UHGV virus genome: UHGV-0258472
Reading direction: 5' to 3' (one strand)
Origin: a virus
Length of the DNA: 55,135 nucleotides
Translations under genes and position numbers: made by a program
The notes under the pieces: model-generated
The model's input: the letters and a program-made list of their open reading frames with translations, nothing else
Told to the model about the DNA's origin: nothing
Database searches by the model: none
Shown here: positions 1 through 55,135 of the stretch, piece by piece
How positions within the stretch are numbered: the stretch's first letter is position 1
Layout of the letters: each line of letters opens with the position of its first letter

Positions 1-153
1 ATTATCAAGTAATAATTGCATTTGCTCGCGGCTCATTAGTGAATCTTTCCAGTATGGGTCATCAATAGTCATAATCATCACTTTGTCGCCTTTTAGCATG
101 TAGGCTATACCGAACAAAGCATGTGAATAAACACCATCTTCGATCTCGTTCAT
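1..153 (-). CDS. hypothetical protein, 3' end runs off window start; N-terminus (MNEIEDGVY) resembles the product of 150..332
   Basis: ATG at 153 overlaps the upstream stop (ATGA); open frame continues to position 1. Confidence 0.35.
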   Translation of the reverse strand, partial: MNEIEDGVYSHALFGIAYMLKGDKVMIMTIDDPYWKDSLMSREQMQLLLDN

Positions 154-332
154 AGGTCGCTAACCTTTACCAGTTCACCAGCATCAAGAAATATTTTAAT
201 TGTTTCTCGCGTCGTCTTAATGATTGGCGCTACCCACTCGCCACCGCCAACGCGGATACGAATATCATCGCCTTCCACGCGGTAAAACAGCCCGTCTACT
301 ACTGTTGCTGCGTACACACCATCTTCAATCAT
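150..332 (-). CDS. hypothetical small protein (60 aa)
   Basis: ORF track; ATG at 332 with SD agagga upstream; start follows upstream stop. Confidence 0.45.
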   Translation of the reverse strand: MIEDGVYAATVVDGLFYRVEGDDIRIRVGGGEWVAPIIKTTRETIKIFLDAGELVKVSDL

Positions 333-557
333 TTAACTATCCTCTTTGAATAGCTTAGATTTAGTATCGCTAATCTTGCGCCAATATCCGTGATTAAACA
401 TCGTGATGATCTCGGCAGATGTCATAGGTAAAAACGGTTCATGCCACGGCTCAAACTGGCTTAATCGCATCATTACGTGTTCACCTTCAAGGCGATAATA
501 AGCGCTTGACGCCAATGACTGATAAACACCGTCATATTTATGGTCGCTATTTCCCAT
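333..557 (-). CDS. hypothetical small protein (74 aa)
   Basis: ORF track; ATG at 557 with SD aaggag. Confidence 0.45.
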   Translation of the reverse strand: MGNSDHKYDGVYQSLASSAYYRLEGEHVMMRLSQFEPWHEPFLPMTSAEIITMFNHGYWRKISDTKSKLFKEDS

Positions 558-792
558 TTTTACGCTCCTTAATGGCTCTCCTGATTTGCTCTGCCGTAGC
601 GTCGAAGAAAGCGATAAAAACAGTCACAGGCCAAAAAGGAATCTCAAGTCCACCAGGTTCGGCACCGCTAAACTTAATAAAACATGACATCAGGATCGCG
701 CCAGCGATATAAAGCAAAACAATCACAGCTATAAGGCATTCAATCATCTTCACCCCCAAGATCGTGATAAATATCGTTAGGGTCTTCTCCAT
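547..792 (-). CDS. small hydrophobic membrane protein
   Basis: ORF-track start 813 is TTG; internal ATG at 792; two hydrophobic segments in translation. Confidence 0.4.
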   Translation of the reverse strand: MEKTLTIFITILGVKMIECLIAVIVLLYIAGAILMSCFIKFSGAEPGGLEIPFWPVTVFIAFFDATAEQIRRAIKERKNGK

Positions 793-871
793 GTTCCTCG
801 CAAAAACGCTCAAATAGCGCCCAATTTTCAGAAAGAAACATGATTAATAAATTTTTATACCACTCTTCCAT

Positions 872-1120
872 TTAATCATCCTCATCGTCTTCATGTTCAG
901 CCAGGAACTCATCAACCACGCTGCAAGTCACTGGCGGGATGTATTCGAAATCATCAGAATCAAGAACAAGCGTCCGGCTGTCGCCATCGTCATCAATCGT
1001 ATTCATCCCTAATTCACCGAAAGGGCCATACCCAATGTGGCCCATGTATTCGTGTCCAGTCGTAAATCCAGGGTATTCGCCTTTACAACGGATTTTGTAA
1101 GGTTTATTTGATACGCTCAA
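872..1120 (-). CDS. small highly acidic protein (C-terminal EHEDDEDD)
   Basis: ORF track; apparent TTG start at 1120 with SD acggag 9 nt upstream; D/E-rich translation. Confidence 0.35.
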   Translation of the reverse strand: MSVSNKPYKIRCKGEYPGFTTGHEYMGHIGYGPFGELGMNTIDDDGDSRTLVLDSDDFEYIPPVTCSVVDEFLAEHEDDEDD

Positions 1121-1427
1121 TTTTTGTGTCTCCGTCTTCTGTCGGGGTTATTTTGTATTCTGCCGCCAGTTCTGCACCAACCAATTCAACCTCGATTTCA
1201 GGAAAAGGATTAAGCATCAGTACGGCAAAAACAAAATGTTTAACGTGATTTGCATCTTCAAGGTGTTTCGCGTCAAAAGGCGGTTCTGATACGTGGAAGC
1301 ATTTAACGTGCGCGTCGTCTTCAGTGGCTACACGGAAACATGCGCCAGGTTGCCCGGCGAATTGTCCATTTTTCTTATCTTCTGGAATAGTTCCACGGAA
1401 AACTTTAACGCTGATAAATTTAGTCAT
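1104..1427 (-). CDS. hypothetical protein (107 aa)
   Basis: ATG at 1427 with SD aaggag. Confidence 0.45.
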   Translation of the reverse strand: MTKFISVKVFRGTIPEDKKNGQFAGQPGACFRVATEDDAHVKCFHVSEPPFDAKHLEDANHVKHFVFAVLMLNPFPEIEVELVGAELAAEYKITPTEDGDTKIERIK

Positions 1428-1430
1428 TGT

Positions 1431-1685
1431 TTATTCTCCTTCATAAAGTACAGTAACCAGTTCAGCATCAATTAGCGTGTTATGATCTGTATAAAACCCG
1501 TGGCGAAGAATTGAGGCAAGGCCAGCAAATTTGCGCCACATAGGGGTCGATTCATTCAGATATTCTTTCTCCCTTTTTTCGCTGTATGCCAATTCATAAA
1601 ACCGACCACGATTAACATCTTCAATCACGCGGCTGTACTCACCATCAAGTCGGCTATTGCCGCGCCATAGTCTGATCACAACCAT
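1431..1685 (-). CDS. hypothetical protein (84 aa)
   Basis: ATG at 1685 with SD ggag. Confidence 0.45.
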   Translation of the reverse strand: MVVIRLWRGNSRLDGEYSRVIEDVNRGRFYELAYSEKREKEYLNESTPMWRKFAGLASILRHGFYTDHNTLIDAELVTVLYEGE

Positions 1686-1687
1686 AA

Positions 1688-1987
1688 TTAAAACTCCGCA
1701 CCAGGTAAGCTACGCGCTTTATTTACCGCATCGTGCTTTAACGATAAACCAGCGTAATAATTCATAATCCCCATATTGCCTGCTGGTATTTCATTATTTT
1801 CTGCCTTTATTCTTAACAACTGGTTTTTAGTGAAAATCCTGTCTCCATCAGTGATATATAACCAGTCGCAGCGCTTACCAACAACAACATGAGATCGGCC
1901 TAAACTGTCTTTAAATTCATAATTAAAGAAAACATCATCTTTAGGCACTTCAACAAAACAGCAAGCAATAAACTTAGCGCTTTTCAT
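1688..1987 (-). CDS. hypothetical protein, possible member of the small paralog family
   Basis: ORF track frame; internal ATG at 1987 preferred because ATG at 2017 lies in a GC hairpin with no SD. Confidence 0.35.
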   Translation of the reverse strand: MKSAKFIACCFVEVPKDDVFFNYEFKDSLGRSHVVVGKRCDWLYITDGDRIFTKNQLLRIKAENNEIPAGNMGIMNYYAGLSLKHDAVNKARSLPGAEF

Positions 1988-2098
1988 AATTACACCATTC
2001 TGATTTGATGGGGCCATCCGGCCCCTTGTTTACTGCATCAAGGATCTTCCACCACACAACCATCTATAACCGCAACATATCGTAGTACATGGCTACCT

Positions 2099-2305
2099 CT
2101 AAATGTCTTCACCGTTGAATACCGCAACCGTTACCAGAGAATAACCATGATTGTAATTGTCGCCGAATATCGTGCGGCCAATAAACATGTCGTTCTCTAT
2201 ATCTCTGCTAGTCACTTTCAACATCTCACCATAGCGAACAACTGTATCGCCAGGCTTGATTGCATTGATGTGTCGTCTTTCGATCCTGTAGTCGTTGCGT
2301 TTCAT
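2099..2305 (-). CDS. hypothetical protein (68 aa)
   Basis: Internal ATG at 2305 with SD ggggag; ORF-track N-terminal extension would cover an intergenic motif. Confidence 0.4.
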   Translation of the reverse strand: MKRNDYRIERRHINAIKPGDTVVRYGEMLKVTSRDIENDMFIGRTIFGDNYNHGYSLVTVAVFNGEDI

Positions 2306-2405
2306 TTTCTTGTCTCCCCTTCCGTCTTCCCTTGACTTATATATAACAAAACGGCACTGCCGAAACAATGCCATTTTGTATACTTTGCGGAGTAGATCAC
2401 GCTTT

Positions 2406-2621
2406 TTATTCATCCTGTCTGAAGGCAACTACAACCTCGCGATCGTCATTCTGAATCAGCCACCAGCCGCGCGCTTTGCTGGGCGCTGCATACCATAAGT
2501 GACCGTAAGTATCCGTAACGACGATAAACGGATTTTTTGGTAATCCGCCTGGTTTTTCCGCTTCGTACTGGCAACCGTCTTCGAAACAATCAAGATCAGA
2601 TCCGTGACACGTTAAAATCAT
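2406..2621 (-). CDS. small protein, paralog family member
   Basis: ATG at 2621 with SD agggg; shares hydrophobic-DD/TD-x-G-x-W motif with neighbours. Confidence 0.45.
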   Translation of the reverse strand: MILTCHGSDLDCFEDGCQYEAEKPGGLPKNPFIVVTDTYGHLWYAAPSKARGWWLIQNDDREVVVAFRQDE

Positions 2622-2624
2622 TTT

Positions 2625-2864
2625 CTACGCCCCTACATACGAAAATGCAGCAAAAGCACCACCACCAGCACGCGCATAAACAAGCGCCGTGCCACACCCC
2701 ATTTTATAAAAGCGCCATAGCTGGCCCTGGTCGTCAGTAATGGCGTGAATATATTCCTGATTCTTTGCGTCAACCAATGCCGCGCCGACTTCGTAGATCT
2801 TGCCATTCTTAAAAAACGCGCTGCATCGTGAATACGTGCATTGATATCTATGATTCCGACTCAT
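2625..2864 (-). CDS. small protein, paralog family member
   Basis: ATG at 2864 with SD aggtgg; G-K-I-Y ... DDxGxLW motif. Confidence 0.45.
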   Translation of the reverse strand: MSRNHRYQCTYSRCSAFFKNGKIYEVGAALVDAKNQEYIHAITDDQGQLWRFYKMGCGTALVYARAGGGAFAAFSYVGA

Positions 2865-2873
2865 AACAACCAC

Positions 2874-3131
2874 CTATTCAGGTTTGCTACCTTCACGCGC
2901 ATGAAGAACAGCGATCTCACGGAAATCATGCACGATGCGATAAATATACAAGCCAGCGGCGTTATTGATATGGATTGCATAAGCGAAATAAACTTTATCG
3001 TCATCGCCAGTTATCGCCATTGCCACATCACCGCACGGTGCGCCGTGGAGTTGAACGCCGCAATAAATCTTCCCTTCTTCGAATCTATTGCGATCGCGCG
3101 TCTGCACTATCTCAAAATATAAATGCTTCAT
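2874..3131 (-). CDS. small protein, paralog family member
   Basis: Internal ATG at 3131 with SD aggggg; G-K-I-Y ... GDDDKVYF motif. Confidence 0.45.
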   Translation of the reverse strand: MKHLYFEIVQTRDRNRFEEGKIYCGVQLHGAPCGDVAMAITGDDDKVYFAYAIHINNAAGLYIYRIVHDFREIAVLHAREGSKPE

Positions 3132-3141
3132 GCTTGCCCCC

Positions 3142-3354
3142 TTAATAACGCACAAAACTAGCGGAAAAATCAGTGCCTGATATTTCGCCACCCCGATAAG
3201 TTGGCATAAATCCCCACACATCCCCACAATCATCAATCAATACAAGCGCCACGCCAACATCACTAATACCATTGCCATAAACGATGTGAACATCATAGAT
3301 TCGCCCAATAGTGAAAACGCTGTCATTGCTTGAATATGAGCATTTAACTTGCAT
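3142..3354 (-). CDS. small protein, paralog family member
   Basis: ATG at 3354 with SD aaggtgg; G-R-I-Y ... DDCGDVWGF motif. Confidence 0.45.
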   Translation of the reverse strand: MQVKCSYSSNDSVFTIGRIYDVHIVYGNGISDVGVALVLIDDCGDVWGFMPTYRGGEISGTDFSASFVRY

Positions 3355-3628
3355 TGTCAGCCACCTTTAAATAATTTTTCGTGTCAATATCTGCCGGATA
3401 CCTGGAAAATTGCGCCAGCCATTGTCCGGTAATGTTTTTCACCAGTGCATAATCAAGATCGCCGCAGTAGAATACCTGGTACATTGTCCCTTCGTTATCA
3501 TCCATAACAAAGACCATCGGATCAGTAGTCGCATTGCGCAGCCTGTGAATCGTGTAAGCCTGGCCAGTAGTGAATTTGTACTCGTTACACGTTGTGCGGC
3601 AAAACATCCGGTCAAAATAGCTTTCCAT
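3344..3628 (-). CDS. hypothetical protein
   Basis: ATG at 3628 overlaps upstream stop (ATGA). Confidence 0.4.
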   Translation of the reverse strand: MESYFDRMFCRTTCNEYKFTTGQAYTIHRLRNATTDPMVFVMDDNEGTMYQVFYCGDLDYALVKNITGQWLAQFSRYPADIDTKNYLKVADNAS

Positions 3629-3879
3629 CAAAAAATCCCCTTATAATCGACCGTGTATTTTGCTATCAGCTTCCATTCACAATAGCTTTCCATGTCGCGC
3701 GGTTGCCAGCCTTTCATGCCTACAGCACCACGCACGCCGTGGCGACGATAATTATCGTTATAGTCAGCTACGCACCACGGCTGAAGCACAAACATGTAAT
3801 TGGCCTCGTTAACCAGGATCGCCACCTGTTTTCCTGTTGCCTTATCTTTCGCCCGGAAATAACTTACCCTGATTTTCAT
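3628..3879 (-). CDS. hypothetical protein (83 aa)
   Basis: ATG at 3879 with SD gaggt. Confidence 0.4.
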   Translation of the reverse strand: MKIRVSYFRAKDKATGKQVAILVNEANYMFVLQPWCVADYNDNYRRHGVRGAVGMKGWQPRDMESYCEWKLIAKYTVDYKGIF

Positions 3880-4090
3880 TTTTAATTACCTCGATCAACA
3901 TTTCTTCTTCCAGGTTAGCCGGACGTTTACGGAATATCCCGGCAAAAACCAGATCATCGAGTAGGTCTTTACGCTTAAATAACCATTCCTTCATTATTAC
4001 CCCGTCATCGCTGCGATATACGACGCCGTTTTTCAAAAAATAAAAAGTGTGGGTATTTGTCTGAAGGTATAGATCTTCGTAAACGTCCAT
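3842..4090 (-). CDS. hypothetical protein (82 aa)
   Basis: ATG at 4090 with SD gaggg. Confidence 0.4.
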   Translation of the reverse strand: MDVYEDLYLQTNTHTFYFLKNGVVYRSDDGVIMKEWLFKRKDLLDDLVFAGIFRKRPANLEEEMLIEVIKNENQGKLFPGER

Positions 4091-4094
4091 GATA

Positions 4095-4322
4095 TTAACC
4101 CTCGACTACTTGCAGCCCGCGCCCCTTATCGCCCACGAAGTCGCCAAGACTGAACGTATACGACCACGCCGGATTGATGTAATGTTCATCAGCACCAGCG
4201 GCAATGAGATCAGCACCGTTAATCATGCAAGTAACATCATCGCTATGAACGACATTAACGACCTTACCAACAACCTGTTTCAATGACGGGTAGCCGTGAT
4301 CGTGCAAGAATTTAACTTTCAT
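4095..4322 (-). CDS. hypothetical protein
   Basis: ORF-track start is TTG; internal ATG at 4322 with purine-rich SD. Confidence 0.35.
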   Translation of the reverse strand: MKVKFLHDHGYPSLKQVVGKVVNVVHSDDVTCMINGADLIAAGADEHYINPAWSYTFSLGDFVGDKGRGLQVVEG

Positions 4323-4590
4323 ATTTCTTTCCCTTGTAAGTGACAGCATCAGTGACCAACAATACCGCCAGCATTTCACCGTCATGTAATGGGTCTGGAA
4401 TAGCAAAAAATATGTCGCTGTTTTTGTCCGGCACTACAACGCGCATATTTCCTTGTTTGTCTTCATGAACAAACCACGGCTTTTCGTGTGGCTCAAACAT
4501 ACCAAAAAGCAATTTAAGATCTATTTCTTCGCCCTTCGTAAATAACGATACATCCGTTGTGGCAATAACTAACGCTTTCTTGTCTGCCAT
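4312..4590 (-). CDS. hypothetical protein
   Basis: In-frame ATGs at 4620 and 4590; 4590 has the better upstream purine run. Confidence 0.4.
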   Translation of the reverse strand: MADKKALVIATTDVSLFTKGEEIDLKLLFGMFEPHEKPWFVHEDKQGNMRVVVPDKNSDIFFAIPDPLHDGEMLAVLLVTDAVTYKGKKYES

Positions 4591-4604
4591 TTTCTTCGCT
4601 CTCA

Positions 4605-4880
4605 TTACTCTGTATCCCATCGTTCAATGCTGATTAAAAAGTCCCGGATAGCGTGGCGCTCGTCGCGCGACGGTTTACGCTTCCGGTAAATTTTAAAATC
4701 AAACCATTCCTTTTCTTGTTCGAAGTCCAGATCGTAAGCAAGCGCCTCAATATATCCGCATTCGTGATACTGGTACGCAACGCCAGCACGAACAAAAAAG
4801 CGGGTTTTATCCCGCTTGTGCTCATAGATACGCATATCAACCCCGTTATGCAGTTGTGTAGCTGTCAACCAGCTTTTCAT
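4605..4880 (-). CDS. hypothetical protein (91 aa)
   Basis: ORF track; ATG at 4880. Confidence 0.4.
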   Translation of the reverse strand: MKSWLTATQLHNGVDMRIYEHKRDKTRFFVRAGVAYQYHECGYIEALAYDLDFEQEKEWFDFKIYRKRKPSRDERHAIRDFLISIERWDTE

Positions 4881-5076
4881 CTTTCATTCTGGCAAGCTGT
4901 GCGATGTTCATCGTGTAGCCGCCATCATCGAAAAGCAATTCCGCCGCCGCGCGACGAAAGGCAATATCATCATGGTTACGTGTCCATGTAGCGATCACAA
5001 CGCGTTTCCCGTTAGTGGCGAACATAGACAATTCATTATCAACAACGTCGATAGCCTGCCAGATTTTTAATTCCAT
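4846..5076 (-). CDS. hypothetical protein (76 aa)
   Basis: ATG at 5076 with SD ggggat. Confidence 0.4.
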   Translation of the reverse strand: MELKIWQAIDVVDNELSMFATNGKRVVIATWTRNHDDIAFRRAAAELLFDDGGYTMNIAQLARMKDEKLVDSYTTA

Positions 5077-5432
5077 GATTTATCCCCGTAGATCTTGAAT
5101 AGTTCGCGCTCTTCCTGGTCTTCAAATATCCCTATGTGCAGATCACGCAGGCGGCGCATTGTGCGGAATCGTGGCCTGAACTCCTGGCTGCGTTTAATGT
5201 ACTTACCGCCAATTGAGTAAATATGCCCGTATGAGTACCATCTATTCCCTACCCATATTTCATATTCTTTGCCTTCGTAATTGAATTTTATCGTTAGCTC
5301 GCCGACTTCAACTATTAACCCTTTGTCAATGATGTCATTAAGCATTTCATCCCATTCTTTGAGGAATGGTTGTTGATAAAAACCAAAAAGCGTATTTGCA
5401 GCATGGCAGAGATAATCAATGATTATTTGCAT
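5067..5432 (-). CDS. hypothetical protein (121 aa)
   Basis: ATG at 5432 with SD ggtga. Confidence 0.45.
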   Translation of the reverse strand: MQIIIDYLCHAANTLFGFYQQPFLKEWDEMLNDIIDKGLIVEVGELTIKFNYEGKEYEIWVGNRWYSYGHIYSIGGKYIKRSQEFRPRFRTMRRLRDLHIGIFEDQEERELFKIYGDKSWN

Positions 5433-5436
5433 ATTA

Positions 5437-5649
5437 TCACCACATCATGTAATAAACGTTCTCATCAGCTAACATGTCAGCTACATCCTGCGTCATGTGC
5501 CTGGCCTCAAGGAAAAAATCCTCATCATGCCATTCACTAACAAGCATACGCGCCCATTTACGGCGCTGGCGCTTATTGCGTCGCAGATCATCAAAAGCCT
5601 TTAATGCTTTGTCGTATGCCCTTACAAGGCGCTTACGGTTACTTTTCAT
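5437..5649 (-). CDS. hypothetical basic protein (70 aa)
   Basis: ATG at 5649 with SD agaggtg. Confidence 0.4.
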   Translation of the reverse strand: MKSNRKRLVRAYDKALKAFDDLRRNKRQRRKWARMLVSEWHDEDFFLEARHMTQDVADMLADENVYYMMW

Positions 5650-5951
5650 TTTTCACCTCTTAGCATCCAATTCACATCACATTTAATTGCGAATACCTTA
5701 ACAGGATCAGGGCCGAACAACGGATGTATGATAGTTTTAACTTCATAGCCCAAATAAGGCAGGTTTATAATCCGGTGTGCTTCGTGGCTGGCTGGATACC
5801 CCAGCTTAATGATCAGGCGTTCATATTCCCGACCCTCCAGACGTTTACGCCAATAGTCATTATAAAGCCGGTATTCCTCAACCTTCTTCCCCGCCCGGAT
5901 AGCGTGGAAGTATTCACCTTTTAAATTCAAATGTAAGTGTTTATTTGCCAT
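5646..5951 (-). CDS. hypothetical protein
   Basis: ATG at 5951 (ORF-track first codon is GTG) with SD agga. Confidence 0.4.
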   Translation of the reverse strand: MANKHLHLNLKGEYFHAIRAGKKVEEYRLYNDYWRKRLEGREYERLIIKLGYPASHEAHRIINLPYLGYEVKTIIHPLFGPDPVKVFAIKCDVNWMLRGEK

Positions 5952-6213
5952 CACTATGATCCTGTAAACAGTCGTTATAACCTTCGATGTATCCGGTTAA
6001 TCCGGTATTACTCACTGACCATTCAGCCGAACGGCGCTTGATGGCCTCGTCCATCGTGATTTCACCTTTGCGATGACATCCGGCATCAATATAGCGGTTA
6101 ACAACCGAAGATAGCCGCCCGCGTAGCTGTTGTGTTCCGGCGTAATATCGGGCCGTATCCGCAAGTTCGTTAATCAACTGGCGGTAAATATGTTCTTTTA
6201 ATTTAGGCTTCAT
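5941..6213 (-). CDS. hypothetical protein
   Basis: Internal ATG at 6213 with SD ggtga; upstream ATG at 6276 has no SD. Confidence 0.4.
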   Translation of the reverse strand: MKPKLKEHIYRQLINELADTARYYAGTQQLRGRLSSVVNRYIDAGCHRKGEITMDEAIKRRSAEWSVSNTGLTGYIEGYNDCLQDHSDGK

Positions 6214-6403
6214 TATCGTCACCACGCTTGTAAATTTTGACAGGCTTAATAGGGATGGCTGGCAATTCGCCTTCATTTAACGCGCTTGCCATACCCAATA
6301 TTAAACGCGCTTCCGCACCAGTGACTTTCTTACACCATGCGCCGCCTGTTTTATCTTCGAACAAGATAACAGCAAACTGATCGTTTATTTCCAGCTTATC
6401 CAT
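6203..6403 (-). CDS. hypothetical protein (66 aa)
   Basis: ATG at 6403 overlaps stop of upstream gene (TAATG); SD ggggtga. Confidence 0.4.
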   Translation of the reverse strand: MDKLEINDQFAVILFEDKTGGAWCKKVTGAEARLILGMASALNEGELPAIPIKPVKIYKRGDDNEA

Positions 6404-7125
6404 TATTCACCCCGTGTCACTCGTTTGATCTCGCTTTCCGCGCGGGCCTCTTCTTTGAATAGCTCCGCTATGGCGTCTTCATAAAAAACCCGGTATTTTT
6501 TCCACCATGTTGATCGGCTCACCGGAAAAACAAGCTGATTAACCGCCTGCCGGACGAGATCTACCGGGAAACGCGAGTACCCGCGCCCGCCGCAATGCTG
6601 GCACGTTTTAAACACTGGCATTTCCGCCGCTTCGCTGGCTGTTTTATCCGGTACTTCGCCGCGCCCCTTGCATTGTTTACAATGATTGCGAACTTTCCCA
6701 TGCCCCTTGCATTTTTTGCAAAGGTGTTTTTCTCCGTAGTCGTCAAACGTAAATTTATATCCGCCGCACTCCATACAAGTTTTTTCCGTCGCGGCGCTTT
6801 GGCAATAATCCCGAAACGCGAAAACGGCAACAAGAATAATGAGATCATTGCGTTTGGCCTCGTCCAGTTCCATAACGTATTCATAATCTTTTGCCATAGC
6901 CCTTAAACGCTCTGTAAGCAAAACTACGGCCTTATGTTTTTCGGCTTGTGATAGTTCCATCTTCCCTAAAAAAGCGCTATAGCCAAGCTCTACGCGCGAT
7001 TGCGCCATTCCTGCGGCAGTTAGCGCATCAGTAGTATTAAGCGCATCCGGGGACGTTCCCCGGCTTTCATCTGACAAACGCGGTGATTTCGGGAAGTGGA
7101 ATTTAAGAATTGATTCCAGATTCAT
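6403..7125 (-). CDS. Q-like late antiterminator candidate with four CxxCxGxG (DnaJ-type) zinc-finger repeats
   Basis: ATG at 7125; translation shows CMECGGYK, CKKCKGHG, CKQCKGRG, CQHCGGRG; overall resemblance to lambdoid prophage Q proteins from memory; sits downstream of RusA/NinG as in lambdoid nin regions. Confidence 0.5.
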   Translation of the reverse strand: MNLESILKFHFPKSPRLSDESRGTSPDALNTTDALTAAGMAQSRVELGYSAFLGKMELSQAEKHKAVVLLTERLRAMAKDYEYVMELDEAKRNDLIILVAVFAFRDYCQSAATEKTCMECGGYKFTFDDYGEKHLCKKCKGHGKVRNHCKQCKGRGEVPDKTASEAAEMPVFKTCQHCGGRGYSRFPVDLVRQAVNQLVFPVSRSTWWKKYRVFYEDAIAELFKEEARAESEIKRVTRGE

Positions 7126-7307
7126 TATTTGCCCCCGTAACGAGCAATAAGGTGTTTACGATCAGAAATAGACTGAACTAACTTTCTCTCAAGCTCTTTC
7201 AATGCAAGCAATTCGCGCATATGAAAAGCCTGGATTTGTCGGACTGTAGCTAAATCATGCTCGTCACGCTGAATATCTATTTGCAGATCTTTAATTTCGT
7301 TTTTCAT
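7125..7307 (-). CDS. hypothetical protein (60 aa)
   Basis: ATG at 7307 with SD gggggtga. Confidence 0.4.
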   Translation of the reverse strand: MKNEIKDLQIDIQRDEHDLATVRQIQAFHMRELLALKELERKLVQSISDRKHLIARYGGK

Positions 7308-7310
7308 TGC

Positions 7311-7712
7311 TCACCCCCACATATTAGTCGCGTATTCGTCAATATCCGGTAACAGGTCTTCGCGCTCGCGTACCTTAATAAACAATCGCCCGCCTTTTGC
7401 CTTCCGGCAGCGAACAATTTTTATAGAATCGATCTGACCGTCGTCGGTCCAGAATCCGGCATAAGTAAGGCTGTCAAAAAGGCATTTGGGGATATTATCC
7501 AGATCTCTGATCCGGTTATCCGGCGGCGCGGCATAAATGGCGATTGCCAGTCGGCAAGATAGGTTAATGTTTAAATTTAATAGCTCGATGATGTCTCTTA
7601 CTTGATCCCGGTATTCCTTCCCCACTTTGCTGATATAGTGAAAACCGCGCGAATGTCGGTAATAGCGATTATTCGATGGCGGGTAAGGCAGGCTAAAAGA
7701 ATATTCATTCAT
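7311..7712 (-). CDS. rusA: RusA-family Holliday junction resolvase
   Basis: Translation MNEYSFSLPYPPSNNRYYRH...RDLDN...GFWTDD matches RusA signature; ATG at 7712 overlaps NinG stop (ATGA). Confidence 0.8.
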   Translation of the reverse strand: MNEYSFSLPYPPSNNRYYRHSRGFHYISKVGKEYRDQVRDIIELLNLNINLSCRLAIAIYAAPPDNRIRDLDNIPKCLFDSLTYAGFWTDDGQIDSIKIVRCRKAKGGRLFIKVREREDLLPDIDEYATNMWG

Positions 7713-8314
7713 GCTGCCTTTCTCCTTAAGGCGTCCAATTTAGCCTGATAGATGTTTATTAGCTCCTTACATTCTGCGATCGTCCATTTATGCGTATCAT
7801 TGTTGTTTTCCAGCGCCACCACCCTGGCGAGGCCAATTTTTCGAATCAGTGCCGGGCGATACCCTCCTATGTTCCCGTCTAATGTCTGGTTGCAGTGCCT
7901 ACATTGTTTATGGCAATTATCCTCGTTAAAGCGAAGATGTCCGGCGGCGGCTACCGTCCTGTAATGACCTGCATCCCACCCGCATTGCTCACCGTAGTAA
8001 GTCCCGCAAGATATACACGGCAAGCGCGCGTCACGTTCGCGAATATAGGCGTTAAATACATTTTGAACTTGTTTGATCCAATAACTACGCGGATTTAACT
8101 GTTTACGCTTCCGGTTGCGTTCTTCCCTCTGGCTATCACGGCGTTTCTTCCGCTCCATAGCCTTCATAGCCTTCTCACGGTCGCGGCATAGCTGGTCAAA
8201 CTTCAGTTCTTCCAGACATTCATCGCTGCACCACGTTTGATTATGATATTTAGGCTCAAAAAAAACGCCGCAGCACTTGCAACGGCGTCTTATGGGTTTT
8301 TTAGGGTTTTGCAT
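7709..8314 (-). CDS. ninG: NinG (Rap) recombination protein
   Basis: Translation ...CKCCGVFF...PRSYWIKQVQNVFNAYIRERD...PCISCGT...WDAGHYRT...LRFNE.N.HKQC..CN closely matches lambda NinG; start moved to ATG 8314 (SD ggggtgg) instead of ORF-track 8404. Confidence 0.85.
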   Translation of the reverse strand: MQNPKKPIRRRCKCCGVFFEPKYHNQTWCSDECLEELKFDQLCRDREKAMKAMERKKRRDSQREERNRKRKQLNPRSYWIKQVQNVFNAYIRERDARLPCISCGTYYGEQCGWDAGHYRTVAAAGHLRFNEDNCHKQCRHCNQTLDGNIGGYRPALIRKIGLARVVALENNNDTHKWTIAECKELINIYQAKLDALRRKAA

Positions 8315-8328
8315 AAAAACCACCCCGA

Positions 8329-8505
8329 TTATTTTTGATTCTCTGTTTCGTTCAGCCTTTCGGCGTGTCCGGCCCTTAGCCAATGTTCTAAGCATTCGTT
8401 GCACTCGTTACAGCCTCCTTTCTTCGTGCTGCATACATTGCACATTGCACGCATAACGCTTTCTCGTTCATAGTCGTCATGCCATTGGTAATTATCAAAA
8501 GGCAT
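8329..8505 (-). CDS. small Cys-rich protein (58 aa, CxxC ... CxxCxxC)
   Basis: ATG at 8505 with strong SD aaaggagag; not in ORF track (under 60 aa). Confidence 0.4.
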   Translation of the reverse strand: MPFDNYQWHDDYERESVMRAMCNVCSTKKGGCNECNECLEHWLRAGHAERLNETENQK

Positions 8506-8664
8506 AATGCTCTCTCCTTTTCAGGTGATTTCTACGCATTTCAGCGCTGCCGGATTTTTAAAGAGCATTTTGTTTGCTTGAAGTATACAAAATGGATACG
8601 TGCTAACAAGGTGTAAAGCGCCATTATGTGACATTCATCACACAATGACGCCATTTTGTAAACT

Positions 8665-9453
8665 TCAGTCCGGCAAAACGCGGTTGAGCGTAGTACGATT
8701 GATGGCCCGGTCGTTAGCCAGGAATACAGCACGGGCGAAGCCACGCGGCGTTAGTGAGCGGATCATCTTTGTTCGCTTTGATTTTCCGCCTAACTTCGCG
8801 TGCTGCTTACTGTCTTCCCATTCATCTGGCATCGGCACAGGACGGAATAGCGGCTGCTTAAATCCATTCCCGCACCAAATACAAGTTTTCTTCGTGTAGG
8901 CGTCGCGGTCGGCAATGTATTCCGGGAAAGCGGGATGTTTATCATCTTCCGGCAGGTAGCCACCGTAAGCGCAAGGATTGAAGATAAAATCCGGTTTACG
9001 CCATAACGTTGACAGCACGCCAACAGGATTTTCAACCATCCACGGCACGTTATACATGTTAGCCAGAGATTCAACCAACATTGCGTTTCTTGCCGCCTTA
9101 TTCTGAAAACAAGGATCTTTTCTGTATTTATCAACGAACCAACGAGCGCCGGACACAGCAAGATCATCACACGGAGGAAAGCCCAGGATAATGTCAGGAT
9201 CTGGATATACAGACAATTCAGGTGAGAACATTACCAGAAAATGGCTATCAATCCAGACGTTAACATATTCAATATTTGGATGAATTATTTTTACACCGTC
9301 ATAATCACCGTGATTAGCGCCGTCATAGTTGAAGCAATAACATTTATAACCAGCGTCCGCCCAATCTTTAACGGCGTACCCGCTGCCGTCGTACAGCGAC
9401 CATACCACCCAATTTCTAAGCCAATTATTTAACCAATGTTTAGCCCTGCTCAT
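8665..9453 (-). CDS. putative DNA (cytosine-5)-methyltransferase-like protein
   Basis: Motifs resembling C5-MTase motif I (LYDGSG), IV (GFPPCDD, PC-type) and VI (ENPVG); ATG at 9453. Confidence 0.5.
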   Translation of the reverse strand: MSRAKHWLNNWLRNWVVWSLYDGSGYAVKDWADAGYKCYCFNYDGANHGDYDGVKIIHPNIEYVNVWIDSHFLVMFSPELSVYPDPDIILGFPPCDDLAVSGARWFVDKYRKDPCFQNKAARNAMLVESLANMYNVPWMVENPVGVLSTLWRKPDFIFNPCAYGGYLPEDDKHPAFPEYIADRDAYTKKTCIWCGNGFKQPLFRPVPMPDEWEDSKQHAKLGGKSKRTKMIRSLTPRGFARAVFLANDRAINRTTLNRVLPD

Positions 9454-9953
9454 TTTCTGCCCTCAAACGTGAAATAGCGGCGCATGATGATAGTAATCAC
9501 CGTTACCGCTGCCATTTTTGAGATGAATTGCATAGCTGATATTTCCGGCATAAATGCCATAAACGATAGCGTCGGGAAAATTAACGCATCACCTATGGCG
9601 GACGCTATATTTGCAGGCCAACGTTTAGAATCAAAGTCACCAGGCAAAACCCGGTAAACGCCGCCAGAAATAAGCGCACCGGAAACAACCGCGACAAATG
9701 ACGCGATCGCCACCATTCCGGCGTCGTAATTTATCAGCACAGTGATTGCGCCAGCGGCGGCGCATGTTGTAGCCGACCATTTCAGGCCGCCGTCATATAA
9801 CAGGAAGTCACGGATCATCATATTGACACACACGGCGGCTACCGTGGTGATCGGAATTACCAACGGGCCGCAATGGTTAACAATAAGATTGATGATCACG
9901 AAAACGGCGACATAAACGCAGGCTAATAACCTGTCAATTGTCACCCTTTCCAT
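9450..9953 (-). CDS. integral membrane protein (multi-pass)
   Basis: ORF-track start 9995 is TTG; ATG at 9953; several long hydrophobic stretches. Confidence 0.45.
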   Translation of the reverse strand: MERVTIDRLLACVYVAVFVIINLIVNHCGPLVIPITTVAAVCVNMMIRDFLLYDGGLKWSATTCAAAGAITVLINYDAGMVAIASFVAVVSGALISGGVYRVLPGDFDSKRWPANIASAIGDALIFPTLSFMAFMPEISAMQFISKMAAVTVITIIMRRYFTFEGRK

Positions 9954-10425
9954 TTTTATGGTACCCCGCCGCGCGTAATAGTGATTCGTTGTCAAACTTC
10001 ACATCAAGCCTATTTGAAAGGCTACCATTTAGAGTTATCCCGCTGGCGTCGATCGTGCCGCCGGATATAGTGACATTCTTACAGCCGCAATTTAACGGCA
10101 TATCAAAAACAGCCTGTTTCTTTCTTTGTTCTTCCTCCCGATCCGTTAATATCTGTTCTGCCTTAAGCGCGTTATAAGCAATAAGGTCTATAAGAGTATC
10201 GAGCGGGTCGCTACCATTGCTTAAAATGGCCTCTAATCGCGCCTCCTTGAGACAAATTAGTAGATCCCATACATCAAGCGGGGTTAAATTTGTCCCCTTC
10301 TTAGCGTTGTAAATAGTGGCTATTTTTGGCGCTGATTTTTCTTCTTTTCGATCGTATCCGTTTTGTTCCCCTCTTGCCTCAATAGTTTCAGCCGCAAGTC
10401 TTAGCAATTCAGCCGCTTTACTCAT
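9934..10425 (-). CDS. hypothetical protein
   Basis: Internal ATG at 10425 just downstream of the Dam-like gene stop. Confidence 0.45.
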   Translation of the reverse strand: MSKAAELLRLAAETIEARGEQNGYDRKEEKSAPKIATIYNAKKGTNLTPLDVWDLLICLKEARLEAILSNGSDPLDTLIDLIAYNALKAEQILTDREEEQRKKQAVFDMPLNCGCKNVTISGGTIDASGITLNGSLSNRLDVKFDNESLLRAAGYHKNGKGDN

Positions 10426-10957
10426 TTTCTGCACCTCTTGCATATAGCTCTTTACGTGTTATCTGCGTGAAAATACATTCATGTCTGCACCGTGGATGCC
10501 AGATCAAAAACAAGCTACCCTTATTGTTTCCGCTTGCTGGTTTCCCTGTCGCAGCATTGATAAACGCCAGCCGCCCGCGCGTGATTAATCGGCATTCGTT
10601 TGCCGTCTCCACGCCGTTCATAAACCAGTTAACAGAGATGTCGGCTGGCAACAACATTACACAGCCAATATGATTTCGGTGATGTTCCATCGCTGCCTTA
10701 TCTACGAATGGCCCCGGATTCGAATATGGCGGATTAAGCCAGACATACTCACCAGGCATCGCCACCGCTCCCCACGGATAATGCAACGTGTCCATTTCTT
10801 CGGTTATATATCGCGGAACTAATGCGTTTGCCTTGTTTGCCGCCACATCCGCGACGAATTCGAATTCCCGATCCATTCCTCTAAAAACTGGTTTTGGCGT
10901 TTGCCATAAGTCCTTTATTTCTTTTGGCGTATGGCTTCCGCCGTAATCATTTTTCAT
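10418..10957 (-). CDS. phage Dam-type DNA N6-adenine methyltransferase
   Basis: Catalytic motif NPPY (WLNPPYSNPGPF); size typical of phage Dam family; ATG at 10957. Confidence 0.75.
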   Translation of the reverse strand: MKNDYGGSHTPKEIKDLWQTPKPVFRGMDREFEFVADVAANKANALVPRYITEEMDTLHYPWGAVAMPGEYVWLNPPYSNPGPFVDKAAMEHHRNHIGCVMLLPADISVNWFMNGVETANECRLITRGRLAFINAATGKPASGNNKGSLFLIWHPRCRHECIFTQITRKELYARGAENE

Positions 10958-10966
10958 TACGCCCCC

Positions 10967-11200
10967 TTAGAAATAATCCTGATCAGTACCCCAGCGGTTA
11001 TTCAGATACCCCACCAACCACACAAAACGCTCAATGCTAATTAGCGGGGCGACCTTGCGATAATGCTTGTCTAGTATCAGCCGCGTGGCTTTATCGCTGT
11101 ATCCGTTCTTTTCTACCTCCGCTTTGCAGGCAGAAAGCGCGGCGCGGGCGGCAGTTTTAACGGCGTTAAATTGCGGCTCTGACAGGTTAAATAAAGCCAT
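10967..11200 (-). CDS. hypothetical protein
   Basis: Internal ATG at 11200 with SD ggtga. Confidence 0.4.
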   Translation of the reverse strand: MALFNLSEPQFNAVKTAARAALSACKAEVEKNGYSDKATRLILDKHYRKVAPLISIERFVWLVGYLNNRWGTDQDYF

Positions 11201-11204
11201 ATAA

Positions 11205-11441
11205 TCACCACGGATCATCCCAATCAGGCGAGGCCACCCAACAAAAACCCACTAAAACACTAAAAGCGAATAGCACGCGTATACCAAAAAACAATTCAGC
11301 CCACGACCGAACATCAGGAAGCGACCATGTGATAAACATTGCTCCGACGATCAGGACGGCAATAACAACGGCGCACGCCAGGAAAATAAAAAGCGCGGCT
11401 AAAAGCCACGCCCCAAAAAAGTGAAAAACTTCTCTTAACAT
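11205..11441 (-). CDS. small membrane protein (78 aa, two hydrophobic segments)
   Basis: ATG at 11441 with SD gagga. Confidence 0.45.
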   Translation of the reverse strand: MLREVFHFFGAWLLAALFIFLACAVVIAVLIVGAMFITWSLPDVRSWAELFFGIRVLFAFSVLVGFCWVASPDWDDPW

Positions 11442-11645
11442 TTAAACGTCCTCAATTACCCCGCCTTTCACGCGCTCTTTAATATCCCATACGTGAGGCT
11501 TGCATATTTCCTGATAATAGTGATCCGGCCTGCTGCCGAAATACCATTTGCCATCCATATAAAAATAAACGCCAGAAAAATTACCAGGTGCGGCCTTTGT
11601 TGCTGATTCTGGAATTTTCCATTCTCTATAGTGTTTAAACTTCAT
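11442..11645 (-). CDS. hypothetical protein (67 aa)
   Basis: ORF track; ATG at 11645. Confidence 0.4.
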   Translation of the reverse strand: MKFKHYREWKIPESATKAAPGNFSGVYFYMDGKWYFGSRPDHYYQEICKPHVWDIKERVKGGVIEDV

Positions 11646-11826
11646 ACATTAACACCGCCTTTTTAAGTGCGCTTAATTCAAAGTGCATCAGACGAAAATG
11701 CTGCACACCACCAATAAGACTAACCTGATAAATATCACCGACACTGTTATAGTAATAACAGCCAAATTGACCGATCCCGGCTAATTTAGCGTTATCCGGT
11801 ATCATGTATTCGCCAACCTTTTTCAT
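11635..11826 (-). CDS. hypothetical protein (63 aa)
   Basis: ATG at 11826 with SD gaggtga. Confidence 0.4.
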   Translation of the reverse strand: MKKVGEYMIPDNAKLAGIGQFGCYYYNSVGDIYQVSLIGGVQHFRLMHFELSALKKAVLMYEV

Positions 11827-11924
11827 ATATCACCTCATATGGTATTCAATAAACCATCTAACAAATAAACATAAAGCAATAAACCCCCAACAAATGCACA
11901 TAAATAGCAATGTGTCGTCCATTG

Positions 11925-12143
11925 TTAAGCCTCCATTAATCCGTAGTCGAATTTACCTAAATATCTTTCAAGGCTAACGATCTCAATTCCATCAACGCAT
12001 CGCTTCCACACAGACACCTGGCTTTCATTTTCCCTGAAGTGCATATTAGAAAGCACTTCATCGGCTGGATAGCTTTTCCCGGCGACGTAGGCATCGTTAC
12101 CTACGCCACCTTCTACGCAATAAAGCATGAATTCGCGTTCCAT
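11925..12143 (-). CDS. hypothetical protein (72 aa)
   Basis: ATG at 12143 with SD ggagga; preceded by a motif-bearing intergenic region. Confidence 0.4.
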   Translation of the reverse strand: MEREFMLYCVEGGVGNDAYVAGKSYPADEVLSNMHFRENESQVSVWKRCVDGIEIVSLERYLGKFDYGLMEA

Positions 12144-12242
12144 TTTGGCTTCCTCCGCACCGTAAACCTTTCGATTTCGGTTTACATAACGGATATGCGA
12201 TCATAATACAAAATGTATATTTATGTGATCTGAATCACTCTG

Positions 12243-12863
12243 TTAATGAAGTACGCGTTTTTCCGGGTGAGGCATTGGCTGTGCGTTTTTCCGTGCATCA
12301 TTAAGCACAGCGATAGCCGCCTGTACACCGAAATCATTTGCGCGCATATCATTGCCAACCATTTCACCGTAAAACAGCGGCATAAACGCTTTTACTTCTT
12401 CTTCCTTGTGGCCTTCCTCAATGCATTTCTGCAACATCTTAACTTCAAAGATGTTTTTCATCAGGCCGCGCATAGAATGCAGTGAAACACTACCAAGCTG
12501 ATCCTTGTTCAACGGGAAAATAACAGCACTTCCGAACGCGAGCGGATCAACCTCTTCCGGCACTGGTACGCGTCCGAATTCTTCCTCCATGCGCTTCACA
12601 AAAGTAAGAGAGAATACATAACGCGCCACCGCTGTTTTTTCTTCCAGGCTTAAAGACACGTAATCGCGGATTGACGCCGCCATCACAATATCAACAACCT
12701 GTAGCGCCAGATTCAAATCAGCGTCATACGCGCCAGCTTCCATATCTTTCAATACTTCGTGATAATCTTTAATTTCCACTTCGTGAAAGTTTGCATCATC
12801 TGTATAGCGAGTGATCAACATGCCTTCATTACCGAGAGAGTAAGCTGTTTTGATGTCGTTCAT
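12243..12863 (-). CDS. hypothetical protein (206 aa)
   Basis: ATG at 12863 with SD aagga. Confidence 0.5.
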   Translation of the reverse strand: MNDIKTAYSLGNEGMLITRYTDDANFHEVEIKDYHEVLKDMEAGAYDADLNLALQVVDIVMAASIRDYVSLSLEEKTAVARYVFSLTFVKRMEEEFGRVPVPEEVDPLAFGSAVIFPLNKDQLGSVSLHSMRGLMKNIFEVKMLQKCIEEGHKEEEVKAFMPLFYGEMVGNDMRANDFGVQAAIAVLNDARKNAQPMPHPEKRVLH

Positions 12864-12876
12864 GATATTTATCCTT

Positions 12877-13209
12877 TTATAGTGGGTGATGCCATTTCAT
12901 TTCTGTTTCTGAATTAAACGGGTTTCCTTCGCTTGAAAGGAATAAATCACGCTCCCGTTTCAGTTCTTCCGGGCTTATTTCTATTTCATCAATCTGACCG
13001 AACGATCCCGGAATCATTCGTTTTAAATCAGATAGCGGGCGCATAAGGCCGCAGCCGCGTAACAGCATATCTACCGCGAATTGCCGCCTACCGCCAGCGT
13101 CATTGAAGCGACGCGCCCAGGGCACAACCACGATCCGGCGTTCGAATTCGATAAATAGTGATAGCTTGTTTGTTGCGCTATCATATGCTTTATGGAATTT
13201 AATTTTCAT
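12877..13209 (-). CDS. hypothetical protein (110 aa)
   Basis: ATG at 13209 with SD gaggtg. Confidence 0.45.
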   Translation of the reverse strand: MKIKFHKAYDSATNKLSLFIEFERRIVVVPWARRFNDAGGRRQFAVDMLLRGCGLMRPLSDLKRMIPGSFGQIDEIEISPEELKRERDLFLSSEGNPFNSETEMKWHHPL

Positions 13210-13390
13210 TTAACACCTCGACGTATTGCTCAAGATGCCATTGACCAACCTCGTCGTCTTCTTCATCAAATAATGTTACCTGCCCACCTGGACCAAAAGA
13301 AATGGCAGCTATAATAAATTTATAGCCATACCATGTGCGGATCTTTTCACCGCCTTTCAGGTGTTTAACCTTCACTAATTTTATAGCCAT
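13199..13390 (-). CDS. hypothetical protein (63 aa)
   Basis: ORF track; ATG at 13390. Confidence 0.4.
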   Translation of the reverse strand: MAIKLVKVKHLKGGEKIRTWYGYKFIIAAISFGPGGQVTLFDEEDDEVGQWHLEQYVEVLNEN

Positions 13391-13653
13391 ACGCCGAACA
13401 TCCCATTCAATCCGGCGAACAATTTCCGCCAGTGGTCTTCAACATAAGCCCGGAACGGCTTAACGCGAACATTGCGGGCCTTCAGTTCAATCTTGTCAAA
13501 GAAGATCGGCTCTATAATTGTTCCGTCCAGGTATTTAACAAGGATCGGGCGCTCAAGATCGTTATATGCTTTATTCAGCACGACCAGCCCAGGGTCACTA
13601 CGATATGCGGGCAAAACAACGAGATCACCAGCTTTTGCATTCCACGGAGTCAT
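13381..13653 (-). CDS. hypothetical protein (90 aa)
   Basis: ATG at 13653 with SD aaggggtga. Confidence 0.45.
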   Translation of the reverse strand: MTPWNAKAGDLVVLPAYRSDPGLVVLNKAYNDLERPILVKYLDGTIIEPIFFDKIELKARNVRVKPFRAYVEDHWRKLFAGLNGMFGVWL

Positions 13654-13772
13654 AACATCACCCCTTTACCAATAAGGGCAATCACCGCCGCCAGTGCGCC
13701 ACAAAAGACAACCGTAAACAGGAAGCAAATAACGCAAAACGCGACCGTTACAATATCCTTACTGACTTTCAT
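13650..13772 (-). CDS. small hydrophobic membrane peptide (40 aa)
   Basis: ATG at 13772 after SD gagg; stop overlaps next start (ATGA). Confidence 0.4.
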   Translation of the reverse strand: MKVSKDIVTVAFCVICFLFTVVFCGALAAVIALIGKGVML

Positions 13773-13780
13773 AATTAGCC

Positions 13781-13894
13781 TCACATATTAGTAATCAGTT
13801 TTATGATCGCCACCGTAATATAAAGCGATACGCTGAGATACAGCACCGCCACCGCTACCGCCGCAAGCAATGCGGCAATTTTTGCAAGATTCAT
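13781..13894 (-). CDS. small hydrophobic membrane peptide (37 aa)
   Basis: ATG at 13894 overlaps upstream stop (ATGA); SD ggaggg. Confidence 0.4.
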   Translation of the reverse strand: MNLAKIAALLAAVAVAVLYLSVSLYITVAIIKLITNM

Positions 13895-14115
13895 TTCCCG
13901 CCCTCCGCAATGAATTTATCAAGCCATTTGTTATTCGCCAGTCGTTCGGCATCTTCGCCAAATGATTTACGTTCGCTTAATTCCTTGCGCGTTGGAAAGT
14001 GCCAGTGATCATGCCAACCCGCAGACGTTTCGAATTCATACAAACCACCGCTAAAAGTAATAAGATCATCAGCACCGTCCGGCATTTCTTTATCGACTTC
14101 TTTATCTTCGACCAT
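13891..14115 (-). CDS. hypothetical protein (74 aa)
   Basis: ORF track; ATG at 14115. Confidence 0.4.
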   Translation of the reverse strand: MVEDKEVDKEMPDGADDLITFSGGLYEFETSAGWHDHWHFPTRKELSERKSFGEDAERLANNKWLDKFIAEGGK

Positions 14116-14129
14116 GATTTAATACCTCA

Positions 14130-14408
14130 TTAATCGTTAATAACCTGGCCCATACGACCGCGATATTTGCGCATACGTGGATCGACATATTCAGGCCAAT
14201 GCATATCCGGTTTTCTTTGCAGTGGGTAAAAACTTGCCTGCCAGTTGTCGAACCATATTTGCTTTGCGTACAGGTCACTAAATCTTTTCGCCATCCGATC
14301 CGCTGCCGTGCCGCATAAAAAAAGCCCATGATCGATTTGATCACGGGCTTCTTTTAATACTTGCTCTTTTGTTCGTGGTGGCGGTGGCGGTTTTAGATAA
14401 TCACTCAT
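14130..14408 (-). CDS. hypothetical protein with poly-proline stretch
   Basis: ATG at 14408 (ORF-track first codon is GTG). Confidence 0.4.
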   Translation of the reverse strand: MSDYLKPPPPPRTKEQVLKEARDQIDHGLFLCGTAADRMAKRFSDLYAKQIWFDNWQASFYPLQRKPDMHWPEYVDPRMRKYRGRMGQVIND

Positions 14409-14424
14409 CGCTAACACATTGATT

Positions 14425-14844
14425 CTAAAAAGGAATATCGTCGTCGAAGTCCATCGGCGGCGGATTATTCCCGTTATTATTCTGCTGCTGCGGCGGCGCT
14501 TTCTGCTGCTGGCCTTGCTGCTGGCCTTGTTGGTTGACGTTCATGAATTCGAACTCATTAACCGCCACTTCGACCGCCGTCCCCTTCGTGCCATCGTTCC
14601 GGTCAAACTGCCGAACATCCAGGCGACCGCTTACCACTATCTTTCCACCCTTGCGGATATGTGGCGCTAATTTTTCCGCACGCTCGCCAAATACCAGGCA
14701 AGTGATCCACATTACCCGCTTATTATCACCGTAGCCATTCGTTACAGCTAACGGAAAACTACCAATCGCTTTTCCGTTTTGCGTGTAGCGAACTTCCATA
14801 TCATTCCCGATATTCCCGCCCAGCGTAATTGAATTTAAACTCAT
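14425..14844 (-). CDS. ssb: single-stranded DNA-binding protein
   Basis: OB-fold SSB N-terminal region, Gln/Gly-rich linker and acidic C-terminal tail DFDDDIPF; ATG at 14844. Confidence 0.85.
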   Translation of the reverse strand: MSLNSITLGGNIGNDMEVRYTQNGKAIGSFPLAVTNGYGDNKRVMWITCLVFGERAEKLAPHIRKGGKIVVSGRLDVRQFDRNDGTKGTAVEVAVNEFEFMNVNQQGQQQGQQQKAPPQQQNNNGNNPPPMDFDDDIPF

Positions 14845-15485
14845 TAACCCATCTCCCCGTTAAGCTCTGATTTTCTGATCTGGTATACGTCGCTCGCTTT
14901 CTGTCGTTGCTCTGAGTTTTCAGGTAATAACTTCCAGCATTTAGCAAAAATATCTTTAAGCGCTTTTTCGTCCTGCGCTTTCGCTGCCGCATCACAAAAA
15001 CGCGCTAACACCTCGTCAGGATTTGGCGGCGCTTTCTGCTGCTGTGGCTGTTGTTTTGGTTGGTTTTTCTGCTGGCGTGGCTGCTGACCTGTCTGCTTAG
15101 CGTATGCGTCAGTATCAGGATCTCGCGCATCATCAATGCAGAATAAGCCGTTCAAAGCATATTTTCGCGCGTAACTTGATGTCGCTCCTGTTAGCTGGCT
15201 TGCATCCATACCCTTCTTGCTTTCTTCCTCCCTGGCGTAAGCAGTTACCGCTATTACGTCTTCACCGTCGCTTAATGTTGCCGTGGCTTTCACATAATAT
15301 CGATTGCCGATCAGGACAATTTCATCACTTACAGTCAGCGTGATATTTTGAAGCAGTGGTTTAACCGCCTCTAGAATATCCTCCGCCGACCTGTAATTAT
15401 ACCCACCAAAATTATTACGCTGATTTTTCGGCGCGTTCAGCGTTTGCTGAATCGTCCATAACTTTTTATGTAACTCTGTTTTCAC
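14844..15485 (-). CDS. erf: Erf-family single-strand annealing recombinase
   Basis: N-terminal region (...LNAPKNQ...YRSAEDILEAVKPLL...IVLIGNRYYVKATAT...AREEESKKGMDASQ..TGATSSYARKY..NGLF.IDDA) matches P22 Erf; GTG start at 15485 with SD aaggag. Confidence 0.85.
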   Translation of the reverse strand: MKTELHKKLWTIQQTLNAPKNQRNNFGGYNYRSAEDILEAVKPLLQNITLTVSDEIVLIGNRYYVKATATLSDGEDVIAVTAYAREEESKKGMDASQLTGATSSYARKYALNGLFCIDDARDPDTDAYAKQTGQQPRQQKNQPKQQPQQQKAPPNPDEVLARFCDAAAKAQDEKALKDIFAKCWKLLPENSEQRQKASDVYQIRKSELNGEMG

Positions 15486-15604
15486 TATTTAATCTCCTTC
15501 GCTGTTAACACTACGTATAAGGCTTTATTCGCGGCGCTCCACATTTCGGCATCGTGAAGCATTTCCGCTACAGCTAGTTTGAATTGAAGCGCACGAATAA
15601 CCAT
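15485..15604 (-). CDS. small ORF (39 aa) whose 3' end supplies the Erf SD
   Basis: ATG at 15604 with SD ggaggtga preceded by the acaaaatgtaaac motif. Confidence 0.35.
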   Translation of the reverse strand: MVIRALQFKLAVAEMLHDAEMWSAANKALYVVLTAKEIK

Positions 15605-15634
15605 AATGTCACCTCCAGCTGTTTACATTTTGTA

Positions 15635-15925
15635 TTAATGGTAGCGGACTTTATCCAGTGGTTTTTCCCCTAGCTGACGTGGTTGCGTTGCGTGGTAGTA
15701 GTTGCCGCTTTCATTTTCCGTATACCATTTTACTGATCCTTTGCGACGTTCTTTAATGCTATTTGATTTGCATCTTTCCTCGTTTGCAAAGCGAATAGCT
15801 TTATCCACATTGTCTGTTTTATTAATTGCAGGTGATGATTTTCTTTCGTTTTCTCTTTTTATTCTTCTGCGTTCCCTGGCATTCAGTTTACTGTCACATT
15901 TGCCATACATGATTGTAACTGTCAT
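15635..15925 (-). CDS. hypothetical basic protein (96 aa)
   Basis: ATG at 15925 with SD aaggag; first gene after the large non-coding region. Confidence 0.45.
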   Translation of the reverse strand: MTVTIMYGKCDSKLNARERRRIKRENERKSSPAINKTDNVDKAIRFANEERCKSNSIKERRKGSVKWYTENESGNYYHATQPRQLGEKPLDKVRYH

Positions 15926-16406
15926 GATCTGATCTCCTTATATCCTTGATGATACTTAATAAAAAATCATCTTCGTTAATTGCCGCACTTCCAGCGGCTG
16001 ACCAGATTGTTAAAGAATGGCTTAACATCTTTCAACTAATCCCGCAATCATCGCCGTTTCCGGTGTGACCCTGCTCACTCCAAGCAAGCTGACTCGTCGC
16101 CTTGCGTGCGGTTTCGTGGGGGATGTGACGCTTTAGACACCCCATGCGCCTTGTTATCAGTGCCGCTTTCGGTCCCCCATCGGGGAGTTACTCCACGGTT
16201 GACAAGGTGTTAAGCCTGATTTTTAAAGTGCCAGGAAGGCGCTTTTTGTTTCCTGCCTCCTTCCTTTGATTCGCAATATACGCCCTGTGATATACCGAGT
16301 CAATCCATTTTGTATACTTTTTTAAAATATTTTATATATCATTGATATTTAAATTATAAAAACAGTTTTTTGGTTTACGTTTTGGTTATTTTACGGGCAA
16401 AGAAAG

Positions 16407-16422
16407 GCCGCCATCCGGCGGC
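16407..16422 (-). terminator. GC hairpin downstream of the repressor gene
   Basis: gccgccggatggcggc stem-loop on minus strand followed by ctttctttg. Confidence 0.4.
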
Positions 16423-16428
16423 TAATGT

Positions 16429-17076
16429 TTATGGCAGGTTTACGATCTTCGCGTCAACTACCACACCTATGATTTTAGATTCTGGATTCATAGGGATTGG
16501 CGGATACAGCGGATTGAGCGAACGTAAAAGCCTTTGACCTCCATCAATAACAAGCTGTTTAAACGTAGGTGTTTGCCCTTCCTCCAGTTGGGCTATAACC
16601 AGTTTTCCGTCAATAGCTGGCGCGTGCGGATCGACAAGTATCATCGTCCCCGCTGGTATACTCAATCCTTGCGGCGCGTTCATTGATTCGCCTTTAGCTA
16701 CCAGCCAATAACTATCATCTGAACAAATAACGCTAGTCGTAACGTGTGGTAATGTTGCTCGCCTTGTATCTTCCATATTGTTTACTGCGTCCTTCCAGTC
16801 AACAACCGGGTAACTACCTAAATCACGCGGCGGCGCTCCCGGTAATGTATTAGAAATAGAATCATCTATGACCATTCCATCGTGTGTAACAGTGAATTGC
16901 CGACGCCCAAGCGCCCGCATGATACGCGCAATATCTTCAAGATTCGGCTCGCGGCGACCGTTCAGCCAGTGTGACAGGCCGCCTTTAGTTATCCCCATGA
17001 GATCCGCGAGTGAATCCTGGCTCATGCCTTGCGCCCGCATGAGTTGCTTTGCTAAGTCGTACCATTTTGTTTTCAT
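16429..17076 (-). CDS. CI-type prophage repressor (XRE HTH plus LexA-like S24 peptidase domain)
   Basis: N-terminal HTH (SQDSLADLMGITKGGLSHWLNGRR) and C-terminal Ser-Lys autopeptidase region (GESM ... KQLVIDG); ATG at 17076. Confidence 0.85.
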   Translation of the reverse strand: MKTKWYDLAKQLMRAQGMSQDSLADLMGITKGGLSHWLNGRREPNLEDIARIMRALGRRQFTVTHDGMVIDDSISNTLPGAPPRDLGSYPVVDWKDAVNNMEDTRRATLPHVTTSVICSDDSYWLVAKGESMNAPQGLSIPAGTMILVDPHAPAIDGKLVIAQLEEGQTPTFKQLVIDGGQRLLRSLNPLYPPIPMNPESKIIGVVVDAKIVNLP

Positions 17077-17100
17077 ATCGCTACCCTATAACCTCAAAAA

Positions 17101-17200
17101 GTTTGACGCAAGTCACAAAACGTATTTTTCAAGCCTTGATCTTAAAACTCCATTCTGTAAACTTGCAGACAAGGTAAGGCCATACTTGCAAGGATGCAAG
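17101..17200. promoter_or_regulatory. candidate operator/promoter region between divergent repressor and rightward genes
   Basis: Repeated (A)CTTGCA(A)G-like half-sites (tgacgcaagtca, acttgcagac, acttgcaaggatgcaag) in the divergent intergenic region. Confidence 0.4.
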
Positions 17201-17380
17201 AAAAAAGATAATGGAAAGCACAAAAAGGCACATACCTTAAAAGCTCTTTAAAAATCCGGTGTCGCTGCGAAGCGAAAAACAAATATCACGCAACGGCGGG
17301 ATCTGTTGAGCGGTCAGTCACTGCTATCTAATGCTAATGGGATACCCGCCAGCGCGTTCACTCTAATCATAGGAGAAAAT

Positions 17381-17626
17381 ATGTATTACGTGCGCAAGGC
17401 TTTTGATATTCGCCTGAATAACAATGATCCGGCGCAAAAACTCATCTTAATTGCACTGGCAACAAAGGCCGGATGCAACGGTAAAAGCGAAGTAACGCCG
17501 GAAGAGATCGCTGAAATGTGCGAAATTTCGTTACGAGATACTATCTCTGCACTTCATCAACTGAAAAGAAGCGGCCTAATCAGCCAGCTACCGGGTTTTT
17601 TCTGTGTTTATCAGTTAATGTTTTAG
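17381..17626 (+). CDS. small HTH protein, paralogous to the N-terminus of the replication initiator; first rightward gene (possible Cro-like role)
   Basis: ATG at 17381 with SD aggag; KLILIALATKA...EEIAEMCEIS...LHQLKRSGLI parallels the N-terminus of 17633..18634. Confidence 0.5.
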   Translation: MYYVRKAFDIRLNNNDPAQKLILIALATKAGCNGKSEVTPEEIAEMCEISLRDTISALHQLKRSGLISQLPGFFCVYQLMF

Positions 17627-17632
17627 TTCGTC

Positions 17633-18634
17633 ATGAGGTTAATGCTTATGAGTATGCGGCTAATGGTAGAGGTATTCCATACTGAGGTCGGTGATCCAAT
17701 GCACAAACTAGTGCTGTTGAAGTTAGCTGATAACGCTAATGATAACGGCGAGTGTTACCCTTCTTACCATCACATAGCAAAGGAGTGTGAGATCAGCAAA
17801 AGAACAGCTATGAGGGCTGTAGACTCACTTTGTGAAAAAGGGTTGTTGATTAAACAACCAAGATACTTAATCGGAGGAAAAGAGCAAACTAGTAATTTCT
17901 ATGTAATAGTCCTTCCGTCATTGCATGGTAGTGTCACTGTGACACCGGGGGTAGTGACACAGAGTCACCAGGGTAGTGACACAGAGTCACCGGGGGTAGT
18001 GACACAGAGTCACCCTAACCAGTCATATATAACCAGTAAAGAGAACATTAAAGATATACCCCCTTATATCCCCCCAAAAGAAAAACATGTCAATCAGGAT
18101 GGCATAAACGAAGCGGCGTTGCGTTGCCTGGCCTTCTACAACGACAAGGCAGGATGCAAGTGTCGTGATGCTAAGCCATTCATCGAACTACTGACAGAAA
18201 CAAAAACACGTAAGGCATATACTGAGGATGAGATCACGTTAGTAATTGAGTGGGCTTTAACGCAATGGCGTAGCCGTGGTGGAACACCTAAGCCTATCAA
18301 CATTTGCAGGGTAACTAAGTTTGATGGGTATTTGGCTGATGCTGAACAATGGCGCAAGCTATCAGCTACTGTAAACGCTGCCGACGTGGTGGAAGCATTT
18401 AACAGCACGTTTGACGGCCTGTTACCACCTGCCGAACTGGATCGTGATCTTGAGCGCAAGATCTATGCGTTCACTGACTACCTGAAAGACAAAAGCATTA
18501 ACGGCTTTGTCGCCTACTTCGAAACGTTCAAAAACACGGCTTCAGATTTTTACTTCGGCAATGGCTTTACTGCGACACTTGATTTCCTGCTTAAACCAAA
18601 AACGCTACGTGATACACGCGCTGGCGCTCTTTGA
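17633..18634 (+). CDS. replication initiator protein containing the origin iterons
   Basis: N-terminal winged-HTH-like region; iterons embedded in the coding sequence as in lambda O; true start may be ATG 17699 (SD gaggt). Confidence 0.65.
   Translation: MRLMLMSMRLMVEVFHTEVGDPMHKLVLLKLADNANDNGECYPSYHHIAKECEISKRTAMRAVDSLCEKGLLIKQPRYLIGGKEQTSNFYVIVLPSLHGSVTVTPGVVTQSHQGSDTESPGVVTQSHPNQSYITSKENIKDIPPYIPPKEKHVNQDGINEAALRCLAFYNDKAGCKCRDAKPFIELLTETKTRKAYTEDEITLVIEWALTQWRSRGGTPKPINICRVTKFDGYLADAEQWRKLSATVNAADVVEAFNSTFDGLLPPAELDRDLERKIYAFTDYLKDKSINGFVAYFETFKNTASDFYFGNGFTATLDFLLKPKTLRDTRAGAL
17928..18014. repeat. origin iterons: one degenerate plus three exact copies of GTAGTGACACAGAGTCACC
   Basis: Copies at 17928-17946 (degenerate), 17951-17969, 17974-17992, 17996-18014; each carries an internal GTGAC/GTCAC inverted repeat; AT-rich segment follows. 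Confidence 0.7.
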
Positions 18635-18766
18635 CCACCCACGATCCGCAAAAAACAAAAATTACCCACAAAACAACCTCACCAGCGAACTAAATCGCAT
18701 ATGGTGCTACACTTGCTTACCTTTTGCGATTAGCTCGTTATAGAGCATTACAGAGAGGATTTTAAA

Positions 18767-18868
18767 ATGGACGGTAAACACGTTTTCGCCCTGGCTTTTG
18801 CCATCGCTGCGGCAATCGCTGTTAACGTCGCTTTGTTCGGCGGTTTGTACCTTCTCGTTAATCCATAA
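18767..18868 (+). CDS. small hydrophobic peptide (33 aa)
   Basis: ATG at 18767 with SD agagagga; Ala/Leu-rich single TM-like translation. Confidence 0.4.
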   Translation: MDGKHVFALAFAIAAAIAVNVALFGGLYLLVNP

Positions 18869-19009
18869 CCTACCTACCAGTCTGTAAATCGAAAATTAGC
18901 CACCTGATAGCGCCTCTGACGCAATAAGACACTGCAACCTGTGCAAACTGGTGTCGCGGTGGGATTTTTGCGTTGTAGCGCGTCTGAGGCGTTTTAAGGA
19001 GTTGGAACG

Positions 19010-19933
19010 ATGCGCAAGTTAACACATGATGAACATGTTGCGGCTATCGCTAAGGTTAATCATGATGTCGAAGTGCTTGGGGAAATTGTTAATAACAGGA
19101 CAAAAGTATCCTGCCGCTGCAAGGTTTGCAGTCACGAATGGTCGGCTAGACCTTACAATCTTAAAAGCGGTCACGGCTGCCCGAAATGCGCCGGAAAGAT
19201 GAAATTATCACACGAAGAACAGGTTGCCGCTATCGAGAAGGTTAATTCTGATGTCGAAGTGATTGGCGAAATAATAAACGGCTATACAAAAGCATTATGC
19301 CGCTGCAAAGTTTGTAATCACGAATGGTCGGCTAAACCTAACAACCTAAAAAACGGGCGCGGCTGCCCGAAATGTAAAGGTTTAAAAATCGCACAAAGAC
19401 GAACATTATCACACGAAGAACATTTATCCGCTATCACTAAGGTAAATCATGATATTGAAGTATTGGCAGAAATAATAAACGATAGGACAAAAGTATTATG
19501 TCGATGCAAGGTTTGTGATCATAAGTGGTCGCCTAGACCTTATGCTATTAAAAGCGGGCAAGGCTGCCCGAAATGTGCGAAACACGGTTTTTTGTCACAC
19601 GATTTCGGCAAACTTTACATCATGGTTGATGATCCTGAAGTGCCTACACAAATGAAAATCGGCGTAAGCGTTAATGAGAACAAGCGAAGAAATCGGGTAT
19701 TAAAAAGCGCACATAAATCAGGCGTTAGAATCCCTGATTTATGTGTCGTGAAAACGTTAGAAGGTCCAACCGAAAATATCCATGAATTAGAAAGCACGAT
19801 GCATAAATATTTCAGCAATTATAAAATTAACTTTCCTGTAAAATTTGATGGCAGCAATGAGTTTTTCTATTACAGGCCTGAAGTATTCGACATGGTAGAA
19901 GAAGCATATAAAGAGGTTGTTTGCTGCCAATGA
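19010..19933 (+). CDS. protein with three tandem zinc-ribbon repeats and a C-terminal T5orf172/GIY-YIG-like domain
   Basis: Three ~60-aa repeats each with CRCKVC ... GCPKC; C-terminal KLYIMVDD ... KIGVS ... NEFFYY resembling the GIY-YIG/T5orf172 pattern; ATG 19010 with SD aaggag. Confidence 0.6.
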   Translation: MRKLTHDEHVAAIAKVNHDVEVLGEIVNNRTKVSCRCKVCSHEWSARPYNLKSGHGCPKCAGKMKLSHEEQVAAIEKVNSDVEVIGEIINGYTKALCRCKVCNHEWSAKPNNLKNGRGCPKCKGLKIAQRRTLSHEEHLSAITKVNHDIEVLAEIINDRTKVLCRCKVCDHKWSPRPYAIKSGQGCPKCAKHGFLSHDFGKLYIMVDDPEVPTQMKIGVSVNENKRRNRVLKSAHKSGVRIPDLCVVKTLEGPTENIHELESTMHKYFSNYKINFPVKFDGSNEFFYYRPEVFDMVEEAYKEVVCCQ

Positions 19934-19966
19934 GTATACAAAATGTAAACCTGAGGAAATAACGTT

Positions 19967-21085
19967 ATGTCACAAAGAAAGATCAGCGACGAACAACTGA
20001 TCGCTGAATACAACAATGGGAAAACTTACAAGCAAATAGCCGAAGAATATGGAATGGCAAAACGCAACGTAGAACGCCTGGGCGCACGGCTGGCGAAGCG
20101 CGGTTTAATATCCACGCGCCGCGCACCTGGCTTCGGTGTTAACGGTGAATCATTGCTCGTTGATAAGGATGGCGATGTGATTATGCGCTGGATTAAAACA
20201 GCCCGTGATCGCGACGAAATGGAAAGGCTAATGCAATCGGCTTGCGACGCTTTCACGGAAGAGATACCACGCGCGGAGGCCGTGCCAGTGCCTGAAATTG
20301 ATTTCCAAAAAAGCCTGGCCCTTTATCCGGTATTCGATCTTCATATCGGTGCGCTTGCTCATAAATCTGAATGCGGTGAGAGCTACGACACCGGGATCGC
20401 TGAACGCGTGCTAAATGATTTCTTTGACTACGCGGTAGGCGCTGCGCCAATGTCTGAAAAGGCTGTTTTGCTTCTCGGCGGGGATGTGCTTCACACGGAC
20501 GGGCTATTGCCAGTGACACCATCAAGCAATCACGTCCTGGATTGCGATTCACGCTACGCAAAACTTGTTTATGTGGCGATCCGGTCGGTCCGGCGGGCGG
20601 TCGGGAAAATGTTGTTAAACCACAAGGACGTCGAGATCCAAGTGTTATCCGGCAATCACGACCAGTCAGGAATGATCTGGCTACGTGCTGCGCTGGCTGC
20701 TTTTTACGAAGATGAACCGCGTGTGACGGTTGATGTGTCCCCTGCTATCGTCCACCACACACAGTACGGAAAAACATTCCTTGCCTATCATCACGGTCAT
20801 ACTATCAAAAAACCCGAAAATTTGTTGGCGGCGTGCGTCTCTGACTGGCGGGAGGATTTCGGCAAGTCGTCGGCGGTTTACGCTCATTGCGGGCACTGGC
20901 ATCATCAACGGCTGATTGAATCATCGTTAGGCGTTGTCGAGTATCACGGCACATTAGCTGGCAAAGACGCTTATTCAACGAATGGCGGCTGGCGGTCGCG
21001 GCGGCTGGCGGCGGTAATAATTTACAGTCCTGATCACGGGGAGATCGGGCGCTTTGTTTATTACCCTGAATATTCCATTTTGTAA
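19967..21085 (+). CDS. HTH-domain protein fused to a calcineurin-like metallophosphoesterase
   Basis: N-terminal HTH; phosphoesterase motifs DLHIG, GGDVLHTDG, GNHDQ, HHGH, GHWHH; ATG 19967. Confidence 0.6.
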   Translation: MSQRKISDEQLIAEYNNGKTYKQIAEEYGMAKRNVERLGARLAKRGLISTRRAPGFGVNGESLLVDKDGDVIMRWIKTARDRDEMERLMQSACDAFTEEIPRAEAVPVPEIDFQKSLALYPVFDLHIGALAHKSECGESYDTGIAERVLNDFFDYAVGAAPMSEKAVLLLGGDVLHTDGLLPVTPSSNHVLDCDSRYAKLVYVAIRSVRRAVGKMLLNHKDVEIQVLSGNHDQSGMIWLRAALAAFYEDEPRVTVDVSPAIVHHTQYGKTFLAYHHGHTIKKPENLLAACVSDWREDFGKSSAVYAHCGHWHHQRLIESSLGVVEYHGTLAGKDAYSTNGGWRSRRLAAVIIYSPDHGEIGRFVYYPEYSIL

Positions 21086-21103
21086 ACCTGAGGAAATGCC
21101 ATA

Positions 21104-22525
21104 ATGGTGACTGAGCAAGTAAACTCATTACGCCAGGAACGTGAGGCGGCTGTGATAGGTGGCCTCCTGTTAGGCGGGCTTACTCCTAACGCGCAAGATG
21201 TTCTTGCTACGCTCGATCCTGAAGTCTTCACCATTCCACTATATAAACGAGCGTTTGAGATCATCCGGGCGCAAGCAAGAAACAGAAACCTTATTGACGC
21301 GCTGATGGTCGGTGATGAAATCGGTAACGAAAATTTTGTCCCGCTAATGCAGACGGCGCGATCGTGTCCATCTGCCGCCAACCTTAAGGGGTACGCCGCG
21401 CTATTACAGGAGGAATATCAGCGGCGGCAGATGTTGGAACTGATGGACGATATACGCTACAACCTGGAAAACGGGACACTTGAAGCTGTCAGGGAGACGA
21501 TGAAATATTTTGATTCCCGGTATTCAAAATTAAAAGTAACGAAAGACAAGATTATTCCGGTGCTGTTGCGCGACGCGGTACAGGAGTACACGGAAGTTTT
21601 AAGCAAACGTATGGAATGTGGTGTCAATTCTGACAATATCAAAACAGGGATAGATCCACTCGACGAAATGTTAGGCGGCATTAACGCTACTGATCTGGTA
21701 CTTATCGCCGGACGCCCTGGATCTGGTAAATCGGCGTTGGCGTTGGCAATTGCCCGCGCGGCGGCTGAACGTCCATACCCTGGCGGCGAAGGTCAACGGG
21801 TCGGCGTTTTGCTGTTCACGCTTGAAATGTCGCTAGATCAGATGACTGAACGCGCTATAGCTGGCGCTGGGAATTTATCAACGGATTGCCTACGTAATCC
21901 GGTAAAACTTGATGACGAAGGGTGGGCGCACGTTGCCCAGGGGATGAGCGCACTTGCCGATCTCGACGTGTGGATTGTTGACGCATCGCAATTGACAGTA
22001 GAGGAAATCCGCGCCACCACGGAACGGATGAAACAGGACCATCCCAACCTGGGAATGGTAATGATTGACTACATCGGGTTAATGAAGCTGGCTAAGGCCG
22101 AACGTCATGATCTCGCCGTAGGGCAATTGTCGTGGTCATTGAAAATGATGGCGAAAGAGTTGCGCGTGCCAGTGGCGGCGCTGGCGCAATTATCCCGCCG
22201 CGTTGAAGAACGACCGAACAAGCGCCCGAACAATTCCGATCTGCGTGATTCCGGTAATCTTGAACAAGACGCAGACCGGATCATCATGGTCTACCGCGAC
22301 GGCTACTACAACGAACAATCAGTTGCCCGCGAATACATGGAGATCATCGTTTCAAAAAACCGTCACGGGAAAACGGGGACTGTTTACCAGCGGTTTGACG
22401 ATAACGGCAACATTTTACCATGCGACCAGGCACGCGCGGCGTCAGCCTGCATACAGTCAATGCAACAACGTCCGGCAGCAAGCCGATTTTCCCCACGAAA
22501 TAACCAGAATAACGCATCTTTTTAA
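21104..22525 (+). CDS. DnaB-family replicative DNA helicase
   Basis: Walker A GRPGSGKS, DnaB-like N-terminal domain and RecA-like core motifs; ATG 21104. Confidence 0.85.
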   Translation: MVTEQVNSLRQEREAAVIGGLLLGGLTPNAQDVLATLDPEVFTIPLYKRAFEIIRAQARNRNLIDALMVGDEIGNENFVPLMQTARSCPSAANLKGYAALLQEEYQRRQMLELMDDIRYNLENGTLEAVRETMKYFDSRYSKLKVTKDKIIPVLLRDAVQEYTEVLSKRMECGVNSDNIKTGIDPLDEMLGGINATDLVLIAGRPGSGKSALALAIARAAAERPYPGGEGQRVGVLLFTLEMSLDQMTERAIAGAGNLSTDCLRNPVKLDDEGWAHVAQGMSALADLDVWIVDASQLTVEEIRATTERMKQDHPNLGMVMIDYIGLMKLAKAERHDLAVGQLSWSLKMMAKELRVPVAALAQLSRRVEERPNKRPNNSDLRDSGNLEQDADRIIMVYRDGYYNEQSVAREYMEIIVSKNRHGKTGTVYQRFDDNGNILPCDQARAASACIQSMQQRPAASRFSPRNNQNNASF

Positions 22526-22602
22526 TTAACTTGAGCAAACGGCTTACCGGAAAGTTGACCTTTCCTGGTGGCTGTTTTCGCGCTTAAAACGAGGCGAAAA
22601 CA

Positions 22603-23160
22603 ATGAGCATTGAACTTGAAACAAAAGTTATCAATATCCTTGAACTGGACGGCATCGCAACAATGCACCAGCTACGCCAGAAAACCGGATTATCCGCGGA
22701 ATATGACGAAGCCGGATGTTTGCCTGAGACAATTAAACACTTGATTGATACTGGTATTGTCGAGCGTGTATATACATATTTCGGACCGCGCCGCCGCTTA
22801 TTGGGGTATCGAATTAAATATTTGTATGCACAACGGCGCGATCGTGTGGCTGCATTATTTAGTGACTACAGCGTTAAAAAGCGTATGCGTGACATTAGCG
22901 CGGAAACTGGTATTCCGTGGAATTATCTTTCGCGCACGCTGCGTTTAATGGTACTGGATGAAACACTTTGCATCGATACCAATAAACATGGCCTTAATTT
23001 TTACTCACTGTTTAAACCTGGGCGCTTCGGTCACGCAAATGATCTCGCGTTTGACTTTGACAGCCGCCTGAACGAATACCGGAAAAATAACGGACTGCTA
23101 CCGGATAAACCAGTATTTGAGATCGAAAAACTTAACGTGGAAACGGGGTTAGAATTATGA
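22603..23160 (+). CDS. hypothetical protein (185 aa)
   Basis: ATG 22603 with SD gaggcg. Confidence 0.45.
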   Translation: MSIELETKVINILELDGIATMHQLRQKTGLSAEYDEAGCLPETIKHLIDTGIVERVYTYFGPRRRLLGYRIKYLYAQRRDRVAALFSDYSVKKRMRDISAETGIPWNYLSRTLRLMVLDETLCIDTNKHGLNFYSLFKPGRFGHANDLAFDFDSRLNEYRKNNGLLPDKPVFEIEKLNVETGLEL

Positions 23161-23363
23161 GACGAGTAATCTTTTATTCAGTTGAAACGTTTGTTGATGA
23201 TACGCGTGTTTATTATCCGTGGGAAGTATGCGACGCAATGGTGTATACACCGCCACTAATGCGGAAATATAAACACGTAAAATTTAACCGGGTTTTCGTG
23301 CCAATGCGCGATGCATTACGGGCGCTGCGTGGTGAATTACGAAACACAATGCGGATTGTGTAA
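23157..23363 (+). CDS. hypothetical protein (68 aa)
   Basis: ATG 23157 overlaps upstream stop (ATGA). Confidence 0.4.
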   Translation: MRRVIFYSVETFVDDTRVYYPWEVCDAMVYTPPLMRKYKHVKFNRVFVPMRDALRALRGELRNTMRIV

Positions 23364-23372
23364 GGGGGAATC

Positions 23373-23570
23373 ATGAACAAGGGTTTGGAGTTAACCGTGG
23401 AGGATTTAAGCACTATTGCTGAATACATGCGCGGCGATGATCCTGATAAACCTGTCACGGTTGACATGAAATATTTAAAAGGCGCTTTCATGACAAGCTC
23501 GCGGCTAATTTCTTTGCAGGCGATTATGTACGCACGGGCACAATGGAAAAATAGCAATGGTGTATTATGA
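23373..23570 (+). CDS. hypothetical protein (65 aa)
   Basis: ATG 23373 with SD aaggggga. Confidence 0.4.
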   Translation: MNKGLELTVEDLSTIAEYMRGDDPDKPVTVDMKYLKGAFMTSSRLISLQAIMYARAQWKNSNGVL

Positions 23571-23998
23571 GGCAAATTAGATTTGAGATAGTAAACGACG
23601 CCGTGAAAGAAAATGCTATCAGGCAGATAAGAGAGATCCAGCCTGATAGCAAAAGCCCGCTGATAATTACCATCCAGGAGAAAACCCGCTCGCTAAGCCA
23701 AAATGCGTTGCTTTGGGCGCTGTTAACCGACATTAGCGATCAGGTTAATTGGTACGGTAAAAAGCTGTCGCCGGAAGACTGGAAAGCGGTATTCACTGCC
23801 GGACTTAAGAAATATGGCGTCGTCCCTAACCTGGATAAATCCGGCTTCGTTGTATTGGGAACGTCTACAAGTCGAATGAGTAAATCAGAATTCAGTGAAC
23901 TAATCGAATTGATTTACTCGTTCGGTGCTGAACATGATGTTCAATGGTCTGGTGATACGAAATTAAACGAGGAATTTATAAAACGCTGGGGGCAATAA
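23567..23998 (+). CDS. ninB: NinB (Orf) recombination mediator
   Basis: Translation ...ITIQEKTRSLSQNALLWALLTDIS.QV.W.G..L..E.WK.VFTA.L matches lambda NinB/Orf; ATG 23567. Confidence 0.75.
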   Translation: MRQIRFEIVNDAVKENAIRQIREIQPDSKSPLIITIQEKTRSLSQNALLWALLTDISDQVNWYGKKLSPEDWKAVFTAGLKKYGVVPNLDKSGFVVLGTSTSRMSKSEFSELIELIYSFGAEHDVQWSGDTKLNEEFIKRWGQ

Positions 23999-24174
23999 TG
24001 GTTAGTTATTACATGGCTAGATCAACGGGGATTTTGTACAAAATAGATCGCCATACGGTGTACTACTTCAATAATCAAGCCAATGAATGGCGGGAATGTT
24101 TTTCTAAGTTTAAATCTGAAATAGAAAACAACCATGAATATTATATCAAGGTTGACAATGTAACTGTGGCGTAA
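23998..24174 (+). CDS. hypothetical small protein (58 aa)
   Basis: ATG 23998 overlaps NinB stop (TAATG); below ORF-track size cutoff. Confidence 0.35.
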   Translation: MVSYYMARSTGILYKIDRHTVYYFNNQANEWRECFSKFKSEIENNHEYYIKVDNVTVA

Positions 24175-24188
24175 CTGAGGATAAGCAA

Positions 24189-24848
24189 ATGAATAAACTT
24201 AAAGCAATTGGCGTAATTAGCCACCGCACTAACCCTGAGTGTTACCCATCGTTTGAGGTAACAACATGCCGCACAGAATATAATTTTGGAACATACTTTC
24301 TATTGGGTGTTCGCGCTGACACTGGCGGCACTTATTCTGTTATGGCGGCAAGCTGGAAATTTGATAAATACGCTAATTTATCTAACAAGGATGATGACGG
24401 CATGAATAAAGAAAGCGAAATTATTGATGAATTGATCGAAGATGAGCGGCATGATTGCGATAAGCCGGAAGTTACGGAATGGAAACAGGGAGAAAAGCCG
24501 CCGCGCGGCGTGTGGCTTGATTGTATTGGATTGGCAAGTGATAGAGTGATTGATGTAGTTAAGTTTTTCTACATTGGCGATAAGTGGTCTATTGCTCACA
24601 GTAAGTTAGAAACTGATATTGAAACACCGATTGCATGGAAACAATACTCGTATCGAATTCATATTGATCCGAAAGAAAAAGCACTGGCGCAAATTGCGTT
24701 TGCGCTTGCTACAAAGGTTATTGGTGAGGATGCGGCAAAAGAGATTGACTTTAACCGCGACAACGAATTTTCGTGCGATTATCGCAATATGGCGCAAGCA
24801 ATTATTGATGGATGTATCGGACACGTTGAATACACGGGGAAAAGATAA
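24189..24848 (+). CDS. hypothetical protein (219 aa)
   Basis: ATG 24189 with SD gagg. Confidence 0.5.
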   Translation: MNKLKAIGVISHRTNPECYPSFEVTTCRTEYNFGTYFLLGVRADTGGTYSVMAASWKFDKYANLSNKDDDGMNKESEIIDELIEDERHDCDKPEVTEWKQGEKPPRGVWLDCIGLASDRVIDVVKFFYIGDKWSIAHSKLETDIETPIAWKQYSYRIHIDPKEKALAQIAFALATKVIGEDAAKEIDFNRDNEFSCDYRNMAQAIIDGCIGHVEYTGKR

Positions 24849-25066
24849 TGGATAAGATCGGGACAATCCTTATTAATCGTGAGCAAGTGCAAAAAATGTT
24901 AGGCGGACTTAGCAAGTCCGCATTTTTTAAGCTCGTTAAAAAATGGAAAGATGCGGGAACTCCTTTCCCTGAACCTGTTAAGGGGATGCCAGCATTAAAG
25001 CGCGGCGGATCTCTTTACCGCTATCAGGACGTTATTTCATTTTGTAAATCAATGGGCTTCATGTAG
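24848..25066 (+). CDS. putative excisionase / AlpA-like small DNA-binding protein
   Basis: Small basic protein convergent with integrase; size and position typical of Xis/AlpA-type regulators. Confidence 0.4.
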   Translation: MDKIGTILINREQVQKMLGGLSKSAFFKLVKKWKDAGTPFPEPVKGMPALKRGGSLYRYQDVISFCKSMGFM

Positions 25067-26223
25067 TAATCAGCCAGTTTATTCATCGCCTCTATTTGCT
25101 CCTTCACGTAATCATACTGATCATATATAGCCATCATTCCCGCCAGTTTATGACCTAAAACCTTTTCTGCTACGTGCGGCGCAATGCCAAGCGCTGAAAG
25201 GTTTGTCCTTACAGTGCGGCGCAAGTCGTGACACGACCACGGCTCGCCGCCCATCCTTAGCATCAAATCCCTTGCGGCTGTTTTCGGCACGCTCCTGTCT
25301 ACCGCTTCATCCCTTCCAGAAAGCACGGGAACGAAGATAAAATTAAAGCCGTGCAAATCCATAGCTTCACGCAATAAATCAACGCTAACGGCGGATAAAC
25401 CGCGTTTAAACTCGTTTCTGTTCTTACTCAATGCGCCCGGCACGGTCCACACACAGTTATCAAGATCGAAATGCTCGCGCCTTGCGTTTGTTAGTTCGCT
25501 TGTTCTGCATCCGGTGAATATAATCAGCTTCATCAATATCTGATTTAGCCGCGCCATTTTTGAACTGTCTATAATGCTGATTAGATGGTGAATCTCTTGT
25601 ATTGATAAGACGCGTTTCCTTTGTGCCGGGTTTTTGCCTACGTCTTTCACGCGTAGCAATGATATGTCGTCACGCTCCACGCGGCGGCGGCGCATGGCAT
25701 ATTTTATCACCGCCTTCATCCTGTTTAAGACTATCCCTGCCTGAACGGGCGCGCCACCATTAGCTACCTTTCTAAAAATACCCTCCCACATTATGGAGTC
25801 CATATCATCGACGATATAGCTACCGCATGGTCTGACAATGTGCTTACTTAGCATCGCCTCGACTTGCTTATAGTTGACCATGTTTCTTGCCTGCGGTGAT
25901 TCCATGTACTCCCTAACAATATCTTCAATCGTTGCCCGTGTCGTAACGCGGGAAAAGTTCATTCTTTTTACGATCGATGGATCTCGTCCTGAGTTTAAGA
26001 CTTCCTTATGCTCCGCCACCGCCGCGCGGGCTTCTTTGAGCGTTATTTCTCCGTAAGTGCCAATCTTCATCCGTCGCGGCTTGCCGTTGAATCGGTAGCG
26101 ATACTGGAAAGATATAACGCCGTGCGGGCTTATCCTGGCAGACAATCCGCCCGCGTCCGGGACTTCTTCCGGGCCGTCATATGGCTTGCCGTGGATGTTT
26201 CGTAATTTGGTATCTGTAAGCAT
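25024..26223 (-). CDS. int: tyrosine site-specific integrase
   Basis: C-terminal catalytic region with R ... HDLRRT ... Y; N-terminal arm-binding-like domain; start set at ATG 26223 (ORF-track 26292 is GTG). Confidence 0.8.
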   Translation of the reverse strand: MLTDTKLRNIHGKPYDGPEEVPDAGGLSARISPHGVISFQYRYRFNGKPRRMKIGTYGEITLKEARAAVAEHKEVLNSGRDPSIVKRMNFSRVTTRATIEDIVREYMESPQARNMVNYKQVEAMLSKHIVRPCGSYIVDDMDSIMWEGIFRKVANGGAPVQAGIVLNRMKAVIKYAMRRRRVERDDISLLRVKDVGKNPAQRKRVLSIQEIHHLISIIDSSKMARLNQILMKLIIFTGCRTSELTNARREHFDLDNCVWTVPGALSKNRNEFKRGLSAVSVDLLREAMDLHGFNFIFVPVLSGRDEAVDRSVPKTAARDLMLRMGGEPWSCHDLRRTVRTNLSALGIAPHVAEKVLGHKLAGMMAIYDQYDYVKEQIEAMNKLADYYMKPIDLQNEITS

Positions 26224-26227
26224 AAAT

Positions 26228-26479
26228 TTGGTCACTATTTGGTACACACATTTCACGCATGGATAGTAACACGATAGAAAACGATATGACACGATAGAAT
26301 AAATATTTCTTTTAAAATCAAGGTGAAACGGTGACGATGTGACACGATATGAAATGATAGAAATGGCGTTATCCGCTTATCTTTTGAATGGATAACTTAA
26401 TGAAAAATTCATTTGTATTCAATGTGTTATGTTTTGTTTTTGTTTTTTATTTATCATTTTGGTCACTATTTGGTACACA
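26228..26479. other. candidate attP region
   Basis: 21-bp direct repeat TTGGTCACTATTTGGTACACA at 26228-26248 and 26459-26479; ACACGATAGAA-like repeats between; inverted GTTATCC ... GGATAAC at 26368-26396; directly upstream of int. Confidence 0.4.
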
Positions 26480-26536
26480 AAAAGAAACGAGGCGTTAGCC
26501 TCGTTTCGCGCGGCGATGTTCTTCGCACATCACCTC

Positions 26537-29098
26537 TTATTCTTCGCTTCCGGTCAACTGCCTGACAAGCGCTTCAAGTTTAGTGATCCGCTCATCCATG
26601 AAGGCAATGTTAGCTCGTAAGCTGGCGTTTTCTTCCTCCAGTTCGGTGACGCGGTTATCTGTTTCGCGTGCAACCTGGACAAGTAAACCAGTCACAGCCG
26701 CGTAGTCAACATTGAGGTAACGCGTTTCTTCGCGTAGCTCGTTGCCGTCAGTGGTCGGGCCTTGTAACTCTTTACCGTAATGAGTAAACGATCCTACTGC
26801 TTCCGGTAGCGCCTCCATTACCTCCTGAGCGATAACGCCAGCGTAAGGCAGACCATTTTCCTTAAGCGTGTAGGTGTACCCGTTCATTTTACGGATAGCT
26901 TCAGTGGCATCACCTATAACCTGAATGTTGTCTTTCAAGTCGCGGTCAGATGATTGTATTACCGTTATGCAACTAACGGAACCTGGAATATTAAAATTAA
27001 CAGAATTGTCCGTGTTAAGCTGGCAATAAAAACCATATCCATTAGCAGCGCCGGTACTGGGGTCAGCAAATCCATACTCAAAAACCGATGGTCTTGAGTC
27101 CGATCCCCATAAATGTAAACGTGAGTTTACTTTTACGTTCTCTGATACACCAAGCGTCAATTTTCTTGTGAAATCATAAGAGTTAATGAACGATGAAACA
27201 AAATTCTGTGAGGCTGTCCATTTATTAGAATCGCTAAGCGTAGCCAGTTGGCGCCATCCTTTATCTACTCCGGCCTCAAAACTTCTGGCGAAGAATTTTG
27301 AATTTCGCCCGGCGAATTGGGTAGCGTAATTACCGCTAAATTGAGCATGGAATCCGCCAACAACCATTGTCCCATCGGGGCCGTTAATAGATCCAGCCAA
27401 CGGTTTAAACTTATTTACGTTATCTGAATGCTGACCATTCCAGTCGTTGCCAGTCTGTGTAAGTAGACCACCAGGAACGCTAAGAGTACCATCACCATTA
27501 AAATTAAAAAACATATGGTTTGATGCGGTCATGTCGCGAACAACAATTTGCGCGGCTTTTTCTGCTGCCCTGAACTCTGACTGATCAAGAGTCTGATTAG
27601 AAGCGGCATTGGTGCGCCTTGATATAAATGTCCTGTTGGTTACGTCCTCGCCATATGCAATAAATCCTTTAGTACAATTAATCGCACCTAAAACCGTGAA
27701 TGACGGCAGCGTAACGATAAACGGATCCGACGAATTCAATTTATTGGTGAGCGCAAAATTTGGTGAATATCCTTGTCTGAATATAGCGTTACTATAAAAA
27801 CCTGAACCGCCACCAGTAAAATCAAGAACGTTAAGAACGTTGTTTTCTGCGTTACCCTCTTCTGATGTGGATACGCCAAATTTGAATTTTACCCCGTTTG
27901 TTCCCAAAGAATAATCACCAGTCGGCACTACTACTTTTGCTTTATATCCCACCTGGATTTTAATTGGAAATGCTTTATTGCTTACATAAAAAGCTACATG
28001 TTGAGCGTAGTCTTTAGCTGATGCCTTAACGCAAAGTATAGCAACCTCGGTTGGCTCATATGCAGCATAGTACCCATACGCTATATTTTTGATGTCTGAC
28101 CAGCCACCGCATCTTACATATCCTGAAAACGTGTTGCTGTTCATTTCTGAAGCGGCACTACCGCCAACAGTTACAATTTCAACCGGACACGGAAAACTCC
28201 CTGCCCCGTTTGTTTCACCAGTGAACACGATTATAGGATAGTATTTCCCATCTTCCATGCCAGATGGTGCGCTTATGGTTATCGTTTTTGATAAACCACC
28301 TTCAGGGATCTGAAGATTTGTTTTTGCATCATCAAGCGACGTTGCACCAGTGCCGCCAGTAAGAATTGGAAGCGGTAGCCATTTACTAGCCTCTGAGTCG
28401 TAATAACCCCACGATCCTGAATCATAGACGGTAAGGAATTTATTTGCGTTTTGAGCGCATACGCGAGTTTCTCCTGTTCTTTGAACAAGCCTGTCTACTT
28501 CATTTTTTCTTGCGTGACGTGTCCAGTTAGCGCCTGATGTAGAAACCCATGTATACGTATAAAGTGATCGCGTAGCCCAACCAACAAATACGCCTGTATA
28601 TGAAGGCGTGCCGTCTCGTTGACAGATGAATCCACTTAAAAAGGATTCTCCAGCCGCTACAGCAGGAAAACCAGTGGCTGTTTCCTTTATGCGCAAAAAG
28701 CCAACGTAAGAAGACGGATCGCCTGATATATCAATGCAATCTCGCGGCGCTGGGCCTAAACCAATATTACTACCGTCTATTGCACTGGATATTTCGTCCT
28801 CTTTTTCCTGATAAAAACGAAGTGTTTCAGCTACGTCCTGAGCAAGACCATCAACTGAGATCGAGTCAGAAAGCAGAATACTGAATTTTGTCCCGGCAGC
28901 GATGGCAGGATTAGCCGCTGGCGTCACTGATAATTCAGTACCGCTCTTAATTTCTGTGATGGTAAAGATCTGGATAGGATTGCTAATGGCAATTAGCGTG
29001 CACCCTACACGGATGAGAGAAAGCGGTGCGGAAAAGTTTGTTCCCGTACCTGTAACAGTATTGCCGCTAATGGCAATTGTTCCCGTTGTATAAATCAT
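26537..29098 (-). CDS. side tail fiber / tailspike with C-terminal S74-type intramolecular chaperone domain
   Basis: 853 aa; C-terminal SDRDLKDNI ... NGYTYTLKENG ... GVIAQEV motif typical of self-cleaving chaperone domains; ATG 29098 with SD. Confidence 0.65.
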   Translation of the reverse strand: MIYTTGTIAISGNTVTGTGTNFSAPLSLIRVGCTLIAISNPIQIFTITEIKSGTELSVTPAANPAIAAGTKFSILLSDSISVDGLAQDVAETLRFYQEKEDEISSAIDGSNIGLGPAPRDCIDISGDPSSYVGFLRIKETATGFPAVAAGESFLSGFICQRDGTPSYTGVFVGWATRSLYTYTWVSTSGANWTRHARKNEVDRLVQRTGETRVCAQNANKFLTVYDSGSWGYYDSEASKWLPLPILTGGTGATSLDDAKTNLQIPEGGLSKTITISAPSGMEDGKYYPIIVFTGETNGAGSFPCPVEIVTVGGSAASEMNSNTFSGYVRCGGWSDIKNIAYGYYAAYEPTEVAILCVKASAKDYAQHVAFYVSNKAFPIKIQVGYKAKVVVPTGDYSLGTNGVKFKFGVSTSEEGNAENNVLNVLDFTGGGSGFYSNAIFRQGYSPNFALTNKLNSSDPFIVTLPSFTVLGAINCTKGFIAYGEDVTNRTFISRRTNAASNQTLDQSEFRAAEKAAQIVVRDMTASNHMFFNFNGDGTLSVPGGLLTQTGNDWNGQHSDNVNKFKPLAGSINGPDGTMVVGGFHAQFSGNYATQFAGRNSKFFARSFEAGVDKGWRQLATLSDSNKWTASQNFVSSFINSYDFTRKLTLGVSENVKVNSRLHLWGSDSRPSVFEYGFADPSTGAANGYGFYCQLNTDNSVNFNIPGSVSCITVIQSSDRDLKDNIQVIGDATEAIRKMNGYTYTLKENGLPYAGVIAQEVMEALPEAVGSFTHYGKELQGPTTDGNELREETRYLNVDYAAVTGLLVQVARETDNRVTELEEENASLRANIAFMDERITKLEALVRQLTGSEE

Positions 29099-29275
29099 CG
29101 CAATGACTCCATTATGTTAATTAACGGAATAATTCTACCATTTTGTGATCTATGTTACATTTTTGACTTATACAAAATGTATTTATTGATTTATATCAAT
29201 ATACGAAATGTGGTTTTGTCGGATATTTAAGCCACCGGATGAACCGGATGAGCTAACAAGAACGAGGATTAAAAA

Positions 29276-29524
29276 ATGAAAAACATGTTCAAAGTGGTTT
29301 TATTCGCTGCGGCTGTTGCTCTTACTGGTTGCGCTGTTGACAAAGAAGCTGCATTGCATAACCTGCCAAATAGCGGAGTGATTCCACAAGAAATCGTCTA
29401 TGATGCTAATGGTCATCTTGTATATGACACTGAAAAACTGCCATATACTGGTCAATGGTGTCATGAACTCGATCACAACATGCGCCGCATCGGTAGCCCG
29501 TCGAATTGTGTAGCTAACTACTAA
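29276..29524 (+). CDS. lipoprotein moron (signal peptide plus lipobox LTGC); candidate superinfection-exclusion lipoprotein
   Basis: MKNMFKVVLFAAAVALTGC signal/lipobox; antisense to flanking tail genes; own terminator; ATG 29276 with SD gagga. Confidence 0.6.
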   Translation: MKNMFKVVLFAAAVALTGCAVDKEAALHNLPNSGVIPQEIVYDANGHLVYDTEKLPYTGQWCHELDHNMRRIGSPSNCVANY

Positions 29525-29531
29525 AAGAAAA

Positions 29532-29548
29532 CCCCGCGCGAAGCGGGG
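29532..29548 (+). terminator. rho-independent terminator after lipoprotein gene
   Basis: ccccgcgcgaagcgggg hairpin followed by ttgttttttat. Confidence 0.55.
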
Positions 29549-29555
29549 TTGTTTT

Positions 29556-32500
29556 TTATCCTGAGAATGAACCAGAACCGCGCGACACAATGACGGTCGG
29601 TGAATTTATATATGCCCCCCTACTATTTTGAGCGGATACCCTAATTTTAACTGTAACGCTCTTGCTTGTTACTGCTGATGAATGCATAACAAGGCGCTCG
29701 TCGCCAGCCATCGACAGGCTTTTCTCTGAACTGCCGATGATTATCGTACAGCCACCAAAACCTTTAACGTTTGCCATAACGCAAATGTGTCTGCTGTGCG
29801 CTGCATTGGATGTGTCATTGTATGTAATTGTTTTTTCCAGTACGCCATCGGCTAACCTGCTGACGTCAGCTCCCGTATACATGTTCGCAACGTCACCTAT
29901 AAAGGTTTTAGCCTCAAGCTCGCCAGAGAATTTGCCTTTGTTGGCATGGATTTCCCCCCTTACAACAACGTTGTTAAATTCAGATGCGCCGTCTTTTGTT
30001 ATCCTCCAACCATTCGAACCAGCGACATAGTTTGATGATTTTATTTCATTAACAATTTTAGCCATAGTAATGGCTGCATCCGCAATTTTAGCTGTCCCTA
30101 TTGATGCGTTTTTAATAAATGCTTCTTTCACATACATTGCACCATTAGACACATAGAAAGGCGTTGTATATGTGCCGTTTGCTGCGGTCATTAATACGAA
30201 GCGATCAACAAGGAAAATACACTGCGATTGAACGTTAGTGCCGCTGCCAGTCAACCCAAGCGACATACCTGTCGCGTATTTCATGCCGTTGTTGTCGGTG
30301 GCAATCTTGATTGACCATGACGCATCAACATTACCTTTGAAGTCGGTTAACGCTTTCGATGTTGTCTCGATCGCCGTTGTGTTCCCGTTAACGGTAACTG
30401 TCAACTGATCAATTTTGGTTGATAATGCCTCGTCCGCCGTTGTCATGGTCTGCGACCATTCTGTGATGCTTGAGTTTACCGCTTCGAAAGATGCTGAGAT
30501 CTGGCTGAATTTTTCCGCGCTTGATGCTTCATGCGTAGAAAGTGCTGTGGACACTTCAGATACTTTAGAATTAATCGTACTGGTAAGCGATGAGTTAAGG
30601 CTGCTTATAGCGTCAGTGCGGGCCTGCGTCTCATCTGCAATAGCTTTGTCGATACGGGTCACATTGCTTGTAACCTTGTTATCAAGAGTACTAATGCTGG
30701 CGTTCACTCCGCTAATCGCTTGAGCGCTGGCGTTCGCCTCGTCAGCAATTGCCTGATCAAGACGGTTAACGCTGGCTTCAGTGTCGTTTTCTAGCGTCTT
30801 TATGCTTGCATTAACACTACTTATAGCTTCAGATCTTGCTTGCGTTTCAGTTGCGATCACTTTATCTAACCGTGATATTTCTCCTTTAATGTTTGAGTCC
30901 ATCGTGTTCATTTCTGCCGTGATGGTTTCAAGCGCTTCCGCTGTTGCCTGTTTTTCGTCAGTAATGACATTATCAATACGGTCAATTTGTGCTTTAGTTT
31001 CACTTTGTCCGCGTTTGAACTCCGCTGTGAGAGTGCGCCTTGTCTTTGTCTGAGACAATGTATTATTGATGAGAGCAAGCGAAGCGTTTTGTAGGCTTGC
31101 CCTTGCCATAGCGAGATCACCATCAAGTTTTTCGCTTTTTGCTATTAACTGATCATCGGCTTCTGCTCTTGCGCTTGATTCGTCAGCTATTGCCTGATCA
31201 AGTCTAGAAACGTTGCTTGTAACCTTGTTATCAAGATTTGTCATGCTCGCATTGACATTGCTGATAGCCTGTGCGCGTGCGCTGGCCTCATCTGCGATAG
31301 CTTGATCAAGACGATTAACACTGGCATCTGTTTTACTATCAAGTGCGTCAATATTTGCGCTAACTTCACTGATGGCGTCAGCCCTTGCCTGGCTCTCATT
31401 GGCAATGGCAGTATCTACGCGCGCAATCTCACCTTTGATGTTTTTATCCATCGTGTCGATTTCGGCGGTAATTGTCTCCATTGCCTCCGCTCTTGCTTCT
31501 TTTTCACTGACAATCACGTTATCAATGCGATCTATTTGCGCCTTAGTTTCATAATCCACGTTTTTGATCTGAGCTGTCAGCGTTCTTCTGGTATTAGTTT
31601 GAGCAAGCGAATTATTAATAAGAGCAAGCGATGCGTTTTGTAGGCTTGCTTTTGTCTGTGCCAGTTCATTACCGACATTTTCGTTTGATACCTCTAACGA
31701 GTCGATTCTTACCTCATGTTTACCTATTTCATCGGAGTTTTCTTCGACTTTCTTGTAAAGGTCTTCAGTGTCTTTTTTAAGGGCGCTTGTATCAGCTTTA
31801 ATTGATTCTGTTTCTGTAATTAAATTATCAGTATCAGTTCTTAAGCCTTCAGTTATTCCGCTTAGGGTATCAGTAGCTGTTTTAAGGTCTTGAGTTGCGC
31901 TTTCGATAACGCCAGTGCGATCGCCAAGATCCTTAATATCACTTACCATTTCCTTAAATTGTTCTGAATTCATAACGTCTTTGGTGACGTAATCGCTAAT
32001 TTCATCAAAATTTTCTGTCGGCTTACCTGATGCTTCAACGAAGTCTGACACGCCAAAAGCATTACGTGTACGCACATAAACGTAATAAGTATGGCCCGTG
32101 TTCATTCCGCCGAACGTCCACTGATACCCGCGCCCGGTAAACTGTGCCGCCGTGGTTATTTTTGCCGGATCTGTGATCTGGTTTTCCCCTGCATAGTAGA
32201 ATTCATACGCTGTATCAGTGGTTAGCGTTGTCTTACTTATCGGGTACACGGTAGCCTGAAATACACCTGGCACCCAGTTAACACCTATTGGCGCGGCTGG
32301 TGCACCGATAACAAGATCGACTATGCTTTCAGCGCCTTTCATGCCAGTGTCATTTCTTCCGCGAACTCCTAACGAATATGAACCAGCATCAATACCATAA
32401 AAATCATAACTATATTTCGTAGTTTCATAGCTTTTAACCACCGCACCATCTGCATTATATATGCGGATCTCAAAGGTCATTCGATGCGTTGTTGTCTGTG

Positions 32501-34418
32501 TTTCCCATGTGGCGCGGCATTGAATTGTTTCAGATCCAATGTTTACCACCTTCAGATTTTCAATGTTCGGCACGCGGAAATGGTTAAGCGTGTCATTGTT
32601 GACTTCAAATATTGCGCCTTCATCGACTATCGCTTGTTTGTTAGGGTCGTGCTGTGCGGCCTCGATGGTGTATACGCTGTTATTTTCGGTTTCGGCTACG
32701 CTGGTGATCCTACACAAAACAGGTTTTGCCGCTTCAGTGGATACAGCGAAAACAGTCCCGTTACGTATCCATGCCGGGGCCGCCGCTAAGGTGATCTCAT
32801 TTCCATTTACCCAGGTGATCTGGTGTTTCTTAAATTTGCCATCACTATCAAGCAAACTAATGGTATCGCCTGCGGTGATGTATTCCGAATCAACCTTATC
32901 GACCGTTATCACCTTGCCATTGTTCGCCACGATACGACCGCCTAAACGAGCGCCTGCGCGGTTATTGTCGAGGATCTCGATAATATCCCCTGGCGTAAAG
33001 TGAATCGCGTCGCGTGCCATTTTGAACGTGAATTTTGACGGCTCGCGTTTTGCTGTTTCTATCAGCCATTTACCCGCGCGGTACGCTTGCCCGCGTGACG
33101 TGCACCCGAACGCCTCTAACGTGGTTTCGTTGTAACCATCACGGGCGATCAGTTCATCATCTGCTACATACTCTTTTGATTGCTCCCAGCCGTTTTCCGG
33201 GTCAGTCCATGATACGATCACGGCGTTGTAGCATTCTGCGCGGGCGATACTTGAACGAGTAAACGCGCCATCAACGACATTTGCATTTGTAATGGTGGCG
33301 ATCGGGTCTTGTGGTGCATCAATCATCACGGTAAGGCGTTGCCCGTCCCATAACGCGATACCCCTGAACATCCCGGCGATATTGTCCAGTAAGTCGCGTG
33401 CGCTCATTTGCTCTGTGATGTAAGCGTTAAGCGTCATGCGAGGCTCAAGGCCACCGTAGCCATCATCAACCAACTGGTCGCAGTATTGAGAAAGCGTATA
33501 CAGTGCGCCGTCATCAACGTCAATATAGCCAGCATGACGCGCAAGGCCGAAACGCTCGTTTTTAACCAGGTAACGGAAGATCCACGCAGGGTTATTAGTG
33601 TAAGCCTGTTTCAAGCCGCCAAGCCATAAACCGGAATAAGTGCGCGTTTCCGGGTCGTAGTTATCAGGCACGTCGACAATAAGACCACGCAGGTGATAAG
33701 TGCGTGTAGGCGTGTCGGTGTACTGGTCGTGGTCAATTACCGCGCCTGCTACAGCGGTGTGAGGATAAGATAAATTATCGTCGATTATTTCGCTGTAGCT
33801 ACTCCATCGCGTATCATTTCGCAATAGATCGCTTGCGCTATCAGCAGTTACGCGGCGAACGCGAATATCAAACGGTTTTTCATCCGGCGCGTTGATAATA
33901 TGCGCTTCAAGATATTCTCCGCTGATCTTACCTGGGCCTATAGTGACGTCTTTAACAAGCGCCCACGTAGAAGAAGACGAAGGCTTCACGTCAATCATCA
34001 TCATAACAGATGTATTATGTTGATTGCTTTGCTCGTCAGATTGTACAAGTGAATCGACGCCGATATTCAGGCGCACGCGCGTAACGTTAGGATCTGATAC
34101 AGTCCTGATTATTGGGGTATCGTGTTTCACCTGAGCGTTAACAATAACGGTTGATTCGATGGCGCTAAAACCGTTAATAGGTGATTGATCTAGCGTACCA
34201 TTGCGCCACGCCACGCTAACGCCAGGGATACTGGTATTGCCGTTCGCGTCAGTTACAGGGGTGTCATTAAGCATAATGCTGTTTAATGGCGCTTTCGTAT
34301 TCACAGGTCCATAAATCGGACCTTCTGAAATAATATCCAGTACACGATAAAACTGTTTATGATACAGGTTATCATTTATCAATGTTGGTGTTTTTGCTTT
34401 GCCGCCGCCGCTACTCAT
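29556..34418 (-). CDS. host-specificity / central tail fiber protein (lambda J-like) with extended repetitive coiled-coil C-terminal region
   Basis: 1620 aa; N-terminal region J-like; follows I/K/L homologs; ATG 34418 with SD aggag. Confidence 0.8.
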   Translation of the reverse strand: MSSGGGKAKTPTLINDNLYHKQFYRVLDIISEGPIYGPVNTKAPLNSIMLNDTPVTDANGNTSIPGVSVAWRNGTLDQSPINGFSAIESTVIVNAQVKHDTPIIRTVSDPNVTRVRLNIGVDSLVQSDEQSNQHNTSVMMMIDVKPSSSSTWALVKDVTIGPGKISGEYLEAHIINAPDEKPFDIRVRRVTADSASDLLRNDTRWSSYSEIIDDNLSYPHTAVAGAVIDHDQYTDTPTRTYHLRGLIVDVPDNYDPETRTYSGLWLGGLKQAYTNNPAWIFRYLVKNERFGLARHAGYIDVDDGALYTLSQYCDQLVDDGYGGLEPRMTLNAYITEQMSARDLLDNIAGMFRGIALWDGQRLTVMIDAPQDPIATITNANVVDGAFTRSSIARAECYNAVIVSWTDPENGWEQSKEYVADDELIARDGYNETTLEAFGCTSRGQAYRAGKWLIETAKREPSKFTFKMARDAIHFTPGDIIEILDNNRAGARLGGRIVANNGKVITVDKVDSEYITAGDTISLLDSDGKFKKHQITWVNGNEITLAAAPAWIRNGTVFAVSTEAAKPVLCRITSVAETENNSVYTIEAAQHDPNKQAIVDEGAIFEVNNDTLNHFRVPNIENLKVVNIGSETIQCRATWETQTTTHRMTFEIRIYNADGAVVKSYETTKYSYDFYGIDAGSYSLGVRGRNDTGMKGAESIVDLVIGAPAAPIGVNWVPGVFQATVYPISKTTLTTDTAYEFYYAGENQITDPAKITTAAQFTGRGYQWTFGGMNTGHTYYVYVRTRNAFGVSDFVEASGKPTENFDEISDYVTKDVMNSEQFKEMVSDIKDLGDRTGVIESATQDLKTATDTLSGITEGLRTDTDNLITETESIKADTSALKKDTEDLYKKVEENSDEIGKHEVRIDSLEVSNENVGNELAQTKASLQNASLALINNSLAQTNTRRTLTAQIKNVDYETKAQIDRIDNVIVSEKEARAEAMETITAEIDTMDKNIKGEIARVDTAIANESQARADAISEVSANIDALDSKTDASVNRLDQAIADEASARAQAISNVNASMTNLDNKVTSNVSRLDQAIADESSARAEADDQLIAKSEKLDGDLAMARASLQNASLALINNTLSQTKTRRTLTAEFKRGQSETKAQIDRIDNVITDEKQATAEALETITAEMNTMDSNIKGEISRLDKVIATETQARSEAISSVNASIKTLENDTEASVNRLDQAIADEANASAQAISGVNASISTLDNKVTSNVTRIDKAIADETQARTDAISSLNSSLTSTINSKVSEVSTALSTHEASSAEKFSQISASFEAVNSSITEWSQTMTTADEALSTKIDQLTVTVNGNTTAIETTSKALTDFKGNVDASWSIKIATDNNGMKYATGMSLGLTGSGTNVQSQCIFLVDRFVLMTAANGTYTTPFYVSNGAMYVKEAFIKNASIGTAKIADAAITMAKIVNEIKSSNYVAGSNGWRITKDGASEFNNVVVRGEIHANKGKFSGELEAKTFIGDVANMYTGADVSRLADGVLEKTITYNDTSNAAHSRHICVMANVKGFGGCTIIIGSSEKSLSMAGDERLVMHSSAVTSKSVTVKIRVSAQNSRGAYINSPTVIVSRGSGSFSG

Positions 34419-34432
34419 GGCTTTTTCTCCTG

Positions 34433-34963
34433 TTAACTTACAACGTCTAAGGCGTCTTTATTGTTTGTTGTGTCTATGCCTAACGATCCGACGTTTGAAC
34501 CCACTTTCATTTCGCCCAATAAAATTGGCACTGGTCTACCCTGGCCCACCCTGTTTTCTATGCTGGTGTAACTGTTGTTTGTTATGGTGTTATCCTGTGC
34601 GCTTTCTGATGATGTTTTCACCTTCATGTTGCGAGACATGAAAATAGAAAATGCGACACTAACAACTGATATTCCGATCATAATCCAACCGATCACACCG
34701 ATCCCTGCAATACCACCTTCCACTATTGGCGCAATAATTACCGTAGTCCCATCTGGATATTTGCTATTAACCGCAGCGGGCGCGGTCTTTTCGTCGTAAT
34801 CTTTCCCGGCAATTCGTAAACGCAAAGGTGTATTTAAAAACGCCTTCTTGAATTCCTGATTCTGCGCGGTCAACAAGCGAAGTCCTTGTGCTGGCGTTTC
34901 AACGTTTAAATACACTTTGCTGTAATATCTTCGAAGATTGCCCGTAAATCTAAATTTGAGCAT
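34433..34963 (-). CDS. tail assembly protein (lambda I-like)
   Basis: Position between K-like and J-like genes; hydrophobic central segment and C-terminal region typical of gpI. Confidence 0.65.
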   Translation of the reverse strand: MLKFRFTGNLRRYYSKVYLNVETPAQGLRLLTAQNQEFKKAFLNTPLRLRIAGKDYDEKTAPAAVNSKYPDGTTVIIAPIVEGGIAGIGVIGWIMIGISVVSVAFSIFMSRNMKVKTSSESAQDNTITNNSYTSIENRVGQGRPVPILLGEMKVGSNVGSLGIDTTNNKDALDVVS

Positions 34964-35637
34964 TTATCAGATCTCCATATTGAATGCGTTTGTCGAACAT
35001 AAGCGGGCCGCATTTGCTCGCGGCGGCTTAGCAGTCCGGCATTGTCATGATGCAAAACAGTGTTATCTCCCAGGTAAATCATCGCGTGGCATGGGTCAGC
35101 ACCCTTGAACGGCTGCCGGATAATTACATCTCCAGGCTGGATGCTTTGCGCGTCAACCTGATAAAACCCGTTTAGCGGCAAGTTTTTTAAATACAGGTTT
35201 TCACCACGCAACCACCACCCATCAAGGCGCTCGAAGTCGGGCAGATCCACGCCGCAAAGGTGATAGGCGTCGCGGAAAAGCGCGTAGCAGTCTGTTTTCC
35301 CGTGTTCAAATTTTCTGCCTAACAGGTGCGCTACCGGACGGAATTTCCTGATCCTTCCGCCTGAATACAAAAGCCAGGGTAGCCCTGAAATAACTTGCTG
35401 TTGTCGATCCCGTGCCGACAATACCGGAATATCATCAACGTGAGAGTGAAAAACGGCGGTTATAACGCCCAATTCGTCAGCTTTGATGTAATCGTCCGGC
35501 GAAATTTTGAAGCTGTTGTATGGTGTTTCAGACACGTTAGCGCACGGGTAAAAATATTCGTTATCTATTACCAGTCCGCAAACTTCTTCAAACTGATGCG
35601 CGGCGGCATAACGCAACATTTTGTCTTCCATTACCAT
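34906..35637 (-). CDS. tail assembly protein (lambda K-like; MPN/JAB plus NlpC/P60-like)
   Basis: AVFHSHVDD (MPN-type HxH) motif and Cys/His peptidase region; start chosen at ATG 35637 just after L-like stop. Confidence 0.65.
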   Translation of the reverse strand: MVMEDKMLRYAAAHQFEEVCGLVIDNEYFYPCANVSETPYNSFKISPDDYIKADELGVITAVFHSHVDDIPVLSARDRQQQVISGLPWLLYSGGRIRKFRPVAHLLGRKFEHGKTDCYALFRDAYHLCGVDLPDFERLDGWWLRGENLYLKNLPLNGFYQVDAQSIQPGDVIIRQPFKGADPCHAMIYLGDNTVLHHDNAGLLSRREQMRPAYVRQTHSIWRSDKCSNLDLRAIFEDITAKCI

Positions 35638-35639
35638 GA

Positions 35640-36344
35640 TTAACCTACCTTGCTGGAACCAGGGAAACAGGAGATTGGTAGCGGATTTGGACGCGGGAAA
35701 CGCAAACGACAACCGCTTAGACGGTGGCTGCATCTGTCGGCTTTAGGATCGCTTGTCGGCTCGTCTTTATCGTTTGCCACTGGTCCGCCAGAGTACATAC
35801 ATCCGTCGCCTCTGTATTGCCACTGGCAAACGTCAGCAAGGATGGTGCGCCCAGGGATAACGGCCTTATCAGCATCAATTGGCGTTGACAGCTCATATTG
35901 CACCTGATCCGCTGTTTCCTCGCTCATGGCCTCCACGACATAAAAAGATACAGCCTCAATAGATGGATCTGCGTCTGGATTGCCGTTATGGAAGTTAACA
36001 GCGTCCAGGTATTTTACTTCCACCTGGCGGCGCGTTACCTTCATTCCTCTAAGGTCGTTGAAATCGTTATTCATCCCCGTAATAAGTCCGCCGATGTTGG
36101 CTACAACCATTTGGGGACGTGAGTAAACGCCTTCGTTTTTCATTTCGAAGCCAGTCGCTTCGATCGGGTAGCTGTTGTAAGCTACTCCCTTCCAGATAAC
36201 CGGGCCGTAATATCCATTCGCGCCGGAATGGAAGCGGATAACCTCGCCTCCCAGTGGCGTAAGGTCCAATTCAAACAAGTCAATTACCGCGCCGACTCCG
36301 GCATCTACGGAATCAATAATCATCTCTGTAGGTATATTGCGCAT
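35640..36344 (-). CDS. minor tail protein (lambda L-like)
   Basis: C-terminal Cys cluster and RFPRPNPLPISCFPG motif typical of gpL; ATG 36344 with SD aaaggtga. Confidence 0.7.
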   Translation of the reverse strand: MRNIPTEMIIDSVDAGVGAVIDLFELDLTPLGGEVIRFHSGANGYYGPVIWKGVAYNSYPIEATGFEMKNEGVYSRPQMVVANIGGLITGMNNDFNDLRGMKVTRRQVEVKYLDAVNFHNGNPDADPSIEAVSFYVVEAMSEETADQVQYELSTPIDADKAVIPGRTILADVCQWQYRGDGCMYSGGPVANDKDEPTSDPKADRCSHRLSGCRLRFPRPNPLPISCFPGSSKVG

Positions 36345-36473
36345 TTTCTCACCTTTCGCTTTTTTGTGATCTGCATCACGCTAAATCATACCGAAATGGT
36401 TGATCGCGCTTTTTACAATATGTATATTTTACTCAAACGAAGTGGTAGTTAACAAAATGGCGCGGGGTGATTT

Positions 36474-36638
36474 ATGGTTGCTAAATTGTGGAAGCTAACA
36501 CTATTCATGAACGATGGAAGCGAAAGACTGATTGCACTATATGACGACGAAGGCGAGGCGCTAATAGACGCGCTTGAGCTTTCTGAGGATAGCCGCGTTT
36601 TGGGATACAGAATTAAACCTGTAAAACGTGAGGTTTAA
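36474..36638 (+). CDS. hypothetical small protein (54 aa), moron cassette B
   Basis: ATG 36474 with SD ggggtga; antisense to tail genes. Confidence 0.4.
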   Translation: MVAKLWKLTLFMNDGSERLIALYDDEGEALIDALELSEDSRVLGYRIKPVKREV

Positions 36639-36642
36639 CAAA

Positions 36643-37044
36643 ATGCAAAAGTATCGTCTCGATGTATGGATGGCAGGAAGTAATGACTGGGAAGGTTACG
36701 GATTGCATGATAGTTACGAAATGGCGGTAGAGGAAGGGGAAAAACTTGTTCGCTTCTTCGGTCGCGCCAGGGAATTCAGAATAACTCCTGTACAAATAGC
36801 CGAGAAGGTGGAAGAGATGAACCCGAAAGATATTAACTTTAACGTCAATGTTGATTTTGCTGATTCTATGGATCAGTCTTGCCCTGGTGAAATACACGCA
36901 AAAGGTTTCCCGGCAGACGATCCAGAAGCAAAACGCGAATACGAAAAGCGGCAAAAGATTTCTGTATCGATAACCTGGGCGCGTTCGATAAATAAGGTGG
37001 CAGTATGGCGCGGCGTAATCACGGTGATTATGTGTACACGTTGA
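36643..37044 (+). CDS. hypothetical protein (133 aa), moron cassette B
   Basis: ATG 36643 with SD gtgaggt. Confidence 0.45.
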   Translation: MQKYRLDVWMAGSNDWEGYGLHDSYEMAVEEGEKLVRFFGRAREFRITPVQIAEKVEEMNPKDINFNVNVDFADSMDQSCPGEIHAKGFPADDPEAKREYEKRQKISVSITWARSINKVAVWRGVITVIMCTR

Positions 37045-37253
37045 AACAGGCCGCCCGCCTTATCGGTTATCATGAACACGAATTTATTGATTTGCTGATT
37101 GAGCGCGGGATACTGTACCAGGTCTGTTTAACACTGTACCCAAAAGCGAAATACCTACAGGAAAAGTTATTCATCATCATGACGGATGAAAACCAGGTTA
37201 ATCACTCATTCGTCACTGATAAGGGGTTAACATACTTAAGGGAAACATTATGA
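37005..37253 (+). CDS. small HTH DNA-binding protein, moron cassette B
   Basis: ATG 37005 with SD aaggtgg; LKQAARLIGYHEHEFIDLLIERGIL HTH-like segment. Confidence 0.45.
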   Translation: MARRNHGDYVYTLKQAARLIGYHEHEFIDLLIERGILYQVCLTLYPKAKYLQEKLFIIMTDENQVNHSFVTDKGLTYLRETL

Positions 37254-37332
37254 TATGTGTGATCACTACATATTAGAAGTGATTATTATAATAATAGGAT
37301 TATTGTTTATTCTGCTATCAACAATGTAAAAC

Positions 37333-37349
37333 CCCGCTTCGCGCGGGGT
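37333..37349. terminator. bidirectional-looking GC hairpin terminator
   Basis: ccccgcttcgcgcgggg flanked by T-rich sequence on both strands. Confidence 0.45.
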
Positions 37350-37354
37350 CGTGT

Positions 37355-37540
37355 TTATACGCCATCAAGTAAGAATAAAACTTCCTTGCCTTCTCTCGAT
37401 CTGCATCCAACATAACCGTCACCAACATCATGAAGATACCATGTATCACCATTATCAGCTTTTACAGTAAGATCGTTGATCTCGTAGTCGTCAAACAATG
37501 TAAAAGCGCCCGTGCGGTCAACTACACAAATACCATACAT
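37355..37540 (-). CDS. small protein of the early-region paralog family, located inside the tail cluster
   Basis: ATG 37540 with SD ggaggt; GDTWYLHD / hydrophobic-D-x-G motif shared with 2406..3354 genes. Confidence 0.4.
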   Translation of the reverse strand: MYGICVVDRTGAFTLFDDYEINDLTVKADNGDTWYLHDVGDGYVGCRSREGKEVLFLLDGV

Positions 37541-37551
37541 ATTAACCTCCA

Positions 37552-37905
37552 TCATCTGACGACTTGCTCAAATGTTGCGTTTAGCGTGCATACCGGGCCG
37601 TCTTTCGTCATGCTCCACTTTCTACATACAAAAAGCCTTTGCACCCCGTCAGTGGATGGAGTCCAGTAAAACGCCTCGACCGCGCAACGTGCTCTTAAAA
37701 ATGCGTCAACCTGTAGCGCTACGTTTCCGTCGTCACCGCATCCGGCGCTCGTACCCTTAAAGACCAGCGTATAGCTATCAAGTAAAGGGTTAATCCCTTT
37801 TGTCTGCCTCTGTTCATACCCATCACCCAGTTTAATGACAGACACGTTAGGCTCACTGTTTACGCTGTAGCTTCTTTGTGGTGTCCATCGGAACACTTCA
37901 GGCAT
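37552..37905 (-). CDS. minor tail protein (lambda M-like)
   Basis: 117 aa; N-terminal EVFRWTP motif typical of phage minor tail protein M; ATG 37905. Confidence 0.65.
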   Translation of the reverse strand: MPEVFRWTPQRSYSVNSEPNVSVIKLGDGYEQRQTKGINPLLDSYTLVFKGTSAGCGDDGNVALQVDAFLRARCAVEAFYWTPSTDGVQRLFVCRKWSMTKDGPVCTLNATFEQVVR

Positions 37906-38072
37906 AAAACCCCCTATAAGTTACATTTTGTATATACCTTTACGCGATTCTACGCGAAAAATGAGATCTTCATCACAATGATTATAGCCAGTTTTCAAAA
38001 TGGCTTCACTTTGGAAATCACATATTGTATACAGAAAGCAAATAAGAAAGACGTTGCACAAAGGGGGATGTT

Positions 38073-38327
38073 ATGAAACTGGTAGCGATTGACAAAAACC
38101 TGAAAGCACAGAAAAACGCACAGGACCGGATCATCAAGAAAGGCAAGGAACTTCTTAAAGCATTTTTGAAGAAAGAAGCCCACCCCAAAAAGTTACGCGA
38201 CGGATACGGTTTTAAATTTGACATCAACCCAGATTGGCGGCTGTTCAGTGAAGACCTCAAGGTATGGTTAATCATCGATCATCTTGAATACAACAGGCAC
38301 TGCGGAGTCAAAGGGGCGCATAAGTGA
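38073..38327 (+). CDS. hypothetical basic protein (84 aa), moron cassette A
   Basis: ATG 38073 with SD agggggat. Confidence 0.45.
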   Translation: MKLVAIDKNLKAQKNAQDRIIKKGKELLKAFLKKEAHPKKLRDGYGFKFDINPDWRLFSEDLKVWLIIDHLEYNRHCGVKGAHK

Positions 38328-38335
38328 GGCGTGAT

Positions 38336-38428
38336 ATGGAAGACGATAAATTCACCTGGCGTGAGATCTGGAACATCTGGCAAGTGATGTTTGCTCGCAG
38401 CTACATAGCAAGAAACGGAAGATTGTAA
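38336..38428 (+). CDS. micro-ORF (30 aa), moron cassette A
   Basis: ATG 38336 with SD gtgagg. Confidence 0.3.
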   Translation: MEDDKFTWREIWNIWQVMFARSYIARNGRL

Positions 38429-38481
38429 TTTGCGGAGGAAAATAAAATGAAAACCCGGCAAATAAAAGCAATGTAAAACGT

Positions 38482-38616
38482 ATGGCCTGGATCGTAAAAT
38501 GGATGGATAGTAAAGGAGATACATATACTGAACCATTTTTCAAACATACTGACGCAGTATTTGCAAGAAGTGTAAGAGGCGGGAAAATTGAAAGAGGATA
38601 TACAAGTTTTGAGTAA
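38482..38616 (+). CDS. micro-ORF (44 aa), moron cassette A
   Basis: ATG 38482; no clear SD. Confidence 0.25.
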   Translation: MAWIVKWMDSKGDTYTEPFFKHTDAVFARSVRGGKIERGYTSFE

Positions 38617-38654
38617 ATTTATTTATGTGATTAATAGCACAGTGGAGATTGATA

Positions 38655-38834
38655 ATGATTATTAACGAAACGGAAGAATGCAGACGTATTACTCTTAGCA
38701 TTGAGTATGACGAAAGATTATGGCTTGAGTGCGACTGCGAATTGATCGTAATAGATAAAAAGCAAGCCGCAGAACTAATAAAGGCATTACAGCTTTATGT
38801 AAACGGCGAATTTAAAAATGATGAAATTGAATAA
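38655..38834 (+). CDS. hypothetical small acidic protein (59 aa), moron cassette A
   Basis: ATG 38655 with SD agtggaga (ORF-track first codon is TTG). Confidence 0.4.
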   Translation: MIINETEECRRITLSIEYDERLWLECDCELIVIDKKQAAELIKALQLYVNGEFKNDEIE

Positions 38835-38841
38835 AAGATAA

Positions 38842-38860
38842 CCCCGGCACAATGCCGGGG
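38842..38860. terminator. bidirectional rho-independent terminator between cassette A and tape measure gene
   Basis: ccccggcacaatgccgggg hairpin with T-runs on both strands. Confidence 0.55.
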
Positions 38861-38866
38861 TTATGT

Positions 38867-41206
38867 TTATTTGCGACGAGGTTGTAATATTCCGCCTGGT
38901 CTTTGTGATTCCCTTGTTATCATTTTCATTGCTACACGTTCCATTGTCTGCTCAAGTCTGCGGCTGTCATCGTCGCTAAATCCGTTTGTGGTCTGAATGT
39001 TGATATTGACAGGCATACTAATGCCGCCGCCACCGCCAATATCACGCCCAGGAATAATTCTGCCATTCTCGCCAGGGATCATATATTGATTTCCGTTAGA
39101 TGTCTGGAATAGCTCCGGCCTGTTGTGTTCCCCTACACGGTACATATTGCCACCAATGACGCTACCACCATTAAAGCGTCCTCCGCCAAAAATTGACGTC
39201 GCCAGCGACATGATCGCAGAAAGCGCCGCCGCACCAGCCGCCGCCCAGCTACCACCAGTTGACGCAGCCGTTGCCGCCGCTGCCGGGGCCGCCGCCGCAG
39301 CAATCTGGCCTTGTGCCGCTACCGCGCCAGCCGTGGTACTTGCCTGCGTTGCCTTGCTTTGTGTCTCCATCATGATTTGATCTGCTATCCAGTCAGCGGC
39401 TATATCTGAAAGTCTGCTACCAATATTGCCGAGGATATTGCTACCTAAGTTAGCAAAAACATCGCTCAATGATTGAGTACCGTTTAACAGACCAACAAGC
39501 GCATTGCTCATACCACCTTTAAGGCCATTAACGCAATCACCGATCAGGCCGTTAGTGTCGCTTTGCGCCTGCCATTGCTCCCACTTCAGATCGCGGATCT
39601 GCTGCTCATAGGCTAACAATTCCTGTTTCTGTTGCGCTTCGGTAGCCCCCAGGTCGATAAGCATTTGCTTACGAATTGCCCATTCATTCTGTACCTGCTG
39701 AATAGGGTCAACCTCGCCTTTTAGCTGGTCCATCGGGCTAACTATTTGCGACCATTTATCACGCAATTCATCTACAGGGATTTGCGCTAATTCTTCCTTC
39801 AGTTCCTTGCCTATCCCTTTTTGCGCGGCGCGGTACTCAAGGATGGTGATTTTACCCTGGGCGAATGCAGCATCAATGGCCTTGCCGTTCTCTAATGCTT
39901 TGCGCATGGCGGCGGCGTCTTTGTTGTACTGGTCAGAAACGCTTATGCCTTTGTCACCAAGCCGATCAGCTTCTGATTTCTTCTCTTTTTTCGGTTTTTT
40001 CGGCTTATCAACTGGCTGATCGAATCCGGTGATCTTGCCGTCGTTAGCCTCACCCTGTTTCTGCATGAACTCATCATAAGCGGCAGTCGCGTTTTTAATA
40101 TCGTTTGCAAACGTCATAACCTTGCCGACGGTAGGGCCGAATTTTTTCTCGTTGTTGCTGTTTAGCTCTTCCTTGCGTTTATCGACAATTTCCTTCATCC
40201 ATTTGTAGCCATCCATTAGCGCTTTTATTGGCGTTACCATTCTAATGATCTCTTCCGCCACCTCACCAGCCTTAACAGCCACGTCGTCAAACATGTCGAT
40301 GAATTCGCTACCAGCCGTTTTGAGTGTATCGAAGCATGTTTTAGCAAATTTAGCGCCCTCGCCAAGTCCTTTAACGCCCTTCGTGATTAAGTCGATAGCT
40401 GATACCACGCCGTCTGATACGCCGAAAAGATCGTCCAACTGCTCAACAAGGCCCATGATCTCTACTTTAAGCTCATTGATAGCCATACCGGATGTGCGCG
40501 GCAACTGAGCAAACTTATCGTTTGTTTCCTGCGTAGCCGCCTGGATCGCGTTGACCATCCTTTCAGCCGTGATCTTGCCGTCCAGCATTTCTGCGCGGAA
40601 CTGGCCCATTGATAATCCCATCTGGCGGGCCATTGTCTGTACGATGGTCGGGGTGTTCTCAAGAAGGCTGTTGAATTCTTCAGCACGGAGTACGCCGCCG
40701 TCGATAGCCTGGCGGAACTGGCGCATTGAGTTAGACATCTGTTCCGCTGATGCACCACCTAACGCTCCCATTTTCTGAATAGTGCCAACAAGGTTAAGTA
40801 ACTGGCCTTCAGTAGCGGATGTGTTCTTTAATGAGATGGCAAGTCCTTGCCATAATTCGCCAGTATCTTTCAGGCTCTGGCCTGTTTCTTTCGATATTGC
40901 TTTCAGGCCGTCGAAAACCCGTCCGGCGGACTCCGCATCGCCAGTAAGCATTTTGATTTTTACGCGTAGCATTTTTGCTTGTTCCGCCATATCCATAAAT
41001 TGGCGCACTGCTTCCGCAGCAAGTAGCAGATGGATGACCCTGGTCAGTGCTTTGATGGATGTTTTCAGGGTGTTTACCTGGCGGTCAGCCTGTTTTGCGC
41101 CGCGCTCTATACGGTCAAAGGCCTGGTCTGCCTGTCGTTGTGCAACGAGAAGTTGACCAGTTTTTGCATCAACCTCGTAATAAATTGTACCTACACTGGT
41201 AGCCAT
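38867..41206 (-). CDS. tail tape measure protein
   Basis: 779 aa, Ala/Gly/Gln-rich with long helical segments; position upstream of M/L/K/I/J; ATG 41206 with SD gaggt. Confidence 0.8.
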   Translation of the reverse strand: MATSVGTIYYEVDAKTGQLLVAQRQADQAFDRIERGAKQADRQVNTLKTSIKALTRVIHLLLAAEAVRQFMDMAEQAKMLRVKIKMLTGDAESAGRVFDGLKAISKETGQSLKDTGELWQGLAISLKNTSATEGQLLNLVGTIQKMGALGGASAEQMSNSMRQFRQAIDGGVLRAEEFNSLLENTPTIVQTMARQMGLSMGQFRAEMLDGKITAERMVNAIQAATQETNDKFAQLPRTSGMAINELKVEIMGLVEQLDDLFGVSDGVVSAIDLITKGVKGLGEGAKFAKTCFDTLKTAGSEFIDMFDDVAVKAGEVAEEIIRMVTPIKALMDGYKWMKEIVDKRKEELNSNNEKKFGPTVGKVMTFANDIKNATAAYDEFMQKQGEANDGKITGFDQPVDKPKKPKKEKKSEADRLGDKGISVSDQYNKDAAAMRKALENGKAIDAAFAQGKITILEYRAAQKGIGKELKEELAQIPVDELRDKWSQIVSPMDQLKGEVDPIQQVQNEWAIRKQMLIDLGATEAQQKQELLAYEQQIRDLKWEQWQAQSDTNGLIGDCVNGLKGGMSNALVGLLNGTQSLSDVFANLGSNILGNIGSRLSDIAADWIADQIMMETQSKATQASTTAGAVAAQGQIAAAAAPAAAATAASTGGSWAAAGAAALSAIMSLATSIFGGGRFNGGSVIGGNMYRVGEHNRPELFQTSNGNQYMIPGENGRIIPGRDIGGGGGISMPVNINIQTTNGFSDDDSRRLEQTMERVAMKMITRESQRPGGILQPRRK

Positions 41207-41455
41207 AATTTAACCTCATACAAAATGTGATCTATGTCTCTATTTTATACAAAATGGCTTCATTTCAACGAATACATTTTGTATAAAGAAGGTGAAGGAT
41301 GAGAGAGATAAAAGAAGGTCGAAGGATATAAAGGATTAAGACTTGAAGCACAGCTAACCGATGGAACGAGGGAGGCGAAAACCCCTAAAACTAAGGAAAC
41401 AGCAAAGGGATTTAAAAGGCCGGATTAACCGGAGGAAGCAAAAGAGGATAAGAAA

Positions 41456-41545
41456 ATGAAAAACGTAAACTACCGCCCCAACGAACATGAACGCTATGCG
41501 GACTTCATCGAAGAAATGTTAAAAGCACTTAAAAACAAAAATTAA
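41456..41545 (+). CDS. micro-ORF (29 aa), moron cassette C
   Basis: ATG 41456 with SD agaggata. Confidence 0.35.
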   Translation: MKNVNYRPNEHERYADFIEEMLKALKNKN

Positions 41546-41556
41546 GCGAGGCGCAC

Positions 41557-41664
41557 ATGGATACCATCAAAAGCATCATAGAAGTGTATATATCAGCATG
41601 GGTGGCTTTTAATGTAATGGCTGTATTCGTGCTGGCATTAACAATAAAAGGCGAATGTAAATAA
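41557..41664 (+). CDS. small hydrophobic peptide (35 aa), moron cassette C
   Basis: ATG 41557 with SD gaggcg; single TM-like segment. Confidence 0.35.
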   Translation: MDTIKSIIEVYISAWVAFNVMAVFVLALTIKGECK

Positions 41665-41675
41665 GGCGGTGCATC

Positions 41676-41978
41676 ATGGAACTAGTAATTCTCTTTATTG
41701 GATTTGTGGTAACTATGGTTGTAGCCGAGAAAAAACATCTTAATATGTTCCTTGCATTTATTGGCGCTCTGATTTGTTGGCCTGCTGTATTGATTTACGC
41801 CCTATGCGTCAACAAGAAGATGTTTAAACACTACATAGATGCTTTAACTTTCGTCAACATGGAGTTTTCTGACGCAACTGACGTACAGAAAGCACAGATC
41901 GCGACTTATCTTTACGATAACGTGTACACAGTCCATGATTTAGAAGAGGCAAGATGGCGCTTTGCAGCATACAAATAA
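41676..41978 (+). CDS. small membrane protein (100 aa, two TM segments), moron cassette C
   Basis: ATG 41676 with SD aaggcggtg; hydrophobic N-terminal half. Confidence 0.5.
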   Translation: MELVILFIGFVVTMVVAEKKHLNMFLAFIGALICWPAVLIYALCVNKKMFKHYIDALTFVNMEFSDATDVQKAQIATYLYDNVYTVHDLEEARWRFAAYK

Positions 41979-41986
41979 AAATAAAG

Positions 41987-42004
41987 GCCCGGTTAATTCC
42001 GGGC
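41987..42004 (+). terminator. rho-independent terminator after cassette C
   Basis: gcccggttaattccgggc hairpin followed by tttttcttg. Confidence 0.55.
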
Positions 42005-42685
42005 TTTTTCTTGCTTGCGATTTTTCATTCTTTCCAGTGCCTTTTTAGCGGCCTCCATTTGCTCATCATAAGCACGTTTATTTATGTGAACATTTGGCTT
42101 GCTTCTCTCGTTTCTTTCGTCTGGCGGCGTTTTAGCGCGCACAGCGGCCCTGTATCCGGTCATTGTCATATTCCACGCTTCTGATTCAGATAATCCCAGG
42201 TGAGCTACGGCAGAATAAACGAATTCAAGGACGTCAAATGTCGGCTTATATTCACCTTCCCGGATCTCCCCAGCGTATTCTTCCGGTCCATCACCGATTA
42301 AACCGTGGTACATGCAATGCTGCGCAAGCGTGATGACGTCATCAGTAGGCATCAATCCGGGTTTTAGTCGTAACTTGCCAGAAGGAGTAAACCAGCATTC
42401 GCCAAGCAATGGCCCTGTTTCCTCTTCTGAGCAACATTTCAGGATGCGCATAGATGTTTGCACTATCTCACCATAACACCGCGCCAGAATGCGATTGCGT
42501 AGGTCTGGATCTGCTGGCAATCGTGATGGATATTTGCCACCGTGGATGGTTGCGAAGTATTCTACCAGTTCTCTGTCACTGCCGATCTTAGCCATTGCAG
42601 CGAAGCAGGGATTAAACACATACCGCCTGCCATCGACTACAGCCGCAAATTGTCCAGTTCGAACATGAATCATAGCTTTCACCAT
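41993..42685 (-). CDS. putative tail assembly chaperone (by position between major tail and tape measure genes)
   Basis: Position only; start may be ATG 42673. Confidence 0.35.
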   Translation of the reverse strand: MVKAMIHVRTGQFAAVVDGRRYVFNPCFAAMAKIGSDRELVEYFATIHGGKYPSRLPADPDLRNRILARCYGEIVQTSMRILKCCSEEETGPLLGECWFTPSGKLRLKPGLMPTDDVITLAQHCMYHGLIGDGPEEYAGEIREGEYKPTFDVLEFVYSAVAHLGLSESEAWNMTMTGYRAAVRAKTPPDERNERSKPNVHINKRAYDEQMEAAKKALERMKNRKQEKARN

Positions 42686-42693
42686 AAAAGAAA

Positions 42694-42708
42694 GGGGCCA
42701 ACGGCCCC
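42694..42708 (-). terminator. hairpin terminator after major tail protein gene
   Basis: ggggccgttggcccc followed by tttctttt on minus strand. Confidence 0.45.
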
Positions 42709-42726
42709 GATTATTAATATTGATTA

Positions 42727-43203
42727 TTATGCTGCTGGGATGTCGCCAACCGTCACCTTACCAGCGCTTGAGCACTCAATAGACCAGGTGGAGACATCAT
42801 CGTTCGGATCTTCCTCTTTGAAGGAGGTGCAAAGGAATGGACCTTCAGTTACATCAACCGGGGAAACAAGTTTAAGCCACACATAAGGCTGAGATCCGGT
42901 TGTTTCACCAGGGTTAATAACGTGACGCTTCAGTTCTTTCTGATTATGGATTGCTTCAGTACGGGATACACCGTCACCTGAGAAAGAAATAGATTTGTAA
43001 GTGACAAGTGATTCTTTGGTGTAGTCTGCTGATTTATCAGCGGTGGCGTCTGCGGTTTCCCATTCGACGGAAAGCGTTTTGCCGCGCATCATGCCTAACG
43101 CTTTATAGGTTTCATCTGACGGTTTCGCGTTAGGACAAGCGATAGCGTAGAATACAGCCACGTCGCGGCCCAAAAACGCGCCCTTTTCGCAAGTCTGAGA
43201 CAT
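42727..43203 (-). CDS. major tail (tube) protein
   Basis: 158 aa; strong SD aagaggt; followed by terminator; position upstream of chaperone/TMP. Confidence 0.55.
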   Translation of the reverse strand: MSQTCEKGAFLGRDVAVFYAIACPNAKPSDETYKALGMMRGKTLSVEWETADATADKSADYTKESLVTYKSISFSGDGVSRTEAIHNQKELKRHVINPGETTGSQPYVWLKLVSPVDVTEGPFLCTSFKEEDPNDDVSTWSIECSSAGKVTVGDIPAA

Positions 43204-43215
43204 GTTTATTACCTC

Positions 43216-43602
43216 TTATCTAGATATGATGGTTTGAAAAGCTACGGTGAAAATAAAGCGCCCTTCTCTTGTCTGCATCGCAGGAATAGCGCCTACTGGC
43301 TTCATGTGTGTAATTTTATCAGTTTTATATTCTGTTAACATACTTTGACGGATGGCGTCGGCAAGGTCTTCCACTTCACTGATATTTGCGTCATTCCGCG
43401 CCGAAATAACCAGGATGCGGAAACAATCACGGGTTATTGCTTCCTCACCAGCCGCGCCGCCGTTTTGCTGGATAACAATGTATCGGTCGTTATTCGAATT
43501 GGATTTTTCATTCCAGAAGCGGGCCTGCAAAATATAGCCTTTATCGTACCCGTGGGATTTAATCCAATCCCTTATTTCGTCGTATACTTCGCTGCGTTTC
43601 AT
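43216..43602 (-). CDS. putative tail terminator / tail completion protein
   Basis: Position and size; ATG 43602 with SD. Confidence 0.4.
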   Translation of the reverse strand: MKRSEVYDEIRDWIKSHGYDKGYILQARFWNEKSNSNNDRYIVIQQNGGAAGEEAITRDCFRILVISARNDANISEVEDLADAIRQSMLTEYKTDKITHMKPVGAIPAMQTREGRFIFTVAFQTIISR

Positions 43603-44039
43603 GTTTTGTAACCTTCTACAATCTCTTTATAAATATCGTCAGCGTTGTTTGGATCTTCGAATGCCTTGCGCAAAAATTCCGGCTCCGCGTTTGGGTCCCA
43701 ATATTTACCTTTTCCAGTACCGCCGCCGAATTCAACCCCTTCGCTAGTCTTGCCGAAATGTTCGCGCGGCTGTCCTTTTAATTTACCTGGCATATTGTGC
43801 ACCCATTCAGCATACCTGGCCGTATATCCCAGCCGTAACTGCATACCCTCCGCCGTGCTACCTATATACTGAAATTGGCTGTTAATTAAAAAACCCGTAT
43901 CAACGGGGGTCATGTTCGCCGCGAAGCCACCAGCCAGCATCCCTACTCGCCATAACACCTCATGAGTTTTCTTATCTGTGATTTCCTTTAGCTCCTGCTT
44001 TAATCGCTCCCTGACACGTTTAACACCCTTGATAGGCAT
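43599..44039 (-). CDS. HK97 gp10-like head-tail joining protein
   Basis: Size, position and a VDTGxL-type motif; ATG 44039 with SD aggggg. Confidence 0.5.
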   Translation of the reverse strand: MPIKGVKRVRERLKQELKEITDKKTHEVLWRVGMLAGGFAANMTPVDTGFLINSQFQYIGSTAEGMQLRLGYTARYAEWVHNMPGKLKGQPREHFGKTSEGVEFGGGTGKGKYWDPNAEPEFLRKAFEDPNNADDIYKEIVEGYKT

Positions 44040-44041
44040 AA

Positions 44042-44416
44042 TTAACCCCCTGTCACGATCTTATAATCCGGCGTGTCATTAAACATGCTCATGTCCCATT
44101 CAACGATCCCGGTTATAAAGTTGGCCCCAGCCGCCAGCGGGTCAGCAATAGCAGTTGTGTCTCCAGTGGCAAGCATCCACCCTTTTCCCGGGCGCTGCAC
44201 TGGCTGCATCTTGTGAAGCAGTTCGGTAAATACGGTTATTGTATTGCTAACCTCATTGCCGTTTGTGTCTGTTGCCGTGCCGTCGGTGCGCTCCCATGAG
44301 CAATCAATCAGGTATGGTGCACCGTATACATCGGAGTTTGTCCAGTCGTCACGCGTTACGGGGTAAATGGTGGCTAATGCCTTGTAGCTGAATCGCGCGA
44401 TCTTACTCATAGCCAT
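44042..44416 (-). CDS. putative head closure / head-tail adaptor protein
   Basis: Position; ORF-track start is TTG, ATG at 44416 or 44410. Confidence 0.4.
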   Translation of the reverse strand: MAMSKIARFSYKALATIYPVTRDDWTNSDVYGAPYLIDCSWERTDGTATDTNGNEVSNTITVFTELLHKMQPVQRPGKGWMLATGDTTAIADPLAAGANFITGIVEWDMSMFNDTPDYKIVTGG

Positions 44417-44588
44417 AGCTCCATTTAACAATTTTCGGATGGGTTTTCGCCACGCGCGGGCAAAGAATTACCCATTCGCCAGCATCATTGAGATAGGCGG
44501 CGACCTGTCGCCCTGTGTCAGTCTTCACCCATACGCGGGTAAACGGCTTCGGCATTAGTGGTTTTGGTAGCGTTAGATCATTCCACAT
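44403..44588 (-). CDS. hypothetical small protein (61 aa)
   Basis: ATG 44588 with SD gggagg. Confidence 0.4.
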   Translation of the reverse strand: MWNDLTLPKPLMPKPFTRVWVKTDTGRQVAAYLNDAGEWVILCPRVAKTHPKIVKWSYGYE

Positions 44589-44590
44589 GG

Positions 44591-44977
44591 TTACATCCTC
44601 CCACTCTTACCAATCCATAGTCCGGCGTGCGCGGTGGCTTCTGGATCTGCTGGAATCAGTTCTGCTGTGCAATTATGCTTGTCAATCGAGCGTAGCAACG
44701 AGCAAGCCGCCCTCCATTTTTTATTAAAATCAACATAGCGGTAGGACTGGCTTGCACCGTTCGGACCTGTGTGTGAGGAAACGTATTTATTCGCCTGTGT
44801 GAGTCCTAACAGCCCGATCAGATAAAGCTGAATTAATGTTGCAGTGGATGCCGGATAGTTAGCATCAAGGCATTCATTAACGCTATTTGCCTGCTCCACC
44901 AGCAAAGATAAGATAACGTCTGGCAGGTCAATACCCTGGCTTTCAAGATATTCCCGCGCCTGTTCTGTAGTGACCAT
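44591..44977 (-). CDS. putative head-tail connector protein
   Basis: Start set at ATG 44977 (SD ggag) downstream of capsid-gene terminator. Confidence 0.45.
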   Translation of the reverse strand: MVTTEQAREYLESQGIDLPDVILSLLVEQANSVNECLDANYPASTATLIQLYLIGLLGLTQANKYVSSHTGPNGASQSYRYVDFNKKWRAACSLLRSIDKHNCTAELIPADPEATAHAGLWIGKSGRM

Positions 44978-45003
44978 TTTGTTTACTCCACATACAAAAA
45001 AAA

Positions 45004-45024
45004 TCCCCGGCATTGCGCCGGGGA
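45004..45024 (-). terminator. rho-independent terminator downstream of major capsid gene
   Basis: tccccggcgcaatgccgggga hairpin followed by an 8-9 T run on minus strand. Confidence 0.6.
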
Positions 45025-45043
45025 GTTACAGGAAACAAGGAAA

Positions 45044-46096
45044 TTATTTGTGACCGTAAACGACACCGGAACGGCCCAGCATGTCGCAGGTGATTTGTAA
45101 ACCTTCGGCAGACATGATTTTGAAGTTGTAGTTATCAGTCGGCATAAAGCGCGGCAGAGGCACTACGCCAGTAGTCATACCAACCAGCGGGGTGATGACG
45201 TTGCGGCGGCGTTGGTAAGCAATGAACTCGTTACCTTTCAGCGCAAAGGTCTGACGGATTTCTTTAACCGGAATGAACGGTTTAACGATATTCAGTACAG
45301 TACCAACAACAGTACCGTTAGCAATGTGCGGCGCTGCCAGGTTAGCCATAATTTCAGGGGACACCCACATGAGATCATACTGGTCAACGCGGTTGTTACG
45401 GGCCATGACACCGAATGCACCAGTGGTGAAGAATTTGATGATGTCATCGAATCCGTCAGTGGTGAGGTCTTCGGAGGTCATGACTAGTTGCTGGGTATTG
45501 CGGTGATTTTTAATACCCTGACCAGGTTTACCGTTGACATTGATTTTTGCGTTACCGTTAAGGTAATAATCAACGCGTGCCTTGTTGAATTTTTGCAGTT
45601 TCAGGCGCTGGCTATCCAGTGCAAGGTCAATACCAACAGTTTTCAGACCTTCGGAATGACGCCAGTTGACACCGTAACCCGCTGCGAACATCGGGATCGG
45701 GTCGCCATCGCTGCCATATTCAGTGTGATCAAAGCCATGCGGGGCTTGACCATCAATACTAACGACGACTTCATCGTTAATATCACCGGATACGCTGTAC
45801 ATTTTCTCCGTTTTACCGATTGGTAATACTGTTTGCACAGCCATCAGGTCGTTTACAATTTCAATACCAGTCTCTTCGGTGCTCATTTCGATAATCTGAT
45901 TATCGATAGCTTTCCAAAATTCCTGATCGAAGCCGCCAACGGCATTACATGCCAGGATGTCAGCGGTCATGTTTGCCATATTTGCGGCAATAAGAGCGCC
46001 GTCACGATCATTGAACATGTTGCGCTGCGCCCACAGGTGATCCCACTGAGCACGAATGCGGCTGTTGGTAGCAAGGTTGTGTTTATTAAACAACAT
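45044..46096 (-). CDS. major capsid protein
   Basis: 350 aa; strongest SD of the head cluster (agaggtg); followed by strong terminator; position after scaffold/decoration genes. Confidence 0.65.
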   Translation of the reverse strand: MLFNKHNLATNSRIRAQWDHLWAQRNMFNDRDGALIAANMANMTADILACNAVGGFDQEFWKAIDNQIIEMSTEETGIEIVNDLMAVQTVLPIGKTEKMYSVSGDINDEVVVSIDGQAPHGFDHTEYGSDGDPIPMFAAGYGVNWRHSEGLKTVGIDLALDSQRLKLQKFNKARVDYYLNGNAKINVNGKPGQGIKNHRNTQQLVMTSEDLTTDGFDDIIKFFTTGAFGVMARNNRVDQYDLMWVSPEIMANLAAPHIANGTVVGTVLNIVKPFIPVKEIRQTFALKGNEFIAYQRRRNVITPLVGMTTGVVPLPRFMPTDNYNFKIMSAEGLQITCDMLGRSGVVYGHK

Positions 46097-46115
46097 AGTT
46101 TTTCACCTCTTATTA

Positions 46116-46517
46116 TTATGCAACGCGGACACGTACAAAATCAGCCGCTTCAAGGGTTACAGCTTCCTGGCAGAAAGCGAAAACTGTTTCATCAGATGCT
46201 ACCAATTTAAATCCACCTTCACCGATGGTGATGGCAGCGTCTTTGGTGTAAGCACCCTCAGGAAGCAGGATTGCGAATTCGCGGGCTTCTTCTGCGTAGT
46301 CAGCGACCACGGAATGACCAGCCGGAATTGCATCCTCAATACCCAAGCCTTCATGGTATGCCGGATTAACAACATAAATACGGCCTTCGGTATCGGTGGC
46401 GGCAACGAATTTACCAGCCGTCATTTTAACCGGGGTGCCTGGTTTAAGCTCTGCGGCAGATACTGCGGTTTCGGTAATAGATTTACCGTCAATATTCACA
46501 CGACGAAAACGGGCCAT
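46116..46517 (-). CDS. head decoration / capsid-associated protein
   Basis: 133 aa immediately upstream of major capsid; strong SD agaggtg. Confidence 0.45.
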   Translation of the reverse strand: MARFRRVNIDGKSITETAVSAAELKPGTPVKMTAGKFVAATDTEGRIYVVNPAYHEGLGIEDAIPAGHSVVADYAEEAREFAILLPEGAYTKDAAITIGEGGFKLVASDETVFAFCQEAVTLEAADFVRVRVA

Positions 46518-46527
46518 AATTCACCTC

Positions 46528-47823
46528 TTATGCGAAATAGTTGTTAATGTCAGGGGTAGCAGGTTTATTTCCACCAGCGGCGGAGTTTGCCGCCATTGGT
46601 GCTGCTTTACCCAGGGATTTAAACATTGCTTCTAATGCTTCACCGCTTAAAGCGTTAGCAACAATTTCGCCGTGAACTTTTGCTACTGCGGCGCGTTTTT
46701 CTGCTTCTTCTTTATTTGCGTTTGCTGCGATCTCTTCTTTGATCGCTTTCTGATTGGTCTGTAATTCTTCAACGCTTGCCCGCACTGGTTTTAATGCCTC
46801 TGCTACTGCATTAGCGATATTAGCGGCTAAGCCTTCGTTAATTTCTTTTACCAGTTCGGCGCGTTCTTCTTTGGTCAAAGGCATGGGATCGTCCTCCGAT
46901 TTATTGGCCTTAATTTTTTCATTCAGGGAGAAAAGATTAGAAAGGTGTTCAGCGAACTGCGTAAACCAGGATTTACTTTCCTCGTTGGTTGCAAGCTCGC
47001 CATTATTGAGAATAATTTTATCAGCCTGTTTTTCATATGCGCAAACTTGAGCACTTTCAGTATTAGTGGCGATCGTCACTTCTTTATCAGTGAAGTCCAC
47101 CACATACACATAATCGGCATCAGGGAATAATTCCCGCGCGGCGTCGGTTAATTGTTTCTCAAGTGTGCGGTAGCTGTTTTCTTTCATTGCCACCGTCATT
47201 AACGGTTTCGCCTGGTCAGTATTAACCATCAGGCCAACGCCTTGCTCTGGTGAAGCGGCTGGCGGCTCATGCAGCAAAATAGCGTCATGGTCGATAGACA
47301 TGATTTTCACCACATGGTCGGCACCCTGGGCTTTCATCTCTTCAGTAGCTGGCATACGTTGACGATATACAGCGACGGATGACCAGATCGGATCTTTGCT
47401 TTCTCCTTTCTCCAGTGCTTCAAGTCTGCTTAATAATTCGCGGCCTTGCTCTGAATGGCTGGCGGTTTCAACATCCACCCATTTTTCCACATAAACACGA
47501 TTGCCGCGTAATTCAACGTTTCTGTTCCACGCTCCACAAAAACCCGTGTTTAATCCTTCCGGGCTAAATGCGGAAACAAATTTACCGTCCACGGTAGGAT
47601 GACCCAGCGGGGCAAGCGTACCCTCCAGTGACTGGTAATTAGCGATAATTTCAGCTTCCGGGTAATATTCCCGATTCATTACGATGTTAAATGGTAGTGT
47701 ATATGACGGGACAACGATATGCTCGCGACCGTTGTATGTTTCACGGCGTATGGTATTAGCGGTTAATTTAGTATTAACCTGAATCAATTCTTTACTCACG
47801 GTTTTACTCCCAATCTTCGCCAT
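46528..47823 (-). CDS. putative scaffold / prohead maturation protein
   Basis: ~430 aa with long C-terminal helical charged region; between Mu F-like and capsid genes; start set at ATG 47823 (ORF-track TTG 47838). Confidence 0.45.
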   Translation of the reverse strand: MAKIGSKTVSKELIQVNTKLTANTIRRETYNGREHIVVPSYTLPFNIVMNREYYPEAEIIANYQSLEGTLAPLGHPTVDGKFVSAFSPEGLNTGFCGAWNRNVELRGNRVYVEKWVDVETASHSEQGRELLSRLEALEKGESKDPIWSSVAVYRQRMPATEEMKAQGADHVVKIMSIDHDAILLHEPPAASPEQGVGLMVNTDQAKPLMTVAMKENSYRTLEKQLTDAARELFPDADYVYVVDFTDKEVTIATNTESAQVCAYEKQADKIILNNGELATNEESKSWFTQFAEHLSNLFSLNEKIKANKSEDDPMPLTKEERAELVKEINEGLAANIANAVAEALKPVRASVEELQTNQKAIKEEIAANANKEEAEKRAAVAKVHGEIVANALSGEALEAMFKSLGKAAPMAANSAAGGNKPATPDINNYFA

Positions 47824-48748
47824 ATTTAGCGTGCGCAACCTTATAGTTTTCTTGCGCCCGATCTAATATTCGTTTGTTTAATATGTTACCGTCTTCGTCA
47901 ACCAATACGGTAATCGTGCTACATTTGCAGTTAATTGAATTTGGGGATCTGCTCCACCATTCGCGCTGCTCATCTATGGTGTATGTTTTCCCGTGCCGCT
48001 GCGCGTGCGATAGCCTGGTAGTCGGTGACAATGCCGAAATGTGCATTTGCATAGTGCGCAGATTAAGCTCTTCTGTCGCCGCTTCTGCCTCATCCATACG
48101 TGCTGTGCGTAACGCTGTGCATATTTCAGTTCTGGCAATACGTTTGCACCTGTATAGCGGCAATTGCGTTTCCTGCTGCAATGTGCGCGCTATTTCCAGT
48201 GGATTTAAACCACGGGCCATACCTTCGGTTAATCGCCGGGCCATATCCTTCTTGATCTGTGCTGTTAGCCCGCGCATTTCCTCAAATACACGGGTACGAA
48301 CAAGGGCAAGACGCGTGCGGTAAGTCGTACTTGATAGCACGGCGGATACATCAGGATAAGCGCTTGAGTAAGTAACAGACTGGTTGGCGAGGTTGGCATA
48401 TTCCTGTGAAGTGCCGCGCTGATATGCCACCTTCACGTATTCCTGCCAAAACCAAAAACTTTCCGGGTCGGTTAGCTCGAATATTTCATCAATCATGTCG
48501 CTGGCGTCTTCCAGCAAATCATGCAATTCGTCAATGTAGATCTGGAAAGTGTATTTCTTATTAACAGCCAGGCTATATTGTATTCTGTCCAGTATGGCGA
48601 TATATGGATCGGCTATTTTCTTCAGGCAGGATTTGAAACGCTTAATAGCTCCCGACCGTAACTTACCTGTCATGGTCGGGTCTTCGGTGTTAGATGGCAT
48701 TATCGCGGCGGGAGGTATTCGCCTGATTATTTTCTTCACCTTCATCAT
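47804..48748 (-). CDS. Mu F-like minor head (head morphogenesis) protein
   Basis: Size and position immediately after portal gene; resemblance to Mu F / SPP1 gp7 family from memory. Confidence 0.65.
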   Translation of the reverse strand: MMKVKKIIRRIPPAAIMPSNTEDPTMTGKLRSGAIKRFKSCLKKIADPYIAILDRIQYSLAVNKKYTFQIYIDELHDLLEDASDMIDEIFELTDPESFWFWQEYVKVAYQRGTSQEYANLANQSVTYSSAYPDVSAVLSSTTYRTRLALVRTRVFEEMRGLTAQIKKDMARRLTEGMARGLNPLEIARTLQQETQLPLYRCKRIARTEICTALRTARMDEAEAATEELNLRTMQMHISALSPTTRLSHAQRHGKTYTIDEQREWWSRSPNSINCKCSTITVLVDEDGNILNKRILDRAQENYKVAHAKYGEDWE

Positions 48749-50063
48749 CGTTTTCCTCGTCTTCCAGTTCTATTTCACTAGCTGGGCCATCGTATCCGGC
48801 AGCTTCGCGGATCTCGTCACCGCTAAATATTTCCTCACCAGTAGCAAGACAAGCCTGATTGATTTGCGCCATTTTGTGTGCCGCTTCCAGTAGCTCGGCT
48901 TTTGTCATGGCGTTAAGGTCATCCCATAAAACTGATACATCGACTGGCATACTGATAAGGCGGAGATCTGCCATCTTGCGGAATAGTTCCTCAAGCTCGC
49001 CTCCTATTTCCTCGCGGCGGGTCATACAGCGATTATTGAAGTAGCGGAGGTCTTCAGTTGATGCGCGTTCACCCTGCTGATTCCCAACCAGGATACGCGT
49101 CGGGATGTCGATACCAGCGGCGGCAGTTTGCAGGTTTACGTCATAGGTTGCAGATGGATCGGCTACGGCAGTTACCAGCGGGCTAACACTTGCCCCTTGT
49201 AATGCCATCATCACATCATTACCCCTGTTCATTTCTGCTGCTGCCTCGTTGAATTTCTCGCGTAGCTCTGTAACGTCGCAATCGTATGTTGCAGCCAGGG
49301 AACGGAAATCAATCTCTTTATCGAACGAGATAGCCAGTTGACGAGCGGCATTTTTCAGGAATGACTCACCGCTACCGCCTTCCACTTTCTCCAGCGAAAC
49401 GAAAGCGTTATAGGACGGCTCAAGGAAAGCGATAGCATCATCAGAATAATCACCGAAGATGAATATACGGTCTGGATGAATCTTTCTTGCTATGGTCTTA
49501 CTGTTGATGCGCTCCTTGTATTCCCACCATGTAGGCAGGCCATAGTTTTCTTTATCCGGGTTTTCTTCGAAGTCCTTCGGCGTAAGAGCACCAGCCCACG
49601 CAGGGGTAAATTTGGCAATGCCTACGCCTTTTGTCACTGGCTGATCCCACGGCTGGTTATCTCTGACATGAATTAACAGACCAGCATAACGACCAATGAG
49701 GCGGCGGCGATCGCATTCAGCTATGACGCGCCAGAAACGATTATCAAATTGCTTTTTAATTTCTCTTTCCCACGGCGTTTCCGTTTCTGCTTTCTCGTCT
49801 TCCGTACCTTCGATCAGCGTTGGCCTGGTGCGCCAGCACGTTGTAATGATCTTCTCAATAGCACCGTGAGCAATACCACCGCGACGATACAGCTTGTATA
49901 AATCGTCATAGGTGATTTCTTCTTTGAATCCGTATTCACTCCACGCAGCATCACGTTTTGCATCAATACCCATTGAGAATGGGTTAACGGCTGCATAGCG
50001 GGCGAAGGCCGCCTGGCGTTGTGACAAGGCAGCATTAACCGCCAATTCTAAATTGGATGGCAT
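48690..50063 (-). CDS. portal protein
   Basis: ~457 aa, acidic C-terminus, immediately downstream of terminase large subunit; start set at ATG 50063 (SD aggag). Confidence 0.65.
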   Translation of the reverse strand: MPSNLELAVNAALSQRQAAFARYAAVNPFSMGIDAKRDAAWSEYGFKEEITYDDLYKLYRRGGIAHGAIEKIITTCWRTRPTLIEGTEDEKAETETPWEREIKKQFDNRFWRVIAECDRRRLIGRYAGLLIHVRDNQPWDQPVTKGVGIAKFTPAWAGALTPKDFEENPDKENYGLPTWWEYKERINSKTIARKIHPDRIFIFGDYSDDAIAFLEPSYNAFVSLEKVEGGSGESFLKNAARQLAISFDKEIDFRSLAATYDCDVTELREKFNEAAAEMNRGNDVMMALQGASVSPLVTAVADPSATYDVNLQTAAAGIDIPTRILVGNQQGERASTEDLRYFNNRCMTRREEIGGELEELFRKMADLRLISMPVDVSVLWDDLNAMTKAELLEAAHKMAQINQACLATGEEIFSGDEIREAAGYDGPASEIELEDEENDDEGEENNQANTSRRDNAI

Positions 50064-50141
50064 AATGTTTACTCCTGAATACATGTTTACGCGTTGCTAC
50101 GCGAAAAATAGAAAAATTCGTGAGGGATTGTGAGGCAGATT

Positions 50142-51620
50142 TTAAAATCCGCGCAGGCGCTTAGGTAACATGAGGCCCATTGCCTGTGGCTGGCTTAATT
50201 CAGTGATACCCCATACCATTGCGTCGAGGCGGTCAGGGGATTTTTTAGCGGTAGCTGGCACGTATTCCATCATTTGATTTTCCAGCGTGTACAGGCTGCC
50301 TGTGTGGGCCACCCTTCCTTGTGCATACAGTGCCGATATTGGCTCGGCGCGGGCGAATTTACCTTTGCTTGCGTGCACCTTAACAATGCGGCCTTTGAAT
50401 CCGGCATTACGTAGCGTGGCCTCCGCCATTTCGCCGCCCTGGTTGGTTTCTATAACTATCGCGTCAGCTTCATGGATGTTGTAAGCGTTCATTGATGCTT
50501 GCGCCCAGTCGTTAGGAGACATGCGGCCTGAGTAGTCACCGTCTACAGAATACTGTGCGTACTTGCCGCCACCATAAGCGGAACATGCCACGATCCCGGT
50601 TTCGTCCGACTCATCAGATGATGTTGTTGCCGGGTCGATGGCTATCACCGTGCGGATCCTGTCCTGCGTTATCTGCATCCGGTGCGCGGCGGTTATCATC
50701 GCTTCATTCCACAACGCGCCCTCTTCGTCGAATCTGCGCGGGCGCTGCATGTACTGGGCCTCAAATGACCTTCTGTGTGCCTTCAGTCCGGCTTCATGGC
50801 TGTCATTGTGCTTTTTAGGCCATAGCCAGCCGTCTGGCAGGTTGTGAGCAATAGGAATAGCGAATTCGTTTTCCGGGTACAGATCCCAATAGTCGATGCT
50901 GTTGTCGATCTTCACTGGCAGGTTAAGGTGATACCACTTCTCACCGCTGCCGCCGCGTAACAGGTAGCCGGACAAATCATCGTAGTGGATGCGCTGCATA
51001 ATGACGATAACAGGCGTCTCCTGTACGGCAAGACGTGAAGCGAGCGTGTCGTTGTAGTTGTTCTTTACCTTATCCCGCATCACATCAGAGTAAGCGTCAG
51101 CGGGCTTTAATGGGTCGTCGATAATTAACGCGCCGTTGAAGCCTGGCTCCATGTAACCAGCACGAAAACCCGTGATCTGACCGTGTGACGATGCGGCATA
51201 TATCCCGCCGCCCTGTTCCGTCCACCACATTGATTTGGAGTTGGCATCATTGCGGATCTTCATAGGCCACATTGCTTGATACTCTGGCGAGCAAATCATA
51301 TTTCTGACTGTCGACGAATTGAGTAATGCGAGGTTGTCGGAATAGGAGACGTGAAGAAAACGCGTGCGGGGATTTATTGCGAGGGACCGCGCCATCATAT
51401 TGATAGTTGCGATCATGGTCTTGCCGTACCCTGGGGGAATGTTAATGATGAGGCGGGTAATCTCACCATTGATAACGCGTTGCAGTGCATCGCGGATAGC
51501 TATGTGATGGCCTGAGACAAACATCTTCGTACCGTTTGCTTGCTTGTAGAAATAGCGGTTGAAGAACAGGCCATCGTTTTCACATTTGGATTGTATAATC
51601 CTTTCTTTAAGCGACAACAT
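50142..51620 (-). CDS. terminase large subunit
   Basis: Walker A PPGYGKT, ATPase and C-terminal nuclease-like region; ATG 51620 with SD gaggtg (ORF-track first codon is GTG). Confidence 0.85.
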   Translation of the reverse strand: MLSLKERIIQSKCENDGLFFNRYFYKQANGTKMFVSGHHIAIRDALQRVINGEITRLIINIPPGYGKTMIATINMMARSLAINPRTRFLHVSYSDNLALLNSSTVRNMICSPEYQAMWPMKIRNDANSKSMWWTEQGGGIYAASSHGQITGFRAGYMEPGFNGALIIDDPLKPADAYSDVMRDKVKNNYNDTLASRLAVQETPVIVIMQRIHYDDLSGYLLRGGSGEKWYHLNLPVKIDNSIDYWDLYPENEFAIPIAHNLPDGWLWPKKHNDSHEAGLKAHRRSFEAQYMQRPRRFDEEGALWNEAMITAAHRMQITQDRIRTVIAIDPATTSSDESDETGIVACSAYGGGKYAQYSVDGDYSGRMSPNDWAQASMNAYNIHEADAIVIETNQGGEMAEATLRNAGFKGRIVKVHASKGKFARAEPISALYAQGRVAHTGSLYTLENQMMEYVPATAKKSPDRLDAMVWGITELSQPQAMGLMLPKRLRGF

Positions 51621-51622
51621 AA

Positions 51623-52108
51623 TCACACCTCGTCTTCTACTTCCTGGACGATGCGGGCGATCTCTTCTTTCGTGACTTCAACCTGGACGGGCGCTTCTTC
51701 CTTGTTGCCGACGATCTCCTGTGTGACGCGTTCGCCGTATTTGCGCGGCTGAAGTTTTGCCAGTAGCCACTTGCGCGTTTCAATCATTAGTTGGTGGCGT
51801 CGCAACTGATCTTTATCTTCGTTCTCTGCTGCATCAGCCAGATCGATGATTTCATCAGCCAATACCTCGAAGCCGATCTCCTTCGCGCGCGCGTACATGA
51901 TCGAGAATTCCGGTACATCCCTAAACCATTTCAGGATTGTGGAACGGGTAGGCATACCAGGCATTTTCGAAATTTTATTAATACTCTGACCATCCGCCAC
52001 CAGTTCACAGATTTCTAATGCTTTTTCTTCGGTATAACCATGCGGACGGCCCACCTTTTTAGCGGCTGGCTTTTTATCGTCAGCCTTTGCCTTTTTAGTG
52101 CGGGCCAT
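51623..52108 (-). CDS. terminase small subunit
   Basis: 161 aa basic N-terminal HTH-like region, immediately upstream of terminase large subunit; ATG 52108 with SD gagaggtg. Confidence 0.7.
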   Translation of the reverse strand: MARTKKAKADDKKPAAKKVGRPHGYTEEKALEICELVADGQSINKISKMPGMPTRSTILKWFRDVPEFSIMYARAKEIGFEVLADEIIDLADAAENEDKDQLRRHQLMIETRKWLLAKLQPRKYGERVTQEIVGNKEEAPVQVEVTKEEIARIVQEVEDEV

Positions 52109-52118
52109 ATTTCACCTC

Positions 52119-52202
52119 TCAATATTTATTGATGATATATACGCAAGCAACAAAACTTGCACAGTATGTTAATACTTCCAACCAGTCGAATAATTCTTTC
52201 AT
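52119..52202 (-). CDS. micro-gene 10 of array: MKELFDWLEVLTYCASFVACVYIINKY
   Basis: ATG 52202 with SD aaggtga; in-frame upstream ATGs could extend it. Confidence 0.35.
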   Translation of the reverse strand: MKELFDWLEVLTYCASFVACVYIINKY

Positions 52203-52270
52203 TGTTGCCATCACCTTTACTTTACTTGCTGAATTTAGGAAGCGCATAAATTGCGCGTCCAAGCTATAAC

Positions 52271-52339
52271 CTATTGAGTTAGCGCGGTCATGGTAAGAAC
52301 AATAGCAACAATCAGGAAAAAGAAATCAAGCCATTTCAT
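52271..52339 (-). CDS. micro-gene 9 of array: MKWLDFFFLIVAIVLTMTALTQ
   Basis: ATG 52339 with SD aggag. Confidence 0.4.
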   Translation of the reverse strand: MKWLDFFFLIVAIVLTMTALTQ

Positions 52340-52355
52340 TTTTAACTCCTGCGAT

Positions 52356-52427
52356 TCAGTTAACGCTTAAAAGCACCGCAACGATGACGATCACTATAAT
52401 CATGCAAAAGAAGTCTGCTTCCCTCAT
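52356..52427 (-). CDS. micro-gene 8 of array: MREADFFCMIIVIVIVAVLLSVN
   Basis: ATG 52427 overlaps upstream stop (ATGA). Confidence 0.4.
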   Translation of the reverse strand: MREADFFCMIIVIVIVAVLLSVN

Positions 52428-52504
52428 CTTTTTAACCCTCGATAAAAATCAACGGCAATTACTGTAATAACAGCCACCAGCAATAGCATTTCGTATGCGT
52501 TCAT
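52424..52504 (-). CDS. micro-gene 7 of array: MNAYEMLLLVAVITVIAVDFYRGLKR
   Basis: ATG 52504 overlaps upstream stop (ATGA). Confidence 0.4.
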   Translation of the reverse strand: MNAYEMLLLVAVITVIAVDFYRGLKR

Positions 52505-52599
52505 TTGATGCTACCCATAACAAGACCAATGATGATGATTATGGCGACAATGCCTAACATCATTCCGCACATAATCGCCAGTAATTCGAATATATCCAT
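52501..52599 (-). CDS. micro-gene 6 of array: MDIFELLAIMCGMMLGIVAIIIIIGLVMGSIK
   Basis: ATG 52599 with SD aggtga; the ORF-track 67-aa version is a non-ATG upstream extension. Confidence 0.4.
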   Translation of the reverse strand: MDIFELLAIMCGMMLGIVAIIIIIGLVMGSIK

Positions 52600-52607
52600 G
52601 CCGTCAC

Positions 52608-52682
52608 CTATACAACATTCTTCCACCAGAAATAGATAATGACGGCGACCAACGACCACCAGATGAGATCGTAAATATTCAT
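52608..52682 (-). CDS. micro-gene 5 of array: MNIYDLIWWSLVAVIIYFWWKNVV
   Basis: ATG 52682 with SD-like aaggta. Confidence 0.4.
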   Translation of the reverse strand: MNIYDLIWWSLVAVIIYFWWKNVV

Positions 52683-52693
52683 GGTGAATACCT

Positions 52694-52768
52694 TCAGCTT
52701 TCAATGAATATCATGATCGCCAGCCATACAGCGACGCAGGCAGAAAGGATAATGAGCGGGTCAATCAT
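52694..52768 (-). CDS. micro-gene 4 of array: MIDPLIILSACVAVWLAIMIFIES
   Basis: ATG 52768 with SD ggtga, 4 nt after upstream stop. Confidence 0.4.
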   Translation of the reverse strand: MIDPLIILSACVAVWLAIMIFIES

Positions 52769-52772
52769 ATTT

Positions 52773-52847
52773 TCACCATAGCCTGTAAATGTTCACGCCA
52801 ATACCTATGATGAGCACAAATAACCAAATGAGATCGTAGGCATTCAT
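52773..52847 (-). CDS. micro-gene 3 of array: MNAYDLIWLFVLIIGIGVNIYRLW
   Basis: ATG 52847 overlaps upstream stop (ATGA). Confidence 0.4.
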   Translation of the reverse strand: MNAYDLIWLFVLIIGIGVNIYRLW

Positions 52848-52939
52848 GATTTGCTTTTTACAGTTATCAGTACAGCTATAATAAAACACACCAGGAATAC
52901 AGAAATGCCGATCAATCCGGCAATGATATAATCATCCAT
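52844..52939 (-). CDS. micro-gene 2 of array: MDDYIIAGLIGISVFLVCFIIAVLITVKSKS
   Basis: ATG 52939, 2 nt after upstream stop. Confidence 0.4.
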   Translation of the reverse strand: MDDYIIAGLIGISVFLVCFIIAVLITVKSKS

Positions 52940-52941
52940 AA

Positions 52942-53031
52942 TCAATCCTGCATAGACATAGCCACCAGAAACATGCAAAGAATGAATCCAGCCGCCATAC
53001 CGCCTATAAACGTTAATATTGATGCAATCAT
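52942..53031 (-). CDS. micro-gene 1 of array: MIASILTFIGGMAAGFILCMFLVAMSMQD
   Basis: ATG 53031 with SD ggggtga, 2 nt after stop of 53034..53576. Confidence 0.4.
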   Translation of the reverse strand: MIASILTFIGGMAAGFILCMFLVAMSMQD

Positions 53032-53033
53032 AA

Positions 53034-53576
53034 TCACCCCCGTTTAAAGCTCATAACACGAGGTACAAGCGCTTCTTTTGCTTTCGGCTTACGTTTGCCT
53101 TTCTTAGCTGGTTTTTTCTCTTCTTTCGGCTGTTCTGCCTGTTCTAATGCCTGCTCAACGACTTCAGCCGCCTGCATTGCTGCAACCTGTGCTTCGTTTG
53201 ATTCTGCCAGGATAGGGAAAAATGCATCAAAGATGCGGCCTACCATGTAAGCGTAAGTCTCATTCGCCGGATGAGATGGATCAGTGGTAGCCACGACGCC
53301 TACATCACTTAAAACATGGAATGTGGTGTGAGCGCATTCATGTACCAGCGTTCCTAACTCATTGTCGAATACTGCGATCACGTAGAAGTTACCGCCTTTC
53401 TCACCAGTGCAAGTAAGCGTCAATCCTCCTGCCAGTTCGAAATCAGGCTCAATTGGAATTCCTGCCTTTTCGCAAAATTCATAAAACATCTCGCGGGTCG
53501 GGCAAAAGAAAACGGTTGTATGCTCAAAGAGCGGTACTTTGAATTGAGGCAATTTAATGCCTTTAGCCTTAGCCAT
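53034..53576 (-). CDS. hypothetical protein with HExxH motif (HECAHTTFH) and Lys-rich C-terminal tail
   Basis: ATG 53576 with SD aggag; possible zincin-like metal site; function unknown. Confidence 0.5.
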   Translation of the reverse strand: MAKAKGIKLPQFKVPLFEHTTVFFCPTREMFYEFCEKAGIPIEPDFELAGGLTLTCTGEKGGNFYVIAVFDNELGTLVHECAHTTFHVLSDVGVVATTDPSHPANETYAYMVGRIFDAFFPILAESNEAQVAAMQAAEVVEQALEQAEQPKEEKKPAKKGKRKPKAKEALVPRVMSFKRG

Positions 53577-53854
53577 CAGAATAATCTCCTATTCTGAAAA
53601 ATATAACCCCCGCAAAACTCGACACCGCAGGGAGTGAAAACAGCTATAAAACACTGAAAACGGCGCTTAATCAGTACCGTTTCCAGAATTTTATAAAATT
53701 GGTGAATGGCGCTTTCTTCTACCCAGGTAGCGCCGACCTGTTAATGGGACTGTTGATCCGGTATTACGTGTTTTTGACTTTTCCGCCGTCGCTCGCGGGA
53801 AGGATTGGCCCGGTTATGGCTGGCTGGCGGAAACGGCGACACGTCCACGCGCTG

Positions 53855-54325
53855 TTATTCTTTGCGTATGCACTGCGTCTTGATGTAGTCCTGCAATCCG
53901 GTGATCTTCGCGTCTTTCTCTTTTAGTTGTTCTCTGAGGGATAGATAAGCCGATTCAGCGTCGGGAGTGAGTCTACAGGCGGCTCCATCAATGCTGCTGG
54001 CGGTTCCGGTGGCGTCTGACACTCGCACGGGTATTGCGTTGACGTGCAACCGGATAGCACCGCTATCAATACCAGCACGCAGATCAGCAATGTCAGATCT
54101 GATAGCTTTAATTTCATCGTGATACCTCTTATCAAGTTTTGACAGTTCGGCGTTTCGCTCCTTCATCTGCTGAATAGTGTTACTTGCTGTTTTTAGTGCG
54201 CCCTGCGTAGTAGTTAGCTCGCTTTGCATTGTGTTTATCACTGACTGGCAGTGACTAAGCGCGGCAACAAGCCCAACAACGACACAAACGATAGCGGCGA
54301 TGATTAACGTCTTCACCTTGTCCAT
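53855..54325 (-). CDS. Rz-like i-spanin
   Basis: N-terminal TM anchor, coiled-coil periplasmic domain; ATG 54325 with SD ggggtga; follows endolysin. Confidence 0.7.
53923..54117 (-). CDS. Rz1-like o-spanin lipoprotein embedded in Rz in the +1 frame
   Basis: ATG 54117 with SD aagaggt; lipobox LSGC, Pro-rich mature region; fully nested within Rz. Confidence 0.65.
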   Translation of the reverse strand: MKLKLSDLTLLICVLVLIAVLSGCTSTQYPCECQTPPEPPAALMEPPVDSLPTLNRLIYPSENN

Positions 54326-54804
54326 GTTTCACCCCATTCGCAAACGGCATATTCAACATCACGGCGGTTAACCAGGCCTTGCCACTTCTTACCGCCAGCG
54401 TATACCCAGCGTTTAAGCTGTGCGCACGCCTCTGATTTCTTGCCGTCATTGAGTAGCTTCAATAAGGTTGATGTTTTGAAGTTGGTAGCGCCTACGTTAT
54501 AGGCGAATGAATAAAGCGCCGCGCGGGTAAAATCTGATATTTCGACTTTAATATATGGGTCAATCGCTTTTGCGGTTTTGTGGAGATCCTTGTTTAACAA
54601 AGCATCGCATTCTGATTGCGTGTAAGTCTTACCAAGCATGATGTCTTTTCCGGTGTGACCATAGCAAACTGTCCATACGCCGATAACATCACGATAGGGA
54701 TCGTACTCCACGCCCTCTAATGGTTTAACCATCACCGCCGCAATAGCGATCGCCCCACCAGCCGCCGCAGCAATAATCTTATTCTTCAGCGATTGGCTAA
54801 TCAT
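54313..54804 (-). CDS. SAR-endolysin (lysozyme with N-terminal signal-anchor-release domain)
   Basis: N-terminal Ala/Gly-rich weakly hydrophobic segment followed by E-x8-D-x5-T-type lysozyme catalytic region ([22 protein letters not shown]); start set at ATG 54804 just after holin stop. Confidence 0.8.
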
Positions 54805-54805
54805 G

Positions 54806-55006
54806 TTACTTATTCCCCATTCGCGCGTCGTGTTCCTCTTGCGCTCGCTTGTTCTCCTGTGATTTGAAGTAATAATTAACGGCAAATGTGCCTATGGTTG
54901 ATAAGATACCAACAAAGACGGCAATATCATTGATGGTTATCGCGCCGAAAAAAGCAGTTACGGCCCCAGTCACATACGCGCACGCCTCCCGTATTCTGTC
55001 GAACAT
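54806..55006 (-). CDS. class II holin (pinholin-like, two TM segments)
   Basis: 66 aa, two hydrophobic segments, charged C-terminus; ATG 55006 with SD ggaggt; pairs with a SAR endolysin. Confidence 0.65.
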
Positions 55007-55026
55007 AGATTTACCTCCAACAAAGC

Positions 55027-55049
55027 AAAAACCCGGCGCGGTGCCGGGT
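55027..55049 (-). terminator. rho-independent terminator immediately upstream of holin (tR'-like)
   Basis: cccggcaccgcgccggg hairpin followed by tttttgctttg on minus strand, ~20 nt before holin SD. Confidence 0.5.
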
Positions 55050-55135
55050 AATTACAATTTCGCATTGTTAGGAAATATTTTAATCTATTTGTTTTTTATG
55101 CGCGATTATGTCTACAGTTTCCTGATTAACAGACC

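Follow-up and report, generated by a model that had tools for sequence, protein, structure and literature searches.

Morons, the accessory genes of lambdoid phages, were reportedly described by Juhala, Hendrix and colleagues in 2000, with HK97 gene 15, located by the tape-measure gene, as one example; lambda lom and bor are others. Type II toxins of the RelE/ParE superfamily (YoeB, YafQ, RelE, HigB and ParE, and the prophage PaaR-PaaA-ParE system of E. coli O157:H7) offer a second comparison, in this case with a single protein. CRP class I promoters such as lac P1 are said by Busby and Ebright to carry CRP sites centred at -61.5, -71.5 and so on. A further comparison, within the same phage group, is with the Lpp genes in the structural cluster of mEpimmI phages, whose expression from a plasmid excludes superinfecting phages (PMC11893012).

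The window (the whole stretch of viral DNA analysed, 55,135 nucleotides) is an mEp021-type (mEpimmI) temperate E. coli siphophage. A block of about 960 nt with ORFs on the plus strand lies between its tape-measure and M-like tail genes, both of which are on the minus strand. All four plus-strand ORFs of the original prediction (38073–38327, 38336–38428, 38482–38616 and 38655–38834) are present, but the third (44 aa) is the remnant of a 56-aa gene. The block had also been called AT-rich relative to its flanks, which agrees with the G+C contents of 0.35–0.46 in the cassette versus 0.47–0.59 in the tape-measure gene and 0.47–0.50 in M; the sign of the GC skew flips over the cassette. The block is ordinary in kind, being moron-type accessory cargo, and the function of the cassette we infer from sequence. 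A literature search retrieved no published study of the cassette, of PF24732 or of CRP-controlled morons, and the virion proteins named in the text of the mEpimmI article (PMC11893012) include no product of the cassette. Features are listed in Table 1.

Table 1. Features of the antisense cassette and its flanking genes, in window coordinates
Feature	Position	Strand	Evidence or remarks
M-like minor tail protein gene (left flank, outside cassette)	37552..37905	-	Pfam Phage_min_tail PF05939, 101.4 bits; "phage tail protein" in the annotation of relatives
Non-coding control region of cassette; opposite strand holds the M ribosome-binding site	37906..38072	+	Near-invariant in 47 distinct relatives, while adjoining coding DNA diverges
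CATTTTGTATA box	37924..37934	+	Second copy at 38021-38031
TTTACGCGaTTCTACGCGAAAAAT element; either an imperfect palindrome or a pair of TACGCGA repeats with a 10-nt separation	37939..37962	.	Kept in relatives
CRP-like site TGAGAtcttcaTCACA	37962..37977	.	1 mismatch to TGTGA-N6-TCACA; centre about 70.5 nt upstream of predicted start
Predicted sigma-70 promoter (-35 TTCACT 38005-38010, 17-nt spacer, -10 TATACA 38028-38033)	38005..38033	+	Phylogenetic footprint
ORF1, 84-aa basic protein, pI 9.8, predicted RelE/ParE-superfamily fold; constant gene	38073..38327	+	Pfam PF24732 and structure model
ORF2, 30-aa Trp-rich peptide	38336..38428	+	Intact in 33/56 loci; pN/pS 0.12 in frame, about 1.5 out of frame
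ORF3, 56-aa gene in relatives, frameshifted here	38447..38616	+	pN/pS 0.19
ORF4, 59-aa acidic protein, pI 4.4	38655..38834	+	phrog_13627, E 3e-10; pN/pS 0.22
Two-way intrinsic terminator common to ORF4 and tape-measure gene	38838..38864	.	Hairpin with U-rich tail on both strands
Tape-measure protein gene (right flank, outside cassette)	38867..41206	-	779-aa ORF; relatives annotated as tape measure protein

The original prediction regarded the block as accessory DNA inserted at a normally direct junction and proposed a comparison of related phages at this position, which was carried out. In all mEp021-like loci, the tape-measure and M genes are separated by 681–1393 nt carrying the same small genes in a mosaic set, none of them resembling a structural protein. 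Among 48 more distant loci, with M proteins 63–69% identical, 22 show the direct junction, with gaps of -4 to +8 nt, and the rest carry quite different, unrelated small cargo between the two genes. Since distant relatives have either a direct junction or unrelated cargo, the block represents accessory DNA inserted at an insertion hot spot. The relatives were also examined for conserved homologues of structural genes at the junction, the finding named in advance as speaking against insertion, and none was found; likewise, no cassette protein showed likeness to structural proteins in Pfam or PHROGs. The accessory status extends to the insertion itself but not to ORF1 as an optional gene, since ORF1 was found in 31 of 31 mEp021-like loci sampled independently via the M gene. 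When cassette gene content was tallied over 56 loci, it varied freely among viable phages around this one constant gene.

The island resembles lambdoid morons in that i) it lies between genes that are adjacent in related phages, ii) it has its own terminator and a promoter-like region, iii) its composition is distinct, iv) its content is variable, and v) it is located in the late structural module. It differs from them in running against the late operon and in holding up to five small genes, and, unlike the sporadic lambdoid morons, its first two genes are fixed throughout the group (ORF0, described below, in 52 of 56 loci). The window has a similar antisense island beside J, in which the Lpp gene (29276–29524) is on the plus strand between minus-strand tail genes. 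Both islands have plus-strand coding amid minus-strand tail genes, a hairpin terminator, and upstream CATTTTGTATA boxes with a CRP-like site. However, Lpp is a lone gene for a lipoprotein whose exclusion phenotype has been demonstrated, whereas the cassette proteins have no signal peptide.

The region ahead of the ORFs had been described as rich in motifs, and it is indeed conserved above the level of coding sequence among the 47 distinct relatives. The CATTTTGTATA box occurs in 18 copies in the window at no more than one mismatch, versus 1.97 ± 1.3 expected; its reading as an extended -10 element was rejected, because the TG is misplaced by one base. The TTTACGCGaTTCTACGCGAAAAAT element has a sole paralogue, at 50086–50109, upstream of the portal gene. 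CRP-like sites number 8 in the window versus 1.37 ± 1.24 expected, and the footprint in relatives of the one at 37962–37977 shows conserved half-sites (0.8–1.0) and a variable spacer (0.5–0.8). The CRP-like sites were also considered as operators of the phage repressor, a reading that was rejected since the repeat of the immunity region is different (CTTGCA). Footprinting in the 47 distinct relatives showed both hexamers of the predicted promoter to be conserved and the middle of the spacer to be variable, with transcription predicted to start near 38040. Each hexamer matches the consensus at 4 of 6 positions, and the promoter is absent from the list of a strict consensus scan. A 41-nt paralogue of the promoter region is found at 41250–41290, ahead of another island. 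Together these features suggest a sigma-70 promoter and, about 70 nt upstream of it, a CRP-like site. As in class I promoters, a palindrome similar to TGTGA-N6-TCACA is centred at about -70.5 from the predicted start, and the -35 hexamer is weak, with A/T-rich sequence separating it from the site; two further antisense islands in the tail module have the same layout, with centres at about -62.5 and -60.5. In contrast to those promoters, the transcription start is a predicted one and the left half-site of TGAGAtcttcaTCACA is TGAGA, not TGTGA. A factor other than CRP could bind it.

The strong bidirectional terminator of the original prediction, which also ends the tape-measure gene, was recovered, but the real stem is larger than the 38842–38860 proposed for it (Table 1). 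It consists of 12 pairs (7 G-C) with a 3-nt loop, lies 3 nt past the ORF4 stop and 2 nt past that of the tape-measure gene, and has predicted folding energies of -24.8 kcal/mol on the plus strand (z -7.6) and -22.3 on the minus strand (z -6.3). Relatives conserve the stem; the loop reads CAA in the window and its reverse complement, TTG, in most of the relatives.

Each ORF is preceded by a Shine-Dalgarno-like sequence (for ORF1, GGGGG at 38063–38067, 5 nt before the ATG). Across relatives, pN/pS is 0.12–0.22 for all ORFs when read in the annotated frame, compared with >1 for the remaining plus-strand frames, so that on this sequence evidence all are genuine coding sequences under purifying selection. 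A conserved minus-strand ORF opposite the cassette was also sought and rejected, as relatives have stops in every minus frame, including across ORF1. Judged from the relatives, the window cassette is a derived form that lacks the first gene of the ancestral cassette, the 51-aa ORF0: a clean deletion has put ORF1 straight behind the ORF0 leader. In addition, ORF3 is reduced in the window, alone among the 56 loci, to a 9-codon stub (38447–38476) and the remnant starting from an internal ATG at 38482, by an apparent 1-nt deletion in the A-run at 38450–38453. ORF4 occurs in about 24 of the 56 loci, divergent versions included. The cassette proteins have no NCBIfam match, and no profile library searched assigned a function to ORF0, ORF2, ORF3 or ORF4; ORF2 matched no family in NCBIfam, Pfam, PHROGs or PADLOC. 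Two candidate assignments were discarded: ORF2 as a membrane peptide, since it is not hydrophobic (GRAVY -0.59), and ORF3 as Phage_ORF5, with 16 bits, below threshold.

ORF1, the one cassette protein matched by Pfam, belongs to family PF24732 (ParE_like), with 42.6 bits against a gathering threshold of 24.4 (E 6e-11) over 66 of 67 profile positions (2–67); its PHROGs match is to a family of unknown function only. A first structure model, from a shallow alignment, was unusable (pLDDT 54), while the model used here has a pLDDT of 88.6, and its best structural matches are RelE/ParE-superfamily toxins. On the basis of this model, ORF1 has the RelE/ParE toxin fold. Like these toxins, it is small and basic, with a modelled core of a strand, a helix and a three-stranded sheet; unlike them, it is modelled with a single long helix in place of the usual helical hairpin. 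ORF1 also differs in having no significant sequence match to solved toxins and no assignable catalytic or gyrase-binding residues. Its alignment with YoeB is weak (hhalign E 0.065), and no meaningful match to PDB sequences came from profile searches with either ORF1 or ORF0. K40, L41 and R56 are the sole invariant residues, with K23 and H70 close to invariant. The ParE_like family is small, since an exhaustive HMM search of 1.84 billion representatives yielded only 11 proteins. The closest viral structures are from Yersinia phage fHe-Yen9-04 and Klebsiella phage RaK2 (TM 0.70–0.83), which we take to be lytic jumbo phages. These proteins share with ORF1 the Pfam family, a near-identical predicted fold and the form of small stand-alone phage proteins, but only 22–25% sequence identity, and their genomic setting is different.

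With moderate confidence, we favour the interpretation that the block is a moron island, i.e. a self-contained, opposite-orientation accessory operon at the tape-measure/M junction, whose core product is a stand-alone effector with a toxin fold. The island would be transcribed from its own weak sigma-70 promoter, assisted by an activator of the CRP type at the site about 70 nt upstream. Having a promoter of its own, it would be expressed at times when the late operon is off, both in the lysogen and ahead of the onset of late transcription, and strong late transcription converging from the tape-measure gene would then shut it off; to cover M, L, K, I and J, late transcripts would have to run through the terminator. 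The most likely role of ORF1 is to act alone on one of the host targets known for this fold, ribosome-bound mRNA or DNA gyrase, with an activity that is probably mild or conditional rather than that of a lethal toxin needing an obligatory antitoxin. The likely benefit would be protection of the lysogen or the phage against competitors, as with the Lpp exclusion gene.

A classic toxin-antitoxin pair is less likely than a stand-alone effector. It would make ORF0 the antitoxin and ORF1 the toxin of a type II system serving prophage addiction or abortive-infection defence, with ORF1 of the window an orphan toxin that is weakly expressed or neutralised by, e.g., ORF2. ORF0 is acidic and lies directly upstream of ORF1, so that gene order (antitoxin before toxin), sizes, charges (pI 5.1 and 9.8) and the 18–20 nt spacing all fit. 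The two genes are neighbours in 52 of 56 loci, an arrangement that resembles a toxin-antitoxin pair and runs counter to the stand-alone reading, and they alone make up the minimal cassette. Furthermore, ORF1 is named "ParE-like toxin" in Pfam and RefSeq, in keeping with its RelE/ParE fold, and ORF2 is retained in every locus from which ORF0 is missing. However, type II toxins are encoded next to a cognate antitoxin, and the window has no gene upstream of ORF1; they are bound by an antitoxin that co-evolves with them, and in four loci (the window, UMNK88 and two viral contigs) ORF1 persists without ORF0, intact and unremarkable. UMNK88 is a viable strain, and its complete genome has no ORF0 copy elsewhere. 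Where both genes are present they do not co-vary (distance correlation r = 0.04), one ORF0 allele being paired with three ORF1 types. ORF0 occurs only in this phage group and has no match to an antitoxin family, a DNA-binding family or a solved structure, leaving ORF1 with no recognisable antitoxin. None of the four proteins of the window was matched by a PADLOC defence-system model at E up to 1, a negative that also weighs against the favoured reading. Distant ParE_like members, some of them in the phages taken to be strictly lytic, likewise have no conserved neighbouring gene or partner. The persistence of ORF1 after ORF0 loss, the lack of co-variation, the absence of a conserved neighbour in distant members and the closest viral structures in fHe-Yen9-04 and RaK2 are the observations on the side of a stand-alone protein, and we regard the type II pair as unlikely.

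Alternatively, the cassette may consist of early lytic genes, transcribed by host RNA polymerase right after infection or induction, modifying host translation or DNA topology, and switched off by late transcription, with no benefit to the lysogen. Since ORF1 is a core gene, universal in the group, and its family extends to phages presumed to be lytic, a role in lytic growth would fit at least as well as a benefit to the lysogen. The promoter predicted is of the host type, a 101-kb phage contig has ParE_like relatives amid runs of small genes, and a homologue of ORF3 lies within a similar array of small genes in the unrelated phage-like contig L017. However, the cassette lies a long way from the early region, within the late structural module, and shares its anatomy with the Lpp island nearby, the product of which is active in lysogens. 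We consider a purely early lytic function about as improbable as the type II pair. Least of all do we credit a role at the level of RNA or transcription, in which the balance between tape-measure and distal tail proteins would be adjusted by antisense transcription or by the terminator, or the ORFs would be unrecognised tail-assembly factors: the terminator does lie right behind the tape-measure stop, late transcripts do cross about 960 nt of antisense DNA, and the highly conserved non-coding region by M does share elements with the sequence ahead of the portal gene, but strong purifying selection acts on all ORFs at the protein level, gene content varies freely among viable phages, relatives with the direct junction make tails without such a block, there is no structural-protein homology, and an Rfam search returned nothing but sub-threshold matches on the terminator hairpins, making this reading very improbable.

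Morons are where temperate phages store genes that change the host, including those for exclusion, defence and virulence. The cassette is fixed in a phage group that is reported to be as common as lambdoid phages in human faeces (PMC11893012). From the sequence comparisons, the ParE_like toxin-fold family appears to function without an antitoxin. A wider picture, which we put forward only as a speculation, is that PF24732 comprises phage-specific RelE/ParE-fold effectors that act without an antitoxin in temperate and lytic phages alike, and that in mEp021-type phages its member sits in one of three or four antisense islands of the tail operon driven by paralogous promoters responsive to CRP (carbon starvation), forming a prophage battery for exclusion or host modification that is set by host physiology and silenced by converging late transcription. 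If such shared CRP-type control of the antisense islands is true, expression of prophage accessory genes would be tied to the nutritional state of the host.

In similarity searches the cassette region groups with temperate siphophages of E. coli of the mEp021 type (mEpimmI), the top match being a prophage of strain UMNK88 (97.7% identity across 37800-38950), followed by seven cultured phages at 81–89% (MagusPhagus, mEp010, mEp013, mEp021, mEp044, mEp515 and mEp554). Among 48 loci with an M protein 63–69% identical, the tape-measure-to-M gap is only -4 to +8 nt in 22, and the rest carry unrelated small cargo there: a same-strand gene of 70–73 aa, or an opposite-strand gene of 75–79 aa or of 132 aa. 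Given these direct gaps and unrelated inserts, the tape-measure/M junction is, on comparative grounds, a hot spot for insertion that extends to other groups of phages (comparison loci L095-L143), and the original prediction that the cassette is inserted accessory DNA is supported. An extra small tail-operon gene (phrog_3249) follows M.

Features of the tail module, the antisense islands and their control elements
Feature	Coordinates	Strand	Remarks
Lipoprotein gene	29276-29524	plus	82 aa, lipobox LTGC; between J and 853-aa fibre gene
Terminator hairpin, lipoprotein island	~29535-29555		
J gene	29556-34418	minus	
I gene	34433-34963	minus	
K gene	34906-35733	minus	
L gene	35640-36344	minus	
L/M-side island	36345-37350		
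CRP-like site; -35; -10, L/M-side island	36365-36380; 36400-36405; 36423-36428		CRP-like site -62.5 from predicted start
ORF, L/M-side island	36474-36638	plus	phrog_29559
ORF, L/M-side island	36643-37044	plus	phrog_38567
ORF, L/M-side island	37005-37253	plus	KilAC/ANT domain, 30.9 bits
Terminator, L/M-side island	37331-37349		
66-aa gene	37355-37555	minus	phrog_3249; after M, before L/M-side island
M-like gene	37552-37905	minus	Pfam Phage_min_tail, 101 bits
Cassette control region	37906-38072	plus-strand reading	first element: complement of M ribosome-binding site
CATTTTGTATA box	37924-37934		
TTTACGCGaTTCTACGCGAAAAAT	37939-37962		
CRP-like palindrome TGAGA-N6-TCACA	37962-37977		half-sites conserved 0.8-1.0, spacer variable 0.5-0.8
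ATTATA	37981-37986		invariant
AGTTTaCAAAATGGC			after ATTATA, before TTCACt
TTCACt, variable 11 nt, CAwaTTG, TATAyA			last elements of 37906-38072
-35; -10, cassette	38005-38010; 38028-38033		17 nt between
ORF1	38073-38327	plus	84 aa
ORF2	38336-38428	plus	30 aa
ORF3	38482-38616	plus	44 aa
ORF4	38655-38834	plus	59 aa
Cassette terminator	38838-38864	both	between ORF4 stop and tape-measure stop
Tape measure gene	38867-41206	minus	
Tape-measure/DUF6246 island	41207-41992		
CRP-like site; -35; -10, tape-measure/DUF6246 island	41226-41241; 41259-41264; 41282-41287		CRP-like site -60.5 from predicted start
ORF, tape-measure/DUF6246 island	41456-41545	plus	29 aa
ORF, tape-measure/DUF6246 island	41557-41664	plus	35 aa, hydrophobic
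ORF, tape-measure/DUF6246 island	41676-41978	plus	100 aa, two hydrophobic segments
Two-way terminator, tape-measure/DUF6246 island	41983-42008		
CRP-consensus-like palindromes	8627-8642, 12224-12239, 16064-16079, 17102-17117, 29144-29159, 36365-36380, 37962-37977, 38626-38641		
CATTTTGTATA copies (examples)	2372, 8584, 8652, 12205, 16306, 19935, 29169, 37924, 38021, 41246, 41275		

All four predicted plus-strand ORFs were found, each with a Shine-Dalgarno-like sequence ahead of it. The cassette is AT-rich, as had been noted (G+C 0.35–0.46 vs. 0.47–0.59 in the tape-measure gene), and GC skew reverses sign across it. The strong bidirectional terminator described as closing both the cassette and the tape-measure gene proved to be a 12-bp hairpin with 7 G-C pairs, folding at -24.8 kcal/mol on the plus and -22.3 kcal/mol on the minus strand (z -7.6 and -6.3) and flanked by U-rich tails on both strands; an Rfam search found no known RNA in the cassette region. 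The terminator loop (38850-38852) reads CAA both in the window and in UMNK88 and, in most other relatives, TTG, the reverse complement, on an identical stem, suggesting inversion of the entire hairpin.

Every ORF was compared across 56 loci, namely the window plus 55 loci of relatives, taken from annotated genomes and from IMG/VR. In the related loci pN/pS is 0.12–0.22 in the annotated frame vs. 1.2–2.3 in the two other plus-strand frames, the low in-frame value extending even to ORF2, and no minus-strand frame is open throughout ORF1 in the relatives; these two features indicate that the cassette ORFs are protein-coding genes. The third ORF, although present as predicted, is the remnant of a gene of 56 aa in relatives: the window lacks one A in the run 38450-38453, leaving a 9-codon stub before the 44-aa ORF. 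This frameshift, found only in the window among the 56 loci, may reflect either a recent mutation or an error in sequencing the homopolymer.

The cassette is mosaic across relatives. ORF1 is intact in 55 of the 56 loci, and ORF0, a 51-aa gene located 18–20 nt upstream of it, accompanies it in 52; ORF2 and ORF3 are intact in 33 and 29, respectively, and ORF4 occurs in about 24, divergent forms included. The minimal cassette, ORF0 plus ORF1, occurs in 12 loci (gap ~685–737 nt). Alternative cargo includes a zinc-ribbon gene in mEp021 and, in the mEp515 record, an annotated HNH-motif protein beneath the cassette match. When loci were sampled through the M protein, and thus independently of ORF1, ORF1 was found in 31/31 and ORF0 in 29/31 mEp021-like loci, and neither in the 49 loci that are more distant. 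A 75-aa ORF3 homologue (58% identity over 43 aa) lies at 312-539 of L017, an unrelated phage-like contig of small same-strand genes, ~2.3 kb from a ParE_like gene, which makes ORF1 and ORF3 part of a larger stock of small phage genes shuffled between genomes.

ORF1 matches Pfam ParE_like (PF24732) with 42.6 bits (cut-off 24.4), and its relatives are named 'ParE family toxin-like protein' in RefSeq. The family is small: 1.84 billion representatives searched with a profile yielded 11 proteins. PDB sequences gave no match to ORF1; the nearest viral structures, at TM 0.70–0.83, are from the lytic jumbo phages RaK2 (Klebsiella) and fHe-Yen9-04 (Yersinia). A weak profile alignment to YoeB (E 0.065) sets R56 opposite the Arg of the YoeB HRLVY motif (Arg65). 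Membership in the RelE/ParE fold is supported; within it, ORF1 could be either an RNase or a gyrase poison.

Their order, sizes and charges (pI 5.1 for ORF0, 9.8 for ORF1), together with their frequent co-occurrence, would suit a classic toxin-antitoxin pair. However, ORF0 is cleanly absent from the window, UMNK88 and two viral contigs, yet ORF1 remains intact there without unusual substitutions, and no ORF0 copy was found anywhere in the complete UMNK88 genome, whereas each of 33 other genomes has one. The window ORF1 occupies the ORF0 start position of relatives behind a leader of equal length; since both genes start with ATGAAAC behind a G-rich ribosome-binding site, loss of ORF0 by deletion between these short repeats is plausible. 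Moreover, ORF0 distances show no correlation with those of ORF1 (r = 0.04, vs. r = 0.51 between ORF0 and its other neighbour, M), and a single ORF0 allele occurs with three ORF1 types that are mutually only ~62% identical. ORF0 falls in phrog_29810 and matched no other family, antitoxin and DNA-binding families included, and has no relatives beyond this mEp021-type group. Distant ParE_like members, such as those in an Enterobacter island beside SbcC-like, ParB-HTH and AlpA-like genes and in a 101-kb phage contig amid strings of small genes, share no conserved neighbour gene. Retention of ORF1 without ORF0, the lack of co-variation, of an antitoxin family and of a conserved partner, and the RaK2 and fHe-Yen9-04 structures make a classic toxin-antitoxin module unlikely, and ORF1 is more likely a stand-alone toxin-fold effector.

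The predicted motif-rich region ahead of the ORFs was confirmed, being conserved above the genes among 47 distinct relatives. Its TTCACt and TATAyA elements behave as -35 and -10 hexamers; with a start predicted near 38040, the CRP-like site would lie at -70.5. The same layout precedes the L/M-side and tape-measure/DUF6246 islands, and a 41-nt element is common to 37996-38036 and 41250-41290. The window contains 8 sites that differ from TGTGA-N6-TCACA by at most one mismatch, vs. 1.37 +/- 1.24 in shuffles (about six-fold). Such positions suit class I CRP activation. With start sites that are predictions, weak hexamers and a cassette promoter missed by a strict consensus scan, we consider such a promoter, activated by CRP in class I fashion, possible, at slightly less than even chances.

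Most of the CRP-consensus-like palindromes are intergenic and adjoin CATTTTGTATA boxes; relatives do not conserve the one immediately ahead of ORF4. The 11-mer CATTTTGTATA has 18 copies with at most one mismatch in the whole window (~2 expected), nearly all intergenic and on both strands. Certain copies supply the spacer end and -10 of predicted promoters, others immediately precede late-gene start codons, and one common role does not account for every copy. A 24-nt element, TTTACGCG(a/t)T(t/g)CTACGCGAAAAAT, occurs at 37939-37962 and 50086-50109, in both cases 20–60 nt ahead of a late gene on the minus strand, M for the first and the portal gene for the second; the copy beside M is conserved across the relatives that were compared.

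Antisense islands break the tail module four times, counting the present cassette. One (29100-29555) carries the lipoprotein gene, an Lpp family member (superinfection exclusion), with a CRP-like site (29144-29159) and three CATTTTGTATA-type boxes upstream. Another separates the tape-measure gene from the upstream gene for DUF6246 (chaperone-like), a position that recalls the HK97 gp15 membrane moron. Lpp expressed from a plasmid excludes superinfecting phages, and its genes lie within the mEpimmI structural cluster (PMC11893012); that paper does not discuss the other antisense islands. By analogy with this plasmid-borne exclusion, the sole functional precedent, we favour a role of the cassette in the lysogen.

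The comparisons establish the insertion, the boundaries, the coding status, the ORF1 fold and the mosaicism; promoter, timing, target and benefit we infer. On this basis the cassette is probably a moron operon, which would be transcribed from its own host-type promoter, possibly with CRP assistance, while late transcription is off. The shared terminator would stop its transcripts from entering the tape-measure gene; late transcription converging on the cassette would silence it, and late transcripts would have to pass the same terminator for expression of M to J. The core product, ORF1, would act as a RelE/ParE-fold effector needing no antitoxin. Morons and RelE/ParE-fold proteins are already known as kinds, and the genes stand in databases as hypothetical proteins. 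What is new is the core-plus-flexible structure of the cassette, the retention of ORF1 despite loss of ORF0, the evidence against a classic toxin-antitoxin pair, and a regulatory module common to the antisense islands.

Follow-up and report, generated by a model that had tools for sequence, protein, structure and literature searches.

A probable antisense moron cassette at the DUF6246–tape measure junction of an mEpimmI-type Escherichia coli prophage and its possible role in superinfection exclusion

Introduction

Why do three small genes, read against the tail operon that surrounds them, lie between a putative tail assembly chaperone gene and the tape measure gene of a temperate coliphage, and what might their products do? 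The locus belongs to UHGV virus genome UHGV-0258472, a stretch of 55,135 nt that was analyzed as a whole and is called the window here. An earlier note, made from the sequence alone, had read the three genes as a possible membrane-acting exclusion or conversion module.

The 1 kb around the cassette matches a prophage of E. coli UMNK88 at 99.8% identity, and the right half of the window is 85–92% identical to the temperate siphophages mEp021, mEp010, mEp013, mEp044, mEp515, mEp554, and MagusPhagus, which form the “mEpimmI” group (PMC11893012). These identities mark the window as an E. coli prophage of the mEpimmI type. It departs from the UMNK88 prophage beyond the tail genes. In a human-gut coliphage collection, mEpimmI phages reportedly matched lambdoid phages in frequency (PMC11893012), and of their accessory genes, little but Lpp has been studied. 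Host strains carrying such prophages include porcine enterotoxigenic E. coli (ETEC), Shiga toxin-producing E. coli (STEC), and commensals.

Results

The genes flanking the cassette were assigned first by protein family. Read along the minus strand, the genes for the tail terminator, the tail tube (42727–43203), and DUF6246 (41993–42685) precede the cassette region, which is followed by the tape measure gene (38867–41206). The left neighbor encodes a 779-aa tape measure protein (PF20155 TMP_3, E 1.2e-49; phrog_1538 tail length tape measure in PHROG, E 7e-149), and the right neighbor is a 230-aa ORF, 226 aa in RefSeq, that matches DUF6246 (PF19759, E 3e-53). Between them lies an insert of 786 bp with a GC content of 0.38–0.40 versus 0.45–0.53 in the flanks, and the strand skew reverses within the cassette relative to its neighbors. 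A neighboring antisense cassette begins with a gene for a ParE-like toxin domain protein.

We then compared the DUF6246–tape measure interval, hereafter the slot, as extracted from 15 phages or prophages and seven metagenomic contigs. Every one of these 22 related antisense-cassette loci carried an antisense cassette in the slot (22/22); within the mEpimmI lineage, it was empty in none and held at least 10 different cargo proteins. Distant phages show the uninterrupted state: in three contigs, the stop codon of DUF6246 touches or overlaps the start of the tape measure gene, so the DNA at the junction has been added. A more distant Citrobacter relative has three or four accessory genes on the same strand at this junction, and the junction between chaperone and tape measure genes is also where the term “moron” was first applied, to HK97 gene 15 (PMC3594210). 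Because distant phages are contiguous here while the Citrobacter relative and HK97 are occupied, the chaperone–tape measure junction is a recurrent insertion point. The earlier note had called the junction usually contiguous, which describes the distant DUF6246 phages but not the mEpimmI lineage, with its slot occupied in 22 of 22 loci. Its further description as a normally invariant site has to be given up, given HK97 gene 15 at the corresponding junction and a mEpimmI slot that is always filled.

We took moron in the sense of Juhala et al. (2000), as summarized in PMC3594210. The cassette is extra DNA between otherwise adjacent genes, has its own terminator, and differs in base composition from its surroundings, and its identification as a moron-type accessory cassette is very probably correct. 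It adds one more case to a known type of element, at the classic moron site, and does not define a new type of system.

Three plus-strand ORFs occupy the cassette, at 41456–41545 (29 aa, p29), 41557–41664 (35 aa, p35), and 41676–41978 (100 aa, p100), exactly where the earlier note had placed three genes, and a Shine-Dalgarno-like sequence lies ahead of each. It could be argued that such small ORFs are chance frames in an untranslated spacer or a regulatory RNA: RefSeq annotates only the 100-aa gene in UMNK88, missing the 29-aa and 35-aa ORFs, and some phage records carry spurious opposite-strand ORF calls here. Substitutions, counted for each ORF in five to six relatives, argue otherwise. Variable sites at codon positions 1/2/3 numbered 21/10/43 for p100, 10/4/17 for p35, and 2/2/12 for p29, and pairwise pN/pS was 0–0.16 for p29, 0–0.41 among diverged pairs for p35, and 0.15–0.29 for p100. 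The frames are kept in many independent loci. An Rfam search of 37800–42800 at a permissive threshold gave chance-level matches only, and the leader RNA folded no better than shuffles (z +0.43), so neither an RNA family match nor a significant fold speaks for a regulatory RNA. Since the variation is biased to third positions and pN/pS is low, the ORFs are genes and not chance frames; by this comparative evidence, p29, p35, and p100 are all true genes under purifying selection, and we consider the chance-frame explanation extremely improbable. The coding nature of the cassette, which the earlier reading presupposed, is thus upheld by pN/pS values well below 1 for all three.

Next, we examined the proteins themselves. 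As had been proposed, two of the three have transmembrane-like segments, with p35 and p100 hydrophobic and p29 hydrophilic. The small protein p29 is the first cassette gene wherever it is present (13 of 15 aligned loci, at 27–29 aa), has a conserved amphipathic C-terminal helix, and occurs, among phage records, in mEpimmI phages only. Hydropathy marks p35 as a single-pass membrane peptide with one hydrophobic segment, the best 15-residue window being residues 16–30 (Kyte-Doolittle 2.5); in the slot, it always lies upstream of p100. The 100-aa protein (RefSeq WP_000424346.1, hypothetical) has two N-terminal hydrophobic helices (about residues 2–17 and 24–45), an invariant motif WP.VLIYALCVNK, and a helical C-terminal domain of 55 aa, and its AlphaFold2 model consists of helices throughout. 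Its topology is ambiguous, as there are positive charges next to the inter-helix loop as well as next to the C-terminal side of helix 2. Neither p35 nor p100 has a signal peptide or a lipobox, and both are predicted to be integral inner-membrane proteins. Searches of Pfam, PHROGs, PADLOC, and NCBIfam returned no family match for any of the three proteins, and the p100 model had no match in BFVD by Foldseek at E ≤ 0.001. The p100 family is small (8 clusters at 90% identity; 3 cluster representatives among 1.84 billion), and homologues of p35 and p100 were not detected beyond the mEpimmI lineage.

Comparison of slot contents separated constant from exchangeable parts. All loci except E21845 and M1/5, both of which lack p29, share a frame of five parts in the order regulatory block, purine-rich leader with hairpin and Shine-Dalgarno sequence, p29, variable cargo, and hairpin terminator. 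The p35–p100 pair is linked in 11 loci, namely the window, mEp044, mEp554, strain 127, E21845, and six metagenomic contigs, and is sometimes joined by a 60-aa protein or a second copy of p35. Other loci carry instead one of four unrelated signal-peptide proteins (116, 119, 137/138, and 165 aa) or a VasI/TagO-like lipoprotein (PF11319, E 2e-16) together with a 124-aa lipoprotein or a 106-aa protein. The cargo is therefore predominantly exported or membrane-inserted, comprising membrane proteins, the four signal-peptide proteins, and two lipoproteins; an export signal is absent from the 60-aa and 106-aa proteins. At one extreme, the slot of metagenomic contig L031 contains promoter, leader, p29, and terminator only, p29 being its sole gene. 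The same contig encodes the only distant p100 homologue, P0129 (122 aa), antisense in the neighboring tube–DUF6246 junction, where the promoter module occurs again ahead of it and both p29 and p35 are missing. From this arrangement it follows that the promoter module is portable, that p29 is constant slot content, and that p100 can exist without p35.

These patterns bear on two alternative functions. One is a toxin-like or abortive-infection system, in which p35 would depolarize the membrane, and so kill the cell, once infection freed it from restraint by p100 or antisense late transcription. Peptides of the Hok/TisB/Ibs type are small hydrophobic type I toxins, and p35 has a comparable size and hydrophobicity. 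Its strict linkage to p100, its tandem duplication at two loci, and the ParE-like start of the neighboring antisense cassette would also suit this idea. It is countered by the absence of toxin family matches in Pfam, NCBIfam, and PADLOC and of an Rfam antitoxin RNA in 37800–42800, by the occurrence of P0129 without p35, and by the duplication itself, as extra copies of a toxin without extra antidote would be unexpected. We therefore consider a toxin-like role improbable.

The other alternative is that the cassette is expressed during infection and helps the lytic cycle, whether in the phage’s own DNA injection, in tape measure insertion, or in lysis timing. The cassette does adjoin the tape measure gene, its promoter module is oriented toward the tape measure start as well, which could make the region a divergent regulatory node, and the CATTTTGTATA motif described below is spread over early and late regions. 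Against this, cargo is exchanged for unrelated proteins among phages whose tail genes are about 85–92% identical, and since it is so freely replaced, it is not an essential tape measure partner. The antisense orientation, moreover, collides with late transcription, and the lysis genes lie elsewhere. A lytic helper is, in our view, very unlikely. A holin or spanin identity for p35 or p100 was likewise considered and rejected, as the genes for a holin, a lysozyme, and an Rz-like protein lie outside the slot.

We then asked how the cassette might be expressed. Upstream of the ORFs, an inverted pair of CATTTTGTATA motifs and a CRP-like TGTGATCT box form a conserved promoter-like module. The regulatory block reads TGTGATC, six variable bases, TCTATTTTATACAAAATG, 18 bases, and CATTTTGTATAAAG, and is largely conserved, with TGTGATC and the distal motif copy invariant in 15 of 15 aligned loci. 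Within the window, 18 sites match the CATTTTGTATA motif with at most one mismatch, versus 2.0 expected, and none of 100 shuffles reached 18. The earlier note had counted three copies at 41217–41285. All three are present (41217–41227, minus strand, one mismatch; 41246–41256, minus; 41275–41285, plus), but conservation extends to the latter two only: the 41217 copy, CATTTTGTATG, adjoins the ribosome-binding site of the tape measure gene and varies or is absent in the 15-locus alignment. The distal copy (41246–41256, minus; TATACAAAATG on the plus strand) is the left arm of the inverted pair and is A/T-rich and UP-element-like.

A sigma-70-like candidate promoter, read from the alignment, lies on the plus strand at 41259–41287, with a -35 element TTCATT (41259–41264), a 17-bp spacer, and a -10 element TATAAA (41282–41287). 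The proximal motif copy (41275–41285) supplies the end of the spacer and the first four bases of the -10. A strict consensus promoter scan did not call this promoter because its -10 lacks the final T. Two further antisense cassettes provide parallels: the second is preceded by a paralogous module (TTCACT, 17 bp, TATACA, at 38005–38033), and the third has a better promoter (TTGATC, 17 bp, TATATT, at 36400–36428). The strict scan called neither of these two. We also considered the CATTTTGTATA motif as a repressor operator or an L5-like “stoperator,” but did not adopt this because its orientation relative to genes is not uniform and because the immunity region by the repressor gene (16429–17076) has different, CTTG/CAAG palindromes. 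The motif fits best as the promoter spacer and part of the -10.

The CRP-like box TGTGATCTATGTCTCT (41226–41241) has two mismatches, with a good left half, AAATGTGATCT, which matches the CRP consensus half-site, and a weak right half. The CRP consensus is TGTGA-N6-TCACA, and class I sites center at -61.5 and -71.5. Matches to this consensus with at most one mismatch number 8 in the window against 1.4 expected; the slot box is not among these 8, while the boxes of cassettes 2 and 3, at 37962 and 36365, have one mismatch each. The box centers lie 48.5 bp (slot), 58.5 bp (cassette 2), and 50.5 bp (cassette 3) ahead of the -10, corresponding to about -60.5 (for the slot, with its one good half-site), -70.5, and -62.5 relative to the predicted starts, near class I positions. 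From these features we infer promoter activity, CRP input, and expression of the cassette in lysogens.

The leader yielded a link to a known exclusion gene. A 92-nt purine-rich segment (41300–41391, plus) is absent in 14 of 15 aligned loci and present in L031; Tandem Repeats Finder found no repeats in the leader. Downstream, at 41420–41448 (plus), the hairpin CCGGATTAACCGG is followed by the Shine-Dalgarno sequence AGAGGA. This hairpin module occurs three times in the window, versus 0.02 expected, including the leader of lpp (29235–29251), and a 12-mer of the CRP-like box, TGTGATCTATGT, recurs at 29144, upstream of lpp. The lpp gene (29276–29524) encodes an 82-aa lipoprotein that is 94% identical to Lpp010 (mEp010_116), which has been shown experimentally to exclude mEp010, mEp044, mEp554, and lambda (PMC11893012). 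Since lpp and the cassette have this hairpin module and the TGTGATCTATGT box in common, we place the cassette, conditionally, in the same prophage-expressed program as lpp; of the indirect evidence for this placement, the common regulatory DNA is the strongest. The slot could have been the site of the published Lpp gene itself, but mEp010_116 lies between J and the side fiber gene, and its orthologue in the window is at 29276–29524. In characterizing the phage group, PMC11893012 names Lpp as the source of exclusion and is silent on the slot.

The lpp link also weighs on a third alternative, lysogenic conversion without phage exclusion, in which the membrane proteins would modulate the host envelope and confer a gain in gut fitness. 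They might act on a transporter or a sensor kinase, or alter stress tolerance or the resistance to colicins or type VI effectors. E. coli has many small membrane proteins that regulate larger ones, a point also made in PMC3594210. In keeping with conversion, the slot cargo includes the VasI/TagO-like lipoprotein and several periplasmic orphans, unlike known exclusion proteins, and the hosts include porcine ETEC, STEC, and commensals. However, no virulence or fitness family was matched, the regulatory module recurs at a validated exclusion gene, and HK97 gp15, the earlier example from this junction, acts in exclusion. Conversion on its own, along with the envelope targets it would imply, thus seems rather unlikely.

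Finally, we looked at the right-hand border of the cassette, where the earlier note had described a terminator overlapping the stop of the chaperone-like gene. This proved correct. A hairpin with a T-tract at 41983–42008 forms a bidirectional intrinsic terminator that folds equally well on the two strands (-16.5 and -16.8 kcal/mol; z -3.2 and -3.4). The DUF6246 stop codon (41993–41995) lies inside its loop, the 3ʹ arm and T-tract are the last DUF6246 codons, and the hairpin is kept in 15 of 15 loci. A terminator inside the tail operon would be tolerable because the phage encodes a Q-type antiterminator (6403–7125; PF03589, E 2e-29).

Whether DUF6246 is a tail assembly chaperone determines what kind of junction the cassette interrupts. 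The gene sits between the tail tube and tape measure genes, and in distant phages without the insert, it is always directly upstream of the tape measure gene. Its N-terminus gives a sub-threshold match to Phage_TAC_11 (best E 0.008; 8 of 20 members) and its C-terminus one to Phage_TAC_6 (best E 0.1; 9 of 20 members), colinear with a fused G-T arrangement. A frameshift partner, raised earlier as something that might persist despite the insertion, was not found: DUF6246 has no in-frame X_XXY_YYZ heptamer for a programmed -1 frameshift, and its alternative-frame extensions past the stop run for at most 56 codons. As these frames cross the variable cargo, a conserved frameshift extension is impossible. 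The chaperone assignment made in the earlier note thus gains from position and from the colinear matches but lacks a frameshift partner, and, though unproven, it is plausible.

Discussion

Collectively, these data suggest the following course of events. Transcription would start from a sigma-70-like promoter set within the inverted CATTTTGTATA pair, with the CRP-like TGTGATCT box about 61 bp before the predicted start near 41294. It would proceed through the leader, the conserved 29-aa ORF, and the cargo genes, which in this phage encode two inner-membrane proteins, one of 35 aa with a single pass and one of 100 aa with two, and would end at the bidirectional terminator that is part of the 3ʹ end of DUF6246. 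In a lysogen, the cassette would probably be expressed independently of the repressed late operon; p35 and p100 would insert into the inner membrane and most likely interfere with entry of superinfecting phage DNA. Such an inner-membrane block would complement exclusion at the level of the outer membrane by the Lpp/Cor lipoprotein, whose gene has a leader module in common with the cassette. During lytic growth, Q-antiterminated late transcription would cross the terminator and the cassette, antisense to it, on its way to the tape measure gene.

Overall, we give about an even chance to the explanation that the cassette is a prophage-expressed moron that acts at the envelope, probably by blocking superinfecting DNA. 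An inner-membrane block to DNA entry is its most likely role, with an even or slightly lower chance of being right; it is favored by what is known of HK97 gene 15 at the corresponding junction, the largely envelope-directed cargo, the lpp link, and general knowledge of proteins of the Imm and SieA type. The case for an exclusion function is built from analogy and common regulatory DNA. Of the readings considered, a role in exclusion or conversion is the most reasonable.

A bolder proposal is that promoter, leader, and p29 constitute a catabolite-tuned, CRP-dependent expression dock that the mEpimmI lineage keeps in its tail operon even when empty and into which envelope-targeted cargo is exchanged, that p29 is a regulator or effector, and that p35 and p100 are a new two-component entry block co-regulated with Lpp and LamB. 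The receptor LamB is CRP-controlled. If this were true, p35 and p100 would represent a previously unknown inner-membrane system that blocks tape-measure-dependent DNA entry. We regard this combination as quite unlikely.

On the preferred reading of a prophage-expressed moron, the slot would be a compact, naturally occurring “expression dock” that has taken up many orphan envelope proteins. Its cargo makes up a candidate list for phage exclusion or envelope remodeling, including the 29-aa and 35-aa proteins missed by RefSeq. Should the CRP link hold, prophage exclusion would be tied to nutritional state and receptor expression. Three features go beyond an ordinary moron: a p29 “dock” that persists without cargo, a terminator built into the DUF6246 stop codon, and possible CRP control common to several antisense morons in one tail operon.

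The closest precedent is HK97 gene 15, which has its own terminator and no counterpart in related phages; its product, a small inner-membrane protein, is made by the prophage and prevents genome entry (PMC3594210). The two elements share the junction, that between the G/GT chaperone and tape measure genes (NC_002167), and the encoding of small inner-membrane proteins. HK97 gene 15 is, however, a single 62-aa gene on the tail-gene strand, whereas here there are three opposite-strand genes headed by a conserved 29-aa ORF. BLASTP of HK97 gp15 against p100 gave no alignment at E ≤ 100, and none of p29, p35, and p100 matched the YebO Pfam family, gp15 being YebO-like.

Lipoproteins of the Lpp010/Cor type are likewise antisense morons, targeted to the envelope and encoded in the same phage tail module, and lpp has the leader hairpin module, the TGTGATCTATGT box, and the TATACAAAATG motif in common with the cassette. 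Lpp excluded the LamB-using phages tested (PMC11893012). In contrast to p35 and p100, which are predicted to be integral inner-membrane proteins, Lpp is a lipoprotein (lipobox LTGC) and occupies another slot.

T4 Imm is a small inner-membrane protein that stops incoming DNA at the cytoplasmic membrane, and is the product of an early gene of a lytic phage. It resembles p35 and p100 in being small, phage-encoded, and built on one to few membrane helices, but is not a prophage moron. P22 SieA, the subject of PMC10883804, is similar in being a small phage-encoded inner-membrane blocker of injection. Neither T4 Imm nor P22 SieA showed a sequence or fold relationship in Pfam, PHROG, or, for p100, Foldseek searches of BFVD.

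[quoted passage not shown] Like the cassette here, they are accessory envelope-protein units among late genes. They differ in encoding outer-membrane proteins or lipoproteins with roles in serum resistance or adhesion, at other positions and from other families. Lom is mentioned in PMC3594210. JBD26 Tab, unrelated in sequence, is a small prophage moron protein of the late operon that targets the tape measure protein of invading phages (PMC10884400); its gene lies between the terminase genes, and it blocks tail assembly instead of entry.

Antisense cassettes elsewhere in the tail region

Two further antisense cassettes lie among the tail genes of the window phage, both on the plus strand. The second cassette (38073-38834) separates the tape measure gene from the minor tail genes, and its first gene encodes a protein with a ParE-like toxin domain (PF24732, E 6e-11). 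Its promoter-like region (37962-38033) comprises a paralogous promoter module and a CRP-like box, TGAGATCTTCATCACA, with one mismatch, and the cassette ends in a bidirectional terminator with a 12-bp stem (38838-38864). The third cassette (36474-37253) is located between minor tail genes, and its products include a protein with a KilAC/ANT antirepressor domain (PF03374). The region upstream of it (36365-36428) holds both a near-consensus box, TGTGATCTGCATCACG, and what is by sequence a good promoter (TTGATC / 17 bp / TATATT).

The short repeat motif, an inverted pair of which forms part of the promoter-like module of the slot (the interval between the DUF6246 and tape measure genes), was also found outside the tail region. 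Upstream of a NinG-like gene, the inverted pair GAAGTATACAAAATG ... CATTTTGTAAACTTC (8584-8662) encloses a perfect TGTGACATTCATCACA palindrome (8627-8642), and the early/nin region therefore employs the same regulatory vocabulary. An exact copy, CATTTTGTATACT, was observed immediately 3′ of the repressor gene, followed by ~100 nt of highly AT-rich sequence and then by a hairpin at the repressor 3′ end. This region (16306-16430, plus strand) may be a unit for a small RNA, either antisense or regulatory.

Slot cargo and neighboring genes in relatives

Across the comparison loci L002-L015, unrelated secreted proteins encoded in the slot carry a near-identical signal peptide, MKRL.K.A......L/FAFNANA, with a lipoprotein variant ending in ..LVGC. 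This similarity suggests that cargo is exchanged by recombination inside the signal-peptide coding region. In two metagenomic relatives, the 35-aa gene is present as a perfect tandem duplicate (L026 2263-2489, L027 407-633), along with an extra 60-aa gene whose product has a C-terminus, ANEFARLRKAMLNK, similar to that of p29, the hydrophilic product of the first slot ORF (ADFIEEMLKALKNK). In two distant DUF6246 phages, an added 119-aa gene separates DUF6246 from the tail tube gene (L020 4638-4997, L021 4641-5000); its product could be a G-like chaperone partner, absent from mEpimmI phages, the temperate siphophage group of the window phage.

Comparison with named and characterized proteins

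In the head module, a ~460-aa gene on the minus strand (48690-50084) adjoins the minor head protein gene. RefSeq names it “anti-CBASS protein Acb1 family protein” from the near-identical UMNK88 prophage, though its position in the head module indicates that the product may instead be a portal protein or fusion. Finally, an antisense plus-strand gene between J and the side-fiber gene (29276-29524) is an orthologue of Lpp010. Its upstream region (29144-29251) has its leader hairpin and its TGTGATCTATGT box in common with the slot cassette, and contains a perfect FNR-type palindrome, TTGATTTATATCAA (29186-29199). The encoded protein is 94% identical to Lpp010, an experimentally validated exclusion lipoprotein.

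What the first reader, a model, noticed from the sequence alone, without database searches (positions are those of the whole stretch)
52119..53031. Tandem array of ten translationally coupled micro-genes encoding 22-32 aa hydrophobic peptides
Reverse-complementing 52101-53040 gives ten consecutive ATG-initiated reading frames on the late strand, between the HExxH gene and the terminase small subunit. Each encodes one predicted transmembrane-like helix: MIASILTFIGGMAAGFILCMFLVAMSMQD, MDDYIIAGLIGISVFLVCFIIAVLITVKSKS, MNAYDLIWLFVLIIGIGVNIYRLW, MIDPLIILSACVAVWLAIMIFIES, MNIYDLIWWSLVAVIIYFWWKNVV, MDIFELLAIMCGMMLGIVAIIIIIGLVMGSIK, MNAYEMLLLVAVITVIAVDFYRGLKR, MREADFFCMIIVIVIVAVLLSVN, MKWLDFFFLIVAIVLTMTALTQ, MKELFDWLEVLTYCASFVACVYIINKY. 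Most have Shine-Dalgarno sequences, and four junctions are ATGA start/stop overlaps, which argues for real coupled translation. Several share an M-N-x-Y-D/E-(L/M)-(I/L) N-terminus, so the array probably grew by duplication. All but one are below the ORF-track cutoff. I do not recognise such an array from described lambdoid phages; candidate roles are membrane-targeting toxins, lysis-timing modulators or superinfection-exclusion peptides.
Basis: seen in the sequence. Interest (0 to 1): 0.8.

Follow-up and report, generated by a model that had tools for sequence, protein, structure and literature searches.

The report
Tandem membrane micro-gene array in coliphage
A 0.9-kb stretch that annotation leaves blank, between the lysis and DNA-packaging genes of a common gut coliphage, holds ten real, selection-maintained genes for 22-32-residue membrane peptides; related phages carry 3-13 such genes drawn in fixed order from about 21 families, and their function is unknown.

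Summary
Window 52119-53031 (- strand) holds ten ATG micro-ORFs of 22-32 aa. Each has an uncharged hydrophobic core, nine have a Shine-Dalgarno-like motif, and three junctions (not four) are ATGA overlaps. Dinucleotide shuffles give 1.4 +/- 1.1 such ORFs (maximum 6 in 2000).

Comparison shows they are genes. In 45 distinct related arrays, pN/pS is 0.27 in the proposed frames but 1.0 and 1.3 in the off-frames. Each of the 16 families tested scores 0.13-0.39. Variable sites split 136:89:244 by codon position, ORF lengths are fixed, and 91% of starts have an SD-like motif (background 20%).

The locus is a pan-array of about 21 families, always in the same order, with 3-13 cassettes per phage and 38 compositions among 45 arrays. 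It lies in the antitermination-controlled late operon of mEpimmI-group phages, which are described as non-lambdoid. No internal promoter or antisense promoter was found. Flank charges predict an N-out/C-in orientation. No family has a significant hit in Pfam, PHROGs, NCBIfam or PADLOC. Families A and M also occur singly in unrelated ~136-kb phages.

Best reading: late-expressed, translationally coupled, accessory inner-membrane peptides. Their target is unknown and their function is inferred only.

The parts
52942..53031 (-). Micro-gene A, 29 aa: MIASILTFIGGMAAGFILCMFLVAMSMQD. Starts 2 nt after the HExxH stop; SD GGGGGTGA.
   Evidence: Present in 11/45 arrays, always 29 aa, pN/pS 0.33. A homologue fills an unannotated 95-nt gap in about 90 rV5-like phages.
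52844..52939 (-). Micro-gene B, 31 aa: MDDYIIAGLIGISVFLVCFIIAVLITVKSKS.
   Evidence: Present in 38/45 arrays, pN/pS 0.26.
52773..52847 (-). Micro-gene C, 24 aa: MNAYDLIWLFVLIIGIGVNIYRLW. ATGA overlap with B.
   Evidence: Present in 9/45 arrays, pN/pS 0.15. Paralogue of G and E.
52694..52768 (-). Micro-gene D, 24 aa: MIDPLIILSACVAVWLAIMIFIES.
   Evidence: Present in 42/45 arrays, 24 aa in all 42, pN/pS 0.32. The motif scan recovered it only in contigs of this phage group, plus 7 chance hits.
52608..52682 (-). Micro-gene E, 24 aa: MNIYDLIWWSLVAVIIYFWWKNVV.
   Evidence: Present in 32/45 arrays, pN/pS 0.37 in frame against 1.19 and 1.86 off-frame. This argues against the 67-aa TTG ORF that would swallow it.
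52501..52599 (-). Micro-gene F, 32 aa: MDIFELLAIMCGMMLGIVAIIIIIGLVMGSIK.
   Evidence: Present in 21/45 arrays, pN/pS 0.14.
52424..52504 (-). Micro-gene G, 26 aa: MNAYEMLLLVAVITVIAVDFYRGLKR. ATGA overlap with F.
   Evidence: Present in 43/45 arrays, pN/pS 0.26. Its C-terminal allele tracks the next cassette.
52356..52427 (-). Micro-gene H, 23 aa: MREADFFCMIIVIVIVAVLLSVN. ATGA overlap with G.
   Evidence: Present in 17/45 arrays, pN/pS 0.27. Paralogue of H2 and I.
52271..52339 (-). Micro-gene I, 22 aa: MKWLDFFFLIVAIVLTMTALTQ. SD AGGAG.
   Evidence: Present in 41/45 arrays, pN/pS 0.13.
52203..52270 (-). 68-nt non-coding spacer between I and J. In other arrays this position holds cassettes K, L, H2 and M.
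   Evidence: Its small hairpin folds no better than shuffles (z = 0.12).
52119..52202 (-). Micro-gene J, 27 aa: MKELFDWLEVLTYCASFVACVYIINKY. Always the last cassette, 10 nt upstream of the terS ATG.
   Evidence: Present in 45/45 arrays, pN/pS 0.25. The alternative upstream ATG (42-aa form) is out of frame or absent in relatives. The J motif occurs only in contigs of this phage group among 2.9 million viral contigs.
53034..53576 (-). 180-aa HExxH protein, directly upstream of the array in every locus that retains the upstream flank (an HNH gene intervenes in mEp013).
   Evidence: phrog_1365, function unknown, E=4e-31. H79, E80, H83, H87 and E106 are invariant. No Pfam, PDB-sequence or Foldseek match.
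51623..52108 (-). Small terminase subunit, Sf6 type.
   Evidence: PF20901, E=1.5e-36.
53855..55049 (-). Start of the late operon. Intrinsic terminator 55049-55031, holin 55006-54806, lysozyme 54885-54313 (longest ORF), and Rz 54325-53855 with an embedded 70-aa ORF carrying an LSGC lipobox-like motif.
   Evidence: Homologous holins in L054 and L055 hit PF16080.

Best explanation
The ten ORFs are genuine, translated micro-genes. Each encodes a single-pass inner-membrane peptide.

How it most likely works:
1. They sit inside the late transcript. That transcript starts upstream of a tR'-like terminator and runs through holin, lysozyme, Rz, the HExxH gene, the array, terS and terL.
2. They are translated one after another, from their own SD sites or by termination-reinitiation at gaps of -4 to +17 nt.
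3. At 22-32 aa they are too short for co-translational SRP capture. They should therefore be released first and inserted post-translationally through SRP/YidC/SecYEG, as shown for E. coli small membrane proteins.
4. Their acidic N-tails and neutral-to-basic C-tails predict an N-out/C-in orientation, like a miniature Pf3-coat protein.
5. In the membrane they most likely act through helix-helix contacts with host or phage membrane proteins.

They are individually dispensable and the set reshuffles fast: 38 compositions among 45 arrays, always in the same order. Two families live alone in unrelated virulent-type phages. I therefore read the locus as an accessory, combinatorial set of membrane-acting modulators used late in infection. 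Leading candidate roles are tuning of holin triggering and envelope events, or inhibition of host membrane proteins.

Shown here: coding status, purifying selection, coupling signals, late-operon position, cassette structure and paralogy. Inferred: membrane insertion, topology, mode of action and biological role.
For: - Coding: pooled pN/pS is 0.267 in frame against 0.995 and 1.32 off-frame. All 16 families tested score 0.13-0.39. Variable sites split 136:89:244 by codon position.
- ORF integrity: lengths are invariant (D 24 aa in 42/42, K 24 aa in 30/30, I 22 aa in 40/41) and nearly all starts are ATG.
- Translation signals: an SD-like 4-mer precedes 417/456 starts against a 20% background. 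Junction gaps cluster at -8 to +17 nt.
- Chance: 10 ORFs observed against 1.39 +/- 1.06 in shuffles. The array holds 8 of the 18 such ORFs in the whole window.
- Membrane character: uncharged cores are 15-30 residues long. The N-flank is net negative in 16/21 families and never positive; the C-flank is mostly zero or positive. Replacements are mostly I/V/L/M/F swaps and the acidic residue at position 5-6 is kept.
- Late operon: a strong terminator lies immediately upstream of the holin, and there is no sigma-70-like promoter on either strand across the array.
- Accessory cassettes: 3-13 per array, 38 compositions among 45 arrays, no order violations.
- Autonomy of units: A occurs in about 90 Vequintavirus genomes. 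M occurs in an unrelated 135.8-kb phage contig.
- Insertion route: SRP co-translational targeting needs about 45-50 aa, and small membrane proteins insert post-translationally via SRP/YidC/SecYEG (review PMC12648545).
Against: - There is no direct expression evidence here: no ribosome profiling, no peptide detection, no phenotype.
- pN/pS of 0.27 is weaker constraint than on the flanking genes (TerS 0.105, HExxH 0.10).
- Cores of 15-17 residues (E, G, I, J, C) are short for a bilayer span. E and J are only moderately hydrophobic (KD 1.89 and 2.18).
- Family members were collected by requiring an intact ORF, so decayed copies are under-counted. A few fused or degraded cassettes do exist: a B-D fusion in L040 and a degenerate G in L042.
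- The pairwise pN/pS comparisons are not phylogenetically independent.
- The sigma-70 scan is a simple consensus search and could miss a weak or non-sigma-70 promoter.
- Nothing ties the peptides to any particular target or to lysis.
Confidence: 0.7

Rival explanations
1. Translational relay or spacer ORFs. What matters is that ribosomes keep translating between the HExxH gene and terS, to prevent Rho polarity, protect the mRNA or set TerS dosage. The peptides themselves would be by-products.
For: Junctions are very tight and three overlap as ATGA. J is universal and always abuts terS. Cassette number varies freely from 3 to 13, as expected if no single peptide is needed.
Against: Purifying selection at the amino-acid level is frame-specific and seen in all 16 families tested. 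The acidic N-tail and hydrophobic core are conserved. A and M persist as single genes in unrelated phages. A relay does not need every unit to be hydrophobic. Arrays as short as 2-3 cassettes exist (L055, L024), so 10-13 are not required for coupling.
Confidence: 0.1
2. Membrane-damaging toxins. These would be small pore-forming or depolarising peptides, like type I toxins (Ibs, TisB, ShoB, Ldr) or cytolytic/bacteriocin-like peptides. They would help kill or permeabilise the host at the end of infection, or act on neighbouring cells.
For: Size and hydrophobicity resemble those of type I toxins (my own knowledge). Expression is late and next to the lysis cassette. GxxxG-type motifs in A and F are visible in the sequences.
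Against: No promoter-like site was found on either strand of the array, so there is no support for an antisense RNA. There is no Rfam hit. No Pfam, NCBIfam or PADLOC hit to any toxin family was found. SD sites are strong and unsequestered, and the genes are coupled inside an operon, unlike type I toxins. The cores are uncharged rather than amphipathic and cationic, and there is no exporter or immunity gene. The phage already has a holin, an endolysin and an Rz spanin gene with a candidate embedded Rz1 ORF.
Confidence: 0.15
3. Not genes. The ORFs are chance products of a T-rich non-coding spacer (for example a packaging or regulatory region), or fragments of a decayed larger membrane-protein gene.
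For: The region is T-rich (35% T). Most records leave it unannotated. Only 3 of the 10 exact peptides are in a 15-billion-protein collection.
Against: Shuffles never reach 10 ORFs. In-frame pN/pS is 0.27 against about 1 off-frame. Starts, stops, lengths and SD sites are conserved across 45 arrays. Each cassette is gained or lost as an exact unit. No Rfam family or significant RNA structure was found. Absence from databases is explained by gene-caller length cut-offs.
Confidence: 0.03

Closest known systems
Bacterial small membrane proteins of 50 aa or fewer (such as YohP, YkgR, MgrB, AcrZ), as reviewed in PMC12648545
   Same: They share the size range, a single hydrophobic helix, their own SD, systematic omission by annotation, and a presumed post-translational SRP/YidC/SecYEG insertion. 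The known examples act by binding larger membrane proteins.
   Different: Those are scattered, individually regulated chromosomal genes. Here 10-13 non-identical ones are chained in one phage late operon, with presence/absence polymorphism. There is no sequence homology.
Type I toxin loci of E. coli that occur as tandem copies (ldr/rdl, ibs/sib); from my own knowledge
   Same: Tandemly repeated genes for hydrophobic peptides of 18-35 aa.
   Different: Each type I unit has its own promoter, a structured 5' UTR and an antisense RNA antitoxin. Here no promoter-like sites were found on either strand, SD sites are open and the genes are coupled. No family hits were found.
Staphylococcus aureus psm-alpha operon and multi-peptide leaderless bacteriocins (aureocin A70 aurABCD, garvicin KS); from my own knowledge
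   Same: Closest in gene architecture. Several peptides of 20-35 aa, each with its own SD, are encoded head-to-tail on one transcript and made without leader peptides.
   Different: Those peptides are amphipathic and cationic, are exported by dedicated ABC transporters, and are found in Gram-positive bacteria. The peptides here have uncharged cores of 15-30 residues, no transporter or immunity gene, and are phage late genes.
Pf3 coat and M13 procoat proteins (YidC substrates); from my own knowledge
   Same: Short phage membrane proteins with an acidic N-tail, one hydrophobic helix and a basic C-tail, oriented N-out/C-in.
   Different: Those are virion structural proteins of filamentous phages, 44-73 aa long. 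The peptides here are half that size and sit in a tailed phage. Topology is only predicted from charge.
Single-gene lysis proteins of ssRNA phages (for example the 37-aa Sgl of phage M, which inhibits MurJ); from my own knowledge
   Same: A precedent that a phage peptide with one transmembrane helix can specifically inhibit a host integral membrane enzyme.
   Different: There is no homology. Those are the sole lysis genes of tiny phages. This phage has a full holin, endolysin and Rz spanin cassette.
Pfam DUF3789 (PF12664)
   Same: UniRef labels the cluster containing peptide A as 'DUF3789 domain-containing'. A2 gives a weak match (E=0.034, 14.3 bits).
   Different: The match is below the Pfam cut-off of 22 bits, and peptide A itself gives no DUF3789 hit. 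The family has no known function in any case.

Membership tests
Protein-coding genes (as opposed to chance ORFs) | Excess of synonymous over non-synonymous change, specific to the proposed frame | tested here: met
   pN/pS is 0.267 in frame against 0.995 and 1.32 off-frame. All 16 families score 0.13-0.39. Variable sites split 136:89:244 by codon position.
Protein-coding genes (as opposed to chance ORFs) | Conserved start, stop, length and ribosome-binding site across relatives | tested here: met
   ATG in nearly all copies, fixed lengths, and an SD-like motif at 417/456 starts against a 20% background.
Protein-coding genes (as opposed to chance ORFs) | Direct evidence of translation (ribosome footprints, peptides) | not testable with these tools
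   No expression data were accessible.
Small single-pass membrane proteins (functional class) | Uncharged hydrophobic segment long enough to span or embed in the bilayer, flanked by polar or charged ends | tested here: met
   Cores are 15-30 residues and KD(15) is 1.89-3.61 in the window. The N-flank is net negative in 16/21 families. The 15-17-residue cores are borderline.
Small single-pass membrane proteins (functional class) | Demonstrated membrane localisation and topology | not testable with these tools
   Needs fractionation and reporter fusions.
Type I toxin-antitoxin toxins (Hok, Ldr, Ibs, TisB, ShoB) | Antisense or divergent small-RNA antitoxin with its own promoter | tested here: not met
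   No sigma-70-like promoter on either strand within 52100-53040. No Rfam hit. The scan is consensus-based, so a weak promoter cannot be excluded.
Type I toxin-antitoxin toxins (Hok, Ldr, Ibs, TisB, ShoB) | Sequence membership in a known toxin family | tested here: not met
   No significant hits in Pfam, NCBIfam or PADLOC.
Holins and antiholins | Membrane protein next to the endolysin gene that matches a holin family, typically at least about 60 aa with a charged C-terminal domain | tested here: not met
   The phage's holin is a separate 66-aa gene at 55006-54806, upstream of the lysozyme. Its homologues hit PF16080. The micro-peptides are 22-32 aa with no holin-family hit.
DUF3789 (PF12664) | Score above the Pfam gathering threshold (22 bits) | tested here: not met
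   A2 scores 14.3 bits (E=0.034). A gives no hit.
Amphipathic cytolytic or bacteriocin peptides (PSM, leaderless bacteriocins) | Amphipathic cationic helix plus a dedicated exporter or immunity gene nearby | tested here: not met
   Cores are uncharged. The neighbours are the HExxH gene and the terminase genes only.

The most novel reading that the evidence does not exclude
The array is a hypervariable 'micro-protein library'. It would be an arms-race locus in which each 20-47-aa transmembrane peptide neutralises or hijacks a different host membrane protein, such as a transmembrane effector of an abortive-infection system, a membrane protease or a transporter, or sets holin timing. Phages would swap cassettes to match the hosts they meet. 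That would be a new class of phage accessory locus built entirely from genes below annotation cut-offs.
Probability: 0.2. Interest if true: 0.85.

Novelty: new variant of a known kind. Interest (0 to 1): 0.68.

Why it matters
- **Scale of what annotation misses.** Small phage proteins are known to be numerous but are almost uncharacterised. Here about 10% of a phage's gene count is hidden in under 1 kb that GenBank and RefSeq leave blank or mis-call. Only 3 of the 10 exact peptides are present in a 15-billion-protein collection.
- **Unusually clean comparative signal.** There are 21 families in a fixed order, with 38 combinations among 45 arrays.
- **Directly testable.** The mEpimmI phages are reported as prevalent in the human gut and grow on E. 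coli K-12. Array deletion, single-peptide expression, start-site ribosome profiling and partner capture are all straightforward.
- **Possible payoff.** If the peptides target host membrane proteins, the array is a natural toolbox of minimal transmembrane binders, and a model for how micro-genes are born, duplicated and exchanged.

Tried and rejected
- **Family libraries.** PHROGs, Pfam, NCBIfam and PADLOC scans of the window peptides and of most extra families gave only sub-threshold hits to transmembrane segments.
- **Non-coding explanations.** Rfam at a permissive E-value gave nothing relevant. The hairpin in the I-J spacer folds no better than shuffles (z = 0.12). The terminator-like hits inside the array are at the level expected by chance (5 found, 3.7 expected).
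- **The HExxH neighbour as a functional clue.** It has no Pfam family and no PDB sequence hit. An AlphaFold model (pLDDT 73) gave no Foldseek PDB match at E <= 0.001. One distant homologue carries a depositor's label 'PolyVal metallopeptidase', which I could not verify. A 'metallopeptidase' next to terS in phage CBW1004C is not detectably related (E = 0.12).
- **The same array in other phages with Sf6-type terminases.** HK620 and CBW1004C have ordinary genes there.
- **Independent ascertainment.** Degenerate DNA patterns for J and D found only the same phage group, plus 7 chance hits for D.
- **Identity of the 135.8-kb contig carrying an M homologue.** It has no megablast match among isolated phages.
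- **Literature.** Searches for the peptide sequences and for DUF3789 found nothing. The mEpimmI paper does not mention the region.
Full report
**1. What is in the sequence**

Their - strand coordinates are A 53031-52942, B 52939-52844, C 52847-52773, D 52768-52694, E 52682-52608, F 52599-52501, G 52504-52424, H 52427-52356, I 52339-52271 and J 52202-52119.

The gaps between successive genes, starting from the HExxH stop, are 2, 2, -4, 4, 11, 8, -4, -4, 16 and 68 nt, and then 10 nt to terS. So there are three ATGA overlaps (B/C, F/G, G/H), not four. Nine of the ten starts have an SD-like motif. C has none and depends on its overlap with B.

The flanking genes are:
- a 180-aa HExxH protein (phrog_1365, function unknown);
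- an Sf6-type small terminase (PF20901, E=1.5e-36) followed by the large terminase;
- further upstream, Rz (PF03245), a lysozyme (PF00959) and a 66-aa holin.

The holin is immediately preceded by a strong intrinsic terminator at 55049-55031. This matches the lambda pR'-tR'-S layout. No sigma-70-like promoter is found on either strand anywhere in the array. The micro-genes are therefore part of the antitermination-dependent late transcript. That last step is inferred from the layout.

**2. Is it more than chance?**

Yes.
- The 931-nt interval has 10 hydrophobic ATG ORFs covering 861 nt.
- In 2000 dinucleotide-preserving shuffles the mean was 1.39 +/- 1.06 (maximum 6) and mean coverage was 181 nt.
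- The opposite strand has none.
- T occupies 55% of second codon positions.
- In the whole 55-kb window, both strands, only 18 SD-preceded hydrophobic ORFs of 18-50 aa exist. Eight of them are in this 0.94 kb.

**3. Which phage, and how the region is annotated**

The region matches the mEpimmI coliphages (mEp013, mEp010, mEp554, mEp044, mEp021, mEp515, MagusPhagus) and prophages in 35 of 5426 complete E. coli genomes. It is 98.9% identical to a prophage in strain UMNK88. PMC11893012 describes this group as Nus-dependent, non-lambdoid and prevalent in the gut. The paper does not mention these ORFs.

- mEp021 and RefSeq UMNK88 leave the stretch unannotated.
- PHANOTATE-based records longer ORFs. 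By coordinates, one of these (mEp013_68) is F extended upstream across E.
- Only 3 of the 10 exact peptides (A, B, F) are in a 15-billion-protein collection.

**4. Comparative test of coding**

I fetched 48 related loci using TerS as the query, plus GenBank and RefSeq loci. That gave 45 distinct arrays. The distance from the HExxH stop to the terS ATG ranges from 319 to 1155 nt. In most arrays the recognised hydrophobic micro-ORFs cover more than 80% of that interval; the lower values come from inserted genes or longer gaps.

I assigned the ORFs to 21 families: A, A2-A6, B, O, C, D, E, N, F, G, H, I, K, L, H2, M and J. The results were:
- Lengths are essentially fixed: D is 24 aa in 42/42, K is 24 aa in 30/30, I is 22 aa in 40/41 and G is 26 aa in 42/43. 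Nearly all starts are ATG.
- Pooled pN/pS is 0.267 in the proposed frames, 0.995 in the +1 frame and 1.32 in the +2 frame.
- Each of the 16 families with at least 3 distinct sequences scores 0.13-0.39 in frame.
- Variable sites split 136:89:244 across codon positions 1, 2 and 3.
- An SD-like 4-mer precedes 417/456 starts, against a 20% background. Junction gaps cluster between -8 and +17 nt.
- The flanking TerS and HExxH genes give pN/pS of about 0.10 at similar pS. The micro-genes are thus under real but looser constraint.
- Replacements are mostly I/V/L/M/F swaps, and the acidic residue at position 5-6 is retained.

Caveats: the pairwise comparisons are not phylogenetically independent. Collecting only intact ORFs under-counts decayed copies, and a few fused or degenerate cassettes exist.

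**5. Architecture of the locus**

- Order is always A-type, B, O, C, D, E, N, F, G, H, I, K, L, H2, M, J, with no violations.
- Arrays hold 3-13 cassettes (median 9), and there are 38 different compositions among the 45 arrays.
- J is present in 45/45, G in 43, D in 42, I in 41 and B in 38. The other families are optional.
- The C-terminal allele of G tracks the next cassette...RG(L/F)KR precedes H or H2, and ...RExKK precedes I.
- Paralogy is clear for C/G/E, H/H2/I and A2/A3. Peptide scores reach z = 9.8 against composition-preserving shuffles. At the DNA level there is a 26-nt C/E repeat at 85% identity and a 29-nt H/I repeat at 72%. Duplication and divergence therefore contributed to the array.
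- A phage whose HExxH protein is only 63% identical still carries D-E-G-I-K-L-J with near-identical peptides. Another carries only H2-J.

**6. Distribution**

- Degenerate-pattern scans of 2.9 million viral contigs found the J motif only in the same phage group, and the D motif only there plus seven chance hits.
- HK620 and CBW1004C, which also have Sf6-type terminases, have no such array.
- Two cassettes occur elsewhere as single genes. A homologue of A (MIASILTFMGGVAVGFIICLFIVIMSMRG) fills an otherwise unannotated 95-nt gap in FV3, and matching sequence is present in about 90 rV5-like Vequintavirus genomes, mostly unannotated. A homologue of M (70% identical to the query; 79% to the MagusPhagus copy) lies among small genes in an unrelated 135.8-kb phage contig.
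- Individual peptides are therefore autonomous, exchangeable units, and they are not tied to lysogeny.

**7. What the peptides look like**

- Each has an uncharged core of 15-30 residues.
- The N-flank is net negative in 16 of 21 families and never positive. The C-flank is neutral or positive in most.
- By the positive-inside rule (established knowledge) this predicts an N-out/C-in orientation, as in the Pf3 coat protein.
- They are too short for co-translational SRP capture, which needs about 45-50 aa. E. coli small membrane proteins are inserted post-translationally through SRP and YidC/SecYEG, or by mRNA targeting (PMC12648545).
- No family matches Pfam, PHROGs, NCBIfam or PADLOC above threshold. 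The 'DUF3789' label that UniRef gives the A cluster is not reproduced for A, and for A2 it is sub-threshold.

**8. Mechanism and rivals**

Best-supported reading (confidence about 0.7 at this general level): these are late-expressed, translationally coupled micro-genes. Their products insert into the inner membrane and act as accessory modulators through helix-helix contacts with host or phage membrane proteins. The fast-changing cassette content is the signature of accessory or conflict genes. Position and timing make control of holin triggering or envelope events, or inhibition of host membrane proteins, the leading specific roles. None of these roles is shown.

Rivals:
- **Translational relay (about 0.1).** Frame-specific amino-acid constraint, uniform hydrophobicity and stand-alone copies in other phages all argue against it.
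- **Type I-toxin-like or cytolytic toxins (about 0.15).** Size and hydrophobicity fit. But there is no antisense promoter or RNA, no family hit, the SD sites are open, the cores are uncharged, there is no exporter, and the phage already has a holin, endolysin and Rz spanin cassette.
- **Chance or pseudogene fragments (about 0.03).** Effectively excluded.

**9. Dead ends**

The HExxH neighbour gave no functional clue. It has invariant H79/E80/H83/H87/E106, an AlphaFold model with pLDDT 73 and no Foldseek PDB match. The I-J spacer hairpin is not significant. Rfam found nothing.

**10. Novelty and verdict**

Small single-helix membrane proteins are a known kind, and phage small proteins are known to be abundant. 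I found no description, in the literature searched or in the family libraries, of a chained and ordered pan-array of about 21 micro-gene families of 20-47 aa with presence/absence polymorphism inside a phage late operon.

I rate it a new variant of a known kind, with interest 0.68. The biology is open, and it is directly testable in culturable K-12 phages.

Noticed in passing
window 55031-55049 (-) and 54806-55006 (-): A strong intrinsic terminator (ACCCGGCACCGCGCCGGGT followed by a T-run) lies 24 nt upstream of the 66-aa holin gene. This is a lambda pR'-tR'-S-like layout, which implies Q-type antitermination of the late operon in a phage group described as non-lambdoid.
   Followed up: partly
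window 54313-54885 (-): After an internal ATG, the lysozyme ORF begins [31 protein letters not shown]. This Gly/Ala-rich, weakly hydrophobic N-terminus resembles a SAR (signal-arrest-release) endolysin. The longest ORF overlaps the end of the holin gene, so the true start is probably the internal ATG.
   Followed up: no
window 53923-54135 (-): A 70-aa ORF is embedded in another frame of Rz and contains a lipobox-like ...VLSGCTS... motif. It is a likely Rz1-type o-spanin.
   Followed up: no
window 13650-13772 (-), 13781-13894 (-), and 11830-11922 (-): Three more SD-preceded hydrophobic small ORFs (40, 37 and 30 aa) lie elsewhere in the genome, two of them adjacent. They may be further unannotated small membrane proteins.
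   Followed up: no
L001 999-1484 (mEp013); L054 1752-2273; L055 4250-4753: HNH endonuclease genes are inserted at different points of the lysis-packaging region in different relatives: between the HExxH gene and the array, between lysozyme and Rz, and between TerS and TerL. In mEp013 only residues 1-126 of the HExxH protein matched the window's copy.
   Followed up: partly
L052 2826-2990 (and 3 other loci): A non-hydrophobic 48-54-aa ORF (MVSNEELK...) sits between J and terS in four loci. It is the only recurrent non-membrane cassette seen in the interval.
   Followed up: no
L053 2506-2595 (phage FV3 96606-96692): A homologue of peptide A fills an unannotated 95-nt gap between FV3_00129 and FV3_00130. 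It is conserved in about 90 rV5-like Vequintavirus genomes and is mostly unannotated there too.
   Followed up: partly
window 53577-53854 (-): A 280-nt gap without a gene lies between Rz and the HExxH gene. The mEp021 and mEp013 records annotate a rho-independent terminator in the equivalent position, but the simple scan here did not flag one.
   Followed up: partly
L040 2230-2412; L042 2521-2601: There are occasional decayed or fused cassettes: a B-D read-through fusion of 60 aa, and a G copy with a polar, degenerate C-terminal half. This is consistent with individual cassettes being dispensable.
   Followed up: no

Follow-up and report, generated by a model that had tools for sequence, protein, structure and literature searches.

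A predicted minimal gluzincin-type metallopeptidase of the PHROG 1365 family with a polybasic tail in mEp021-group phages

Introduction

The viral genome UHGV-0258472, of which 55,135 nucleotides were analysed as one stretch (the window), encodes between its lysis cassette and a run of micro-genes a protein of 180 residues with an HExxH motif and a Lys-rich tail. The locus raises the question of what this protein does and whether its position beside the micro-genes has a bearing on its function. The initial annotation, made from the DNA sequence, had offered two readings: a zincin-like enzyme that processes or partners the micro-gene peptides, and an unrelated nucleic-acid-binding accessory protein. 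Several elements of an answer are already known, namely that zincin-like domains occur in phages and plasmids (PMC5512222), that the protein cluster PHROG 1365 exists and that one homolog carries a metallopeptidase label; judged from the sequences, the uncommon feature of the mEp021-lineage protein is its tail. The family is present in the well-studied phages P22, HK620, L, ε34 and ST64T, as well as in T7-like and jumbo phages, and has neither a name nor a Pfam model; in the P22 reference record its gene is unannotated.

The gene and its neighbours

The 180-residue open reading frame (ORF) is a real gene. It lies on the same strand as the holin, endolysin, Rz/Rz1, micro-ORFs, TerS, TerL and portal (Table 1), and its Shine–Dalgarno sequence is identical in phage MagusPhagus and replaced by AGAGG at the same site in mEp021. 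The description of a 180-residue product on the late strand that abuts the micro-genes was confirmed by the ORF list and the sequence: the ATG of the first micro-ORF lies 2 nt past the stop codon, which itself (53034–53036) overlaps a GTG start of that micro-ORF. The gap between the gene and TerS is filled by about ten tandem micro-ORFs of 22–47 residues, the product of each being essentially one hydrophobic membrane-span-like segment. The same slot in mEp021 holds about five micro-ORFs, which are unannotated, next to a family gene 97% identical to that of the window, and a stretch of roughly 100 nt over the first micro-ORF matches rV5-like phages (FV3, ECP2303) at 82–84%. On the lysis side, the Rz-like spanin gene contains an out-of-frame ORF of 70 residues with a Cys-containing hydrophobic N-terminal stretch (…SGCTSTQ), the usual arrangement of an Rz1-type outer-membrane spanin.

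By megablast, the region belongs with the Nus-dependent temperate coliphages of the mEp021 (mEpimmI) group, at nucleotide identities of 95.8% to MagusPhagus and about 90% to mEp044, mEp010, mEp554, mEp013, mEp021 and mEp515. The gene is kept in every mEp021-group phage found (90–99% protein identity), each deposited homolog in these phages being annotated as 'hypothetical protein', and it is not discussed in the paper that describes the group (PMC11893012). Sixteen virion proteins have been mapped by mass spectrometry in mEp021, and the ortholog is not among the annotated virion proteins; a virion-packaged or injected effector is disfavoured on this ground.

Within the gap of 278 nt between Rz and the gene are two tandem terminator-like hairpins, a region with a predicted RNA folding energy of -48.8 kcal/mol (z = -4.5 versus shuffles). 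MagusPhagus has the same two hairpins without change and mEp021 has conserved versions of them, with a terminator annotated at the equivalent place in the mEp021 record; they escaped detection by a simple terminator scan. A search of the gap for σ70-like promoters gave none. As the mEp021 group depends on Nus factors and antitermination (PMC11893012), a late transcript made under antitermination probably covers the 180-residue gene, the micro-genes and the packaging genes. The AGGAG of the gene is at the apex of a third small hairpin.

Table 1 Coordinates of features in the window and at related loci
Feature	Coordinates	Strand	Remarks
180-residue coding sequence	53034..53576	-	Complete; ATG start, 180 aa plus stop; ortholog of mEp021_49, member of PHROG 1365; from ORF list and sequence
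N-terminal catalytic-type domain, residues 1-128	53193..53576	-	Predicted minimal gluzincin-like fold; AlphaFold2 with 97-sequence alignment
HECAH, residues 79-83	53328..53342	-	Predicted two metal-binding His and catalytic Glu, on active-site helix; read from sequence
NETYAY, residues 105-110	53247..53264	-	Predicted third metal ligand: E106, on the 'glutamate helix'
Acidic Ala/Glu/Gln-rich helical linker, residues 129-152	53121..53192	-	pI 4.2; helix to about residue 147 in full-length model
Polybasic tail, residues 153-180	53037..53120	-	EKKPAKKGKRKPKAKE, then conserved ending ALVPRVMSFKRG; predicted disordered
Shine-Dalgarno AGGAG	53586..53590	-	9 nt 5' of ATG of the 180-residue ORF
Third small hairpin	53577-53596		Ribosome-binding site at its top
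Two tandem terminator-like hairpins	53597..53696	-	Each followed by a U-run; within the Rz-to-gene gap
Rz	53855-54325	-	Rz1-type ORF embedded
Embedded 70-residue ORF	53923-54135	-	Inside the Rz-like spanin gene
Endolysin	ORF end at 54313	-	
Holin	54806-55006	-	
Micro-ORF run, about ten	52119-53037	-	
TerS	51623-52108	-	
TerL	50142-51626	-	
Portal gene	48690-50084	-	
Mre11/SbcD-type and exonuclease neighbours of family genes	L018 4381-5544; L021 4360-5625; L022 873-2135; L020 680-1387		
P22 family ORF	NC_002371.2 about 13849-14226 (L004 2989-3366)	+	Intact; HECAH and NETYCY present
Tad2-like gene	L006 4729-5004		Overlaps a tailed family member
PF18894 PhageMetallopep genes	L049 3870-4505; L018 7122-7775		Pre-terminase slot

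Predicted fold of the N-terminal domain

The N-terminal domain (residues 1–128) was modelled by AlphaFold2 from an alignment of 97 sequences with a pLDDT of 94.3 and a pTM of 0.87, all five models scoring above 92. The model contains strands at residues 11–13, 21–25, 51–57 and 63–69 and helices at residues 28–38, 44–48, 74–91 and 103–128. A strand, a helix, two strands, the HExxH helix and the Glu helix follow one another in the order given for the zincin core in PMC5512222 and PMC7213743, and the three-stranded sheet with a backing helix that precedes the two active-site helices in that core is present. HECAH lies inside the helix of residues 74–91. Structural modelling had been named in advance as the place where the zincin idea might fail; with a pLDDT of 94, the model sets the HExxH in zincin core topology.

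Active site and conservation

The HECAHTTFH stretch reported by the initial annotation is present at residues 79–87. Taken by itself a bare HExxH is weak evidence: about 0.005 occurrences are expected per 180-residue protein, and the motif is found in two of the 213 six-frame ORFs of the window, the second of these being spurious. Conservation was assessed on an alignment of 97 of the 225 relatives found by an exhaustive HMMER search with the N-terminal domain over 1.84 billion cluster representatives (E ≤ 1e-3); the aligned sequences are 22–66% identical to the query. Only Gly51, His79, Glu80, His83 and Glu106 are invariant in this alignment, which takes the HECAH motif far beyond chance, and Pro15 and Tyr110 are conserved in at least 90% of the homologs. 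This pattern suggests that the active site is under strong purifying selection, and the invariance of Glu80 argues for catalysis, beyond mere metal binding.

The segment E106-T-Y-A109, placed by the model on the helix of residues 103–128, fits the gluzincin motif (E/H)xx(A/F/T/S/G) as defined in PMC7213743. The usual spacing in the family is HExxH, 19 residues and Glu, and the 180-residue protein has a three-residue insertion at this point. Typical members thus have the Glu 20 residues past the second His, which is the spacing of thermolysin. An HExxH followed by an invariant Glu on the next helix is the signature of a gluzincin metal site, so that the sequence pattern supports the zincin reading. 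The proposal of a zincin-like metal site is supported by three observations: the invariant HExxH and Glu, the zincin core in a high-confidence model, and zinc metallopeptidases as the only coherent group of neighbours in the searches described below.

Family and structure searches

The protein matches PHROG 1365, a cluster labelled 'unknown function', with E = 4e-31 (residues 1–131 against profile positions 3–124 of 127), as do 96 of the 97 aligned homologs. The 225 relatives are nearly all standalone proteins of 110–140 residues, and the N-terminal domain alone makes up most of the family, the members of which are about 120 residues long. A further profile search (A3) returned mostly the same close E. 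coli prophage copies and only five new proteins. Among the HMMER relatives is a giant protein of 5449 residues (P0165) that matches only profile positions 3–24, in seven separate stretches; these correspond to the N-terminal KLPxFKVPLF-type segment and may represent a repeat resembling the first strand, or chance.

Used alone, the 180-residue protein gave no match in Pfam (E up to 10), NCBIfam or the sequences of the PDB, and neither the protein nor its homologs reached any curated family model. The profile and structure searches for zincin folds that had been proposed for this protein returned zinc metallopeptidases as the only coherent group among its structural and weak sequence neighbours. 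SprT-like (PF10263) was the only Pfam family matched repeatedly among the 25 of 27 matched families listed for the 97 members: 12 of the 97 matched weakly, the best with E = 1e-4, all of them below the gathering score of 25.6 bits, and the 180-residue protein had no PF10263 match. Aligned by hhalign to the single sequence of E. coli SprT, a template of little power, the family profile gave a probability of 5%. MPTase-PolyVal (PF18818) was matched neither by the 180-residue protein nor among the 25 of 27 families listed for the 97 members; one homolog (P0118, 63% identical) bears the name 'PolyVal Metallopeptidase superfamily domain', which is source annotation only. For PhageMetallopep (PF18894) there was likewise no match from the 180-residue protein, nor from its homologs among the families listed (25 of 27), and hhalign of the family against a PF18894 neighbour gene, again a single-sequence template with little power, gave 1.6%. 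An antirepressor protease of the ImmA/IrrE type (COG2856) was rejected on genomic context, the combination of an adjacent cognate HTH repressor gene and a match to the family model not being found.

NCBIfam matches over the 97 members were scattered and sub-threshold (mod_HExxH in six, WD_0702 HEXXH in two). The sub-threshold PDB sequence matches of profile A3 were all zinc metallopeptidases; with profile A5 the best two were myroilysin, followed by a non-peptidase at E of about 1. The structural matches in BFVD were to uncharacterised small proteins of phages with many different hosts; the few that bear a name are called 'SprT-like', 'SprT' or 'Metalloprotease'. No characterisation of the family was found in the literature on hkcC, phrog_1365, MPTase-PolyVal and small phage HExxH anti-defence proteases. 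Together, the alignments and the model indicate that PHROG 1365 is a distinct, unnamed family within the zincin/gluzincin superfamily.

Linker and polybasic tail

The three parts of the protein differ in charge, with calculated isoelectric points of 4.9 for the core, 4.2 for the linker and 11.3 for the tail (12 Lys and Arg versus two Asp and Glu). In the full-length model the Glu helix runs on through the acidic segment and the last 30 residues are disordered, with pLDDT below 50 over residues 151–180. The linker differs in length among close homologs by insertions and deletions (alignment A1). The Lys-rich tail of the initial annotation is present (KPAKKGKRKPKAKE, residues 155–168), but the polylysine is not the extreme C-terminus, since ALVPRVMSFKRG comes after it. 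The 180-residue sequence shows no hydrophobic stretch that would point to a signal peptide or a transmembrane span.

A tail of at least eight residues beyond the domain occurs in six of 149 family representatives and is net basic in five of the six. The ending VPR..(F/Y)KR(G/W) is common to the closest tailed relatives, P0118 and P0121, and in some close E. coli homologs the C-terminus, although different, is again Lys-rich. Because tails are rare in the family and the basic charge is kept where the tail has been replaced, the tail appears to be a lineage-specific add-on selected for positive charge, and the core function of the family would have no need of it. In its simplest reading the tail would tether the enzyme to DNA or another polyanion; as most family members are tailless, DNA tethering cannot be the general mechanism of the family. 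The alternative that the protein is an unrelated nucleic-acid-binding accessory protein is thus plausible for the tail, with its isoelectric point of 11.3 and conserved basic character, but it leaves the conserved catalytic core unexplained.

Genomic context across the family

Family genes follow the lysis genes in the window, ST64T, RSB3 and several metagenomic lineages (L008, L009, L010/L011) and precede the terminase in many lineages. The order in the P22-like phage ST64T is holin, endolysin, Rz, DUF2560, the PHROG 1365 gene, Dec and TerS; in RSB3, which is virulent and T7-like, it is TerS, TerL, endolysin, an Rz-like spanin and the PHROG 1365 gene. Metagenomic lineages show SLT followed by the family gene, Phage_lysozyme followed by the family gene with a 4-nt overlap and, in another case, Phage_lysozyme, the family gene and a TerS-like HTH protein. 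A census of one locus per lineage in 25 lineages from viral contigs, in which the nearest same-strand ORFs of at least 70 residues were labelled with Pfam, gave Phage_lysozyme as the top family among the two nearest upstream ORFs (five of 25 lineages, versus a baseline of roughly 4%; P of about 0.003), yet these are a minority of lineages; LysC was found in two and Rz in one. Terminase and portal were the commonest downstream families.

Other settings are different. HK620 hkcC and the P22 ORF lie after the ejection gene 16, beside sieA. The P22 ORF, unannotated in the record, encodes 121–125 residues, is a homolog of hkcC and is located between sieA and orf59a, overlapping the annotated sieA promoter. 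In the 72.5-kb Klebsiella phage vB_Kpn16-P2 and the jumbo phage Motura the family gene is found within blocks of small hypothetical genes, and in the Ackermannviridae phage CRW-SP2 it lies two genes after exonuclease subunits 1 and 2. An Mre11/SbcD-like metallophosphoesterase gene is directly 3' of the family gene in three lineages, in two of them with overlapping stop and start codons; these neighbours belong to PHROGs 704, 20266 and 221, with weak N-terminal HTH matches in L018 and L021. PD-(D/E)XK nuclease, HNH, ParB-like, ABC-ATPase-like and Tad2-like genes are also found nearby. The Tad2-like (anti-Thoeris-type) gene is directly 5' of a tailed family member, in a region (L006) with two ParB_N genes, an ABC/AAA_29-type ATPase and a thioredoxin, and with the large terminase a few kilobases on. 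A separate putative metallopeptidase family, PF18894 PhageMetallopep, occupies the same pre-terminase slot at two loci. In L049, a P22-like viral contig, its gene is the next one after the family member; in L018 it comes just ahead of a DUF2280 gene, itself located before the large terminase.

The PHROG 1365 gene therefore has the character of an accessory gene, found preferentially at the lysis/packaging junction but tied to neither module. Its context is heterogeneous and so does not identify the target of the protein.

Proposed function and alternatives

We consider it probable that the protein is a late-made cytoplasmic minimal gluzincin metallopeptidase that cleaves a protein target, provided in this lineage with a polybasic tether. 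The first roughly 128 residues would form a zinc metallohydrolase of minimal gluzincin type, most probably a peptidase, with predicted metal binding by His79 and His83 on the active-site helix and Glu106 on the next helix; Glu80 would activate water and Tyr110 may stabilise the substrate. In the mEp021 lineage this domain would have gained the acidic helix and the disordered polybasic tail, which may tether the enzyme to a polyanion, most likely DNA, much as a zincin is combined with a DNA-binding part in Spartan/SprT and ArdC. The enzyme would then cleave a host or phage protein and not the neighbouring micro-peptides. Late synthesis is expected because the family gene is mostly placed after the lysis cassette and before the terminase.

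The metallopeptidase proposal leaves the target free, and it overlaps with the first alternative, in which the protease is a counter-defence or host-takeover effector that cuts a host protein such as an immune sensor or effector. Unlikely in itself, this reading ranks highest among the specific ones. The gene is small, patchily distributed and located in variable accessory regions (with sieA in P22 and HK620 and a Tad2-like gene in L006) and among the small-hypothetical-gene blocks of vB_Kpn16-P2 and Motura; in the conflict proteins of phages and plasmids no domain is commoner than the zincin (PMC5512222), and the metalloprotease domain of ArdC is required to overcome restriction (PMC7213743). 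Against this, the gene is late here and its product is not reported in virions, so that it would arrive too late to counter defences triggered by the entry of DNA.

Lower in the ranking is an accessory role in the lysis module, in which the protease, at the end of infection, would act on a cytoplasmic target through which lysis timing or envelope integrity is controlled, such as a holin/antiholin regulator or a host factor. The gene directly follows or overlaps the end of the endolysin or spanin gene at the junctions listed above for the window, ST64T, RSB3 and the metagenomic lineages, and the upstream enrichment of Phage_lysozyme, together with LysC or Rz in others, points the same way. Most lineages, however, have no lysis gene within two genes: the family gene is among small hypothetical or DNA-metabolism genes in vB_Kpn16-P2, Motura and the Ackermannviridae phage, adjoins sieA and gene 16 in P22 and HK620, and even here is separated from Rz by the two terminator-like hairpins and 278 nt. 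As the lysis and terminase modules are adjacent in many phages, the position may reflect a merely permissive junction, and we regard a dedicated lysis role as improbable.

We give equally little weight to the reading of PHROG 1365 proteins as 'deblocking' proteases that, late in infection and beside Mre11/SbcD-like nucleases or terminase, would strip phage DNA of proteins attached to it tightly or covalently. Such an enzyme would be a viral analogue of the Spartan/Wss1 and MRN route of DNA–protein crosslink repair, with the mEp021-lineage tail as a DNA tether; the recurrent nuclease and terminase neighbours and the SprT-like resemblance keep this reading open.

Somewhat less probable still is a zincin-like fold without peptidase activity, such as a metal-dependent hydroxylase or phosphohydrolase, or a metal-binding protein with a purely structural or regulatory role. 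Not every HExxH fold is a peptidase, and no peptidase family threshold was reached; the aKG-HExxH peptide beta-hydroxylase model has weak matches in six members (best E = 0.015), and E. coli SprT also weakly matches the YgjP-like family, an overlap among zincin-like sequence families. The aKG-HExxH matches, however, are far under the curated cut-offs and cover the HExxH helix only, and the full gluzincin triad and Tyr with thermolysin-like spacing are what a hydrolytic site needs, the invariance of Glu80 again pointing to catalysis.

Least probable of all is the suggestion that the protein matures, activates or degrades the micro membrane peptides as their processing enzyme or partner: its stop codon abuts the first micro-ORF on the same strand, probably within a common transcript, and the arrangement recurs in the mEp021-group phages examined (MagusPhagus and, with a shorter array, mEp021), but dozens of lineages carry the family gene without such an array, the genes downstream of it in lineages that were translated or family-labelled encode Dec, TerS-like proteins, nucleases, ATPases and others and no micro-peptide arrays, the micro-ORF count varies (about ten versus about five) while the family gene stays nearly constant, the rV5-like phages have a homolog of the first micro-gene without a PHROG 1365 gene, the micro-peptides have no evident pro-sequence and the enzyme has no membrane anchor. 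The adjacency of gene and array, from which the initial annotation had drawn that role, is best explained if both are cargo of one permissive junction.

The outcome is a re-annotation, from 'hypothetical protein' to 'predicted minimal gluzincin-type metallopeptidase', which adds no new mechanism and will not surprise a specialist. A strictly conserved catalytic-type site in a protein of 120 residues is nevertheless an easy experimental subject, and if the target is a host defence protein or a DNA-bound protein the family would constitute a new class of small phage effector.

Comparison with known systems

The closest relatives are the other members of PHROG 1365, which include Orf129 of phages L and ST64T, ORF47 of ST104, gp70 of epsilon34, HK620 hkcC and mEp021_49. 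The 180-residue protein is a direct member with the same conserved residues; the ST64T gene occupies the same slot between lysis genes and terminase, and the other Orf129-type matches have comparable genome positions. Most members are tailless and about 120 residues long, whereas this lineage adds the acidic helix and the polybasic tail. Since the family has no assigned function, membership explains nothing mechanistically.

The polyvalent-protein MPTase domains and the C-terminal domain of ArdC (PF18818) share with the protein the HExxH helix, a Glu on the next helix, a conserved Tyr and the same core order of a small sheet and helices, and are likewise found in mobile-element proteins; ArdC also pairs its protease with a DNA-binding part. 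The resemblance to SprT-like, Spartan and Wss1 proteins (PF10263) consists of the weak Pfam matches, the SprT-like structural neighbours and the idea of a small zincin combined with a basic DNA-binding element, and the recurrence of Mre11/SbcD-type nucleases near family genes extends the parallel. The candidate third ligand is Glu106, in contrast to the His of Spartan (PMC7213743), and the C-terminal part of the 180-residue protein has no Cys/His ribbon, unlike E. coli SprT with its Zn_ribbon_SprT. The closest systems further include the classical gluzincins (thermolysin of M4 and the M3 oligopeptidases) and minimal zincins such as PDB entry 3e11.
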